Of a stretch of 64,000 bases of DNA, positions 1 through 64,000 are shown piece by piece (the first letter of the stretch is position 1; each line of letters starts with the position of its first letter). Location: positions 8,742,001 to 8,806,000 of the forward strand of contig OZ360232.1 in NCBI GenBank assembly GCA_977017645.1, given 5' to 3'. A model generated the notes under the pieces. That model worked only from the letters and a program-made list of their open reading frames with translations, was not told where the DNA came from and searched no databases. Source of the DNA: Torpedo marmorata. Taxonomy: Eukaryota. Made by a program: the position numbers and the translations under genes.

Positions 1-367
1 GTAGATTGTACGTAATCTTTTCTAATGGTATACATGAACGTAATTCTGCATGCAATCTATCTAAATTCAAATCTAAATCTGATTTCCAAGTAATAGCAAT
101 ACATTTTTTTGAAACCGCTAAAACAATTCGTAAAAATTCTATTTGATACATATTTAATCTATTTCTAATACTAAATTTTTTAATATCTCCAAATAAAAAT
201 AACATAGGATCCATTGGAAATATAATATTAAAAATTCTATCTAAAATTTTTTTAACTTTAGACCAAAAGTCCTTGATTTTAGGACATAACCATGTTGAAT
301 GAACAAAAGAACCAATTTCATCCTTGCATCTAAAACACATATCTGATAATGCCGGATTAAATTTCTT
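1..367 (-). mobile_element. L1/Tx1-clade LINE, ORF2 C-terminal fragment
   Basis: Minus strand translates to CFRCKDEIGSFVHSTWLCPKIKDFW (CCHC finger) and later to WKSD...CIPLEKITY. Same family as 48440-49142 and 50101-50663. Confidence 0.8.
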
Positions 368-576
368 TTTGAATCTTGAATCTTGAATCATACTTAAAAG
401 CAGAAGTGGAATCAGCAAACGAAGAATACAGACGACAGCCAGAGTTTCTGAATTAGGGCTTCATACCAGAAGGGGGTGCAAATAGTATTCATCTTATTTA
501 CTTATTTCCATATGATTCTATAATATTTTAGCTGCTAAGCTCTCTCTCCAATTCTTCTTCCCCGTTATAGATCCCT

Positions 577-931
577 CAGGAAGAGGTATAAGTGCCACAA
601 GACTTACACCACCAGGTTCAGGAACAGCTGCTACCCCTCCACCATCAGACTCCTCCTCAACAACAACAAACTCAATCAGGGACTCATTTAAGGACTCTTA
701 CTTGTGCACTTTATTGATTTTTTAAAATTCTCTCTGTATTGCACAGTCGGTTTGTTTACATTCGTTATCTGTTTATAGTTCTTTATTTGTTTACATGTAT
801 ACGCTGTGTACAGTTTGTTTTTTTGCACTACCAATTAGTGGTAATTCTGCCTCGCCCGCAGAAAAAGAATCTCAGGGTGGTATGTGATGTCATGTATGTA
901 CTCTGACAATAAATCTGAATTCTGAAATCTG
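577..931 (+). mobile_element. Rex1/Babar-type LINE 3' end
   Basis: Encodes GRGISA/TTRFRNSCYPSTIRL-like C-terminus, then 3' UTR, AATAAA and a TCTGAA-repeat tail. Near-copy at 29790-30423. Confidence 0.8.
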
Positions 932-2339
932 ACATCAGATGAAACTGATAGCATGCATTGTGATGTAAACTTATTTGTACTGGGATGCTTGGCTTGACAT
1001 GCTTTAATTGCTCAGTCCTCTTTTTGTGATTGGACAATATAAATCCATGACTAAAATAAACCTCTGCTGGTATTCTTGTGCTCTGTATGAAATCAATAAT
1101 TCATTGAATGCAATAGAAGGCAGTCACTACAACAAATCCTCAACATAGAATAAAAGAGATGGAATCAAGAGCAGGCCACATGTTACAAAATAGAAAATGC
1201 TGGGCAAACTCAAATAGTCACCCCTTTTTCTTCAATACAGGTAGTAGATCCAACCACTTATGTGAGACTCACTCACTCCCGACTTAATTTTACAATACAT
1301 CACCTAATATGAGGCCATTGACTGATGTGATTTGTTTTGGCATTTACAGATTCTTCATAAATTGATTAGTCAATTGTCACTGATGTTGTATTAGCAAATG
1401 CAAATTCGAAGAACTTTGGCTGACTACTCACAATTGATTTCAGGGTTCTGATATTTGGTCAAGGAAATCTATCATTCCTTCAAAGACAACCTGAAATGGT
1501 GGCATGAGTAATGACAATGTATTAAACATAGAATCAAATATTTTTTTCAGTGTCATTAACCTGATTTAAATGAGTTTAAAAAAGGTCAAGACATGGAAAA
1601 CATCACAATTCCAATGGTATAAAATTATTTAGCACGGACAATTACAAACGAAACAAAGGCTCAACAGTGCATTGCAGAGAAAGGTTAACTCTGTGCTCAG
1701 TGTTTCACAATTGTAAATGTACTCTTTACAAGCTAATTTCTAATTTTCTATCCACCGAAACATTAAGGAAATTTCACGAAGGTGCCCTTAGCATCTGAAC
1801 CACTGATACCTTGAGTAACAGACAATGAAATGGCACAAATAGTTTATACTTTTATACACACAGAATAAAGGATATACTGACTGCTTTGAGCCACACAATT
1901 AAATTAAAACATTTTAGTTAAAACAGTTTACACACAGAGTAACCCCTGTTAATTTTTCTTGGAAATCTGAGTTCCTGCTCTCAGCTCAAATACTCACTGC
2001 TTATACTTGTACTTTTTATTTTCTACTGCATTTTTCTCTTCACTCACCTACAGTCATTGCTAACATTTCACTTCACCTCTTTGCCTTCCTATTCACTCGC
2101 CTTGGATCACCTACTCTCAGCACCATTGGAACCCACCATTTTTGCATACAGCACTCATGTGATGTGACCACAGCAAACACATTCACAAAATGGTTCACAG
2201 GGCTACCACCAACACATTCCCTTCTTTTGAAAGTGACTTGTGCAATATGAATTGGCAACTGGAAGAAAATCCATTTCTCCCACAGAACACTTGCCCACTA
2301 ATGGTGCCAATTTCCTTCTTTGAAGAACATTCATGAACC

Positions 2340-2531
2340 CCTTCCCCCCCTCACTCCTTTGTTCGGACGCCTGCCGGCATTTTCTCATACTTTGATGAAG
2401 GGCTCAAGCCCGAAACGTCGGTTATGTATTTCTACCTTTGCTACATAAAAGACACTGTTTGACCTGCTGAGTTCTCCAGCATTTGTGTTTTTTACTTCAA
2501 CTACGGTGTCTACAGATTTTCGTGTTTTACT
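2340..2531 (+). mobile_element. Isolated Penelope terminal repeat with hammerhead-like motif and 11-bp TSD
   Basis: Nearly identical to the Penelope ends at 54357-54515 and 56445-56635. Flanked by ATTCATGAACC at 2329-2339 and 2532-2542. Confidence 0.85.
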
Positions 2532-2911
2532 ATTCATGAACCAATAGTTTATTCTGATGAACCAACAAGTTCATGGCCACTTTACTAATTTCAACTATTT
2601 TCCAAGTTCTTGAGGTGAATGGAGGACCTCAGTTTGCATCCAATGTTTTGTTTTCTTTTCTGTTTGTGGGTTCTAGTTGTCTACTTTTCTAGCTCTTTGA
2701 CATGTAAAAAAGAGTGCACATCAAAAAGGAATTGAAGAACTGTGAGGAATCTGTCCTACCGTCTTGTAAACCTCTTTCAGTATTTTAAGCATATGTTTAA
2801 ATTGCTTTTTTCAAGTTCTAATCAATCCTACATTAACATATGTGGATTGAACATTGTGTTCACTAATATATGCACAATGGGTTACGGAAAGTAATTGTTA
2901 CTTTAAGAATA

Positions 2912-3352
2912 ATAGAACCATAGAACATTACAGCACAGAAACAGGCCCTTCTGCCCTTCTTTTCTATGCCAAACTATTATTCTGCCTAGTCCCACTGACC
3001 TGCACCCAGTCCATAGCCCTTCATACCCCTCCTATCCACGTATCTATAAAAATTATTCTTAAATGTTAAAATTGAGCCCGCATTTACTACTTCAGCTGGC
3101 AGCTCGTTCCACACTCCCACCACTCTCTGTGTGAAGAAGCTTCCCTGAATGTTTTCCATAAATTTTTCCCCTTTCACCCTTAACCCATGTCCTCTGGTTT
3201 GTATCTCACCTACCCTCAGTGGAAAAAGCCTTCCTACATTTACTCTGTCTATCCCCCTCATAATTTTAAATACATCTATCAAATCTCCCCTCATTCTTCT
3301 ATGTTCTAGGGAATAAAGTCCTAACCTGTTTAACCTTTCCCTGTAACTCAGT
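2912..3352 (-). mobile_element. CR1 LINE 3' end
   Basis: ORF 2986-3294 reads MRGDLIDVFKI...TRGH...FFTQRVVGVWNELP, followed by a TTCTATGG-like tail. Confidence 0.9.
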
Positions 3353-3459
3353 TAGATGAGGAGTTATATTATTTGGACACAGCAATGAAGAAGGAATGGC
3401 AAATTATCTCCAAGTCTGGCTGCCTTTATCCTTCTGGGTGTTAAAGGTCACAGATTTAA

Positions 3460-3690
3460 GGGCAGATGCAATGCAAGATTAATAAATGTGATATTATACA
3501 CTTTGGTAGGAAAAGCAGAAAGGCAGGATGTTATTTAAATAGCGATCGATAGGGAAATGCTGCAGTACAAAGCAAACTGGGTGTCCACATGCATCAGTCA
3601 TTGATAGCAATCATGGAGGTACAGCAAGTAGTTAAAAAGACAGATGGTACGTAGGTCTTCACAGCATAAGGTTTTGAGTGCAGGAGCAAC
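3460..3690 (+). mobile_element. Old degenerate CR1 RT fragment
   Basis: Decayed similarity to 5670-5900 (KC-I-HFG...LGV). Confidence 0.6.
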
Positions 3691-3939
3691 AACATATAGT
3701 CATGAAACTAACTATACTCTGATCTGTAAACAATGCTTTTAGAAAATTCCAGATACAATTTGTGATGTCCTGAACGACCTCCATGCACTTTGTTTGAACT
3801 CCTCTTGTCTCATCTGTATAACTCTCGACACCATGAAATGACCTTTATTGGAGGTTCAGAATCAAATAAGCACACACACTTGACACTTTCCATTAATTTT
3901 AACAAGTGCAATCTCTCATTAAGTGAAGAAGGTTATACA

Positions 3940-6505
3940 TACAGTAGTCGAGAGGTTGGGGATGGCATTAAACAAGAAATTGGAAATGCGTGCAACAAAG
4001 GTAAGGCAGTTATAATGGGTGACTTTAATCTACATATTGACTGGGTGAACCAAATTCGTAAGGGTACTGAGGAGGAGGATTTCATAGAATGTATACGGGA
4101 TAGATTTCTAACCCAGCATGTTGAGGAACCAACAAGGGGACAGGCCATTCTAGACTAGGTACTGAGTAATGAGGAAGGGATAGTTAACAATCTTGTGGTG
4201 AGAAGCCCCTTGGGCAAGAGTGACCACAATATGGTGGAATTTTACATTAGGATGGAGAGTGACAGGGTTAATTCAGTAACTCAGGTTCTCAACTTAAAGA
4301 AAGGTGACTTTGAGGGTATGAAATGCGAATTGACTAAGTTAGATTGGCAAATGATACTTAAAGGATTAACGGTAGAAAGGCAATGACAATCATTTAAAGA
4401 TCGCCTGGATGAACTACAGCAACTGTTCATCCCTGTTTGGAAAAAGAATAACTCAAGGAGGGTAGTGCATCCATGACTAACAAGGGAAATCAGGGAGAGT
4501 ATCAAATCTGAAGAGGAAGCGTATAAACTAGCAAGGAAAAACAGTATACCTGAGGATTGGGAGAAATTCAGAGTTCTACAGAGGAAGACAAAGGGATTAA
4601 TGAGGAAAGGCAAAAGAGATTATGAGAGAAAGTTGGCAGGAAACATAAAAAATGACTGTAAAAGTTTTTATAGATATGTAAAGAGAAAGAGATTAGTTAA
4701 TTCAAATGTGGGTCCCTTACAGTCAGAAACAGGTGAAGTGATCATGGGGAACAAGGACATGGCAGACCAATTGAATAACTACTTTAGTTCGGTCTTCACT
4801 TGGGAAAACACGAATTATCTCCAGGAAATAGTCGGGGACCCTGGATCTAATGTGACGGAAAGACTGAGGGAAATAAATGTAAGTCATTAGGTTGTGTTAG
4901 ATAAATTGAAGGGATTAAAGGCAGACAAATCCCCAGGGCCAGATAGTCTGCATCCCAGAGTGCTTAAGGAAGTAGCCCATGAATTAGTGGATGCATTAGT
5001 GATAATTTTTCAAAACTCTTTAGATTCTGGAGTAGTTCCTGAGGACTGGAGGGTGGCTAATGTAACTCCAATTTTTAAGAAGGGAGGGAGAGAGAAAACA
5101 GGGAATTATAGCCTGACATCGGTAGTGGGGAAAATGCTGGAGTCAGTTATTAAAGATGTGATTGCGGCACATCTGGAAAGTGGTGGAATCATTGGACAGA
5201 GCCAGCATGGTTTTATGAAGGGAAAATCGTGTCTGACGAATCTTATTGAATTTTTTGAGGATGTAACTAGTAGAGTGGATAGGGGAGAACCAGTGGATGT
5301 GGTGTACCTGGATTTTCAGAAGGCTTTTGATAAGGTCCCACACAGGAGATTGGTGTACAAACGTAAGGCACATGGTATAGGGGGTATGGTATTGAGGTGG
5401 ATAGAAAATTGGTTGATAGATAGGAAGCAAAGAGTAGGAATAAACGGGTACTTTTCGGAATGGCGGACAGTAACTAGTGGGGTACCACAAGGCTCAGTGC
5501 TAGGACCCCAGTTATTTACAATATATATTAATGATCTAGATGAGGGAATAGAAAACAGCATTTCCAAGTTTGCAGACGACACGAAGCTGGGTGGCAGTGT
5601 TAGCTGTGTAGAGGATGTTAAGAGGGTGCAGGGTGACTTGGACAGGTTGGGTGAGTGGGCAAATGCATGGCAGATGCAATATAATGTGGATAAGTGTGAG
5701 GTTATCCACTTTGGTGGCAAGAATGGGAGGGCTGAGTATTATCTTAATGGTATCCGATTAGGAAAAGGAGAGATGCAAAGAGACCTGGGTGTCGCTGTGC
5801 ATCAGTCATTGAAAGTGGGCATGCAGGTGCAGCAAGCAGTAAAAAAAGCGAATGGTATGTTGCCGTTCATATCAAGAGGATTCGAGTACAGGAGCAGAGA
5901 GGTATTGATGCAGTTGTATAGGGCCTTGGTGAGACCTCACCTGGAGTATTGTGTTCAGTTTTGGTCTCCTTATCTGAGGAAAGACATCATTGCCATAGAG
6001 AGAGTGCAGAAAAGGTTTACTAGATTGATACCAGGGATGGCGGGACTTGCATATGAAGAGAGGCTGGATCGACTGGGCTTATTCTCTCTGGAATTTAGAA
6101 GATTAAGAGGAGATCTAATAGAAACGTACAAAATTCTTAAGGGATTGGACAGGCTAGATGCAGGAAGGTTGTTCCCGGTGTTTGGGAAGTCTAGAACCAG
6201 GGGTCACAGTTTAAGGATAAAGGGGAAGTCTTTTAGGACTGAGATAAGAGAATAAAATTTCACTCAGAGGGTGGTGAATTTGTGGAATTCTCTGCCACAG
6301 GAAGTAGTTGAGGCTGGTTCCTTAGTTATATTTAAGAGGGAGTTAGGTTTGGCACTTGTGACTAAGGGGATCAGGGGGTATGGAGAGAGAGCTGGTACTG
6401 GGTACTGAGTACTGAGTGGATGATCAGCCATGATCAAAACGAATGGCGGTGTAGGCTTGAAGGGCCAAATGGCCTACTCCTACATCGATTTTCTATGTTT
6501 CTATA
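3940..6505 (+). mobile_element. 5'-truncated CR1 LINE (partial endonuclease + RT)
   Basis: MGDFN and GKSDH endonuclease motifs; RT ORF 4894-6255 with LDFQKAFD, GVPQGSVLGP and FADD; several stops upstream; TTTCTATG tail. Confidence 0.95.
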
Positions 6506-7409
6506 CCTTGAGATGTTCAGACAGAGAATTCTTTTGACCACTCAGGCACCAATAACCATACCAATGTCAGCTAATGGGAACAGTTTTCAAAACATTTCAG
6601 TAGAGTTTAAATTTTCTTTTTCTGCTGCTTTTTTTGTCTTTTGTGTTATTCACTTTGAATTTTCAGTTTCTCGACTTATAATTGAAAACACGATTATTCA
6701 TTATCTTTGGTGCAATAATGGAGAGAACAGAACCCTTTTGTTTTCCTGTTGGGCTTGAGGAACTGTTAAACGTTCTAACGTGGTTTGACGCTACATTTTT
6801 CTCCGCGACACTTCTGGGAAACCACTTGAGAAATGTCTCTCTCCATTCTAATTTGGAATAGAGCCACTGCTTCCTGTGAATATATTCAAGCCTGAAACCA
6901 ATAGATTTATTAGATACTATGAGAATTAAAGGAAATAGGATAGTGCAGTTAAGGTAAAGAATCAATCATAATCCTCTTGAACAGAGATACAAGCTTGAAG
7001 GGCTGGAGAGACAGCTTCTCCTCCTGTTTATTTTATTATTTTACATTCCGAGGTTTATTGTATTTGGAATTGAATCTCCACATCCCGAGAACCTACGACT
7101 TTTTCAACCGTTGGTGGCCCACTTCTGAGAAAGCTTCTATTATGATCATTTTTCCAGCTTATGAAATCCCTCCCAGTAATTCCTGCACCCATTACACCCA
7201 ATCAAGACACCTTCCCAATTACTCTGTACACTGCCACCAATAGTGATGTCACATTCCAATACATTCACACCCTGCACACACCTCCCATTTCCTCCATTTT
7301 CAGACACCCATCCCTACATCCAGACCATTCCCTGGTACACTGCTCTCTCAGCTTTTCCATTACAGATACCAGTCTTTAGTTCACACCTCCCAGTATTTAT
7401 AAAACTATT

Positions 7410-7658
7410 GGGCGGCACGGTTAGTGTAGCGGTTAGCACAACGCTATTGCAGTGCCAGCGACCCGGGTTCGAATCTGGCGCTGTCTGAAAGGAGTTTGTA
7501 CTTTCTCCCCGTGTCTGCATGGGTTTCCTCCGGGTGCTCCGGTTTCCTCCCACCATTCAAAAATGTACGAGGGTTGTAGGTGAATTGGGGTATTTTGGCG
7601 GCACGGGCTCGTGAGCCGGAAGGGCCTGTTACCGTGCTGTATATATGTATGTATGTAT
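7410..7658 (+). mobile_element. tRNA-derived V-SINE (HE1-like)
   Basis: A box and B box (GGTTCGAATC), V-domain GGGTTTCCTCCGGGTGCTCCGGTTTCCTCCCAC, CR1-like tail and (ATGT)n. Confidence 0.9.
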
Positions 7659-9430
7659 TTTTCCATTGTACCAGTTCCCACAAACTCTCTCATAATCCTT
7701 GACTTTTTAACCTGCCTGAGTATTTTCTAGTTCTGAACTTCACTATTACTATCCAACACAAAATCCTGTCCACCATGCACCTCCTTCTCACCAGCTCCCG
7801 ACCTGTCCCCAAACAACTTGCATACTGGAGCATGTTCCCCATTCACACCTCCTGCTCTCTCAGCTTTAAATATTACACGAAATTAACTACATTTGACCTA
7901 TTAAAAAAAACAACAAACATTGGCCCTCATAATCCATTTTCTCAATTAATGTATTCTGCAATTACTGTAAGTGACACCAGTTACCAGGATCACATGAATA
8001 AAGAGGAATTTGGAATTTTCAGATGCTTGTGCCTGTAAGAAAAATGGGATAACTGGCTAAATGTGGATTGTAATACAAAATCCTAGGCAAGAGTCTTGGC
8101 TGACCTCAATCCTGCATCGTATGTTACATGATATTTCCACAATCGCATGTGTTTCAAATGTCATTTACTCTTGAACAGCAAGTGTGGCACAGCTCATATT
8201 CTTCAACTTGTTTAGTCACATCACTTTTAAAAATTAGAGAAACATTAACATTTTAGTAATACTTGAATTGAAGACTTGAATGAAAGAAACAATCTGAGAT
8301 CATCAAAATAGAACAAAATAAAGCTTTGGAAAATACTTCAAAAAATATTTTGGCCATCGCATAAAATTTTCAGATTCCAAAATTGCATTTGACAACTTGG
8401 TTTGCATAAAATAATCAATGTCCTTGCAAGTGGAAATATTTCTTGATAATAGAGCAGAATAGATTATATTATAGAAATTAAATAATGCTGAAATTCATTA
8501 GCTCAAGCTTTCTCTGAGACAATGCTTATTATCTGTGATCTTACAGCTGCTCTGTTTTGTGCCACTATTTGCACATTAGCCCTCTAGCATTTGACAACCA
8601 TCCAAAAATAATGGTTCTGCTCCATTAGATCAAGCTCAAATTTTATGGAATTGGCCTCAACACTGAAAGCATTTGCTTTTCTTTACATTTTAAAAATATT
8701 TTACAATATACCACAGACAGAAAATGAGCTGTTAAATGAAAAATGCTTAATGTACAACCATGTATTGTAAATTAGACATTTATACTTTGGTAAAGGGTCA
8801 GGCAGTATTTCTGGAAAGAGAACAGAGATAATATTTCAGACTGAATATTTTTTTTGATTTTCATTTCTACTTTGATACTTCAAATGAAAATTGATTAAAA
8901 AAAATCACTTTTGACAACTTTATTCCCCCCCCACCTTCTTATTTCTTCTGACCAGACATATTTTTAAAAAGGCAAATCAATAATTTGAATTTAACCATGT
9001 AGTGTGAAGAGTTTTCTTGGATGATCTTGCTGGATAATTTTTTTATAGTTTTCATGGAGGACTTTCTGGTTTCTTTTTAATACAGCTCTACAGTTACACA
9101 TGAGAGAAATACCATTCTAGTGCAAATATTTGAAATTCCTTTTGAAACTTCTGAAGGGGTTGTGTATTGTAGCTTGAGTTCAGACTCCGATCCACAGTAA
9201 ATTAGATTTTGTTTTCATGTACGCGGAAAATGAAGCCAAGCAGCAGTCTTTCTCTAATATTGCATATTCTTTCTCTTCTTTTTGTTCATCAAAAATAACT
9301 AATATGTTCACTCATTTTCTGCAAAGGAGATCCTCAATGAATTAAAGGACAGATGCAGTGCAAGATGGGCAAATGTGATATTATACACTTTGGTAAGAAA
9401 AGCGGAAAGGCAGGATGTTATTCAAATAGC

Positions 9431-11382
9431 AGGTGTCACCGACTTCATCAAGACCTGCGTGGATGAGTGTGTGCCCACGCGCAAATACCGGGTGTTCCCC
9501 AACCAGAAGCCCTGGATGAATCAGAGAATTCGCAACCTGCTGAGGGCAAGAACAAGGGCGTTTAAGGCCGGGGACCGGGATCTTTACAAGACGTCCAGGC
9601 ACGGCCTGCGGAAGGCCATCTCTGAAGCAAAGTGGCAATTCTGGAGGAAGCTAGAGACAGAGACAGACACACGCCAGCTATGACAGGGAGTGCAGGCCAT
9701 TACAGCCTACAAAGCGAGGGCAAACACTATAGACGGCTGTGATGCTTCACTACCCGATGAGCTGAACACCTTCTATGCCCGCTTTGAGAAGAAGAACAAA
9801 ACAGTGCCTACTAGAATCCCTGAAAAGGCTGAGAACCCTGTGATATCTGTCTCTGAGGGCGACGTCAGAACATCATTCAAGAGGGTGAACCCTCGTAAGG
9901 CGTCAGGCCCTGACGGCTTACCTGGCAGGGTACTGAAAATCTGCGCCAACCAACTAGCCGGAGTGTTCACGAACATTTTCAACCCCTCATTGCAGCAGTC
10001 AAAGGTTCCCAACTGCTTCAAAAGGGCATCAATCATCACGGAACCCAAGAAGAGTAGTATGAGCTGCCTCACCGACTACCACCCAGTAGCACTAACTTCT
10101 ACTGTGATGAAATGCTTTGAGAGGCTGGTCATGGCCAGAATTAACACATACCTAAGCAAAGATCTGGACCCACTGCAATTCGCCTATCGTCACAATCGCT
10201 CCACAGCAGATGCAATATCGCTGGCTCTCCACTCAGCTCTGGATCACCTCGAAAACAGCAATTCATACATACGGCTGCTCTTCATCGACTACAGCTCGGC
10301 CTTCAATACCATTATTCCCTCAGTGCTGGTCAAGAAGCTACAAACTCTAGGCCTCTGTACCCCCCTCTGCAACTGGATCCTTGACTTTCTCATCGGAAGA
10401 CCACAGTCAGTACGAATTGGAAACAACGTCTCCTCCTCACTGATTATCAACACAGGCACACCCCAAGGATGCGTGCTTAGCCCACTGCTCTACTTATTAT
10501 ACACCCATGACTGTGTGGCCAGGCACAATTCCAATGCCATCTACAAGTTTGCCAATGACACCACAGTTGTCTGCAGAATCACAAATGGCTATGAGGAAGC
10601 GTTCAGGAGGGAGATAGATCAGCTCGTTGAATGGTATAACGACAACAACCTTGTGCTCAATGTCAGCAAAACCAAGGAAATTATTGTGGACTTCATGAGG
10701 AAGTCAGGGGAACACAACCCAGTCTTCATCGAGGGCTCAGTAGTGGAGAGGGTCAAGAACTTAAAATTCCTGGGTGTCAACATCTCCGAGGAATTGTCCT
10801 GGAGCCTCCATGTTGATGCAATCACAAAGAAGGCTCGTCAGCGGCTATACTTTGAGGAGATTCGGTATGGCACCGAAGACTCTCGTAAACTTCTACAGGT
10901 GTACCGTGGAGAGCATTCTGGCCGGTTGCATCACTGCCTGGTATGGAGGTGCCAACTCTCAGGACAAGAATAAACTCCAGAGGGTTGTTAACTCGTTCTA
11001 TGACATCACAGGCACCAGACTTCACTCCATCGAGGACATTTACATGAGGCGGTGTCTTAAAAAAGCAGCCTCTATCCTCAAAGTCCCCCACCACCCAGGC
11101 CATGCCCTCTTCACTCTGCTACCATCGGGTAAAAGGTACAGGAGCCTAAAGACGAGCACTCAATGGCACAAGGACAGCTTCTTCCCCGCTGCCATCCGAT
11201 TCCCGAATAATCAATGAACCAAAGACACTGTCTTACTTTTCGTGCACTATTATTTATATTTTTGTTATAGTAATGTCGTACGATGGTTATAATATGAATG
11301 ATTGCACTATGATGCTGCCGCAAAACACCGAATTTCATGACTTGTTGATGACAATAAATTGTGATTATGATTCTGATTCTGA
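9431..11382 (+). mobile_element. Rex1/Babar LINE, 5'-truncated
   Basis: RT ORF 9690-10973 ([30 protein letters not shown]) with a frameshifted C-terminus and (TGATTC)n tail. Confidence 0.93.
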
Positions 11383-11384
11383 AG

Positions 11385-11812
11385 TATTTCATCTATACAA
11401 ACAAATAAATAAATAAATATTGTTTCATGAATATGAAAGTCTCAGATGGTTAGTGTGAGCAGTTCATTTGGTCATTCAACATTCTCAATGCCCGTGGGAA
11501 GAAGCTGTTCCTCAGCCTAGTGGTGTTAGATCTGATACTCCTGTATCTCTTCCCCGACAGGAGCAGCTGAAAGATGCTGTGTGCAGGGTGGAAGGGTCCT
11601 CAATTATTTTGCGTGCCCTCTTCAGACAACAATCCCGGTAGATCACGCTGTTGGGGGGAAGGAGACTCCAGTGATCCTCTCTGCCACTCTTATAGTCCTG
11701 TGGTTTGACCTCTGATCCATTTCTCTGCAGCAACCGTACCACACTGTGAAGCAGCCGGCCAGGACGCTCTCGATAGAGCTTCTGTAGAAGGTTGACATGA
11801 TGGTGGCCAGTA
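11385..11812 (-). mobile_element. Rex1/Babar LINE 3' fragment, second subfamily
   Basis: TFYRSSIESVLAGCFTVWYG. Same subfamily as 49197-49789. Confidence 0.85.
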
Positions 11813-11832
11813 GCAGTGGCAGTGAAGGTTCA

Positions 11833-14800
11833 CCAAACTCATTCCTAGGTTGATTGGACCATTGTACAAAGAAAGGTTGGGTCAACTAGAGTTGGATTGA
11901 CAATGATTTCGAAGAATGAGAATGGATCTCATTGAAACGTACAAAATGCTCGACAGACTGAATGTGGGGAGATGAATGTCCCTGGTCAGGGTCTGGAATG
12001 AGAAGACACAGAAACAGATGAAATTCAGGAATGAGGTGAAAGGAAATTTCTTCACTCAGAGAATGTGAGATACTCAACCACAGAACGTAATGGAAATAAC
12101 TTCACTGAATATATTTAAGAAGAAAGTTGATAGAGACAGAATATGGTATCAGAATATGTTATCAAGATAAATTGTCAACAAGACTATACTGAACGGTGAG
12201 TCAGGATTGAAGGCCAAGTGTCTCTCTCTTGTTCATATTTTCTTTGTTTCTACATTTTTTAACTTTGTTTTTTAATTAATGCATTGCTTCTCCAATTTTG
12301 AGAGCCTGAAAATGTTTAAATATAGGTAAAAGAAAAATGAATCTTTAAAAATTCCACCATCCCAAATAGTTTTCCCTCTCCTTTGTGATGCAGAAAACAT
12401 AAAATCCAAATATTCTTTCTCTGTTGTCTGATTGTTGCCTGCAAATAGGAGAACAGAGGAACAAGAGTTTCAGAAAAGTACCATTGAAGGGGGATTCATT
12501 CCAATATCCTATCAGACATAAACAAAATCCTATGAATCTATTTTCGAGTTCAGAAGAAATACTTTAACCACATTTACCTGTTAATCAGTGTTTTCATGGC
12601 CCAACCTTCATGCAATTCACAATTCATGGACAGCAGGTCGACGTTGTCTTCACAGGACTCTCACTGACTAGTTCAAATTACTGCAAAGATTTGAGAGATT
12701 ATTTCAGATTTTGCTTCCCCAAGCCAATCAACTTTATAACACATATTGTGGTAGGATAATACATTCTTCCCAACCCACTATTGGAATAGGTCAGGAGGAC
12801 GCTTTTATAACAATATTTACACCTAGTTGTAATCAGGGAAAAAAAATGTTGAAATAAAACCAGAAAACATTGGAAATACACTGCAAATTAGGTACCGTCT
12901 ATGGAGAGAGAAGTAGGTAAACTTTTCATGCTGGTGGCCTTTCATTCGACTCCTTTTGGGTGAGCTGAGACCTCCAGAGATGCTGTCTGACCTGGTGAAT
13001 ATTTCTCACATTTTCGATATAGATATCAAGTTTTCAGCATCTGCAGCATTTTTCTTTGAAAAGATAAAAGTTGGTTAAGTATTCATTTTTCACCAATCTC
13101 TTGAGAATTTGAGCGTATACTCATTGCTGCTTATAAATGGTCTCCAAAACTGAAGGTGGATGTGCATTGCTACCAGTTCTTAGTTGGTTTTTATTTTACC
13201 CGATTGAATTTCTTGCCCTCTGAAGCAGAATGATTTGAGATGACATCATGTCTCATCATTTCTCTGAGACTCTTCATCACCAGTGGACAGATGGAACTTT
13301 GCCTCGCAGACTTTTTGCCCAACCTGCACTGCTGCCCAAATGAAACCTTAGCCCTCACATTGTCCCTCTGTTTTGAAATTGTACAGCAAAATCTGTATTG
13401 GCACTTTCCTTGTTAATATCCTCACAAACTCCTTTCAATGGGATGGCATTTCCTGGAGCTGGCATCCATTGCCATGCCTGTGTAGTTAAACATATCTTTG
13501 ACTCTGTCCGGGCATGTCCTCACTGGCTCACTGGGCTGGGCGGGCTGGCCAAACTCATTCCTAGGTTGATTGGACCATTGTACAAAGAAAGGTTGGGTCA
13601 ACTAGAGTTGGATTGACAATGATTTCGAGGAATGACAATGGATCTCATTGAAACGTACAAAATGCTCGACAGACTGAATGTGGGGAGATGAATGTCCCTG
13701 GTCAGGGTCTGGAATGAGAAGACACAGAAACAGATGAAATTCAGGAATGAGGTGAAAGGAAATTTCTTCACTCAGAGAATGTGAGATACTCAACCACAGA
13801 ACGTAATGGAAATAACTTCACTGAATATATTTAAGAAGAAAGTTGATAGAGACAGAATATGGTATCAGAATATGTTATCAAGATAAATTGTCAACAAGAC
13901 TATACTGAACGGTGAGTCAGGATTGAAGGCCAAGTGTCTCTCTCTTGTTCATATTTTCTTTGTTTCTACATTTTTTAACTTTGTTTTTTAATTAATGCAT
14001 TGCTTCTCCAATTTTGAGAGCCTGAAAATGTTTAAATATAGGTAAAAGAAAAATGAATCTTTAAAAATTCCACCATTCCAAATAGTTTTCCCTCTCCTTT
14101 GTGATGCAGAAAACATAAAATCCAAATATTCTTTCTCTGTTGTCTGATTGTTGCCTGCAAATAGGAGAAGAGGAACAAGAGTTTCAGAAAAGTACCATTG
14201 AAGGGGGATTCATTCCAATATCCTATCAGACATAAACAAAATCCTATGAATCTATTTTCGAGTTCAGAAGAAATACTTTAACCACATTTACCTGTTAATC
14301 AGTGTTTTCATGGCCCAACCTTCATGCAATTCACAATTCATGGACAGCAGGTCGACGTTGTCTTCACAGGACTCTCACTGACTAGTTCAAATTACTGCAA
14401 AGATTTGAGAGATTATTTCAGATTTTGCTTCCCCAAGCCAATCAACTTTAATACACATATTGTGGTAGGATAATACATTCTTCCCAACCCACTATTGGAA
14501 TAGGTCAGGAGGACGCTTTTATAACAATATTTACACCTAGTTGTAATCAGGGAAAAAAAATGTTGAAATAAAACCAGAAAACATTGGAAATACACTGCAA
14601 ATTAGGTACCGTCTATGGAGAGAGAAGTAGGTAAACTTTTCATGCTGGTGGCCTTTCATTCGACTCCTTTTGGGTGAGCTGAGACCTCCAGAGTTGCTGT
14701 CTGACCTGGTGAATATTTCTCACATTTTCGATATAGATATCAAGTTTTCAGCATCTGCAGCATTTTTCTTTGAAAAGATAAAAGTTGGTTAAGTATTCAT

Positions 14801-15262
14801 TTTTCACCAATCTCTTGAGAATTTGAGCGTATACTCATTGCTGCTTATAAATGGTCTCCAAAACTGAAGGTGGATGTGCATTGCTACCAGTTCTTAGTTG
14901 GTTTTTATTTTACCCGATTGAATTTCTTGCCCTCTGAAGCAGAATGATTTGAGATGACATCATGTCTCATCATTTCTCTGAGACTCTTCATCACCAGTGG
15001 ACAGATGGAACTTTGCCTCGCAGACTTTTTGCCCAACCTGCACTGCTGCCCAAATGAAACCTTAGCCCTCACATTGTCCCTCTGTTTTGAAATTGTACAG
15101 CAAAATCTGTATTGGCACTTTCCTTGTTAATATCCTCACAAACTCCTTTCAATGGGATGGCATTTCCTGGAGCTGGCATCCATTGCCATGCCTGTGTAGT
15201 TAAACATATCTTTGACTCTGTCCGGGCATGTCCTCACTGGCTTACTGGGCTGGGCGGGCTGG
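11833..15262. repeat. Tandem duplication of about 1716 bp (11833-13548 / 13549-15262)
   Basis: Both copies start CCAAACTCATTCCTAGG and differ by only a handful of substitutions and small indels. Each ends inside the Gypsy 5' LTR sequence. Confidence 0.95.
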
Positions 15263-16426
15263 CTTGCCTTCTGTACCTGTAGCCCCTCCCCATAAGATCC
15301 CCTAATAAAGGCTGAGAGCCCTAGTCTCCTCGCTCATACCTGCCTTGGACGTGAGTCAGCAGCATGAAGAGGCATGCCTGGGTTTTCTGATTAATAAAGC
15401 CTTTGATCACTTTCTTTGTGTCTGCGAGTGGTCATTGATTGCGCTACAATTTATTAATCAGAATTTCAAAGTGCCATGGATAAGGCAATCTGACTGGAGA
15501 AGCTGGAGATCGATCCAAAGGAACCAGAGGCCTCAGTAAAGTTTCATATGTGGCTACACTGTTTAAAGGCCTACCTGAGGCGCCATAAAATCGCAGATGA
15601 TAGTGATCTGTACGACCTGCTCTTCGCAGCTGTGGGCCACCGAGCGTACCAAATAATTCGAGACTGCACTGGATACGAAGAGGCAATGGCCCTACTCCGA
15701 TAGAAATACGGAGCCCCGGTGAACGCCATGTACGCACGCTTCCAGCTGGGCTCCCGACGCCAGGGCCCGGGGGATTCGGTCGATGATTTCGTGAGGGCCA
15801 CGCCGGAGCTGGGATGAGCCTGCGGGTGCCGGGACGTGACTGCGGCGACCTACCAGGAGGAGCTCATCCGCGAAGGGCTAGTCGCTGGCTTCCGCTTCCA
15901 TCACATAAGGGAACGACTCGTGGAGAAAGGAGATCGGTCCCTACAGGAAGTGGTGCAGATGGCCCGAGCGATGGAGACTGCCTAAAAGAACGCAGAGGCC
16001 TACTCAGCGGGCCACACGGCCACCAGGTGGAGAGAACGGGCAACGCCATCTTGGGACTCGTGGCCCCTGACTGCAGCTGCCACCGCTGAGCACGCGAGGT
16101 GCAACTACTGCAGCCAAAGCAAACACCCGCGAAAGTACTGTCCAGCCCGTAGCGCAACCTGCTTGAACTGCCGGAGGAAAGGATACTATGCCAGGGTATG
16201 TCGCTCTAAGCCCCACTCTAGCAGTGCCGCGTGTGGACTGCGACCCTCGTCGCCATCTTGGGCCGACCCACTTCCGCCGTCATTTCTGGTTGCCGAGAAC
16301 TGGGCCGACCCACTTCTGCCATCATTTCCGGTTGCCGAGAACCGAACTTCCAGACCAGGGTAGCGACAACAAGGAGTAACATCAGTTCCGGCTTCACCTC
16401 CGGACTCCATCGCGTGCGATCCATGG

Positions 16427-18538
16427 GTGCGGCCATCTTCGCGATCTCCCAGGCGGCCATCTTGGCGGCAGCCGTCCCAACGATATAGCAGCAGCGACTC
16501 GGACAGTGAGCTGATGTTGGCTTCCATCGTGCGGGACCAGAGTAGACCACACCAGCTGGGGCGATCGATGATGGACATTGAGGTAAACGGTCACACCACT
16601 GGCTGCCTGTTCGACACGGGAAGCACTGAGAGCTTCATACACCCGGGCACGGCCGAACGTTATTCCCTGACTATGTCCCCAGCCAAAGGAAAGGTAGCAC
16701 TAGCCTCCAAATCCCTCTCTGCAGAAATCCGCAGGAGTTGCACCATGACCCTAACCGTGGAGGGCACGAAATATAAGAACTTCAAACTGCTGGTGATGCC
16801 CCACCTCTGCGCACCCGTCATATTAGGGCTAGATAACCAGTGTCAGTTCAAAGGGGTGCTGATGAAGTTTGACGGGCCCCACCCCCCATTCACCGTCACT
16901 AATAACCAGTACCGGGAGGCCCCGCCCATTCCCCCGAGGAGGCCCAATCACACGCTCGAATGCTGGGTCAGGCAACCGACCTGCGGCCTGGCCACCCTTC
17001 GGGTACCTCCGCCTCCTCTGTTCCAAAACCTCACCCCGGACTGTAAACCTGTTGCCACTAAGAGCAGGCGATACAGCCCCGGGGACAGGGAATTCATTAA
17101 GACGGAGGTGGAGCGGCTGCTGGAGGAGGGCACAATAGAACCGAGTAACAGTCCCTGGAGGATACAAGTAGTGGTGGTGAAGAGTGGGGAGAAGTATCGG
17201 ATGGTGATAGACTACAGTCAGACCATCAACCGGTTCACCTTACTGGACGCCTACCCTTTGCCCCGCATAGCTGATATGGTGAATGAGATCGCCAAGTATA
17301 GGGTCTTCTCTACCATAGACCTCAAAGTGGCGTATCACCAAATCCCGATTCACCCAAAAGACCGGCCGTACACGGCATTTGAGGCCAACGGCCGACTCTA
17401 CCATTTCCTGCGGGTTCCATTCGGCCTCACGAATGGGGTGTCAGTGTTCCAAAGGGAAATGGACCGCATGGTGGATGACAATAAACTAAAGGCTACGTAT
17501 CCATACCTGGACAATGTCACCATCTGCGGCCATGACCAGAAGGAACATGAAGAGAACCTGCAGAGGTTCCTGGCCACCGCAAAGGCCCTCAATCTCACAT
17601 ACAGAGAAAAAGTGTGTGTTTAGCACCAAGCGGCTGGCAGTCCTGGTGTACGTGGTGGAGCATGGTGCTATCGCCCCCGACCCCTAGCGCATGTGGCCCC
17701 TTCTGGAATTACCTCTGCCACAGAACCCCAAGGCTTTAAAAAGTTGCCTGGGGCTCTTCTCATATTATGCCCAATGGATCCCCAACTATGCAGACAAGGC
17801 CCAACCCCTGGTGAAAACCACTACCTTTCCCCCGTCAGCGCAGGCCCGTAAGGCTTCGAGGGCATTTAGGGCGAGATTGCCAAGACGGGGATGCACGCCA
17901 TTTGTGAATCCGTCCCGTTCCAGGTGGAAAGTGACGTCTCTAACTTCGTTCTGGCCACAACACTGAACCAAGCAGGCAGGCCAGTGGCATTTTTTCCCAG
18001 CACCCTCCAAGGCCCCGAACGCAGGCACTCCGCCATTGAGAAGGAGGCACAAGCTATAGTGGAGGCCGTGCGTCACTGGAGGCACTACTTGGCCGGCAGA
18101 CCATTCACCCTGCTGACGGACCAGAGAGCCGTCGCTTTTATGTTTAACAATGAAGAGCGGGGTAAAATCAAAAATTACAAAATCATTAGGTGGAGAATTG
18201 AGCTGTCCACCTACAATTATGAGATCTGGAACCGGCCGGGCAAGTTCAATGAGCCACCCGATGCCCTGTCCAGGGGAACCTGCGCCAGGGTGCAAGTTGA
18301 TAGCCTCTGCCACCCCGGGGTCACAAGGCTATACCATTTTGTGAGGGCCCGTAACCTCCCCTACTCAGTGGAGGAAGTCAGGGAGCTGACTCGCAATTGC
18401 CCGGTCTGTGCGGAATGCAAGCCACAATTTTACAGACCGGAGAGAGCCCAACTCATCAAGGCCACTCGCCCCTTCGAACGTCTCAGCATGGACTTCAAGG
18501 GGCCCTCCCGTCCACGAATCGGAACATCTACTTCCTGA
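16427..18538 (+). pseudogene. Gypsy pol (protease-RT-RNase H-integrase N-terminus), frameshifted
   Basis: ORFs 16427-17623, 17691-17966 and 17891-18538 carry consecutive pol motifs. Confidence 0.9.
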
Positions 18539-18630
18539 GCATCGTGGATGAGTACTCACATTTCCCATTCGCCATCCCCTGCCCCCACATGACCACATCC
18601 ATGGTCATTAAAGCACTCCGCACAGTATTC

Positions 18631-19572
18631 TGGGGTCGTTGCATTGAGCGGAGGGCCTCCCCAGGGCTGTGTGCTTAGTCCATTGCTGTTCACCCTGCTG
18701 ACTCATGACTGTGCAGCAAAACACAGCTCGAATCACATCATAAAGTTCGCTGATGATACGACCGTGGTGGGTCTTAACAGTGGGAATGATGAGTCAGCAT
18801 ACAGAGATGAGGTGCAGTCGCTAATGGAATGGTGCGGAAACAACAACCTGCAGCTGAATGTAAACAAGACAAAGGAGTTGGTTGTCGACTTCGGAGGGGC
18901 CCGGGGGCATCATTCTCCATTGACCATGCACGGCTCCACCGTTGAGGTCGTAAAGAGTACCAAGTTTCTTGGACTGCATTTGGCGGAGAATCTCAGCTGG
19001 TCCCTCAACACCAGTTCCATAGTCAAGAAAGCCCAGCAGCGTCTTTACTTCCTGCGAGGGCTGAGGAAAGTTCATCTTCCACCCCCTATCCTTACTACAT
19101 TCTACAGGGGATGTATTGAGAGTATTCTGAGCAATTGCATCACCGCTTGGTTTGGTAACTGTACCATCTCGGACCAAAAGACCCTGCAGAGGATAGTGGG
19201 GACACCGGAGAAAATTATTGGAGTCTCTCTCCCCACCATGACAGACATTTACAACACACGATGCATGAGGAAGGCTAGAAACATTGTGAATGACTTCTCA
19301 CACCCCTTTGGTAAACTGTTTTCCCCTTTGCCATCTGGAAGGAGGTACCGAAGCACTCGGGCTCGTACATCCAGACTGTGCAACAGTTTTTTTCCCCAAG
19401 CCATCAGGCTCCTCAATTCCTAGATATATATGTGTATTAGCATGTTATAGTTTTTCTATTGTATTATGATATTTATGTACATCTGCCCATGGTCCTGGAG
19501 AAACGCTATCTCGTCTTACTGTGTATATGGTAATGAACGACAAATAAAGGTGACTTGATTTGACTTGACTTG
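18631..19572 (+). mobile_element. Rex1/Babar LINE inserted in the Gypsy integrase
   Basis: ORF 18644-19423 ([12 protein letters not shown]) and (GACTT)n tail. Removing it rejoins the integrase as KALRTVF|TLFGYPSYVHSDRG. Confidence 0.93.
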
Positions 19573-21665
19573 ACTCTGTTCGGATACCCCAGTTACGTTC
19601 ATAGCGACCGGGGATCTGCCTTCATGAGTGAGGAGTTGCGGCAATACTTCCTTTCCAGGGGCATAGCTACGAGCAAAACCACCAGCTACAACCTCCGCGG
19701 GAATGGGCAGGTGGAAATCTGGAGGGCAGTCTTTTTGGCCCTCAAGTCGAAAGGGATGCCCGTATCCCAGTGGCAAGAGGTCCTTCCAGAAGCGCTGCAT
19801 GCCACCAGGTCCCTACTCTGCACTGCCACTAACGCAACGCCCCATGAAAAATTGTTCTCCTTCCCTAAGAGGTCGGCGTCGGGAACCACGCTGCCGGTCT
19901 GGCTGACGACCCCAGGGCCGGTGCTTCTCCAGAAGCATGTTGGAACGCACAAGGCTGACCCACTGGTCGAGGAAGTGCACCTCCTGCATGTGAACCCCCA
20001 GTATGTGTAGGTAAGGTTCCCGGATGGACGGGACGATACAGTGTCCATCCGGGACCTGGCGCAAGCGGGGGCCCCGGCACGGGAGGTGCACACGATATCC
20101 CTGGGTAGCAACCAGTCGGCCCCAGGGATCACCCTGACAAAGGACGTAGGGATTCCATCTCCAACACGGCCCCCCGAGTGTCCCCCCCACACTTGAGTGT
20201 CCCCCCCCACTTGAGTGTCCCCCCCCCCACTCTTACAAACAAATTCCCCACCCCCTACAGACCCGGTACACACAGACACAGTTCAGCCCTCCAACAGCCA
20301 GCCGGTCGAGCAAGCCAGAGCTCCGCTGGAACCAACGATACAGCCAGCAGTACTTCAGAGATCTCAGCGCTGAATAAAACCGCCGGAGCGGCTGAACCTA
20401 TGAACTGTATGGACTGCAAGACCCGTGCCGATGGACATTGCCCCGCATCACCCCGCCGGACTTCATTAAAAAAAAGGAGGGGTGAATGTGGTGGAACACG
20501 GTACTGCGGGCACGTCTGGGCATGTCCTCACTGGCTCACTGGGCTGGGCGGGCTGGCCCACCTTCTGTACCTCTAGCCCCTCCCCATAAGATCCCCTAAT
20601 AAAGGCTGAGAGCCCTAGTCTCCTCCCTCATACCTGCCTTGGACGTGAGCCAGCAGCATGTAGAGGCATGCCTGGGTTTTCTGATTAATAAAGCCTTTGA
20701 TTACTTTCTTCGTGTCTGCGAGTGGTCATTGATCGTGCTACAGACTCTTTAGATCAACATTCTTTTGCAGAAAGCGAAACTAATTAAAGTCCAACAAAGG
20801 GAAACAGGTTACAGACTTGGCTAAATGCTGAGACTAATTGATAAGAATAATTACTTAAAGATTCAGCAATTCAAAGAGAATGAGAGGAAGTGTGAAATTA
20901 AAGAATACTTAAAGGAAAATAAATCAAAAAAGATTAGGATTAAGAAAATAGAAAGGAAAATTCAGAAAAAAATCAGTATTTAATTTGATACTTTTTAATA
21001 TTTCCATCCATGTTTCCTATCTGAATAAATAATTTGTCTACATATTATTTATTTGTTGATTGATTGGCAGTCATTAACAATTGACAAGTTGATGACAAAC
21101 TTTTATTCACTCATCTTTTTTTTAACCAAGTTTATTGGGCAATTACTGTGCAAATATATGGTCTGTGGAAATCAGAATGAGGCTGGGAGAGAGGTGGCTC
21201 TCTTTGCAAAGCTGACAGAAGAGCAGCACAAATCAACTGTCTTAACGATTCAGATGCCTTCTGCTATTCAAAGGTTGCTGGGTAACTTGCACATAAATCA
21301 TGATGCATGTAAATCATATGCCATTATCTTTGTTTTGTATGTGAAATTATAAAACTAATCATTCATGAACTAAAATACTTGATGCTGGAAGAATATGTGT
21401 ATCTTTAGCCCATATTTCCAATTTCGCCATCTGGCTGTGGACTTTAGAAGTTGCACATTCCCTCACACCAGCTAACCTATAAGCAAGCAAAAGAATGAAA
21501 GATTATCACAAGCCTTTTCATTCAACTCAGTAAAACCTTCCTTATTTCTGGGATTTCAAGATCCATCCTTTCTTAATAAACAGGGCTTTGAAATTCACTC
21601 TCTGCTTGTTTACTTCATAGGTAAGTAATGAATGCAGCAAAACTGAACAAGGAACCCCTTTAATA

Positions 21666-22830
21666 TTCAAAGTTGAAAGTTCAAAATTTATTGTCGGAGT
21701 ACAGGCATGTCATCTTTTTCCTGCGGGCCAAGCAGAATTTCTACTTATTGGTAATTATAAACTGTACTCAAGAAAAGCAATACTTATACAAAAGAGAGAA
21801 ATGTAAACAAAGAAAGAAATGTAAACAAACTGACTGAAAATACAGAAAAAATAAATATTCAGTAATAAATAATGTGTAAAGTAAGAGTCTTTAAATGAGT
21901 CTCTGATTGAGTCTGTTGTTTAGGAGTCTGATGGTGGAGGAGTAGCAACTGTTCCTGAACCTGATGGTACGAGTCTTGTGGCACCTGTACCTCTTTCCTG
22001 ATGGCAACAGTAAGAACAGAGAATGTCCTGGGTGGTGCGGATTCTTGATGATTCCTGCTGCTCTCTGACGGCAGCGTTCCATGTAGATTTTCTCAGTGGT
22101 GGGGAGAGTTTTGCCTGTGATGTATGGGCTGCATCCACTACCTTTAGCCAGGCTTTCCACTCAGAGGGGTAGTGCCCCCATACCAGGCTGTGATGCAGCC
22201 GGTCAGCACACGTTCCACTACACATCTGTAGAAGTTTTCCAAGGTTTCCGTTGTCATACTGAACTTCCACAAACTCATGAGGAAGTAGAGGTGCTGACAT
22301 GCTTTCTTCACGATGACTTTAGTATGTTGGGTCCAGGAAATGTCCTCCAAGATAGAAACTCTAAGGAATTTAAATTTACTTACTCTCTCCATTTCTGATC
22401 CCCCATTGATCACTGGTACACCACTGGTTTTCCCTTCCTAAGGTCTACAATCAGCTCCTTTGTCTTGGTGACATTGAGTGAGAGGTTCTTGTTAGTACAC
22501 CATTCAGCCACGTTTTCAATCTCCCTCCTGATGTTGACTCATCGCCCTTTTATATGCAGCCCACTACTGTAGTATCATCAAAAAATTTATAAATAGTGTT
22601 GCTGTCATACTGAGCCACAGAGTTATAGGTATAAAGTGAGTAGAACAGGGGGCTAAGTGTACAGCCCTTTGGTGCTCCAGTGCTGATTGAGATTGTGGAG
22701 GAGATGTTCTTGCCAATCCACACTGATTGGGGTCTGGAGGTGAGGAAATCCAGGATCCAATTACACAGTGGGGTATAGAGGCCCAGGTCATGGAATTTGT
22801 TGATTAGTTTTGAGGGATGATGGTGCTGAA
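21666..22830 (-). mobile_element. Rex1/Babar LINE 3' part
   Basis: [20 protein letters not shown] and HHPGH motifs in broken ORFs; tail near 21666. Confidence 0.9.
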
Positions 22831-23039
22831 TTCTGTGAACACAAATAAAATAAGTCACTTAACCTACATGATCAGCACATAAATTGATAAAATTGTTACC
22901 CTTCGCTACCTTTCCCTGCTTAATCTGCAACATCTATATGAAGAATCCTGTTACAACAGTTCTGATTCATGCTTCAACAATGAAAAATCAATGTGGGAAA
23001 GGGTCTATAAAATAATGGTTACACCTTTCATTTATAAAC

Positions 23040-24466
23040 CTCCCCCTAACACCCTCCACCATACTGACACCCACTCTGACCCCTGCTTTGTCTTTACCAT
23101 CCCCTCTGACCTTCTCCTCTCAGAGGCAGAACGCTCTGTCCTCAGTAGAGGCCTCACCTTCATCCCCCTTCGGCCACACCTCAATGAGTTCCGTGCACGC
23201 CACGATGCTGAACTCTTTTTCCGTCGTCTCTCTCTCCATACCCACTTCTTCCACCTTGATTCTTCACCCCCCCACTGAAGACCCCTTCTCCCGCCTTAAG
23301 CCTTCTTCCTCCTTTTGGACTCCTCGTCCTGGCCAGCTGCCCACTCTGAATCTTTATATTTCCAATTGCCACCGAGACATCAACCATCTCAATTTCACCA
23401 CTCCCCTCTCTTAGTCTAAGCTCACCCCCTCTGAACGCTCTGCCCTCCACTCTCTCCGCACAGCGGTTAGCGCAACACCTTTACAGCGCCAGCGATTGGG
23501 ACCGGGTTTCGAATCCCGCGCTGTCTATAAGGAATTTGTACGTTCTCCCCATGTCTGCGTGAGTTTTCCCCAGTGCCTCCGGTTTCCTCCCACCGTTCAA
23601 AACGTACAAGGGGTGTAGGTTAATTGGGTGTAAATTGGGCGGCACGGACTGATGGACCGAAATGGCCTGTTACTGTGCTGTATGTCTAAATTTAAATTTA
23701 AAAATCCCAACCTTACTATCACACCTGCAGACAAGGGTGTTGCTGTGTGGTACACTGACTTCTACCTTGCCGAGGCCAGGTGACAGCTCTCTGATACTTC
23801 CTCTCGTTTACCCCTTCAACGGGACTCCACCAAAGAGCATCAAGCCACCACCTCACATACCATTTCTAACCTCATCACTTCGGGTCATCTCCCTCCTACG
23901 GCCTCTAACCTAATTGTTTCCCATCCCCGCACCCCAATCTTCCATTGGCCAACCATTTCAATTCTGCACCCCACTCCACTTCCGCCATGTCTGTCCATGG
24001 CCTCATGCACTGCCAAACCAAGGCCGCCCACAAATTAGAGCAGAACACCTAATATTGCATCCAGGCACTCTCCAACCGGATGGCATTAACATCGACTTCT
24101 CCCGTTTCTGCTAGACCACTCCCTGTTCTCCCTCTCTTCCCCATCCCTCTGTCTCCCTTCCTCCAGCTCTTCAACCCCTTCCCTCTCCATGCACAGAGCC
24201 ATCCCCCCTCCTCCTGTTTACTGGTGTGCCCTCCTTCCCTCCCTCATCCTCCTATTACCTCCTGCCTGTGCTCCTCCCCCTGTCCCCCACCATTTTATTC
24301 AGGCGCCTGCCTACATTTTGCTCATACCTTGATGAAGGGCTCAGGCCCGAAACGTTGGTTATGTTCCTTTATCTTTGCTTTATAAAATATGCTGCTTGAC
24401 CTGCTGAGTTTCTCCAGCAACGTGTTTTTACTTCAGTCACGGTGTCTGCAGACTTTCATGTTTTAC
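23040..24466 (+). mobile_element. Internally deleted Penelope-like element containing a SINE
   Basis: N-terminus LSEAERSVLSRGLTF and PADKG, RT core missing, GIY-YIG C-terminus GTLQPDGINIDF, then terminal repeat with hammerhead-like motif at 24329-24360. Confidence 0.85.
23458..23700 (+). mobile_element. V-SINE nested in Penelope
   Basis: Colinear with 7410-7658. Confidence 0.88.
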
Positions 24467-24905
24467 AAGAGGGATAATGGACTTAAGATGGATCTTTTTA
24501 AAACATTCATGTAGCTCTTGGCATTGATTCTCCAAACTGGAGCATATTATGGCAATTTTATCCCCTATGCATTTTTGCTAGAGGTTGTCTGAGTAATGTG
24601 GAGTCTGAACAGCAGTTGAAAAAGGTTAATTGTCACCATTGTAACTGTTCCTAAAATCCTGTTCCCTGATTGAGATTAAACCAATAAAATGCTTCTTTTA
24701 TTGATCAAGTTGTTTCTTAACATTTCAAAATTCTCCTTTTGTCACTGAAGTGGTGTGTTAAATAAAAGCTTCAATCGATCCCAGAACAGAGGAATGGGGC
24801 ACAGGCCTAAAGTAAAAAGACTTCACCCTAATTTATTCTTTATTGCAGCTAAAGAACAGTGGTGCTCCAGTGAAAAGGAAGAAATTCTCTATTGTGTCTT
24901 CAGTA

Positions 24906-25098
24906 TCATAAAGGGTGTGCAAATAAGTTAGAATATAATTCATCAAACTCCTTTAAGGATTTGTTCCCCATTGACATCTTGTAAAATACAATACCATTTT
25001 TGGGTTTGGCTTCAACTTCGATGGAACCTTTTAAAATATTTGGCAATTTTTTTGCGTCATCTTTTCCATTGTTATTTGACCCTATCTCTTTCCCACAT
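24906..25098 (-). CDS. Candidate terminal coding exon of an unidentified host gene
   Basis: Pyrimidine-rich acceptor TTTCCTTGTGTTCTTTATAG, open frame CGKEIGS...ELYSNLFAHPL*, and downstream minus-strand AATAAA near 24832-24844. No TE similarity recognised. Confidence 0.3.
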
Positions 25099-25349
25099 CT
25101 ATAAAGAACACAAGGAAACATGAGAGTGAAGATTTTACAGCCAACATTAACTCTTTCATTAACAATGAAACAGTTGATAGAAAACCGGATCATCAGGGAA
25201 TAATGGTAAGAATTGAACACAATGCCAACTTTGTCTCTAAAAAGGCAAGAAGATAGAAAAATAAAGTAGAAGGCATGGAATGCTCAGGTCTGCTCCACCA
25301 TTTAATTAAAAATGTGGCTGATCTTATATTCACCTTATATTCCTTCTCA

Positions 25350-25795
25350 TCACTCTCCAACCAGATGGCATGAATATCGACCTCCAATTTCCATTAACTC
25401 CCTCCTCTCTCTCTTTCCCTAGTCCCCTGTCTCCTTTCCTCCAGCTCTCCACCCCCTTCCCTTCTCCTATCAGAGAGATACACTTCTTAGCCCTCTTTCC
25501 TCTCCCCCCCAGCTTCTTTCTCTTCTATCCTCGAACCTGTATCCCCCTATTACCTCTTGCTTGTTAGCTTGTGCTCCTCCCCCTTCCCCTTCCTCCCTTC
25601 TCTCCTCTCCAACTCCCCCTCTCGCCAACTTTTTATTCTACCTGTCTAACTGTTTTTTTCTGATTCCTGATGAAGTTCTCAGGCCTGAAACGGTTACCTT
25701 TTACTTCCAATGGATGCTGCGTGACCTGTTGAGTTTCTCCAGCAGTTATGTGCATTGCATTCAACCCCAGAATCTGCAGATTTTCTTGTTTAACT
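25350..25795 (+). mobile_element. Older Penelope 3' end
   Basis: TLQPDGMNID, pyrimidine-rich UTR, CTGATGA...GAAAC at 25667-25691 and GACCTGTTGAGTTTCTCCAGCA end motif. Confidence 0.75.
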
Positions 25796-25932
25796 CATCT
25801 TGTTCAGCTCGTATAAATTAGGCCAGCGGTCTTTTCCGTGCTTTATAGTTTATGAAGCTATGAAGAGAAGTCAGAGGAAAATGAGGTAATTAAAATGCAC
25901 TTACATACCTCCCACACTTGCATCACTAAGTA

Positions 25933-26362
25933 CTGTATATATTCATGTAATCGTCAAATTTTTTGGACCAAATTTTCAGGTCAAATTTGGTGGGGGGGGG
26001 GTTGACTTTTACACGGGTCATATGTTTGACTGCGGTAAGTACCTGCGTCAAGGAGGTGTCGGGAGCTCAGATGGCCAGGACCGGGTGGTGAGTCCGCGTT
26101 CGGGCCGTCGGGAGCTCAGATGAGTGGGCGGTTGGGGCGTCGGGAACTTGGATGGGCGGGCGGTCGGGTCATCAGGAGCCCGGATGGGCGGGCGGCTGAG
26201 GCGAGGGTTCACGATCGGGGCATCAGGAGCACTGATGGGCGGGTACTGGGCCAAAAAATGGGGCTTGACTTTTACAAAGGTCATATGAAAACACACGAAT
26301 TTTGGTCTAAAAAAGGTGGGTCGACTATTACATAGTATCAACGATTATACGAATATATACGG
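25933..26362. mobile_element. Non-autonomous Tc1/mariner (Tc2/pogo-like) MITE
   Basis: Imperfect TIRs CTGTATATATTCATGTAATC / GATTATACGAATATATACGG with TA on both flanks. GC-rich internal short repeats (GTCGGGAGCTCAGATG). Confidence 0.8.
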
Positions 26363-27499
26363 TAATTTCCATTGATTTTCCATGTCAGCAAACTGCATCA
26401 AGTTCTCATTTGGATTGGTTTTCGGCATACTTGTGATGATTCACTTGTCAATAAGTTAATCTATTGAACATTAGAAACAACATGAGATGGAAAGGATCAA
26501 AATATTTGCTATGTTTATGAATTTTCATTCTGCTTAACAGGAAGGTGTTAAATAGGTGTCAATAACTGATCTATTTAGTGTTCAGATTGGAATTCCAAGC
26601 ATCAGTGATTGGTCTGGCTTACAATTATGTTTCAGAACATTCCAAGGATAATACAGTGATACTGTTGCCAAAGGTTAAGAAAAATAATAATAATCTTTCC
26701 TCACCTCTATTAGAGTCGTGGGTGCATGGTTTTTCATTGGGAATGACCTTATCTGAAATGATTGTAAAGGAAGCAAGCTCTCCCATAGGAAACAAAGTCT
26801 ACTAATTTGCCCTTGCAAACCTCTTGACAAAGATTAATAGAATAGCCCTGGCAGAGACTGGGAAGTGATTTGCTTGGCTTCATTTCCAGCGAAGCAATGG
26901 CCTGCCTGTATACAATGCACTTTTCAAATTAAATCACCATTTCAAAAGATCTATGAGTAATTGAAATGTTTTGTTAAATCGAAGTGAAGCTGAGGAAAGC
27001 TCAGACTGACTACAGTTGATTAATTACTCTGACCCCACTACATGTGTCAATTCAATTTTTTTCCTCCACCTTATTCAGATGACCCCTCGATTTGGCAGCC
27101 TTGGGTAATCTGTTGTGTTATATCAGTGGTATCTGCCACCTCATCTCCAACTTGACCATTTAGACTGTAAGGAACTGAGTTACAGAGCAGAAAGGAACTA
27201 ATGTTTCTGCCCATAAGCTTTGAATTATTTGAAAATGAAAAAGAAATTATGAAATATACTGCAAGATTGAATCAATATAATGTGCTATGTCACAGCTGCA
27301 GGCAGGCCTCAACTCAGCTTCAGCAAGACTTATGCAATCTCAATGTGGTCTCACAAGCAGTGGACAGAAGTTGCTTGTTTGTCAATCCATAAATAATCTT
27401 CAGCTCATCTTTTGCCAAGACCCATCAATTTACATCATAAAAATCTTCAGATGCATTTACTTGAACTGTCAGTCTGATTTGACTTGAATTTAACAAATA

Positions 27500-28883
27500 C
27501 AGTAGTCCCCCCTTATCCGCGGGGGATATGTTACAAGACCCCCAGCGGATGCCTGAAACCACGGATAGTACCGAACTCTATACATTTCACGATACGTTCT
27601 GTGAAATTGAGCGTTATGCGATGTGGACGTTATGCAAACACTATATTATATACTTAGCAAAGCTATATGGGATACTGTAGTGTACCTGTAAACTTTTTAT
27701 TTGTAAGTAGGGATCAGTGTGGGGACCGACATGGGGCTGTGGGTAGAGCAGGGCAGTGGGATCAGTGTGGGGACTGACACGGGGCTGTGGGGAGAGAGCA
27801 GGGCAGTGGGATCAGTGTGGGGACCGACACAGGGCTGTGGGGAGAGAGCGGGGCAGTGGGATCAGAGTGGGGACCGACACAGGGCTGTGGGGAGAGAGCA
27901 GGGCAGTGGGATCAGTGTGGGGACCGACACAGGGCTGTGGGGAGAGAGCGGGGCAGTGGGATCAGTGTGGGGACCGACACGGGGCTGTGGGGAGAGAGCA
28001 GGGCAGTGGGATCAGTGTGGGGACCGACATGGGGCTGTGGGTAGAGCAGGGCAGTGGGATCAGTGTGGGGACCGACACGGGGCTGTGGGGAGAGAGCAGG
28101 GCAGTAGGATCAGAGTGAGGACCGACACAGGGCTGTGGGGAGAGAGCGGGGCAGTGGGATCAGTGTGGGGACCGACACAGGGCTGTGGGGAGAGAGCGGG
28201 GCAGTGGGATCAGAGTGGGGACCGACACGGGGCTGTGGGGAGAGAGCAGGGCAGTGGGATCAGTGTGGGGACCGACATGGGGCTGTGGGTAGAGCAGGGC
28301 AGTGGGATCAGTGTGGGGACCGACACGGGGTTGTGGGGAGAGAGCAGGGCAGTGGGATCAGAGTGAGGACCGACACAGGGCTGTGGGGAGAGAGCGAGGC
28401 AGTGGGATCAGTGTGGGGACCGACACGGGGCTGTGGGGAGAGAGCGGGGCAGTGGGATCAGAGTGGGGACCGACACGGGGCTGTGGGGAGAGAGCAGGGC
28501 AGTGGGATCAGTGTGGGGACCGACACGGGGCTGTGGGGAGAGAGCGGGGCAGTGGGATCAGTGTGGGGACTGACACAGGGCTGTGGGGAGAGAGCAGGGC
28601 AGTGGGATCAGTGTGGGGACCGACACGGGGCTGTGGGGAGAGAGCGGGGCAGTGGGATCAGTGTGGGGACCGACACGGGGCTGTGGGGAGAGAGCGGGGC
28701 AGTGGGATCAGAGTGGGGACCGACACAGGGCTGTGGGGAGAGAGCGGGGCAGTGGGATCAGAGTGGGGACCGACACAGGGCTGTGGGGAGAGAGCAGGGC
28801 AGTCAGATCAGTTTCGGACCGCGGTTGACCGCGGGTAACTGAAACCACGGAAAGCGAAACCACGGATAAGAGAGGGACCACTG
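27500..28883 (-). mobile_element. Tigger-type MITE (MER44/Tigger7-like) containing a minisatellite
   Basis: TIRs CAGTAGTCCCCCCTTATCCG / CGGATAAGAGAGGGACCACTG with TA TSDs at 27498-99 and 28884-85. Confidence 0.85.
27707..28811. repeat. G-rich 50-bp minisatellite, about 22 units
   Basis: Unit AGTGGGATCAGTGTGGGGACCGACACGGGGCTGTGGGGAGAGAGCAGGGC, with recurring 48-bp variants. Confidence 0.97.
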
Positions 28884-29789
28884 TATTTCAAATCCAGTAC
28901 AATACACTGAATTATGACATTCCCCATTTAATTATACCAATTGGTACCTTTTAAAATCATAAGAAATTTACAATTCACTGAAGCTATGCAAAATTATAAA
29001 TAATAACACTTTGTACACATTTCCTCTGAGTGCATCTGATGCCATCTCAGACCAGACTGCAGCAGCAGATAGGGATGTGGAGCCGCCGAATTATATTGTC
29101 ATCATGAGTAAAACACGGAAGTCTGCAGACACCGTGATTAAATTAAAAACACCGCGATTGAAGTTTCTCCAGCTTTGTGTTTTTATTTTTATTTTATATT
29201 GTCATCATTTCCACTACTTACCTCATGTCCACTTACCTGACTTTACCTTGCACATGTGAAAACCAGGCCATTCCTGGGCAAGGAGTGGAAACCGTTTTCA
29301 TGCATGCCCAGAAGTAATTTTTGTCTGTAAGTTAGAATATACACAAAATCACTCGATATGGTATTCATACCTCTACAGTATTGTAATCAACGGCATCAAC
29401 ATCACATGAGACTCATAAGAAAGAACAATTACTAAAGGTGGAGAGAGACAGAGGGGAAACTGACTGCCTTTTGTTGGAACCAACTTTGTGTGTGCATCAG
29501 ACTTTAGAATTTAATAGTATGAGGAGTTTGCTCATATGCAGGATTGTTTCTAAGTCAGTTTGCGTAACCCAGGGATAGCCTGTAATACAAACAGCGGGAA
29601 GACAGCTCCCCCAAGAGAGGGAAACAAGGTTCTCAATAGAGAAGCATATCTGAGATGGTCCTGAGGGAACAATTCCCTTTTTTCATCTTCAGTGGGGTCC
29701 AATCATCTGGATGCTTAATATCACTGAAGATTTTTTTTTACTGAAATCAGGAAATAGTGCAGCTACATTTGCAACTGTAAAGGTCAACG

Positions 29790-30423
29790 GTCAGCGCCTC
29801 TACTTCCTCAGGAGTTTGCGGAGGTTTGGTACGACATCAGAAACCCTGGCAAATTTCTACAGATGTGTGGTGGAAATTGTGCTGACCGGCTGCATCACGG
29901 TCTGGTATGGGGACACCAAAACCCCTGAGCATAAAGCCCTGAAAAAGGTAGTGGACACAGCCCAGGACATCACAAGCAAAACCCTCCCCACCACTGAGAA
30001 CATCTACAGGGAGCGCTGCCATCGGAGAGCTGCAGCAATCATCAAGGATCCACACCACCCAGCACACGCTCTGTTCTCGCTGCTGCCATTAGGAAAGAGG
30101 TATCGGTGACACAAGACTCGCACCACCAGGTTCAGGAACACCTACTACCCCTCCACCATCAGACTCCTCAACAATAAACTCAATCAGGGACTCATTTAAG
30201 GACTCTTACTTTTGCACTTTATTGATTTTTTAAATTCTTTTTGTATTGTTCAGTCAGTTTGTTTACATTTCTTTAGCTGTTTACATGTGTACCTTGTGTA
30301 CAGTTTTTTTTTGCATTACCAGTAAGTGGTAATTCTGCCTCGTCCGTAGGAAAAAGAATCTCAGGGTTGTATGTGATCTCATGTATGTACTCTGACAATA
30401 AATCTGAAATCTGAATCTGAAAT
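29790..30423 (+). mobile_element. Rex1/Babar LINE 3' fragment
   Basis: QRLYFLRSLRRFG...HHPAHALFSLLP and (TCTGAA)n tail. Confidence 0.9.
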
Positions 30424-30611
30424 CAAGGGTCACCTTATGCAAGTAGCATCTTCAATGTTTCTACCAGACATACAAGGAGGTGAGCATTGTCTCTGGGAGG
30501 CCATTGAGGTTGTACATACAAAGAAACCAGAAAAACAACATCAGATGCACCAGTACCTGACATCAGCTCATCTCAGCTTTCCTTAATTGACTGAACAAAG
30601 TTGGATATGAG

Positions 30612-33600
30612 TGGGATGCTTCTTTTATTGTAATAAAGAAACTTGGGTTCTTTTAAAACAACTATACTTTATTAGCTAAAGAACTCACTCAGGACCGTGT
30701 GGAGGCATCTATCTTCAATCCAACTCAAGCTGCAACAAACTAGTCTCCGACTCCCTCTAGTGGTCAGGAAGATCACTAGCACTCTATCACTACATCCCCT
30801 TTCCTTGAGGTTTAGTCTAACAACATGACACACTAATGCAGTATTCATTTCAATTTAAAGTTCAACACAATCGTAAACACAACATCAGCAGCACAAAGTT
30901 TTAAGTGTGCAGTTCTTTTTCTTCTAGAGATTCAGTCTGTCAGGTGCTTTCATAACAGGTGTGGATCTTCTTGACACAGATGCTTATGTCGGCTCTGCTG
31001 GTCCACTACTGTCTAGCACTGGTGGTGTTTCCTCTGTTGCTGTGCAGGCTGAATCTTTTGCATTTGTCTGTTCCTGCAGTGTCTCTTACGTTTTCAACAG
31101 GCTCTTTCGATTCCTCCTCAGTATTTAACCATCCTCTGTTCTGACAGTGTAGGATCTTGGATTTACTTCCTCCAGAACAGTAACCTTTTTGTCCCAAGTG
31201 TTGGAATCTCCGAGTCTCACTGCGTCATGTTGTGCCAGTGGCCCTAACCTTCTCGCTGACTTGTCATAGTTTGCTTTTTGTCTCCATTGCAACCGCTTTT
31301 GTTTCCGTTCGACATCTTCGACATCTCTGTTCTTGTTTGGGTCTGCAGAGTAGGAAAGTGTGGTGCGTAGTCTATGTCCCATCAGAAGCTCAGCGGGTGA
31401 CATGCCATGTTCAAGTGGTGAACCTCTGTAACTCAATAGATCTAGATAAGGATCTGAGCCACTGTCTAGTGCTTTCTTGAGCAACTGTTTAACTATGTGA
31501 ACTACTTTCTCTGTTTTACCGTTTGACTGTGGATGCAGAGGACTTGAAGTCACATGTCAAAAATCATCCTCTTCTGCAAAGTTCTGGAATTCTCTACAGC
31601 TGTAGCATGGTCCATTGTCACTGTGGACAATTTGAGGAATTCCAGGTCTTGCAAAGATCGATTTCCTATAGTTGATCACACAAGCAGCAGACATATTAGG
31701 AAGCAGTGCAATCTCTGGATAGTTCGATAGATAATCAATAACCAGCAAGTAATTATTTCCATCCATGTGGAACAGATCAGTCCCAACTTTCTGCCATGGT
31801 TCTGCTGGTAAGTCAGTTATTATCATGGGTTCCTTTGTCTGCTTTGCGTGATGATTCAAACAGGTCTCACAGCTTGAAACCATCCTGTCAATGTCAGCAT
31901 TTATCTCTGGCCAATAAACAGCAGTTCTGACCCTCCTCTTGCATTTTTCCATTCCAAGGTGCCCCTCGTGCACCCTTTTCAGCATCTCTTGTCGCAGTGA
32001 TTGAGGAATGACAATTCTGCTCTGTCTGAGTAGAAGCCCATTGGCAACACTCAGCTCAGCTCTGATGTTGTAGTATGGCTGACATTCATCTCTAGGCCAT
32101 CCCTCATTCAGATTCTTGATGACTTTCTGTAGAACTGTGTCCTTTTCTGTTTCAGCTGCGATTTGCTTGGATTTCATGTCAGATACAGTAAGCGATTCAG
32201 TGATCAGATTCACGTGGAGATTCACATCTGTCTCTGTGGAACTCTCATTGTGTGCTTCAGTCTGCGTCGTTGCCCTGGATAACGCATCAGCTAACACAAT
32301 AGGTTTCCCTGGTGTGTACGCCCTCTTGACAAGGCTTAAGTTTTCACATGCTTTGTCACCCAGCAGTGATTCATGTCCATCTGGGACTACTGTGAACCTG
32401 AGGTGGTGCTCTTTATCTTTAACTTTCACCTTGAGTTTACATGTACCTTTCGTGCCGATGCTCTGTCCATTGTAGGCTTTGAGCTGTACAGGATTTGCAT
32501 GGATGTATGGCTTTATCTTCATTGCCCTGATGTCACGCTCACAGATCAAATTGACCTTTGCCCCTGTGTCCAGAATGAAAGGAATATTTGTTCCATTTGT
32601 ATGCAATGACACAGTCCACTTGTCCTGCTCGACTCTGTTCACGCTTGGCTGTTCAGTGTCTGTTGGTTTATAATCTTCCTGCACTACCATGCCCACGAAG
32701 AGTGCATCACTGACAGCAGTTTCTTCTATAGTGTGTACAGTGTGCACGCTTTCACTTCTGTTTTGTTTCCCCTTGGAAAAACATTGCTTTGCGTAATGAT
32801 TCTGCCCTTTGCACTTATTACCGACTTTTCCATAGGCGGGGCATTGTTTTGGTGCATGTTGAGTGCCACATCGTTTACAATTGAATGTCTCTCCATCTTT
32901 TTGTTGTTTCCTATATCTCATATTTTGTTTGTGTGTGTGAACACTGGCTTTTGCACTCTCACCGAACTTTTTCACGTGCTGCCGAGCTAATTCACTGGCG
33001 TGGCATATCTTCACAGCTCCAGCTAAGGTAAGCTCTGTCTTTCGCAGCAACCTCTCTCTTATTTTCTTATCAATAATCCCGAACACAATTTGATCACGGA
33101 TCATTAAATCTTGCAGCGATCCAAAATTGCATGTTCTTGTTTTTAATTTCAAGTCCGTTAAAAAAGTATCAAAGCTCTCTCCCTGCAGCTGCGTGCGCGA
33201 GCGTAACACGTACCTCTCGAACGTTTCATTTTTCTTTGGTGAACAGTGTTCATCAAACATCTCGATAAACTTATCGAACTTGCCCTGGTCTTCTGCCTCG
33301 GCAAATACAAATGTATTGAAAACCTCTAGTGCTTGATGTCCCGCCACAGTAAGTAGCAGTGCAATCTTCCATGCATCAGGTTTGCTATCAAGTCCAATGT
33401 CTTGCAGGTACAGGATGAATCTTTGTTTGAACAACCTCCACTCGTGGTCGACATTTCCAGTCCATTTTACACTCTCCACTTCTCTGCTGCTATAGACTGA
33501 TACACACTCTGCACACTCCTGGTGTTTCTTCCACTCCTGTGCACACTGCACACTCCTGGTACCATGTGATTTCTTTTATTGTAATAAAGAAACGTGGGTT

Positions 33601-33745
33601 CTTTTAAAACAACTATACTTTATTAGCTAAAGAACTCACTCAGGACCGTGTGGAGGCATCCAACTTGAATCCAACTCAAGCTGCAACAAACTAGTCTCTG
33701 ACTCCCTCTAGTGGTCAGGAGGATCACTAGCACCCTATCACGACA
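30612..33745 (-). mobile_element. Non-autonomous Gypsy (Mag-like) LTR element lacking RT/RNase H
   Basis: LTRs at 30612-30794 and 33565-33745. TSD ATGAG at 30607-11 and 33746-50. PBS TGGTACCAGGAGTG (33551-33564, tRNA-Leu-type). PPT next to 30795. Confidence 0.95.
31557..33551 (-). CDS. Gag-protease-integrase fusion ORF (664 aa)
   Basis: CKRCGTQHAPKQC knuckle, LDTGA protease, HEGH...CETC zinc finger, GTDLF and HSDNG integrase motifs. The integrase continues after one stop in ORF 31125-31553. Confidence 0.85.
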   Translation of the reverse strand: MQCAQEWKKHQECAECVSVYSSREVESVKWTGNVDHEWRLFKQRFILYLQDIGLDSKPDAWKIALLLTVAGHQALEVFNTFVFAEAEDQGKFDKFIEMFDEHCSPKKNETFERYVLRSRTQLQGESFDTFLTDLKLKTRTCNFGSLQDLMIRDQIVFGIIDKKIRERLLRKTELTLAGAVKICHASELARQHVKKFGESAKASVHTHKQNMRYRKQQKDGETFNCKRCGTQHAPKQCPAYGKVGNKCKGQNHYAKQCFSKGKQNRSESVHTVHTIEETAVSDALFVGMVVQEDYKPTDTEQPSVNRVEQDKWTVSLHTNGTNIPFILDTGAKVNLICERDIRAMKIKPYIHANPVQLKAYNGQSIGTKGTCKLKVKVKDKEHHLRFTVVPDGHESLLGDKACENLSLVKRAYTPGKPIVLADALSRATTQTEAHNESSTETDVNLHVNLITESLTVSDMKSKQIAAETEKDTVLQKVIKNLNEGWPRDECQPYYNIRAELSVANGLLLRQSRIVIPQSLRQEMLKRVHEGHLGMEKCKRRVRTAVYWPEINADIDRMVSSCETCLNHHAKQTKEPMIITDLPAEPWQKVGTDLFHMDGNNYLLVIDYLSNYPEIALLPNMSAACVINYRKSIFARPGIPQIVHSDNGPCYSCREFQNFAEEDDF

Positions 33746-36700
33746 ATGAGTTGTTCTGTCAGTGGCTGGCAGCCAATATTTCCTTACAAACTCATACATG
33801 TGTTTGGTGTCGTTTCAGCCTTGTTCTATTTTCTGTAATTCACAGCCACTCATTTTAAGTGTACATTTCTAATGGACTTTACCCAGTATAAAATTAGCTT
33901 CTTGCTTTGAGTCTTGCTTCAAATTTCATCCATTGATGGACTCAGTGATGCTTCATGTAAGTGTTTGTCCACTTGTGCTCATCGCATCTACAAGGGTTTC
34001 AGTGGAATGGTTGATGCCATTGACTTCAACGGAAGATTTCAGAAGTGGAGTGTAACGCGCCTACACTTGGCTTAGGGTGATTTTCTTCCTGTTCATATTT
34101 AATATTTTTAAACTAAGAACGTGGTTGCCTTTTCAAGAAGTACAAAAATATGCTCTTTCATAAAATAGCCTGTCAACGCTCATTGCTAACATTAATGCAG
34201 AGCATGGGCAAAGTACTAGGATGCTGTTAACACCCCTCCCATGTAACCCAGCATGTCACTAACCTCAACATTAATCATAGGAAAAAGAGAAAGTGAGAAA
34301 ACAAAGCATCTAATATGTCTACCTACATGTTAGTACTTAACTTACAAATGAAACCTGTAAAATCAGCTGCCTTCTCAGAGAAACAGAACATTAATCCATG
34401 ATCGTTATTTTTGATAAAGAGCCAGGCCAAGAGGTTTCCTGACAGGTCTCTGACTGTGATTTTTACACATTATTCTAGCATTCAGTGAACCTTCTGCAAT
34501 GTGATGACAATTTAATTACAAAGGCAGAACTTTAACTTTGCAATTTGACGTGACTCCCTCTATTTTTCTCAAAATCTAGTTGCTTAAATATAATTTGAGT
34601 AACTCTGGTGGAAACAATAGGCTCAGCATCACAAGAGGCAGGTCAAAGGGGGAGGATGGGGTTTAGGAAAATCTTGCTTGCTGGTTTTAGAGGAAGAAGA
34701 GTGATATTTTGGTTCCCAACTCTCAGTATAATAAGAAAGGTCTAAATGTGATTTCGCAGCTTGTCTGAAGCTCAGGAGTGCATCATTAAGAGGCAGGTGA
34801 ATCCAGGTGATACAGTTCTTGGCACTGTCTGAGGATAGAGGTTAGGGGATTTATTCAGGATAGGGGAATCTCAAGGATACCTCTTGTAACCTGAACAGCT
34901 TTCCTGCTCTTCCTACCTGTGGCAAATTTGGACTACACTGTAGTAATTGAAGCCTTGGCAATTTGTACAATCCTGGTAATTAGTGATGTAAAATCATCAA
35001 CTTGAAGTAATTACTCTGTTTCTCTTTCCACAAACACTGCCTGACCTACTGAATGTTTCCAGCATTTTCTGTTTTTATTTTAGATTTCCAGCATATGCTG
35101 GGTTTTATTTTTGTCTTTAACGGTTGTTAGTTCTGATAAACTGCTAGAAACTGATTCTGATCAATTGGTTAGTGTATTCAAAATAATACTAATTGGTATA
35201 ATTCTTTCAAAGGTTATCTGCAGGATGTTTGGAAATAATAGAAAAACTCATGGCATAGAATGGCATGGAAATAGTAAAACTCCTACTTAATGGAGATTGT
35301 CAATGTCAGGCACGGTTGTTGGATCAACAGTAACTTTCCATTAAAGGTACATTCACATGAGACATTGGGACATGGAACCTACACTGCTTGCTGGGGCACT
35401 AGTGGAATAAAGTCCTCAAGAAACGGAAGAACCCGTTAGGATGAAAGTCATACCCTCTCTTTGTTTCTTCCTCTCTTTTACTTCTTACTCTGTGTAACAC
35501 ACAAGAACATGCCTTATGATATCTAGATTACACAGCATGCAACATATGAAATTGAATCACACCCACTCCCCCTTTCACGTGTACTGCAGGCTGTCCTTCA
35601 AGTGCTCTAATAGAGGATTTTTTTCCTTGAGAAACTGGTCACTCTGCATTAAGTTCTGAGGGATGCCTGAGTCTCCAACATGATCAGGAATTCAGACTGG
35701 AATGAGAAGTCAAGAATGAAGGGATCTTTTCTGTACTCTAAAAGCAATATGTCTGTCTGGCACAAAAATACTGGTCACAGCTCAGAGAAAGTTATCATGC
35801 ACATTACCTGAATCACTGGTCTTGATCATTGATATTTTTAGCCTTTGCTCTTCATGAAGACTTCTGGGTTAATATGTGGAAACCAGAGCCCACCTGGGCA
35901 CAATCCCCAACCACAATACTAGCAAATTTCCATGCCCACAACATTTGCTGATCTTTCTTCAAGGCCCTATAAAGGGCATTGAGCTGCAAACTGTGAAGAA
36001 AATGCTTCAGCTGCTGTTAACAAAAATGATCCAGAGGACAGAAAATTAAACATGACCATGGCCTTTACCTCTACTGGCAGAACCGTACGGACACTGCTAC
36101 CTGTCAAAGCAGTTCTTGCAGCAGGTAGCAGACCTCTGTCATCAATGGCCTACAAATCCTTGGCCACCAGAAGCATTACCCCTCTGACAGCTGGAGGCAG
36201 GCATTGTGCTTCCTTGGGGACACCTGTGTATCCTGGAAGATTTCATCCCCTCTTTCTTTTGGCTCCTCTTATAAGATGTCTTTGCCTTCCAACCTTTTCC
36301 TCCTGATCCTGGTTGAGCTAGAGAGACCTAGTGGAGGTGAAAATAATCAATCAACCTCTCTTATAAACTGCACTGCCTATTCATTTAACTGCTCCTTAAA
36401 ATGAGCCATGCTCAGCTCCAATAGATTACTTAACCAAGTTGCAAATTACTGGTAATTGCTTTAGACAGCACATGTTCCCCTGCTGCAAAAATACGCTTTC
36501 CTGGTCTTGGTCTATGCTAAATATTCATTAAACTTCCATGCTTCAGTTTCACAGACATGCTTCCAGTAGGGTGTTGCTCAAGAATTGACAACATCCATGT
36601 GCACTCTAAGTACTCGGCACCATCAGAAGCTGCTGATCCAACTCTGCATAATATACCCTGTGTACTATTCCTTGCCAATGCTGTTCCAGCAAACCATTTT

Positions 36701-37882
36701 ACATACATATTCAATCTCACCGTGCTTAAATAATATACATTTATGGAAATGATTTTTTGACTGTAATATATTCAGAACATTGAAACAGTGCAGACATTTT
36801 CTTTTAAATGGGGATATGTGTTGATAATGTCCAAAGTTTTTCACCCACTCTGGTTTACAGATTGATTATTTATGTTGGTTTACTGAATGTTATAGCAGTA
36901 AGATTGTGAGCAATGGCCAAAATCATAAAATAGTTCCTTGTTTCGGGAGGTCTGCATCAGCCATATGTTAAAGTAAAGGTGTCTGTGAAGGCTCATAAGA
37001 AATTCAAAGTCCAGGACTGTGCTTCAGATTAAGCATGGTACGTGAGAGTTGAGGTGTACTCTCTCTCTTTATCAACTGAATATTTTATGCATTCCACTGT
37101 GTGTTGAACTGGAAAGCAACTCAAGCACTCAAAATTAAAAATTCTTTGCTTTCAACCTTCTGAAGGTCAGTTTATCAGAAGAAAGTTTCCTGTAATGGGG
37201 AAGGAGGGGGATGGCAGTCAGCACTTGGAATGCTTTCAAGAGCTGCAGCTCAAAGCATTAAAAAAAAAGCAGAAATACTGTAGGAAGCTTAAAATAGTGT
37301 AAGCTTCAGCTTTCAAAACTTAGCCTGCCAAGTGGTTTCAAACTGCTGAATAGGACGTTTTTTTAAATTCACCTGAATTAAAATTGCACAGACAACAGTT
37401 TTTTTTCTAGAATTTAAATGGAAGAAATGACAACTGAAAAACAATAAAATAAAAATTAATGGGCAGGCTGCAATGAACCTAGGCAATGATGCTTTACACT
37501 TCTCACATTACCTTGGCAGCAGAAATGAAATGCAACTGCTCTGATTAGTTTCCAAAGCTGTATTCTATTCCAACTCTCTCTGGGAAAGCACAGGGTCACT
37601 CTTGCCGTCTGAAGCTGACTGACCCTGAACTGCCAGTGCCTGTTCATTTAATTCTCCACCTGATTTCCACTCTGACCTTTCCTTCTTCAACCTCTCATTC
37701 GTTTCCAATAAAGTCCAACAGATCTAGATGGGATTACTTTGTGCGCTCCAGTTTCTTCCCATTTCCCAAAGATATGCTGGTAGGTTAACTGGCTAACATA
37801 AATTTCCCCTTATTATCAGGAAAGTAGTTAAAAGAATCAATTATGAGTTGGTGAGAAGGAAAATGTTGCAGTTAATAAGAAA

Positions 37883-40800
37883 ATCAAGATTCAAGATTCC
37901 TTTATTGTCATGTAATAAAACAGAAAATGTAATATTACACAAAATTTCCTTTAGTCTACCGTAAGGCAGATGAAGATTCGCCATCAGCAGAAATTGCCTG
38001 GTTCCCCTTACAGTCAGAGAAAGAAAAGCAAAAGAGAGTCTCTCCAGAGTCACTGAGTGTCCATGGATTTGCCTCCAGTGCTCCCGCAGCCTCCGCAGCC
38101 ACACAGACTTTAGTCCAAACCATCGGCAACCCGAACTCCAGATCCAAACCCTCTGACACCATCAGGATGCTCTCAGTGCAATCGGCACCCTCTCGCATCT
38201 CGGTTCCGATAACTGGTACCCCTTCAGCCAGTCTTGAGCCAGTCTCCAGCGATCCGCAGCCTGGTGCGAGTCCCTTGACCGCAGTTGCCAGCAGCCCGCA
38301 GCCGGCATGGGTTCTCAAGTTTACAAGATATGGGAGCAGAAGTAGGCTGCTCCGACATTCTAATCATGAGCTGATCCATCCTCCCACTCAGCCCCACTCA
38401 CCGGCTTTCTCCCCGTAACCCTTGATGCCCTGACTAATCAAATACCTGTTCATCTCTGCCTTAAATACACCAAATGACCTCGCTTCCACAGCCGCCTGTA
38501 GCAACAAGTTCCACAGTCTCACGACCCTCTGACTAAAGAAATTTTCCGCAACTCTGTTTTAAATTGACGCCCTTTTATCCTGAAATTGTGCCCTCTTGTC
38601 TTAGAATTCCCTACTATGGGAAACATCCTTGCCACATCTACTCTGTCCAGGCCTTTCAACTTTTGAAATGCCTATGAGGTCCAAGAGCCGACAGTCGTTC
38701 CTCATATACTAACCCTTTCATTCCTGGTATCATTCCAGTAAAACTTGTCTGAACCCTCTCCAATGCCAGCACGTCTTTTCTCAAATACAGCGCCCAAAAC
38801 TGTACACAGTACTCCAAGTGAGGTCTCACCAGTGCTTTATAGAGTCTCAACATTACATCCCTGCTCTAGTATGCTATCCCTCAATAAATGAATGCCAATA
38901 TTGCATTCACCTTCTTCACCACCGACTCAACCTGGAGGTCAACCTTTCGGGTATCCTGCACAAGGGCTCCCAAGTCCCTTTGCACCTTGGAATTTTGAAT
39001 TTTCTCCCCATCTAAATAATAATCTGCCCATCTATTTCTTCTACCAAAGTGCATGACCGTACACTTTCCAACATTGTATTTCATCTGTCACCTCTTTTCC
39101 CATTCTCCTAATCTATCCAAGTCTCTCTGCAGCCTTTTGGTATCCTCAGCATCACCTTCCCTCCACCTATTTTGGTATCATCTGAAAATTTAGACACAAA
39201 GCCACCTATTCCATAATCCAAATCATTTATATACAACGTAAAAAGAAGCGGCCCCAACACCGACCCCTGCGGAACACCATTGGTAACCGGTAGCCAACCA
39301 GAATAGGATCCCTATATTCCTACTCTGTTTCCTGCCGATCAGCCAATGCTCTACCCATGCTAGTATCCTTCCTGTAATTCCATGGGCTCTCATCTTGTTT
39401 AGCACCTTGTCAAAGGCCTTTTGAAAGTCCAAATGCTCAACATCCACTGCATCTCCCGTCTATCCTACTTGTGATCTCTTCAAAAAATTGCCATATGTTT
39501 GTCAGGCATGATTTCCTTTAAGGAAACCATGCCAACTTGGGCCTATCTTTTCATGCACCTCCAGGTATTCCGTAATCTCATCCTTGACAATCGACTCCAA
39601 CAGCTTCCCAAACACCGACGTCAGGCTATAATTTCCTTTCTGCTGCCTCGCTCCCTTCTTAAACAGTGGAGTGACATTTGTGATCCTCCAGTCCACCGGA
39701 ACCATGCCAGACTCCATTGATTCCTGTAAGATCATTACCAATGCCTCCACAATCTCTACAGCTACCTCCTTCAGAACCCAAAGGTGCATTTCATCCGGTC
39801 CAGGAGACTTATCTACCCTTAGACCATTTAGCTTCCCAAGTACCTTCTCTCTCGTGATCTTGACTGCACTCACTTCTCTTCCCAGAGAGCCATGAGAGTC
39901 CGGTATGCTACTAATGTCTTCCACAGTGAAGACTGATCCAAAATATTCATTCAGTTCCTCTGCCATCTCCTTGTCTCCCATTACAATTTCTCCAGCGTCA
40001 TTTTCTATTGGTCCTATGTCTACTTTGGTCACTCTTTTACTCTTTATATATTTAAAAAAGCTTTTAGTATCCTCTTTGATATTACTTGCTAACCTCCTTT
40101 CATAATTCATCTTTTCCTTCCTAATCACCTTCTTTGCTGTCTTCTCCAAGTTTTTAAAAGTTTCCCAGTCCTCTATCTTCCCGCTTATTGTATGCCCTCT
40201 CTTTTGCTTTTACTTTGGCTTTAACTTCCCTCGTCAGCCATAATTATCTAATTTTTCCATTCACAATTTGCTTTGTTTTTGGCGTGTGCCTGTCCTGCAC
40301 TTTCCTCATTTCGTGCATAAACTCCAGCCACTGCTTATATGCTGTCCTCCCCATTAGTGTGTTTTTCCAATCGACTTTGACCAGTTACTTTCTCATGCCA
40401 CTGTATTTTCCTTTACTCCACTGAAATACCAACACATCGGACTCTTGCCTCTCCTTTTCAAATTTCAAAGTGAACTCAATCATTTTGTGATCACTGCCTC
40501 CTTTACCTTAAGCTCTCTAATCACCTCTGGTCCATTACACAGAACCCAATCCAGAACAGCCGATCCCCTGGTGGGCTCATCAACTGATACCCACTCTGAC
40601 CTCACGTCGAGTCCCAATAGCCCCCTGCCTCTGTGTTCTTCAGCCTCAGAGCCCTTCGCTCGTCCACCGATGTGGTCACCATCCCGAGGGTCGCCTCCTC
40701 TGTTTCTCCTTCTCAAACCGGGGTGTGATCTCCCTGTTTTCTGGTGCCCTGCACCAGTCCTCTCTTTCCCCGGAGTCTGCAACCCTTCGTGGCCACTGCC

Positions 40801-41003
40801 GAACATAAGCACCACCATCTTGGCCCAAACCCAATGGCCACATGATTTTAAAGTAAACCACTGTCGGCTCCTTTAACAGGCCGTTTAAAGCCTGTACAGA
40901 GCTGACAGCAGTCGGACTGGGTAGTTGGACCCCTCGGGGAACGCTGTGTCTCCGCTCCCCAGCAGCAGCTCTGCCGTTACAGCTCTGGCAGTGCCGCCAT
41001 TTA
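37883..41003 (-). mobile_element. Non-coding retroposon with (TGAATCT)n tail, split by a CR1 into 37883-38316 and 40600-41003
   Basis: Both halves are colinear with the uninterrupted copy at 42569-43408. Confidence 0.8.
38317..40585 (-). mobile_element. CR1 LINE, 5'-truncated and degenerate
   Basis: ORFs containing KSPGPD, LDFQKAFDK and LVRPHLEYCVQFW; 3' UTR toward 38317. Confidence 0.93.
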
Positions 41004-41149
41004 TTTTTAATGCATGCCAGCTCTCAGAACAATCCCTTTCCACCACATATTTTACTGGAATCTACTCTCTTGCACAAGTCCATTAACTGCCCTATCTCTA
41101 AACCATTGCCCAGCTGTTCACACTGGGAGTAAGTTATAGTGACCAATAA

Positions 41150-41328
41150 AGTCTGGAATGCATTGCTAGGGGTGGTGGTGAAAACTCTTAGATCAGCACA
41201 TGGATGTGAGAAAAATAGAGGGTTATGTGTGTTAGGTAGGAAAGGATTAGATTGTTGTGAGGAGATTTATACAGGCCAGCATAATATTGTGAGCCAAAGG
41301 GCTTGTGCTGTAATGCTCTCTGTTCTTA
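41150..41328 (+). mobile_element. CR1 3' terminal fragment
   Basis: VWNAL motif and 3' UTR similar to 48270-48440. Confidence 0.6.
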
Positions 41329-42568
41329 ATGGGGCATTTATTGAGAAGGAGCTACTTGCTGGATCGAATTCCACCAATACAAATCGGAACTGCAGAATAC
41401 AAGAAAATATGAGAAGGAGTCAGCCACCGGGCACCTCAATCCTGCCTCACCATTTAATGTGATAACAGCTGATCTGTCCTAGGTCACAACTCCTATTCCA
41501 GTTCTCCATAACTGTCCATTCCCAGTGTTTTCTAAATTGTAGCTGCTTCCTCCATAAGTATCTTCAATAATCTCACCTCTGCAACCTACCTGGGTAAAAA
41601 AATTCCAGAGATCCATCATCATTTGTGAAAAGAATCGTACCACAAGCCATTTGAAATGATTACTGTTAAGTCCCTTGAAAAAGCAAGGCGTTGCAATTTA
41701 TCTGATCCAAAGTTGATACATTTGTACAGCGAAGACAAGCATGAGGTTAATTGCAGTAAAAACTAAAGTAAACTATTTAACTCCAGTACAGATTCTGAAA
41801 TGTTCTGAATGTCTGTGCAAATAAAAATCTGTTGTCATAGTCCATGGGAAGAATCTTATTTATTCACCAGCATCATGTACATGCCAATATCGCCCACATC
41901 TTTCAGTTATGTTTCCTTCTGGAGAAGTAAATCTGCAGAATTGAGTGCTGCCCACTTAAGCCGAAAAACTAAAACTGATTCCAAGGCATAAATGGAGAGA
42001 TTTTGTTAATTTCTCCTGGAGTTCATTGTCCTCATCTCAAAACCACTGAGTATAGTTTGGACAGCTGTTTTGTGCTCTGACAATTTTACCAGGGGCTAAT
42101 TTGGTGAACGAATCCCTCAACCTCTTTAATTATTTTAGGGCTCTTTTTGAATCTCTTTAAAGATTTGAACAGCTGGTGTTGGATGCTGTTGTGCTTGGTG
42201 CTATAGTGTCTTGGTTTGCCCGTTGCTATGCCGTTGCTAGGCTTGAGTGCAGACGTTACATATCTGACAAAGGACAATCTGATGGAGAGAAGCAGATGGA
42301 AGGAAAACAGTCCCAGAGGAGAAATTAATCAAGAGTACGGTAATCCTTCTCATAAATAATGGAAAATAATTTATCTTAACATCCAAAGGAAGGAGAGATC
42401 TATATTTTTGACATCATGTAAACTTTACATCCGATTGTTTTGTTGTACATTTTGAGACATGAAATACTGCTAAGAGATGTTTATGTTTCCAACAGCATAG
42501 GAGGATTGGCAATGAAATCTTATTCTTTCTGGGAGCATAGAAAAAAATTACAGATTTTTTTCAGAACT

Positions 42569-43408
42569 TCAAGATTCAAGATTCAAGATTCAATTTATTG
42601 TCATAGTAATAAAACAGTGTCATATTCCATGAAATTTCTTTTTGCCTGCTGCAAGGCAGACAGATTCGCCACCGGCAGAAATTGCCGAAGAACCTCTAAC
42701 ATTCCTTACAGTCAGAGAAAGAGAAGCAAAAGAGAGTCCCCCCAGAGTCACCTAGTGTCCATAGATTCACCTCCAGCGCTTCCGCAACCTTCGCAGCCAC
42801 ACAGAGTCCAGTCCAAACCATCGGCAACCCGAGCTCCAGATCCGAACCTCCGACACATCAGGTCGCCCTCGGCACCCCCTCACATCCTGGTTCCAATACC
42901 TGGTACTCCTCCAGCCAGTTCGAGCCATCCTCCAGCAGTCCGCAGCCCGGCGTGAGTCCCCCGACAGCAGTCTCCAGCAGCCCACAGCCTCTGTGGGTTC
43001 CTCGCCTCGAGTCGCCAGCAGCCCGCCGCATGCACTGGTCCTTCAGCCTCAGAGCCCCTCACTGGTCTGCTGCCGTGGTCACCGTCCCGTGGGTCGTCTC
43101 CTCCGCTTCTCCTTCTCAGACGGGGGGTGATCTTCCCATCCTCTGCTGCCCTGCTCCAGTCCTCTGCTTCCCCGGAATCTGCAGCCCCTCGTGGCTGCTG
43201 CTGATTAATAGGCGCTGCCATCTTGGGCGCAGACCCCGCGGTCGCGGGATCTTAAATAAAACCACCGTCAGCTCCTTTAATGGGCCGTTCAAAGCCCGTG
43301 CGGAGCCGACGGCAGTCGACTGGGTGGCTGGACCACGTGGGAGCACTGTATCTCCGCTCCTCGCTCCCCACGGGTCCGCAGCAGCAGCAGCGCTGCCGTT
43401 ACAGCACT
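42569..43408 (-). mobile_element. Non-coding retroposon (~840 bp) with Rex1-like tail
   Basis: GACAATAAA followed by (TTGAATC)n tail, GC-rich body, no RT motifs. Second copy at 37883-41003. Confidence 0.75.
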
Positions 43409-43537
43409 TATGTTCCATCCATTTTATTGTTGATAAAGTCGAATTTTACCACCAAAGCACACATCCATAAAACTGACCTTACCAAGAGCTGACTCAATTT
43501 ATCAAAGTTTTACAATGAGGTTGGGTTTCTCTAAATA

Positions 43538-43780
43538 GGGCGGCACGGTTAGTGTAGCGGTTAGCACAATGTTATCACAGCGACAGCGACCAGAGTTCGA
43601 ATCCAGCGCTGTCTGTAAGGAGTTTGCAGTTCTTCCCGTGTCTGCGTGAGTTTCCTCTGGGTGATCCGGTTTCCTCCCACCCTTCAAAAATGTACTCGGG
43701 TTGTAGGTTAATTTGGGTATTTGAGCGGGACGGGCTCATGGACCAGAAGGACCTGTTACCATGCTGTATGTCTAAATTTA
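43538..43780 (+). mobile_element. V-SINE
   Basis: Colinear with 7410-7658. Confidence 0.9.
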
Positions 43781-43826
43781 GAAAAAAATAATTCATTACA
43801 GAGAATCATTGGGATCACAGAACTGC

Positions 43827-43965
43827 TACAGTACAGAGGGCCATTCACCCATTACAGTACAGCAGAGGGCCATTCACCCATTACAGTACAGCAGAGGGCC
43901 ATTCACCCATTACAGTACAGCAGAGGGCCATTCACCCATTACAGTACAGAGGGCCATTCACCCAT
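43827..43965. repeat. 26/29-bp tandem repeat, 5 units
   Basis: TACAGTACAG(CAG)AGGGCCATTCACCCAT; unit lengths 26-29-29-29-26. Confidence 0.93.
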
Positions 43966-44174
43966 TGTATCAACTTCAGCTTCTGGTAAATCAATCCGAT
44001 CAATCTCATTCATGCCTTATTTTATCTTAGTCCTGCAAATTATTTTCATTTAATTGCCTATTCATTTCCTTTCAAAAGTCCTGATATTTTTTTTCTCTTT
44101 CTACTATCTCAGTGGGCAGTGAGTTCTAAATCATAACTGCTTTGTACATAAAACAATCTTGCTCACACCTAACC

Positions 44175-44965
44175 TAGAACATAGAAGAATACTGCAGAGA
44201 AACAGGCCCTTCAGCCCACTAAGTCTGTAATTACGATGCCAGTCTAAACCAAACCTATCTTTTGTTCCTGGTCCGTATCCCTCTATTCTATGGATGGCAC
44301 GGTTAGCGCAATGCTATTACAGCGTCAACGACCCAGGTTCGAATCTGGAGCTATCTATAAGGAGTTTGTACGTTCTCCCCGTGTCTGCGTGGGTTTCCTC
44401 CGGGTGCTCTGGTTTCCTCCCACCTTTCAAAATGTACAGGGTTTGTAGGTTAATTGGGGTATTGGGCAGCATGGGCTCATGGGTCAGGAGGGCCTGTTAC
44501 CGTGCGCTATATGTCTACATTAAAAAAAAAAATCCTACCTGTTCATGTGTCTGTCTACATCCCTCTTGAACGTTGCCAACATATCTACTTCTACTGCCTT
44601 CCCGGCCAGTGTGTTCCAGGCAGCTACCTATCTCTGTGAAAAAACTGGCTCACAAATTTCATAAACAGAGACTTTCGAAAAGTACTGCACAGGACAGTTC
44701 TTCTTTAAACTTTCCCATTCACCTTAAACCAGTGCCTTCAGGTATTCAACATTTTCACCCAAGGAGAAAGACTCAGACTATCTACCCCTCTCACAATTAA
44801 ATATAGAATTATAGAAAATGGAATCAGGAGAAGGCCATTCAGCCCTTTCGAGCCTGCACCACCATTCAACATGATCATTGCTGGTCACATGACTTCAGTA
44901 CCCTGTTCCTGCTTCTCTCCACACCCCTTGATCCCTTTAGTCGTAAGGGCCACATCTTTTTGAAT
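44175..44965 (-). mobile_element. Two CR1 3' end fragments, the first interrupted by a SINE
   Basis: AGAAACAGGCCCTTCAGCCCA and AGGCCATTCAGCCC tails resembling 2912-3352. Confidence 0.65.
44292..44531 (+). mobile_element. V-SINE
   Basis: Colinear with 7410-7658; A-rich tail. Confidence 0.9.
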
Positions 44966-44973
44966 ATATCTAG

Positions 44974-46155
44974 TGTTACGAACTAACAAACCTTGCTAGT
45001 ACTAACAAAGAAACAGCAATGGAATATGCACCAGACAATGGTAAATTCAAAAATAGTTTTTATTTAAACTATTAATAACATAACATATCTTACTTATCTC
45101 TAAACTTAACTCTAACTTAAACCCCACTATGAGCAAATGTAAATGTGTGTGTGTGTTAAAGTCCAAAATATTTTAGTTTAAACTTAATTCTGAAAAAGTC
45201 AATTTTTAAAGTCCAGTTTCCAACTTCTTTTGTTGAACTTCAGGATCCCTTTAAATTGTGATTCAGAAATTATTATAAAGCAAGAATGGAATATTCAATT
45301 TCTTTCAAACTCACACGTCTTTTGATGAGTTGTCTTTCAGAGATAGTCTTCATACGAGTGTTCACAAGGTTTCCCCTATCTTGTTAGGGTTACGGAACTG
45401 TAATCTTCAAAATGATTTCTTTCCTAATCAGGAGTAACATACGCTGATGTCCTCTTTTCTTAGAAACAATTTGAAAGTGGTCTTACTTATTTTAAAAGCC
45501 ACTTATATGGTGTATCTCCTATGATAAGGATAATACACAGAACAGCACCTCCTCACTCAGAGATCACTGTTCAGACTTAATTCTGCCTTTCCAGAATATT
45601 AATGTTCTTCAGACTTTATATCTTCGTCTTTCCGAAGTGTCAGAGTTTTCTCCAGTCTGGTTCAATCTGCCTTAAAATGTCTATCTGCTTTCCTTATATA
45701 TTTCTGACATCATGTGACATTACATCACCACAATTTTAGTTTCATTTTCAGAAAGCATTACCTCATGCCTTTCTTCAAAATCACTTACATCTGACCTCAT
45801 CTCTGTTCCAAGAGGTTTAAGTGATTACGACTCCGAATAGTCTGGCATATGTCACTCAAATGGCACTTGAGTTTGCAACAGCTGCTATCATAAGGCTTTT
45901 AAAAACCACTTCAGTTTTTAAATCACTTAAATGTCTTTAAGCAACCACTTCAGGTTTTATGGCTTTTGCCTTTCATAGACGCATCGACTCCGAAATCTCC
46001 CAGCTGCAATATCTTTCTCTCAGTAATAGTTTTTTTCTGCAAATGTGCCGTGACCTGTGTGTGACCCTGTACCAGCCCACAACTAACCTTACTAAGATAT
46101 CTAATTCTATAACTTAACTTTAAATATTAATATTAACATTAACACATCCGTTACA
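44974..46155 (-). mobile_element. Solo LTR, 1182 bp
   Basis: Termini TGTTACG...CGTTACA, 4-bp TSD CTAG at 44970-73 and 46156-59, no ORF. Orientation inferred from the minus-strand AATAAA near 45059-45064. Confidence 0.75.
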
Positions 46156-47678
46156 CTAGTGAATTTTAAATACTTCTATCGACTGCTGCTCTCAGTTGCC
46201 TTCCTTGTAGCTAATACACTTCAATCCAGACATCACCTTGGTGAATCTTTGCTGCACTCTCTCTAAACCTCCACATCCTTCCTATAATGAGGCAACCAGA
46301 ATTGCACATGATAATCCAAATGTCGACTAACCAATGTTTTATAAATTGCAATAGAACTGCCCAGCTTTTATACTCAAGCTTGTATCTTTTGTCTGAATTG
46401 TTGAATATGTGCTGCTATTGATGACGATTCCTCCATTTACTTTGTCAATATCAGTCCTAATCATATACTTTCATTTAATCTTTTCTCATACTTCTCATAC
46501 TCATGCAAAGAAAATAAACCCAGCTTTTTCAGTCAAATGTTGTAGCTTAAATACAGTATCCCTGGAACCAGACTGGTTCATCTTTTCTGGACACTACTCT
46601 GAATATGGAGTAGATTTTTAAGGATCTGTCTTAGAAAAGCAGCCTGTCACCTGGAAGCAATGGTATAAGATGTAACCACAAGCCAGTATCCTATTACTGT
46701 ACCTCAATGTGCATATGAATTCCAGTGCTTTGAATTATTAAAGCACATTACCATCATTCACTACACTTTTTAAAAAGAACATTTATTGGTAAAATAAACC
46801 TCCAAAGCAAATACTATAATTTTATGGTTTTTTTAGGATATCTTTGAGAAAGTGGTGGCGGGTTTACTTCTTGAGGTAACAGTATTTCTGCAATGCTGTT
46901 GGCCATAAATTTTCAGGAATATTTCTGACATCAGCTCAATTACAGGCTGCATCACAAAGACAAATGGGGAGAGTTGTTTGTGGTGAGGCAGACCGTGAAA
47001 CAGTGGCAAGGATGCAACAAAACACTATCTGCATTGTTCAAAATTTATTTAAATGAACTATTGTGACTTCTGTCTTTCAAGAGGCATCCTTTTTTATTTC
47101 ATTTAATTGTTGTAATGAAAATATATTATAGTTTGTGCTTTCTAATCATTACATTTTATTATCTATTTTCCAACACACTTCATTTAAGAGTTTGTTTTTT
47201 TCCCCAATGTTCTAGTTTCTGGGAAGATTTTCCTTGTTTAGGCTCGTCTTACATTGTTGGCTAAAAGTACATCAGGAATTTTAATGAAAATTCCTCTGTC
47301 AATGAGACTCTCAAAAAACTCAGCATAAAAACATCATGAACACCATACACAATTCAAATAAAGTACAAGACATGCAAATTATATTTTCCAGCAATAGCTC
47401 TGACTTGCATTTCTCAGTCTTCATCTGTTCCTTTGTCTGAACATCAAAATCAAATCAGCTGTTAGAAATCTGAAATAAAACAAAGCGCTAGAAACATATA
47501 ACAGGCAAGGCAGCATCTGTGTAAAAGAGAAATAGAGTTAACATTTCAGATCAAATACCATCTTTTTCTGTTTTTTTAATGTCTCTCTGTTGCCATTGGG
47601 AAATTCTGGTATTATTCAATCAGATATATTTCCTTTATTCTATCCCTCCTCCATCTTTCTCGTGGCAACTTGAAACTA

Positions 47679-47875
47679 CAGTAAAATCCCCATTATCCGG
47701 AATTCAAGCAAATGGCAGCCTCAAGCAACCGGCAAAAAAATTGCAGAAAATAAATACCGGTAGGTAAAAAAATACGAAAGTTTAAAATTGGTGCCCCTTA
47801 GAGGTCAGTTCACCAATCATGCAATACACAATCTCAAACAACCAGAAAATTCATTTATCCGGTATTTTATCCAGG
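47679..47875. mobile_element. Partial Tigger-like MITE
   Basis: TA|CAGTAAAATCCCCATTATCCGG terminus with internal AGCAACCGG/TTATCCGG repeats. Other TIR not found. Confidence 0.5.
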
Positions 47876-47964
47876 AGTTATGCTGTATCTCACTTTCTCT
47901 TTTTCCACATACTAACCAAAAACGTTAACTGACACACAACATCTCCTCACTTATCAGGAAAGCA

Positions 47965-49198
47965 CATTATTATAGGAAGGATGTGGAAGCTATGGAGAGG
48001 GTACAGAAGAGATTTACCAGGATGTTGCCTGGATTGGAAAACAAGTCTTATGAGGCAAGGTTAGCAGAGCTGGGACTTTTCTCTTTGGAGCGTAGAAGAA
48101 TGAGAGGAGACTTGATAGAGTTCTACAAGATTATGAGACGCATAGATAGGGTGGAAAGCCAGTGCCTGTTTCCCAGGGCAGGATCAGCAAACACCATGTA
48201 CAAAGTTAAGGGAGGGAAGTTTAGGGGAAACATCAGGGGTAAGTCTTTTACACAGAGAGTTGTGGGTGCCTGGAATGCCTTGCCGAGGATGGTGGTGGAG
48301 GCTGAAACATTGGGGGCATTTAAGAGACTCTTAGACAGACACATGGCTGAAAGAAAAATAGAGGGTTACGGGGTAGGGAGGGTTTAGTACTTTTTTTTTA
48401 GGAAGGAATATATGGGTCAGCACAACATCGAGGGCTGAAGTTTTAGATGTAATAGTGAACAAGGTTCTTTTGTACACTCTACGTGGCTTTTGTACACTCT
48501 ACGAGGCTTTGTCCAAAGATATATGCTTTTTGGATAAAAGTTAAAAAGTTTTTGGACAAAGTGTTAGGAATCACACTCCCAATGAATCCTATGATATTTT
48601 TGTTTGGGGATATTAAAATAATTAGTATTAAAATGAGATTAAATATGTATCAAATAGAATTTTTGTGAATTGCTTTAGCTGTTTCAAAAAAATGCATAGG
48701 TATTACATGGAAGTCCGATGTAGATTTAGGGTTAGAAAGATGGCATGCAGAACTTCGTTCATGTATACCACTTGAAAAAATTACTTATAATTTACGTAAT
48801 AAATATCATTTATTTTTGATGGTATGGAGCCCATATACAAAAATTGTGGGTTTAAAGATTTGAAGATCTCTCGATATTAGGTCTAGATGGTGAACCTGTG
48901 TTCCACAATATAATCAATATATAGTAGTTTTTATTTAGATTGACATTCTCCAATTACTATCTCTTTTGTTCTTTTTCTTTTTTTCTCTAAACTATATTAG
49001 AGTAGTAGGGGTGGGTGGGTTAGGGAGGGGAAAGGGAGGGAGGGGAGGGTGAAAATATATCACATGTATTTTGATAATTCGATATTTTATAAACATATAT
49101 TATCGTGTGATTTAAAACTTTAAATAAAATATTAAATAAACAAACATCGAGGGCCGAATGGGCCTGTACGGGGCTGCATTATTCTATGTTCTATGTTC
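47965..49198 (+). mobile_element. CR1 3' end interrupted by an L1/Tx1 fragment
   Basis: ORF 47983-48387 (ERVQKRFTRMLPG...). The tail TTCTATGTTCTATG resumes at 49143-49198. Confidence 0.9.
48440..49142 (+). mobile_element. L1/Tx1 3' fragment with 16-bp TSD
   Basis: TSD AACATCGAGGGCYGAA at 48424-39 and 49143-58; ORF2 C-terminus, G-rich 3' UTR and AATAAA. Confidence 0.88.
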
Positions 49199-49789
49199 CT
49201 CAGAAGACTGAAGTGGGCAAGGCGACCGCCCACGATATTGTCAACCTTCTTCAGCAGCTCTATCGAGAGCGTCCTGGCCGGCTGCATCACAGTGTGGTAC
49301 GGTTGCTGCAGAGAAATGGATCAGAGGTCAATCCACAGGACCATAAGAGTGGCAGAGATGATCACTGGAGTCTCCCTCCCCCGCCATGGACGTGATCTAC
49401 CGGGATCATTGTCTGAAGAGGGCACACAAAATCTTTGAGGACCCCTCCCACCCCGCACACAGCATCTTTCAGCTGCTCCCGTCGGGGAAGAGATACAGGA
49501 GTATCAGAGCCAGCACCACCAGGCTGAGGAACAGCTTCTTCCCACGGGCAGTGAGAATGCTGAACGACCAAAGGAACTGCTCACACTAACCTTCCAAGAT
49601 TCTCATACTCACAAAACAGTATTTATTTACTTATTTGCATATATGAATTTTTGTCCTGCATATGTATTGTTTGTCTGTATGTGTGTTATGTCTGGTTGTG
49701 TGTCTGCGTGTTTTGCACAGAGCACCGGACAACACTGTTTCGTCGGGTTGTACTTGTACAATCAGATGACAATAAACTTGACTTGACTT
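49197..49789 (+). mobile_element. Rex1/Babar 3' fragment
   Basis: FLRRLK...IESVLAGCITVWYG...HPAHSIFQLLPSGKRYRS and (GACTT)n tail. Confidence 0.9.
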
Positions 49790-50100
49790 TTCCCTGCAAC
49801 TGCCCAACTTGTTGAGTATTTCCAGCAAATACTATTTTTATTTGTTTTAAATGAGTAGATAATATGTTTTAAGTGTTGATGAAGAAGTTTTGGCTTGGAT
49901 ATTTCTGCAAATGTAACTGCAGTGTCATGTTGCATTAGAAGATTCATGAAACACATGGTAGTTAAAAGTGAGTGAAGATGTGTGGGTTTGAAATCAGATG
50001 GCCCAGAATTAATGGAATTGATGAAGGAATAGTGGTGCTTGGTAAGTTTCTAAAGTTCACCCAAGGGAAGAGCTAGTTGTGGATTATCAAGGTCATCATT

Positions 50101-50663
50101 TTTTAAAAAATAATTTATTTAAAATTTTAAATCACAGAATACATAAAATAAAATATGAAATTATTAATATATTTGTGATACATTTTCAGCCCCCCTCCCA
50201 CCCTTCCCTCCCCAACCCTCCCAACCACACTAATCTAATAAAATAAAATAAAATATAAAAGAAAAGAAAAGAAAAGAAAGAAAAAGATAGAGTAAGGAGA
50301 ATGTCAATCTAAAAAGAAATACATCTATAGACTAATTCTATTATGGAGGTCAGGTAGCCAGTAGATCCGATGTCTAGAGATCTTCAAATCCTTAAACCAA
50401 CAACTTTCATATATGGGCTCCAAATTTTTAAAAAGAAATGATATTTATTACGTAAATTGTAAGTAATTTTTTCAAGTGGTATACACAAACGAAGTTCTGC
50501 ATGCCATCTTTCTAACCCTAAATCTACATCAGATTTCCAAGTAATAGCAATACATTTCTTTGAAACAGCTAAAGCAATTCGCAAAAATTCTATTTGATAC
50601 ATATTTAATTTCATCTTAATACTAAATTTTCTAATATCTCCAAACACAAATATCATAGGATCC
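50101..50663 (-). mobile_element. L1/Tx1 3' fragment with 18-bp TSD
   Basis: TSD ATTATCAAGGTCATCATT at 50083-50100 and 50664-50681; ORF 50384-50689. Confidence 0.9.
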
Positions 50664-53000
50664 ATTATCAAGGTCATCATTGAGGACAAAAGGAAAGGGG
50701 TAACTTTACAGCAGGCAGAACGCAGCCACAGAGGCTCACTGTGCTATGGGCAGAGGATATTGTCTTGTACCAACAAACTTAGCAAAAGGAAAATTGTGCC
50801 AGATCATTTAATTTAATATGTAAATGTCATAATGTTCAATTCTCAAGATAATGACAATGTTGAAAAGGATTGTCATTGTGGGTATGTAAGTGTTAGAGAT
50901 AGGTTACCTTCATGTGGTGGGTGCTGGCATTGTTGCATACACTGCATATGCACAACCTTTTAAAGTTGCACATATCATGCAATTCATGTCGATGTGCACA
51001 AGTAAAACCTGCAAAAGCTAGTTTGTTGCTTGATGATGAGGGATACCTATAGTGACTTCAATCCAACAAATAGTCACTTGGAGGCTAGGTGAGATATCTG
51101 TTCTTGACGCATTTCAATTAATTTACTAACAAGTCCAATAGGTTCAAAAACTTTATTAACACACGATGACTTGTATCAATCTTCAATGACTTAAATATCT
51201 TCTTTAACGAAATGTAAACAATCCTTGATAACGATGCTTAATAACGCTCCTTTAAAATGGTCAATTAAAACTATGACGATCTCACTCACCCTCCTCTAAG
51301 TCGCCATGTTTATAATTCTTCTTCTCCGATTCGCACGCATGCTACACCACGCATACTCCACCGCGCATACTCCACCGTGTATGCTCCAGCCACTTCCCCA
51401 CTGCGCATGCGCCCGTCGGCACTCCCGCGCATGCGCAGAGTACTCAATAGGCCTAGCACGGCCTACTAATCTCTGTGACTCCTCCGACACCCGCTTGATA
51501 CATCGGAACGTCGCGATGAAGGTAGGAACCGAGCCTATGGCTCTTACAACGGCCCCTAATTATTATAACGAGACACAATGTCTTAAATAATAATTACACA
51601 ATCAATTACAATAAACATACAGTATAACATTCAAACAATATACAAATCTTCTTTCTTCTTAATATCAGAGTTTACCATCACTCTGAATCAACAAAAGTCT
51701 GTAACCTGTGTAGTATACAAAACAACAAAATAAAGTCAGTTAGTATTTATCAAAGTTATTTTATCTCCAGAATCTTTGAGTTAGAACGTCGACCAGTAAA
51801 CCTCAAATCTTCCTCAAACAAAATAGATACAGTTTTTCTTTTGAATTTAACATGAGGTATTTCTTCAGCATGTCGTTTCTATTAGGAATAATTTGAACTT
51901 TCATAACCAGATTTTGAATATTTATCTGATCCTCTCGATTTTAATAAACGAGTCTCTTTAACCACTCTGGTTTCTATTGCCTTTTCCTGCAATTCCAAAT
52001 CCAATTTTGCAACTTTCAATTCAGTCTCATTTTCTTCTGAGAAATTAATAACTTGATCTGAAGTGAAAATATCATGTGATACATTGGTACTTCTATTGTC
52101 AACCACACTATGGTAAACTTGAAATTTTTGAATTTCTTCATCTTGCTTGTTACATTGCTGCAATGCAATATCACTTTCTTTCTGCATTGTTGAGCCTTCA
52201 ATTTACATTCTAAATTGTTTTCTATATTCAGCTGTTTTGTGTTATTAACCAATAACTTGTTCTCTTTCAAAAGATTAATCTCTTCCTCCAACCTTTTACA
52301 TTTTGATCATGCTGAATCTCTTTCCTCAATAACTATTTATTTCTTCAGCATTTATTCTTTTCTTCCGCTTTCTGATTTTGTGAATTTTATTTACAATTAA
52401 ATCTTTCTGATTACTGTTTTCATGATTATCCAATATTTCCAATTACTTTTTCAACATTTTGTTCTCTGAATTCAATTGCATTAAATTATCATTCACATTC
52501 TTCTTTATTCCATCAACACAATTTTCTGCTTTCATCAGTTTTACATCACGTTGCAAGATTTCTTCATAGACTTTGTCTGCTGTAACCTCTGAACTACAAA
52601 ATCTTCGACCTTCTTCCTTGAATATTAAGTTTGTTCATTAGTCCCACCGTGCAAAAAGATGCAGTGCTGCCTGGGTCGAGAAATGCATATGTATGTACTG
52701 TTTCATCCCCTTTCTTGGTCTAGACTTGTACAGGCACTATTGAAAGTTTGCAGTTATCCACACCATCCCCAGTAAGACCACTTGTCTGAACTGAGGTTAT
52801 AACATTGTTTTCTGTTGTTTCCTTTGTTTCTATTTGCTCCTTTTCCAATTCCTTGTTTCTTTGATGGGTATGCAACATTCTAGGATGCTTCAAATTGCAT
52901 ATGTTACAATTAATTCACTTTTCGCAGTATTACTGATGTGCCCTTTACACAGACAGCTAAAACATACTCCATTTTCCTTTAAGAAAGCGATCTTCTCATT

Positions 53001-53483
53001 ATCAGAATCAGAATCAGAATCAGAATTTATTGTCATGAACAAGTCATGAAATTCGGTGTTTTGCGGCAGCATCATAGTGCAATTAACATTCATATTAACC
53101 ATCTAACGACATTACTATAAAAAATAATAAACAATAGTGCACGAAAAGTAAGGCAGTGTCTTTGGTTCATTGATTATTCAGGAATCTGATGGCAGCGGGG
53201 AAGAAGCTGTCCTTGTGCCGTTGAGTGCTCGTCTTTAGGCTCCTGTACCTTTTTCCCGATGGAAGCAGAGTGAAGAGGGCATGGCCTGGGTGGTGGGTCT
53301 TTGAGGATAGAGGCTGCTTTTTTAAGACACCGACTCATGTAGATGTCCTCGATGGAGTGAAGTTTGGTGCCTGTGATGTCACAGGCCGAGTTAACAACCC
53401 TCTGGAGTTTACTCTTGTCCTGAGAGTTGGCGCCTCCATACAAGGCAGTGATGCAACCAGCCAGAATGCTCTCCACGGTACAC
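53001..53483 (-). mobile_element. Rex1/Babar 3' fragment nested in BEL gag
   Basis: (TCAGAA)n tail; nearly identical to 59965-60433. Confidence 0.92.
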
Positions 53484-54356
53484 CTTCTTTTCCAACCGTA
53501 AACACATTTACAAAGCATGTCCACCTTTACAGAACAAACAACTTTTCTCATAAGGCAAACTTTCCTTTTCCTTATTTACTTTATCTATAACTGACACATT
53601 AGTAGCAAAAGTACTCCCTTTCAATTTCGGACTAGGCTGTGAGTTAGACCTCCTTACATCTTTTTTCCCCATTGAGTTGTCTCTGGTATTTCCATATATT
53701 AGATGTGTTTTAATGTTCACCTGTTGTTCAAGGAAATCTACCAAATCCTTTAAGGTAGCTCTTTGATCGTATTTTTCCTGTATATCACAAGCCAAATTTC
53801 TCTATCTATCTCACATCTTGTAAGGTAATTTATCTAAGATGATTCACATATTACCAGGCACATTAAGCTCACGAATATTATCTATATATTCCATGGCATT
53901 ACAACATCCTCTTAAAAAGAGAGTGTATGCTTGTAGAGCCTTTACATCATTCAGTTTTATTGATGTCCATTTAAGAGCTTTATCCATATAAGCTAAAGCA
54001 ATTTGACGCTTGTTGCCAAAATGCTGTTCTAGTAAAGACTTAGCTCTTTCTAATCCTCTTTCGAGGACATATGTTGACAACTCTTTACAAGTTCTCTTGG
54101 ATGACCTTCTGTGAACATTTCCAAATAATAAAAACAGTCTTCAGGGTCTTGGCATTTATTTTCAATATTGCGTCTAAAAGATCTCATGAACGCTTGGTAC
54201 TGAAGTGAATCACCATCAAAAGTTTGTATCCCTTTCTTTGGCAAAGAAGAGAGAGACTGTAACTGAATCAATGATGCAGCAATTTCATTTTGTCTTCTCT
54301 TGGATGACAATACATTGCTCTGTTCACCACCTCGTTACAGGTAATGTATCTGGAAA

Positions 54357-56635
54357 AAAACACAAATGCTGGAGAAACTCAGCAGGTCAAACAGTGTCTC
54401 TTATGTAGCAAAGGTAGAAATACATAACCGACGTTTCGGGCTTGAGCCCTTCATCAAAGTATGAGAAAATGCCGGCAGGCGTCCGAACAAAAGAGTGAGG
54501 GGGGGAGGGGGGGGTGGCAAAGGCAGGTGATGATAGGTGGAGAAAGGAGGGAGGGGACAGCAGAAAAGAGGGGGAGGAGGGATGGCTGGGTGGGTGGAAA
54601 AAAACTGGAAGGACAGGTGAGGGGGGAGGGGAAGGTAAAGACAAGCAGGTGTAGTGGAAAGCAGAAAAGTCAATGTTAATGCTATCTGGCTGGAGAGTGC
54701 CCAGACGGAAAATGAGATGCTGTTCCTCCAATTTGCAGGTAGTCTGGGTGGGATAATACATGAGGCCATGGGCAGACATGTGAGTGTGGGAGTGTGACTC
54801 GGAATTGAAATGGTCGCTGTTGTTTCCGTCGGAGAGGAGGTGCTCAGCGAAGCGATCTCCCAATCTACGACCGGTCTCTCCGATGTAGAGAAAGCCACAA
54901 AGGGTGCACCGGATGCAGTAAATAAGTTCTCTGGATGTATAAGTGAAGTGTAGCTTCACCTGAAGGTCTCTGGATATCAGATCTGACTGGTGAACCTATT
55001 TTCCACAATAAAATTAATCTATAGTTGTTCTTTTTTAGATTGACATTCTCCTTACTCTATCTTTTTCTTTCTTACTTTTTATTTTATTTTATAGATTAGT
55101 AGGGGTGGGAGGGTTAGGGTGGGGAGGGAGGTTGGGGGCGAGAAAATGTATCACATGTATTTTGATAATTTTGCATTTTATTCAGTGTATTGTGTGATTT
55201 AAAATTTTAAATAAAATATTTTTTTAAAAAGTGTAGCTTCACTTGAAAGGCCTGTTTGGGGCCCCGGACCGTGGTGAGGGGGGAGGTGTGGGCGCAGGTG
55301 TTGCACCTCCTGCGGGCACAGGGAAAGGTGCCGGGGGTGCGATGGGTGGGGAGGGATGAATGCACGAGGGAATCGCGAGGGAGCGGTCCCAGCGGAAGGC
55401 CGAGAGGTGAGGAGAAGGAAAAATGTGTCTGGTGGTGGGATCCTGTAGTAAGTGCCGGAAATTCCGGTGGATAATGTGTTGGATGTGGAAGCTGGTGGGG
55501 TGGTAGGTGAGGATGAGGGGGATTCTATGTTTGTTGCGTCTAGGGGCAGAGGGGGCCAGGGCAGATGAGCGGGAAATGGAGGAGATGCGGGTGAGGGCTG
55601 AGTTGATGGTGGTGGAGGGGAAGCCACGTTTGTGGAAGAAGGCAGACATTTCAGAAGATCTCATCTTGGGATCAGATGCGGCGGAGACGGAGAAATTGAG
55701 AGAAGGGGATGGAATCCTTGCAGGGGATAGGGTGTGAGGAAGTGTAGTCCAGATAGTTGTGGGAGTTGAAGGGTTTGTAGTAAATGTTGGTGGAAAGCTT
55801 GTCTCCCGAGATGGAGACAGAGAGATCCAGGAAGGGGAGTGTGTTATCGGAGATGGACCAGGTGAGTTTGAGATCGGGGTGGAAGGTAGATGTGAAGTGG
55901 ATGAAGTTGACAAGCTCATCGCGGGTGCATGAGGCAGCCCCGATGTAGTCGTCGATATAACGGAGGAAGAGATGAGGGGTCTTGCCTGTGTAGGCTTACA
56001 GCATGGATTGCTCCACAAAGCCCACAAACAGGCAGGCATAGCTGGGACCCATGCGGGTACCCATGGCTACTCCTTTTATTTGGAGGAAGTGGGATGAGTT
56101 GAAGGAGAAGTTATTGAGAGTGAGGACAAGTTCTGCCAGGCGGAGGAGGGTGGTGGTAGAGGGTGACTGGTCGGGTCTTTGGTCCAGGAAGAAGCGAAGT
56201 GCTTTCAGACCTTTTGTGTGGGGGATAGAGGTATAAAGGGATTGGACATCCATGGTGAAGATGATGCGGTCCGGTTCAGGGAATCTGAAGTCATTGAGGA
56301 GATGGAGGGCATGTGAGGTGTCGCGGATGTAGGTGGGGATGGATTGGACCAAGGGAGAAAAGATGGAGTCAAGGTAAGATGAAACTAGTTCGGTGGGGCA
56401 GGAGCAGGCAGAAACAATGGGTCTGCCACCACCCCCCCCCCCCACTTCCCCCCCTCACTCTTTTGTTCGGACGCCTGCCGGCATTTTCTCATTCTTTGAT
56501 GAAGGGCTCAAGCCCAAAACGTCGGTTATGTAGTTCTACCTTTGCTACATAAAAGACACTGTTTGACCTGCTGAGTTTCTCCAGCATTTGTGTTTTTTAC
56601 TTCACCCACGGTGTCTACAGATCTTCGTGTTTTAC
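54357..56635 (-). mobile_element. Penelope-like element nested in BEL gag, with inverted terminal repeat
   Basis: RT motifs (RPIVS, TMDVQSLYT, GVAMGT, RYIDD) and GIY-YIG (LIYCIRC...YIGET). Inverted end copy at about 56430-56635. TSD TAATGTATCTGGAAA at 54342-56 and 56636-50. Confidence 0.93.
54965..55228 (+). mobile_element. L1/Tx1 3' UTR fragment nested in Penelope
   Basis: Similar to 48870-49140. TSD AAGTGTAGCTTCACYTGAA at 54946-64 and 55229-47. Confidence 0.85.
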
Positions 56636-58656
56636 TAATGTATCTGGAAACCTCACTAGTGCAGTTTCTCCCATATTTCTGATGCTTGACTCGAACGCCA
56701 AAAATCTGCATCGTTTGACCGAACCCACGTCGCAGACTTGTCTTCGGATGTTAGCACTGGTACATGTGACTTGATAACACCATGCTCTTGAAGGCTTTGT
56801 CCTTGTATTTGCATGTCTTGTACCCGTGGTACTAAAATATCTACCTTTTTGGTTGATTTCTTTTCCTGTGGCTCTTTTTAAAAATATAACTCTTATCATC
56901 GCACACTTTGGATAATTTACTCCGAGCACCAGATACCATTGAGCCTTCTAGTAGCTTCATTCTGGCCCTGGCAATAGCAATGTTTGCTTCCAACTCCTGC
57001 TGCTCCTTTCTCTGCCTTAGCTGCTCCTCCTGTCCTTCTAAAATATGTTTATACTTACGTAAGCGTTTTTTGTTGCGCAAGAAGAGTGGCCAAGTCAACT
57101 TCAACCTTTGTACGTGACGATGCAGAACTTGAAGTATGAGAAACTCTGGAGTTTGAACCAGAAAAACTTTGTTTGCTTCTCCTGCTTTCAACATTTGTCA
57201 CATTCTTGTATTTCATCCTGCAGGTCAGATGTTGTCTTCTTACTTACCTCTTTCTCCAATTCGAATTGTACTTCCTTTGCATCTTCATCCTCTTTGTTTT
57301 GATGACACATTTTCAGCCATTTCCACGTTGCCGTCTTCGTGTTCAGTCGTTGTCTTCTGCAATAAGTTTGCAATGTTTTCATTCCCATCAACTGAAGCCG
57401 CTGCCACTTCTACCTTTGCCAGCTTCAGTCTTGCAATGAGAATACTTTTATTTCCACTTATATCTAGTTTCAGTCGCTTCAATTCTTCTTTGAGATCCAC
57501 AACCTTCATGTCTTCAATACGTTGGTCCTCAACAGCAATATCAGCGGATGCTGCGGCCATTTTACTCGTCTTGTTCCACCGTCCTTCGAGCATACACAAC
57601 ACGAGCCAAATCAATAATCCCCAATGGACTAGCGACAGCAAATCCAAACTCTCTTCAAACTTGCCAAAGATACACAGAAGGAGTCCACAGACTTATGCCT
57701 ACCACTTCAGATGGCTGTAATGTGCTGCTATTCACAAACGTGTTTCCACCGCAGCATCCGTCAATAATATCACTGATTTTCAAGAAATGGTTTCTCCAAC
57801 GTATTTATAGGACACTTTACTATAAGATTAGAAGCTCTGAATCCCTCTCTGGCGGTTACTCATGGCAGATGGATGTGGATTACAAACTGCCCCTAACTTG
57901 AGGCATCTCCAAGATGGCCACCATTTTATTTTAAATATCAGTCCAAAGCACAGAGAGATTATTCTATCTTCTTTCCTTCAATTTTCTGTTCCAAACAATA
58001 AGTTTTCATTGACTAAAATATAGTGACTTCAATCCAACAACTAGTCACTTGGAGGCTAGGTGAGATATCTGTTCTTGACATGTTTCGATTAATTTACTAA
58101 CAAGTCCATAGGTTCAAAAACTTTATTAACACACGATGACTTGTAGCAATCTTCAATGACTTAAATATCTTCTTTAGCGAAATGTAAACAATCCTTGATA
58201 ACGATGCTTAATAACGATTCTTAATAACGCTCCTTTAAAACGGTTAATGAAAACTATGACGATCTCACTCACCCTCCTCTAAGTCGCCATGTTTATAATA
58301 CTTCTTCTCCGATTCACGCGCATGCTACACCGCGCATACTCCACCGCGCATGCTCCAGCCACTTCCCCACTGCGCATGCGCCCGTCAGCACTCCCGCGCA
58401 TGTGCAGAGTACTCAATAGGCCTAGCACAGCCTACTAATCTCTGTGACTCCTTCGACACCCGCTTGATACATCGGAACGCCGCGATGAAGGTAAGAACCG
58501 AGCCTATGGCTCTTACAATACCTTTCCATTAAAAATGATTGCCTCACTACAGCAGAGCACGTGATACTGAAATAATTTGTCTGATATCATGGCTGTTGTA
58601 CTATCCTAGAAATTATTTAGTGTAACCTCCAATGTGAAGTTGATTTCTTTTTCTCA

Positions 58657-58888
58657 GTTTAATTTAATTTAGACATACAGCCCGGTAACAGGCCCTTTCA
58701 GCCACAAGCCCGTGCTGCCCAATTACACCCAATTGACCTACAACCCCTGGTACATTTTGAATGGTGGGAGGAAATCCATGCAGACACGGGGAGAACGTAC
58801 AAACTCCTTACAGACAGCGCGGTATTCAAACCCCAGTCGCTGGCGCTGTAACAACGTTGCGCCAACTGCTACGCTAACCGTGCCGCCC
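58657..58888 (-). mobile_element. V-SINE
   Basis: Reverse complement of 7410-7658 with a small internal deletion. Confidence 0.9.
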
Positions 58889-58930
58889 TAAATTCTTTTA
58901 CCCTGCTTGGTTCGATCTTTCTATACTTAC

Positions 58931-61566
58931 TGTAGCAACCTTTGAGTGAGTATATGTTGTAGATACACACAGGCTTGGTACGCCGTGTATGATGTCATGA
59001 CGCACATATATAGTGTGGCGCGGGAAACAATCTTTAGTTTAGTAATAAAGAATGAATGAAGCACCACGTCTCCGTGTGCTTGTGTATATCTAAGCCTAGA
59101 ATACACTACAGATTGGTGACGAGGATCGAAACGAACTTCCCTGACAAGGAAAGGGAGGAGAAGAAAAGAAGAAAGGAAGAAAAGGAAAACACAAGGCTAC
59201 CACAGCAGTGAGCCCCACAGGCTCACTCACAGAGAAGAAAGAAAGGAAAACGCGGGAAACTACTCAAAATGGCGGACAGCCGTTTTGGAGAGTACAAAGA
59301 CTCAGAAGACTGGTATGACGACATTGAAAGATTCAATATGTACTGTATTGCCCACAATGTAGTTGATACACCAGTAACCAAGAGGAAACAAGCTCTGTTT
59401 CTAAGTGAAGTGGGAAGCAAAACTTTTAAACTTATGAAGTCCCTTTTGGCACCTGAAAGACCAAGTGCTAAGACTTATGATGAACTGTGCATGGTAATAG
59501 GAGAACACCTATTCCCCAGACCAGTAATAATTGCAGAACGTTATAAGTTTTATTCCAGAAAGCAAATGGCAGGCGAACCCATAAGCGAATATTTAGCTGA
59601 ATTGCACAGGCTATCAGAATGTTGTGAGTTCGGAGAATTCTTGAATGATGCATTAAGAGACTGATTGGTCATGGGTTTGGCTGACCGCAACACCCAACAA
59701 CAATTACTAAGTAAACCAGATTTAGACATTAAGTCTGCTTATGCTACAGCATTGAGTTTCAAAATGGCCAGCCAAAATATCGATATTATACAAGGAGAGC
59801 CCTCAACCGTGGGGTTTGTTACAAAATCTAAACGACAAGAATGTTTCCGCTGCAGGAAAAGCAACCACAGCCCTGACAACTGTTATTTTAAAAAAGCCAA
59901 ATGCCATTTATGAGACAAAGAAGGTCACATCAAATCCAGATGTCCAAACAGAAGAAGACGAAGGATCAGAATTTATTGTCATGAACAAGTCATGAAATTC
60001 GGTGTTTTGCGGCAGCATCATAGTGCAATTAACATTCATATTAACCATCTAACGACATTACTATAAAAAATTATAAACAATAGTGCACGGAAAGTAAGGC
60101 AGTGTCTTTGGTTCATTGATTATTCAGGAATCTGATGGCAGCAGGGAAGAAGCTGTCCTTGTGCCGTTGAGTGCTCGTCTTTAGGCTCCTGTACCTTTTT
60201 CCCGATGGAAGCAGAGTGAAGAGGGCATGGCCTGGGTGGTGGGGGTCCTTGAGGATAGAGGCTGCTTTTTTAAGACACCGCCTCATGTAGATGTCCTCGA
60301 TTGAGTGAAGTTTGGTGCCTGTGATGTCACAGGCCGAGTTAACAACCTTCTGGAGTTTACTCTTGTCCTGGGAGTTGGTGCCTCCATACCAGGCAGTGAT
60401 GCAACCAGCCAGAATGCTCTCCACGGTACACCTGTAGAAGTTTACGAGAGTCTTTGGTGACATACCGAATCTCCGCAAACACCTCACAAAGTATAGCCGC
60501 TGACGACCCGTCTTTGTGATTGCATCCACGTGGATGCTCCAGGACAGATCCTCGGAGATGTTGACACCCAGGAATTTGAAGTTCTTGACCCTCTCCACGA
60601 CTGAGCCCTCGATGAGGACTGGGTCGTGTTCCCCTGACTTCCTCCTGAAGTCCACAATCATCTCCTTGGTTTTGCTGACTCTCCTTGGTTAGAATAATAT
60701 ACCAAAAAAGAAATAAGCAAAACCCAAAATACAGCAGTCAACCGTCCAAAGTGAAAAATATAGAAGAGAAGGACGAAACCCCTAGCGGTGATTCTACTAA
60801 TGACTCGGAGGGGGAAAAGGCTGTGGATGTAATGCAGGCAGTGGATGTAATGCATGTCCGCAGTGTGGGGGACAAGAAATCTGAAATTTATGTAGAGGTT
60901 AAAATCAATGACAAACCTCTTCAGATGGAGTTGGACACCGGATCATCGGTGACTTTAATGCCAAAACACATAAAAGCACAATTATTGCCCAACCTTACCA
61001 TAAAACATGGTATTGAAAACGGTCACAGGGGAAAAAGTCAAAGTGATTGGTAAGTGCAAAGTAAAAGTCGAATATAAGGGTAAGATCGCAAAAGACTTAC
61101 CCCTCGTCATCATTGACACAAAGGGACATGCATTGTTCGGAAGAAACTGGTTATCACACATCCAATTGGATTGGATGGAAATCGGGTCAGTACTGAAGAT
61201 TCATACTGAAAATGAACCAAAACTGACACAAGTGCTTAAAAAGTATCAACCCTTATTCGGAAAAGGCCTCGGGAAAATCAGAGTCCAAGCAAAGTTACAA
61301 TTGAAACCTGAAGCTGAACCAAAGTTCTATAAGCCAAGGACAGTGCCTTTTGCAATAAAAGGAAAGATTGAAGCAGAACTCAACAGATTAGAAAACGAAG
61401 GAATCATTGAAAAGCTTCAATATAGTGACTGGGCAGCTCCCATTGTGCCAGTCCGAAAACCGAATGGAGAAATCCGAATTTGCGGGGATTATAAAGTCAC
61501 CGTTAATCAAGCTCTGCAAATACCTGAACATCCCATGCCGAGAGCGGAGGAGTTATTCCAATCCCT
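58931..61566 (+). mobile_element. Gypsy (Mag-like) element, 5' part
   Basis: LTR 58931-59110 (TGTAG...CTACA), PBS TGGTGACGAGGAT (59114-59126, tRNA-Ser-type), gag from 59269, CFRC knuckle, protease LDTGS and RT start WAAPIVPV...RICGDYK. Confidence 0.9.
59965..60680 (-). mobile_element. Rex1/Babar 3' fragment nested in Gypsy gag
   Basis: ORF 60113-60661. Same family as 9431-11382. Confidence 0.93.
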
Positions 61567-64000
61567 TCGGCGAAAGCAGGCGAGGAGAAAGGTTGGCTGT
61601 TTTATTAGCCCTTCCTAGGTGAGTGCACTGTACATTCCATTACAGTAAAAGGCTGAGCCATGCCTATGGGGTTAGTGCTCTGCTCAAGTTGCCAGATGTG
61701 GGAGCCATGGGTGACCTCCACCCTCCCAAATGACCATATCTGTGCCAGGTGCGACGAGGTGGGGTTCCTTAGGGGCCGAGTTGGTGAACTGGAGCTTCAG
61801 CTTGATGACCTAAGGCTCGTCAGAGAGAGTGAGGAGGTAAGTGAGAGGACTTTAAACCTTCCCACAGGACATACCTGCAGGGGATGTAACGGGACACAAG
61901 TATTAAGGAAAAAAATTAAAGAAATGGAGTTGCAGCTTGATGATCTGCGGCTTATCAGGGAGAGTGAGGAATTTATAGATACAACGCTCAGTGAAGTGCT
62001 TACCCCGGATTGGGGGGGTCAGGTAAGTGGACTGCTGTCAGGGGAGGGGGGAAAGTTGCTAGCTCTGTGGTGAGCACCCAGGTGACTACTGCTCTTAGCA
62101 ACAAATATACTGTATTGGATGATGTTGGGGAAGATAACCTGCCAGAGGTTGGGCCAAGGGAGCCGGTGGTGCGGAAAGGAAGGAAGAGGAATAAGGTGGT
62201 CATTGGGGACTCCATCATCAGGGGAACAGTCAGAAGATTCTGCGAACCTGACAAGTGTTCCCGCATGGTGTGTTGCCTCCCAGGAGCCAGGGTGCGAGAT
62301 GTCTCGGATAGGGTTCAGAGTATCCTGGGAGGGGAAGGTGAGTGGCCAGAAGTCTTGATACACGTGGGTACAAATGATGTGGATAAAATGAAGGAGGAGA
62401 TCCTGAAGAGGGACTACCGTGAGCTCGGAAGAAGGTTAAGAAGCAGGACCTCCAGGATTGTAATCTCGGGACTGCTACCTGTGCTGTGCGTGGGTGGGGG
62501 CAAAAATAATAAAATCAGGAGGTTAAATGTGTGGCTGAAGGAATGGTGCAGAGTGCAGGGATTCAGGTTCATAGACCATTGGGATCTCTTCTGGGGGAGA
62601 CAAGACCTCTACAGGAGGGATGGTTTACATCTGAATACAAAGGGGGCCAATATACTGGCAGTTAGGTTTAATAATGCTGTTGGGTTTGATTTAAACTAAT
62701 TTGGCAGGGGGAAGGGAACAGGACTGATAGGGAAACAGATAGGAGAGTGAATATAGGGGTGGTTCCGATAGACGGTGAAACCATAAGGAAAAAGGGAACA
62801 AAAAGGGATAGGAGAGTAGGGGCAAGTGCATCAGGAACAAAGATGGAGGGAGAAGGGAGGTATGGTATCAAGGTATTGTATATGAATGCACGGAGTGTAA
62901 GGAATAAAATGGATGAGCTTGAGGCGCAATTGGCAATGGGAGGTTATGACATTATCGGAGTAACGGAGACATGGCTGCGGGAGGGACAGGATTGGGAAAT
63001 AAATGTTCCAGGGTACACGTCCTATAGAAAGGACAGAAAGTTAGGAAGAGGAGGTGGGGTAGCTCTGTTGGTAAGAAATAAAGTTCAGGCGTTTGAAAGG
63101 AAAGACATTGAAACAGGTGGGGTAGAGTCTGTTTGGATAGAATTAAGAAATTGCAAAGGCATGAAGACCATAATGGGGGTCATTTACAGGCCTCCGAAAA
63201 GTAGCTCAGATATAGGAAGTAGTATAAATCAGGAATTAAGAGTGGCATATCAAAGTGGTAGCAATACGGTAGTTATGGGGGACTTCAACATGAAGGTGGA
63301 CTGGGAAAATCAGACGGGGGCAGGAAAGCAAGAGAGTGAGTTTATAGAATGTCTACGAGATACATTCTTGGAGCAGCTAGTGGAGGAACCTACCAGGGGG
63401 AAGTTGATTCTGGACTTGGTGCTGTGCAGCGACGCAGAGTTAATAAGTGACCTCGAAGTAGGGGTGCCATTAGGGAATAGTGACCATGGTATGGTTACTT
63501 TTGATCTGCAATTGGAAAGGGAAAAAGAAAGGAAGTCAGAAGCATCTGTACTGCAGTTAAATAAAGGGGATTATGCAGCTATGAGGGAGGAGCTAGCCAA
63601 AATAAAATGGAAAGATACACCAGCTGGGAGGACAAATGGGGAAAAATGGCAGGTATTTATGGGCATTTTTCACAGGATTCAGGACAAATTCATTCCAAAG
63701 TGGAGGAAAGGCTCTAGGAGATGCAAATGGCAGCCGTGGCTAACTAATGAAATCAAGTGCAATATCAAGTCCAAAGGGAGTAAGTATAAGATAGCGAAGC
63801 AGAGTGGGAAGTTAGAGGATTGGAAAACCTTCAAGAAACATCAGAGGGTAACTAAGAAAGTCATACGAGGGGAAAATGAAGTACAAGAGGAAATTAGCAA
63901 ATAATATAATAGAGGATAGCAAAAGCTTTTTTAAATATGTGAAGAGCAAGAAATTGGTTCGGTCTAAAATTGGGCCATTAAGAATGGAAAAGGGTGGAAT
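61567..64000 (+). mobile_element. CR1 LINE 5' portion (ORF1 + ORF2 endonuclease), runs off the window
   Basis: ORF1: CSSCQMW...CARC zinc finger/zipper and SGNH esterase (GDS, GTND, DGLH), frameshifted across 61660-62699. ORF2 62747-63904 is an AP endonuclease (NARS, TETW, YRPP, GDFN, SDH). Confidence 0.95.

Follow-up and report, generated by a model that had tools for sequence, protein, structure and literature searches.

A BEL/Pao retrotransposon of Torpedo marmorata with a primer-binding site complementary to its own LTR: candidate self-priming in an aquatic lineage

In the window, that is, the whole stretch of 64,000 nt of Torpedo marmorata DNA that was analyzed, we identified a defective, internally deleted BEL/Pao LTR retrotransposon on the minus strand. 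Its features are given below, approximately in the direction of transcription, with the basis of each assignment.

58518-58522, minus strand: target-site duplication GGTAT, 5' side (sequence; repeated at 51047-51043)
58019-58517, minus strand: 5' LTR, TG...CACTATA (sequence and copy comparison)
58292-58297, minus strand: TATAAA (sequence)
58261-58277, minus strand: purine-rich tract 5' of the primer, a predicted pairing partner of U5 58069-58051 (as stable in 4 of 200 shuffles)
[quoted passage not shown]
Between 58243 and 58242, minus strand: predicted cut, AC^C (sequence comparison)
58122-58127, minus strand: AATAAA poly(A) signal, 115 nt 3' of the predicted cut (sequence)
58051-58069, minus strand: U5 stretch, complement of the purine-rich tract (pairing prediction)
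58022-58049, minus strand: U5-end hairpin with 7-bp arms, 58049-58043 and 58028-58022 (compensated letters in sister families)
58014-58018, minus strand: 5-nt spacer from the LTR end to the PBS, 0-7 nt in relatives (sequence)
58001-58013, minus strand: PBS, non-tRNA and self-complementary (sequence)
56637-57692, minus strand: broken 5' gag with SAP domain (PF02037, E 1.6e-9)
About 54357-56636, minus strand: nested Penelope-like insertion with RT-like frames, GIY-YIG and inverted ends (domain search and relatives)
52599-54356, minus strand: broken gag core, Cys-His region and protease start (comparison with relatives)
51550-51557, minus strand: polypurine-tract-like AGGGGCCG, common to most relatives (sequence)
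51048-51548, minus strand: 3' LTR, in which the primer segment recurs at 51272-51260 (sequence)

The LTRs measure 499 and 501 nt, are identical in 467 of 487 aligned columns (95.9%) and have GGTAT on either flank of the element; the LTR end reads CACTATA in the window copy and CACTACA in many other copies of the family. A SAP DNA-binding domain forms the N-terminus of the Gag (57692-57285), as it does in the sister copy L047, and the gag core is split by a second insertion at about 53003-53482. Compared with five relatives from the same genome, the window copy is missing RT, RNase H and integrase, and without pol it could have moved only with help in trans. The roughly 840 nt found in place of pol (52598-51758) have no match in five sister copies and hold a charged, coiled-coil-like open frame (52202-51882). 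The element was placed in BEL/Pao because of the protein domains of L047, in which a frame of 2080 residues contains DUF1759, RT, peptidase A17, integrase and DUF5641 in the order PR-RT-RH-IN, and in which the gag DNA is 78-93% identical to that of the window element; the domain search of this sister protein gave no match to a chromodomain. Among the BEL/Pao characters, LTRs with a 5-bp target-site duplication are thus seen in the window element itself, the domain order is seen through L047, and the 18-nt PBS for the 3' end of a host tRNA, as given in the ICTV profile, is lacking in the window element. A first look for the family in the 6.2-Gb genome gave 6618 peptidase A17 candidates, 150 of which were scored, and named homologues come from bony fishes, a skate, molluscs, an echinoderm, a hemichordate and cnidarians.

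At the PBS of the window element, TGG is absent. The 13-mer GTCAATGAAAACT (minus strand, 58013-58001) starts 5 nt (TTTTA) past the 5' LTR end at 58019, and a complement pairing with it at 12 of 13 positions is present in the 5' LTR (AGTTTTCATTAAC, 58255-58243) and in the 3' LTR (AGTTTTAATTGAC, 51272-51260), with the mismatch at a different position in each. The original prediction, made from the letters of this stretch, had proposed self-priming from these observations; its coordinates, including that of the TATAAA, are all correct, and its statements on the missing TGG site and on the two differing mismatches are borne out. When the LTR was dinucleotide-shuffled, a match of 12/13 or better 0-8 nt past the LTR was obtained in 4 of 1500 cases. 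A comparison with host tRNAs, proposed at the same time, has now been made, and none of 33 host tRNA genes, representing only nine isoacceptors, matches the PBS with its 3' end; inside the tRNA bodies of the same genes the best match was 6 nt. Priming by a tRNA 3' end was rejected on account of the missing TGG and the lack of a matching gene among these 33. Single-strand folding of 58275-57975 gave a z of -0.35 and did not draw the primer-PBS helix; this copy carries a mismatch there, and the helix would cross a pairing between U5 and the sequence upstream of the primer, an arrangement that the program cannot draw.

In the Torpedo marmorata genome, 54 distinct copies of the family were compared, 30 of them found with the window element as query and 24 with a variant copy, after removal of six duplicates. 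Perfect helices extend to 13 nt or more in 25 copies and to at least 10 nt in 46, and remain below 10 nt in eight. Pairs 1-10 are Watson-Crick in 51-54 of the 54. By alignment, pair 11 is T:A in 32 copies, C:G in 14 (17 by an anchored count) and otherwise in eight, the C:G form probably being one compensated subfamily that the second query over-sampled. Pair 12 is G:C in 41 of 54 copies and often not Watson-Crick, and no pairing is seen at pairs 14-16. These counts bear on the predicted ancestral match of 13 out of 13. In view of the behavior of pair 12, and of sister families that pair over only 10-11 nt, the working helix is estimated at about 11 nt.

In subfamilies of the same genome the letters differ and the pairing persists over 10-12 nt, as illustrated by the compensated sequences GTCAATAAAG/CTTTATTGAC and GTCAATAAAAG/CTTTTATTGAC. 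The LTR of L033 has no blastn match to the window LTR, yet the pairing is kept, also in most of 20 copies. A scan of 28 loci gave at least 10 nt in 20, a missing PBS motif in four and a miss in four. Two of the misses, L046 and L042, have a decayed or truncated 5' LTR and an intact 3' copy. In L234 the primer segment is non-matching and in L238 a terminal mismatch is found, and since the departure sits in both LTRs, these two elements inserted without a perfect cis match; they are possible recombinants or trans-primed insertions. The spacer slides among the sisters (5 nt in the window, 7 in L034, 2 in L035, 0 in L048 and 6 in L050), and the LTR often ends in TA, not CA, which suggests a loose integrase cut in an A/T-rich spacer. 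For L038/L226, the most distant family in the genome, the LTR ends could not be placed.

A profile of 42 RT-RNase H sequences identified 95 loci in metagenome and genome collections, presumably from animal host DNA. One locus per family was scored, 35 in all; the other 60 comprise 23 with a short upstream sequence, nine repeat families and 28 without an LTR end or candidate. Together with six elements from the Torpedo marmorata genome, 41 elements were available, and for each of them we recorded the longest perfect complement starting 0-8 nt past the LTR, which could be uninterrupted or span a GT[AG]AG...YAG junction. A complement of 10 nt or longer is provided by the element's own LTR in 39 of 41 cases (11 nt, the mode, in 21), a count that is circular for the 19 elements in which the LTR end was placed with help of the pairing, whereas the LTRs of other families provide at least 10 nt in 24 of 1586 pairs and at least 11 nt in six. 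In the remaining 22 elements the LTR ends were taken from LTR-LTR divergence and nudged by at most 11 nt to the nearest CA or TA, and of these independently bounded elements 20 have at least 10 nt (15 of 17 outside the Torpedo marmorata genome). The exceptions are L138, with 10/11 across a junction and one mismatch, and L112, with 7 nt, which is also the sole element of the 41 with TGG within the first 10 nt. The helix end beside U5 is AC in 38 of 40 elements (in three of them once a single paired T is trimmed), and the base after it is C in 32 of 40. Across elements, the spacer from the LTR end to the PBS is 0-7 nt, and a poly(A) signal is found 1-178 nt past the cut. The PBS letters vary among 28 groups and always go with the LTR of the same element. 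Letters of PBS and LTR thus change together within the family, across sisters and across hosts, and the covariation that had been put forward as a check on the prediction is present at all three levels. Scans of viral contigs gave no loci, and no tRNA-primed BEL family was found that could serve as a negative control. Fifteen of the BEL/Pao loci, L131-L145, are in contigs of bacterial metagenome-assembled genomes and are most likely mis-binned animal host DNA.

In 19 of the 41 elements the best complement spans the junction of a GT-AG intron within the LTR. These introns are 76-1022 nt long, with GTAAG or GTGAG as donor and a pyrimidine-rich acceptor, and they sit inside the primer, 4-11 nt ahead of the cut. 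For 16 of these 19 families a complement of only 6-8 nt is available in the unspliced LTR, as against 11-15 nt across the junction. In L107, for example, AAAGCT and TCAAAC on the two sides of gtaagt..ttcag would be joined against the PBS GTTTGAAGCTTT, and in L094 CAAA and TTCGAAC on the two sides of gtaagt..tatag against GTTCGAATTTG. Between L132 and L133 the donor-side letters differ (TAA and CAC, respectively) and the PBS letters differ to match, a compensatory change across the junction. The 5' LTR copy of L081 (1-214) lacks exactly the 117-nt GT-AG intron of the 3' LTR copy (6769-7265); the contig may be a chimeric assembly, and the removal of the intron is precise. A second donor-like GTAAG further upstream in the LTRs of L107, L114 and L135 hints at more than one LTR intron.

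A splice-made primer was considered for the window family and rejected. Only 19 nt separate the donor-like GTGAGT inside the purine-rich tract (58272-58267) from the AG ahead of the helix, a pyrimidine tract is lacking, and most sisters do not have this AG; no usable intron precedes the primer. Two sets of contigs compared with 57800-58600 of the window and with L035 showed no GT-AG joint and no RNA start or end, a result that has no bearing on expression or splicing. In a quick, midpoint-rooted tree of 47 RT-RH rows, a single clade (SH-aLRT 98) unites the same-genome families with nine fish-like loci; 15 of its members are contiguous and one is unscored. This clade is nested among spliced lineages, and on this tree, which holds the fetched loci only, the contiguous state corresponds to six changes. 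The window clade is intron-free, and from its position we infer loss of the intron over repeated gain.

Additional pairings surround the primer-PBS helix. After an A-rich bulge of about 2-5 nt, bases upstream of the primer form a second short helix with bases 3' of the PBS, which reaches at least 4 bp in 19 of 40 elements, compared with 10.7% among 1502 cross pairs (0 of 20000 permutations; 0 of 5000 when the element's own partner was shuffled). When one element per group was taken, the bases 15-22 nt 5' of the cut gave 98 bp with the PBS 3' side against 64 after shuffling (0 of 5000). This second helix has only 2 bp in the window family and 5 bp in most copies of the L033 family. In the window, the 33 nt upstream of the primer are predicted to pair with U5 at -28.1 kcal/mol, which was reached in 4 of 200 shuffles; over 25 groups the corresponding Stouffer z is -4.8, the pairing being clear in seven and absent in many. 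The U5-end hairpin has compensated letters in the same-genome families and in L052 and is weak overall (585 of 20000). A duplex of the Tf1 type, between the PBS 3' side and the loop, was not seen (12911 of 20000 permutations). As U5 lies past the poly(A) signal, the pairing of the upstream sequence with U5 is possible only at the RNA 5' end. The second helix and the pairing with U5 are two indirect signs that the transcript start is upstream of the primer, probably by some tens of nt. The TATAAA, which the original prediction had used as a marker of the start site, was discarded in this role, since it is missing there in all five sister subfamilies aligned. In U3, 58410-58315 contain several GCGCATGCGC-like repeats, followed by a YY1-like motif at 58294-58285. 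The repeats resemble NRF1 sites, and the YY1-like motif is overlapped by the TATAAA; the two together would put the start near 58300-58320.

Judged from these comparisons, it is likely that this BEL/Pao lineage primes minus-strand DNA synthesis with its own RNA, the PBS pairing with a segment of its own LTR and not with a tRNA. The transcript would fold back so that the LTR segment anneals to the PBS, with the upstream part of the transcript paired to U5 and to the bases 3' of the PBS. The element's RNase H would then cut after the conserved AC and free a 3'-OH, by analogy with the RNase H cleavage of Tf1 as given in the accessible part of the source (PMC5341516). RT would extend this end through the spacer, U5 and R to the cut, strand transfer to the 3' R would follow, and the LTR would be rebuilt from the 3' copy. 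Under this model reverse transcription of the 5' LTR ends at the cut and never reaches the sequence 5' of it, which would explain the introns inside the primer: an intron can persist there if the 3' copy is unspliced, and splicing of the 3' copy would yield intron-free lineages such as that of the window. With more reserve, we favor as the reasonably probable overall reading a large aquatic BEL/Pao clade that has given up tRNA priming and uses a self-primer cut from within its own leader, with a primer built by the host spliceosome from two LTR exons in many lineages and with the window family as an intron-free descendant. Faithful reproduction of the element would then be left only to RNAs in which the 5' LTR has been spliced and the 3' LTR has not.

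With regard to how the 3' copy avoids splicing, the main alternative is a primer supplied in trans, in which the same LTR sequence comes from the second genome copy in the particle or from a short LTR-only transcript, spliced in many families. This is a variant of self-priming that overlaps the preferred reading, and as a separate explanation we consider it unlikely. The position of the poly(A) signal, 1-178 nt past the cut, makes LTR-only RNAs possible, the insertion of L234 and L238 without a perfect cis match points in the same direction, and the need for an unspliced genomic 3' copy would be eased; the upstream-U5 pairing and the U5-end hairpin, however, suit an intramolecular fold.

A strict Tf1 geometry, with a start that coincides with the helix or lies no more than a few bases from it and the capped RNA 5' end as primer, appears quite unlikely. 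The modal helix of 11 nt has the length of the Tf1 helix, the window family has only a weak second helix, and at -13 an A is found in 30 of 40 elements and a pyrimidine-A step in 16 of 40, which could point to an initiator. Against this geometry are the two pairings formed by sequence upstream of the primer, with the PBS 3' side and with U5, the lack of a conserved TATA, and the first exons of 3-9 nt that it would require in the spliced families. The self-priming proposed originally is backed by covariation at every level, but not in the form borrowed from Tf1 with the primer at the RNA 5' end.

It is also quite unlikely that the pairing is structural, serving packaging, dimerisation or translation control, with priming left to a host RNA such as an internal tRNA fragment. 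The other leader pairings do indicate a structured region, the tRNA comparison is partial, with nine isoacceptors, and half-tRNA priming is described for copia lineages in the accessible text of PMC6317226. A structural role is, however, difficult to combine with PBS letters that differ among 28 groups and always track their own LTR, or with a helix that starts 0-7 nt past U5 and has a nearly fixed AC end, as expected of a required position of the primer 3' end; the pairing would also fill the site needed by a host primer, and the best match within tRNA bodies is 6 nt. Chance complementarity in AT-rich sequence, for which it can be said that a single 12/13 match is only moderately rare (4/1500) and that 24 of 1586 cross-family pairs reach 10 nt, has a negligible probability, being refuted by the covariation, by its recurrence, in other letters, among 20 of the 22 elements whose ends were placed independently, and by junctions that fall on canonical donor and acceptor sites in 19 families.

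Self-priming from the element's own RNA, as preferred here, differs from what is described for the group. According to the ICTV profile, Belpaoviridae have an 18-nt PBS for host tRNA-Arg or tRNA-Gly and are primed by host tRNA (PMC8742986). The elements studied here resemble Belpaoviridae/Semotivirus in their LTRs, the gag Cys-His region, the PR-RT-RH-IN order of intact sisters and the 5-bp target-site duplication, and they differ in that 40 of 41 are without TGG. An element-encoded primer would have a parallel within BEL/Pao: Cer7 of Caenorhabditis elegans, a member of the BEL group, is described as carrying a tRNA-like primer sequence of its own. In Cer7 this would be a tRNA-like copy near the 3' end, as opposed to an LTR segment of about 11 nt here. 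Self-priming is described for Tf1/sushi elements in the accessible parts of PMC10085805 and PMC4600332, and the same limited portion of PMC6317226 predicts it for Tcn1 and the plant TAR elements (Ty1/copia) from at least 10 bp starting 0-5 bp past the 5' LTR. The window family shows the same sequence pattern; TAR and Tcn1 belong to other superfamilies, and an intron-split primer is not mentioned in that portion (PMC6317226). As far as the available text of the sources goes, Tf1, Tf2, Tj1 and Tosmo share with our elements the lack of a tRNA site, a U5-adjacent PBS that pairs with an LTR-derived segment and additional duplexes around the central one (PMC10085805, PMC4600332, PMC5341516).

The system works like Tf1 but stands outside the Tf1/sushi group. 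A PBS of at least 10 nt beside U5 that matches the element's own LTR, as in that group, is found here. The Tf1/sushi elements have a Metaviridae chromovirus Pol, whereas ours have a Pao peptidase A17, DUF1759 and DUF5641 and no chromodomain match. In Tf1, to the extent covered by the available descriptions, the primer is the RNA 5' end and the LTR sequence that enters the two flanking duplexes is downstream of the primer. In the present elements, sequence upstream of the primer takes part in the flanking pairings, no duplex of the PBS 3' side with the loop was seen, and a splice junction is required in many relatives; the three-duplex pretzel of Tf1 is thus not found, given the 12911/20000 for the loop duplex and the 585/20000 for the U5-end hairpin. 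The accessible portions of the Sinbad paper and of the 2011 BEL/Pao survey contain no occurrence of PBS, tRNA or priming, and those of PMC3601003, PMC11042837, PMC6934838, PMC8220671 and PMC3286476 hold nothing on BEL priming. Full-text searches of freely available papers gave no BEL/Pao self-priming and no splice-made primer.

If the preferred reading is true, it overturns the stated rule of host tRNA primers in Belpaoviridae and adds a further origin of self-priming, outside chromoviruses and copia and with a different RNA architecture. In the relatives, the initiation of reverse transcription would depend on host splicing, and no such control point appears in the literature searched. The pairing also offers an annotation rule for BEL elements recorded without a PBS, and such elements would be predicted to evade silencing by tRNA fragments that target tRNA-type primer sites.

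Other features were noted in the window. The Penelope-like insertion has inverted ends of 163 nt and carries an AT-rich repeat that recurs at 48861-49140 and 50099-50315. The 480-nt repeat within gag (53003-53485) recurs 7 kb off at 59949-60433 with 96-97% identity. Just upstream of the element, on the other strand, an open frame at 59212-59664 presumably resembles the start of a gypsy-type Gag.
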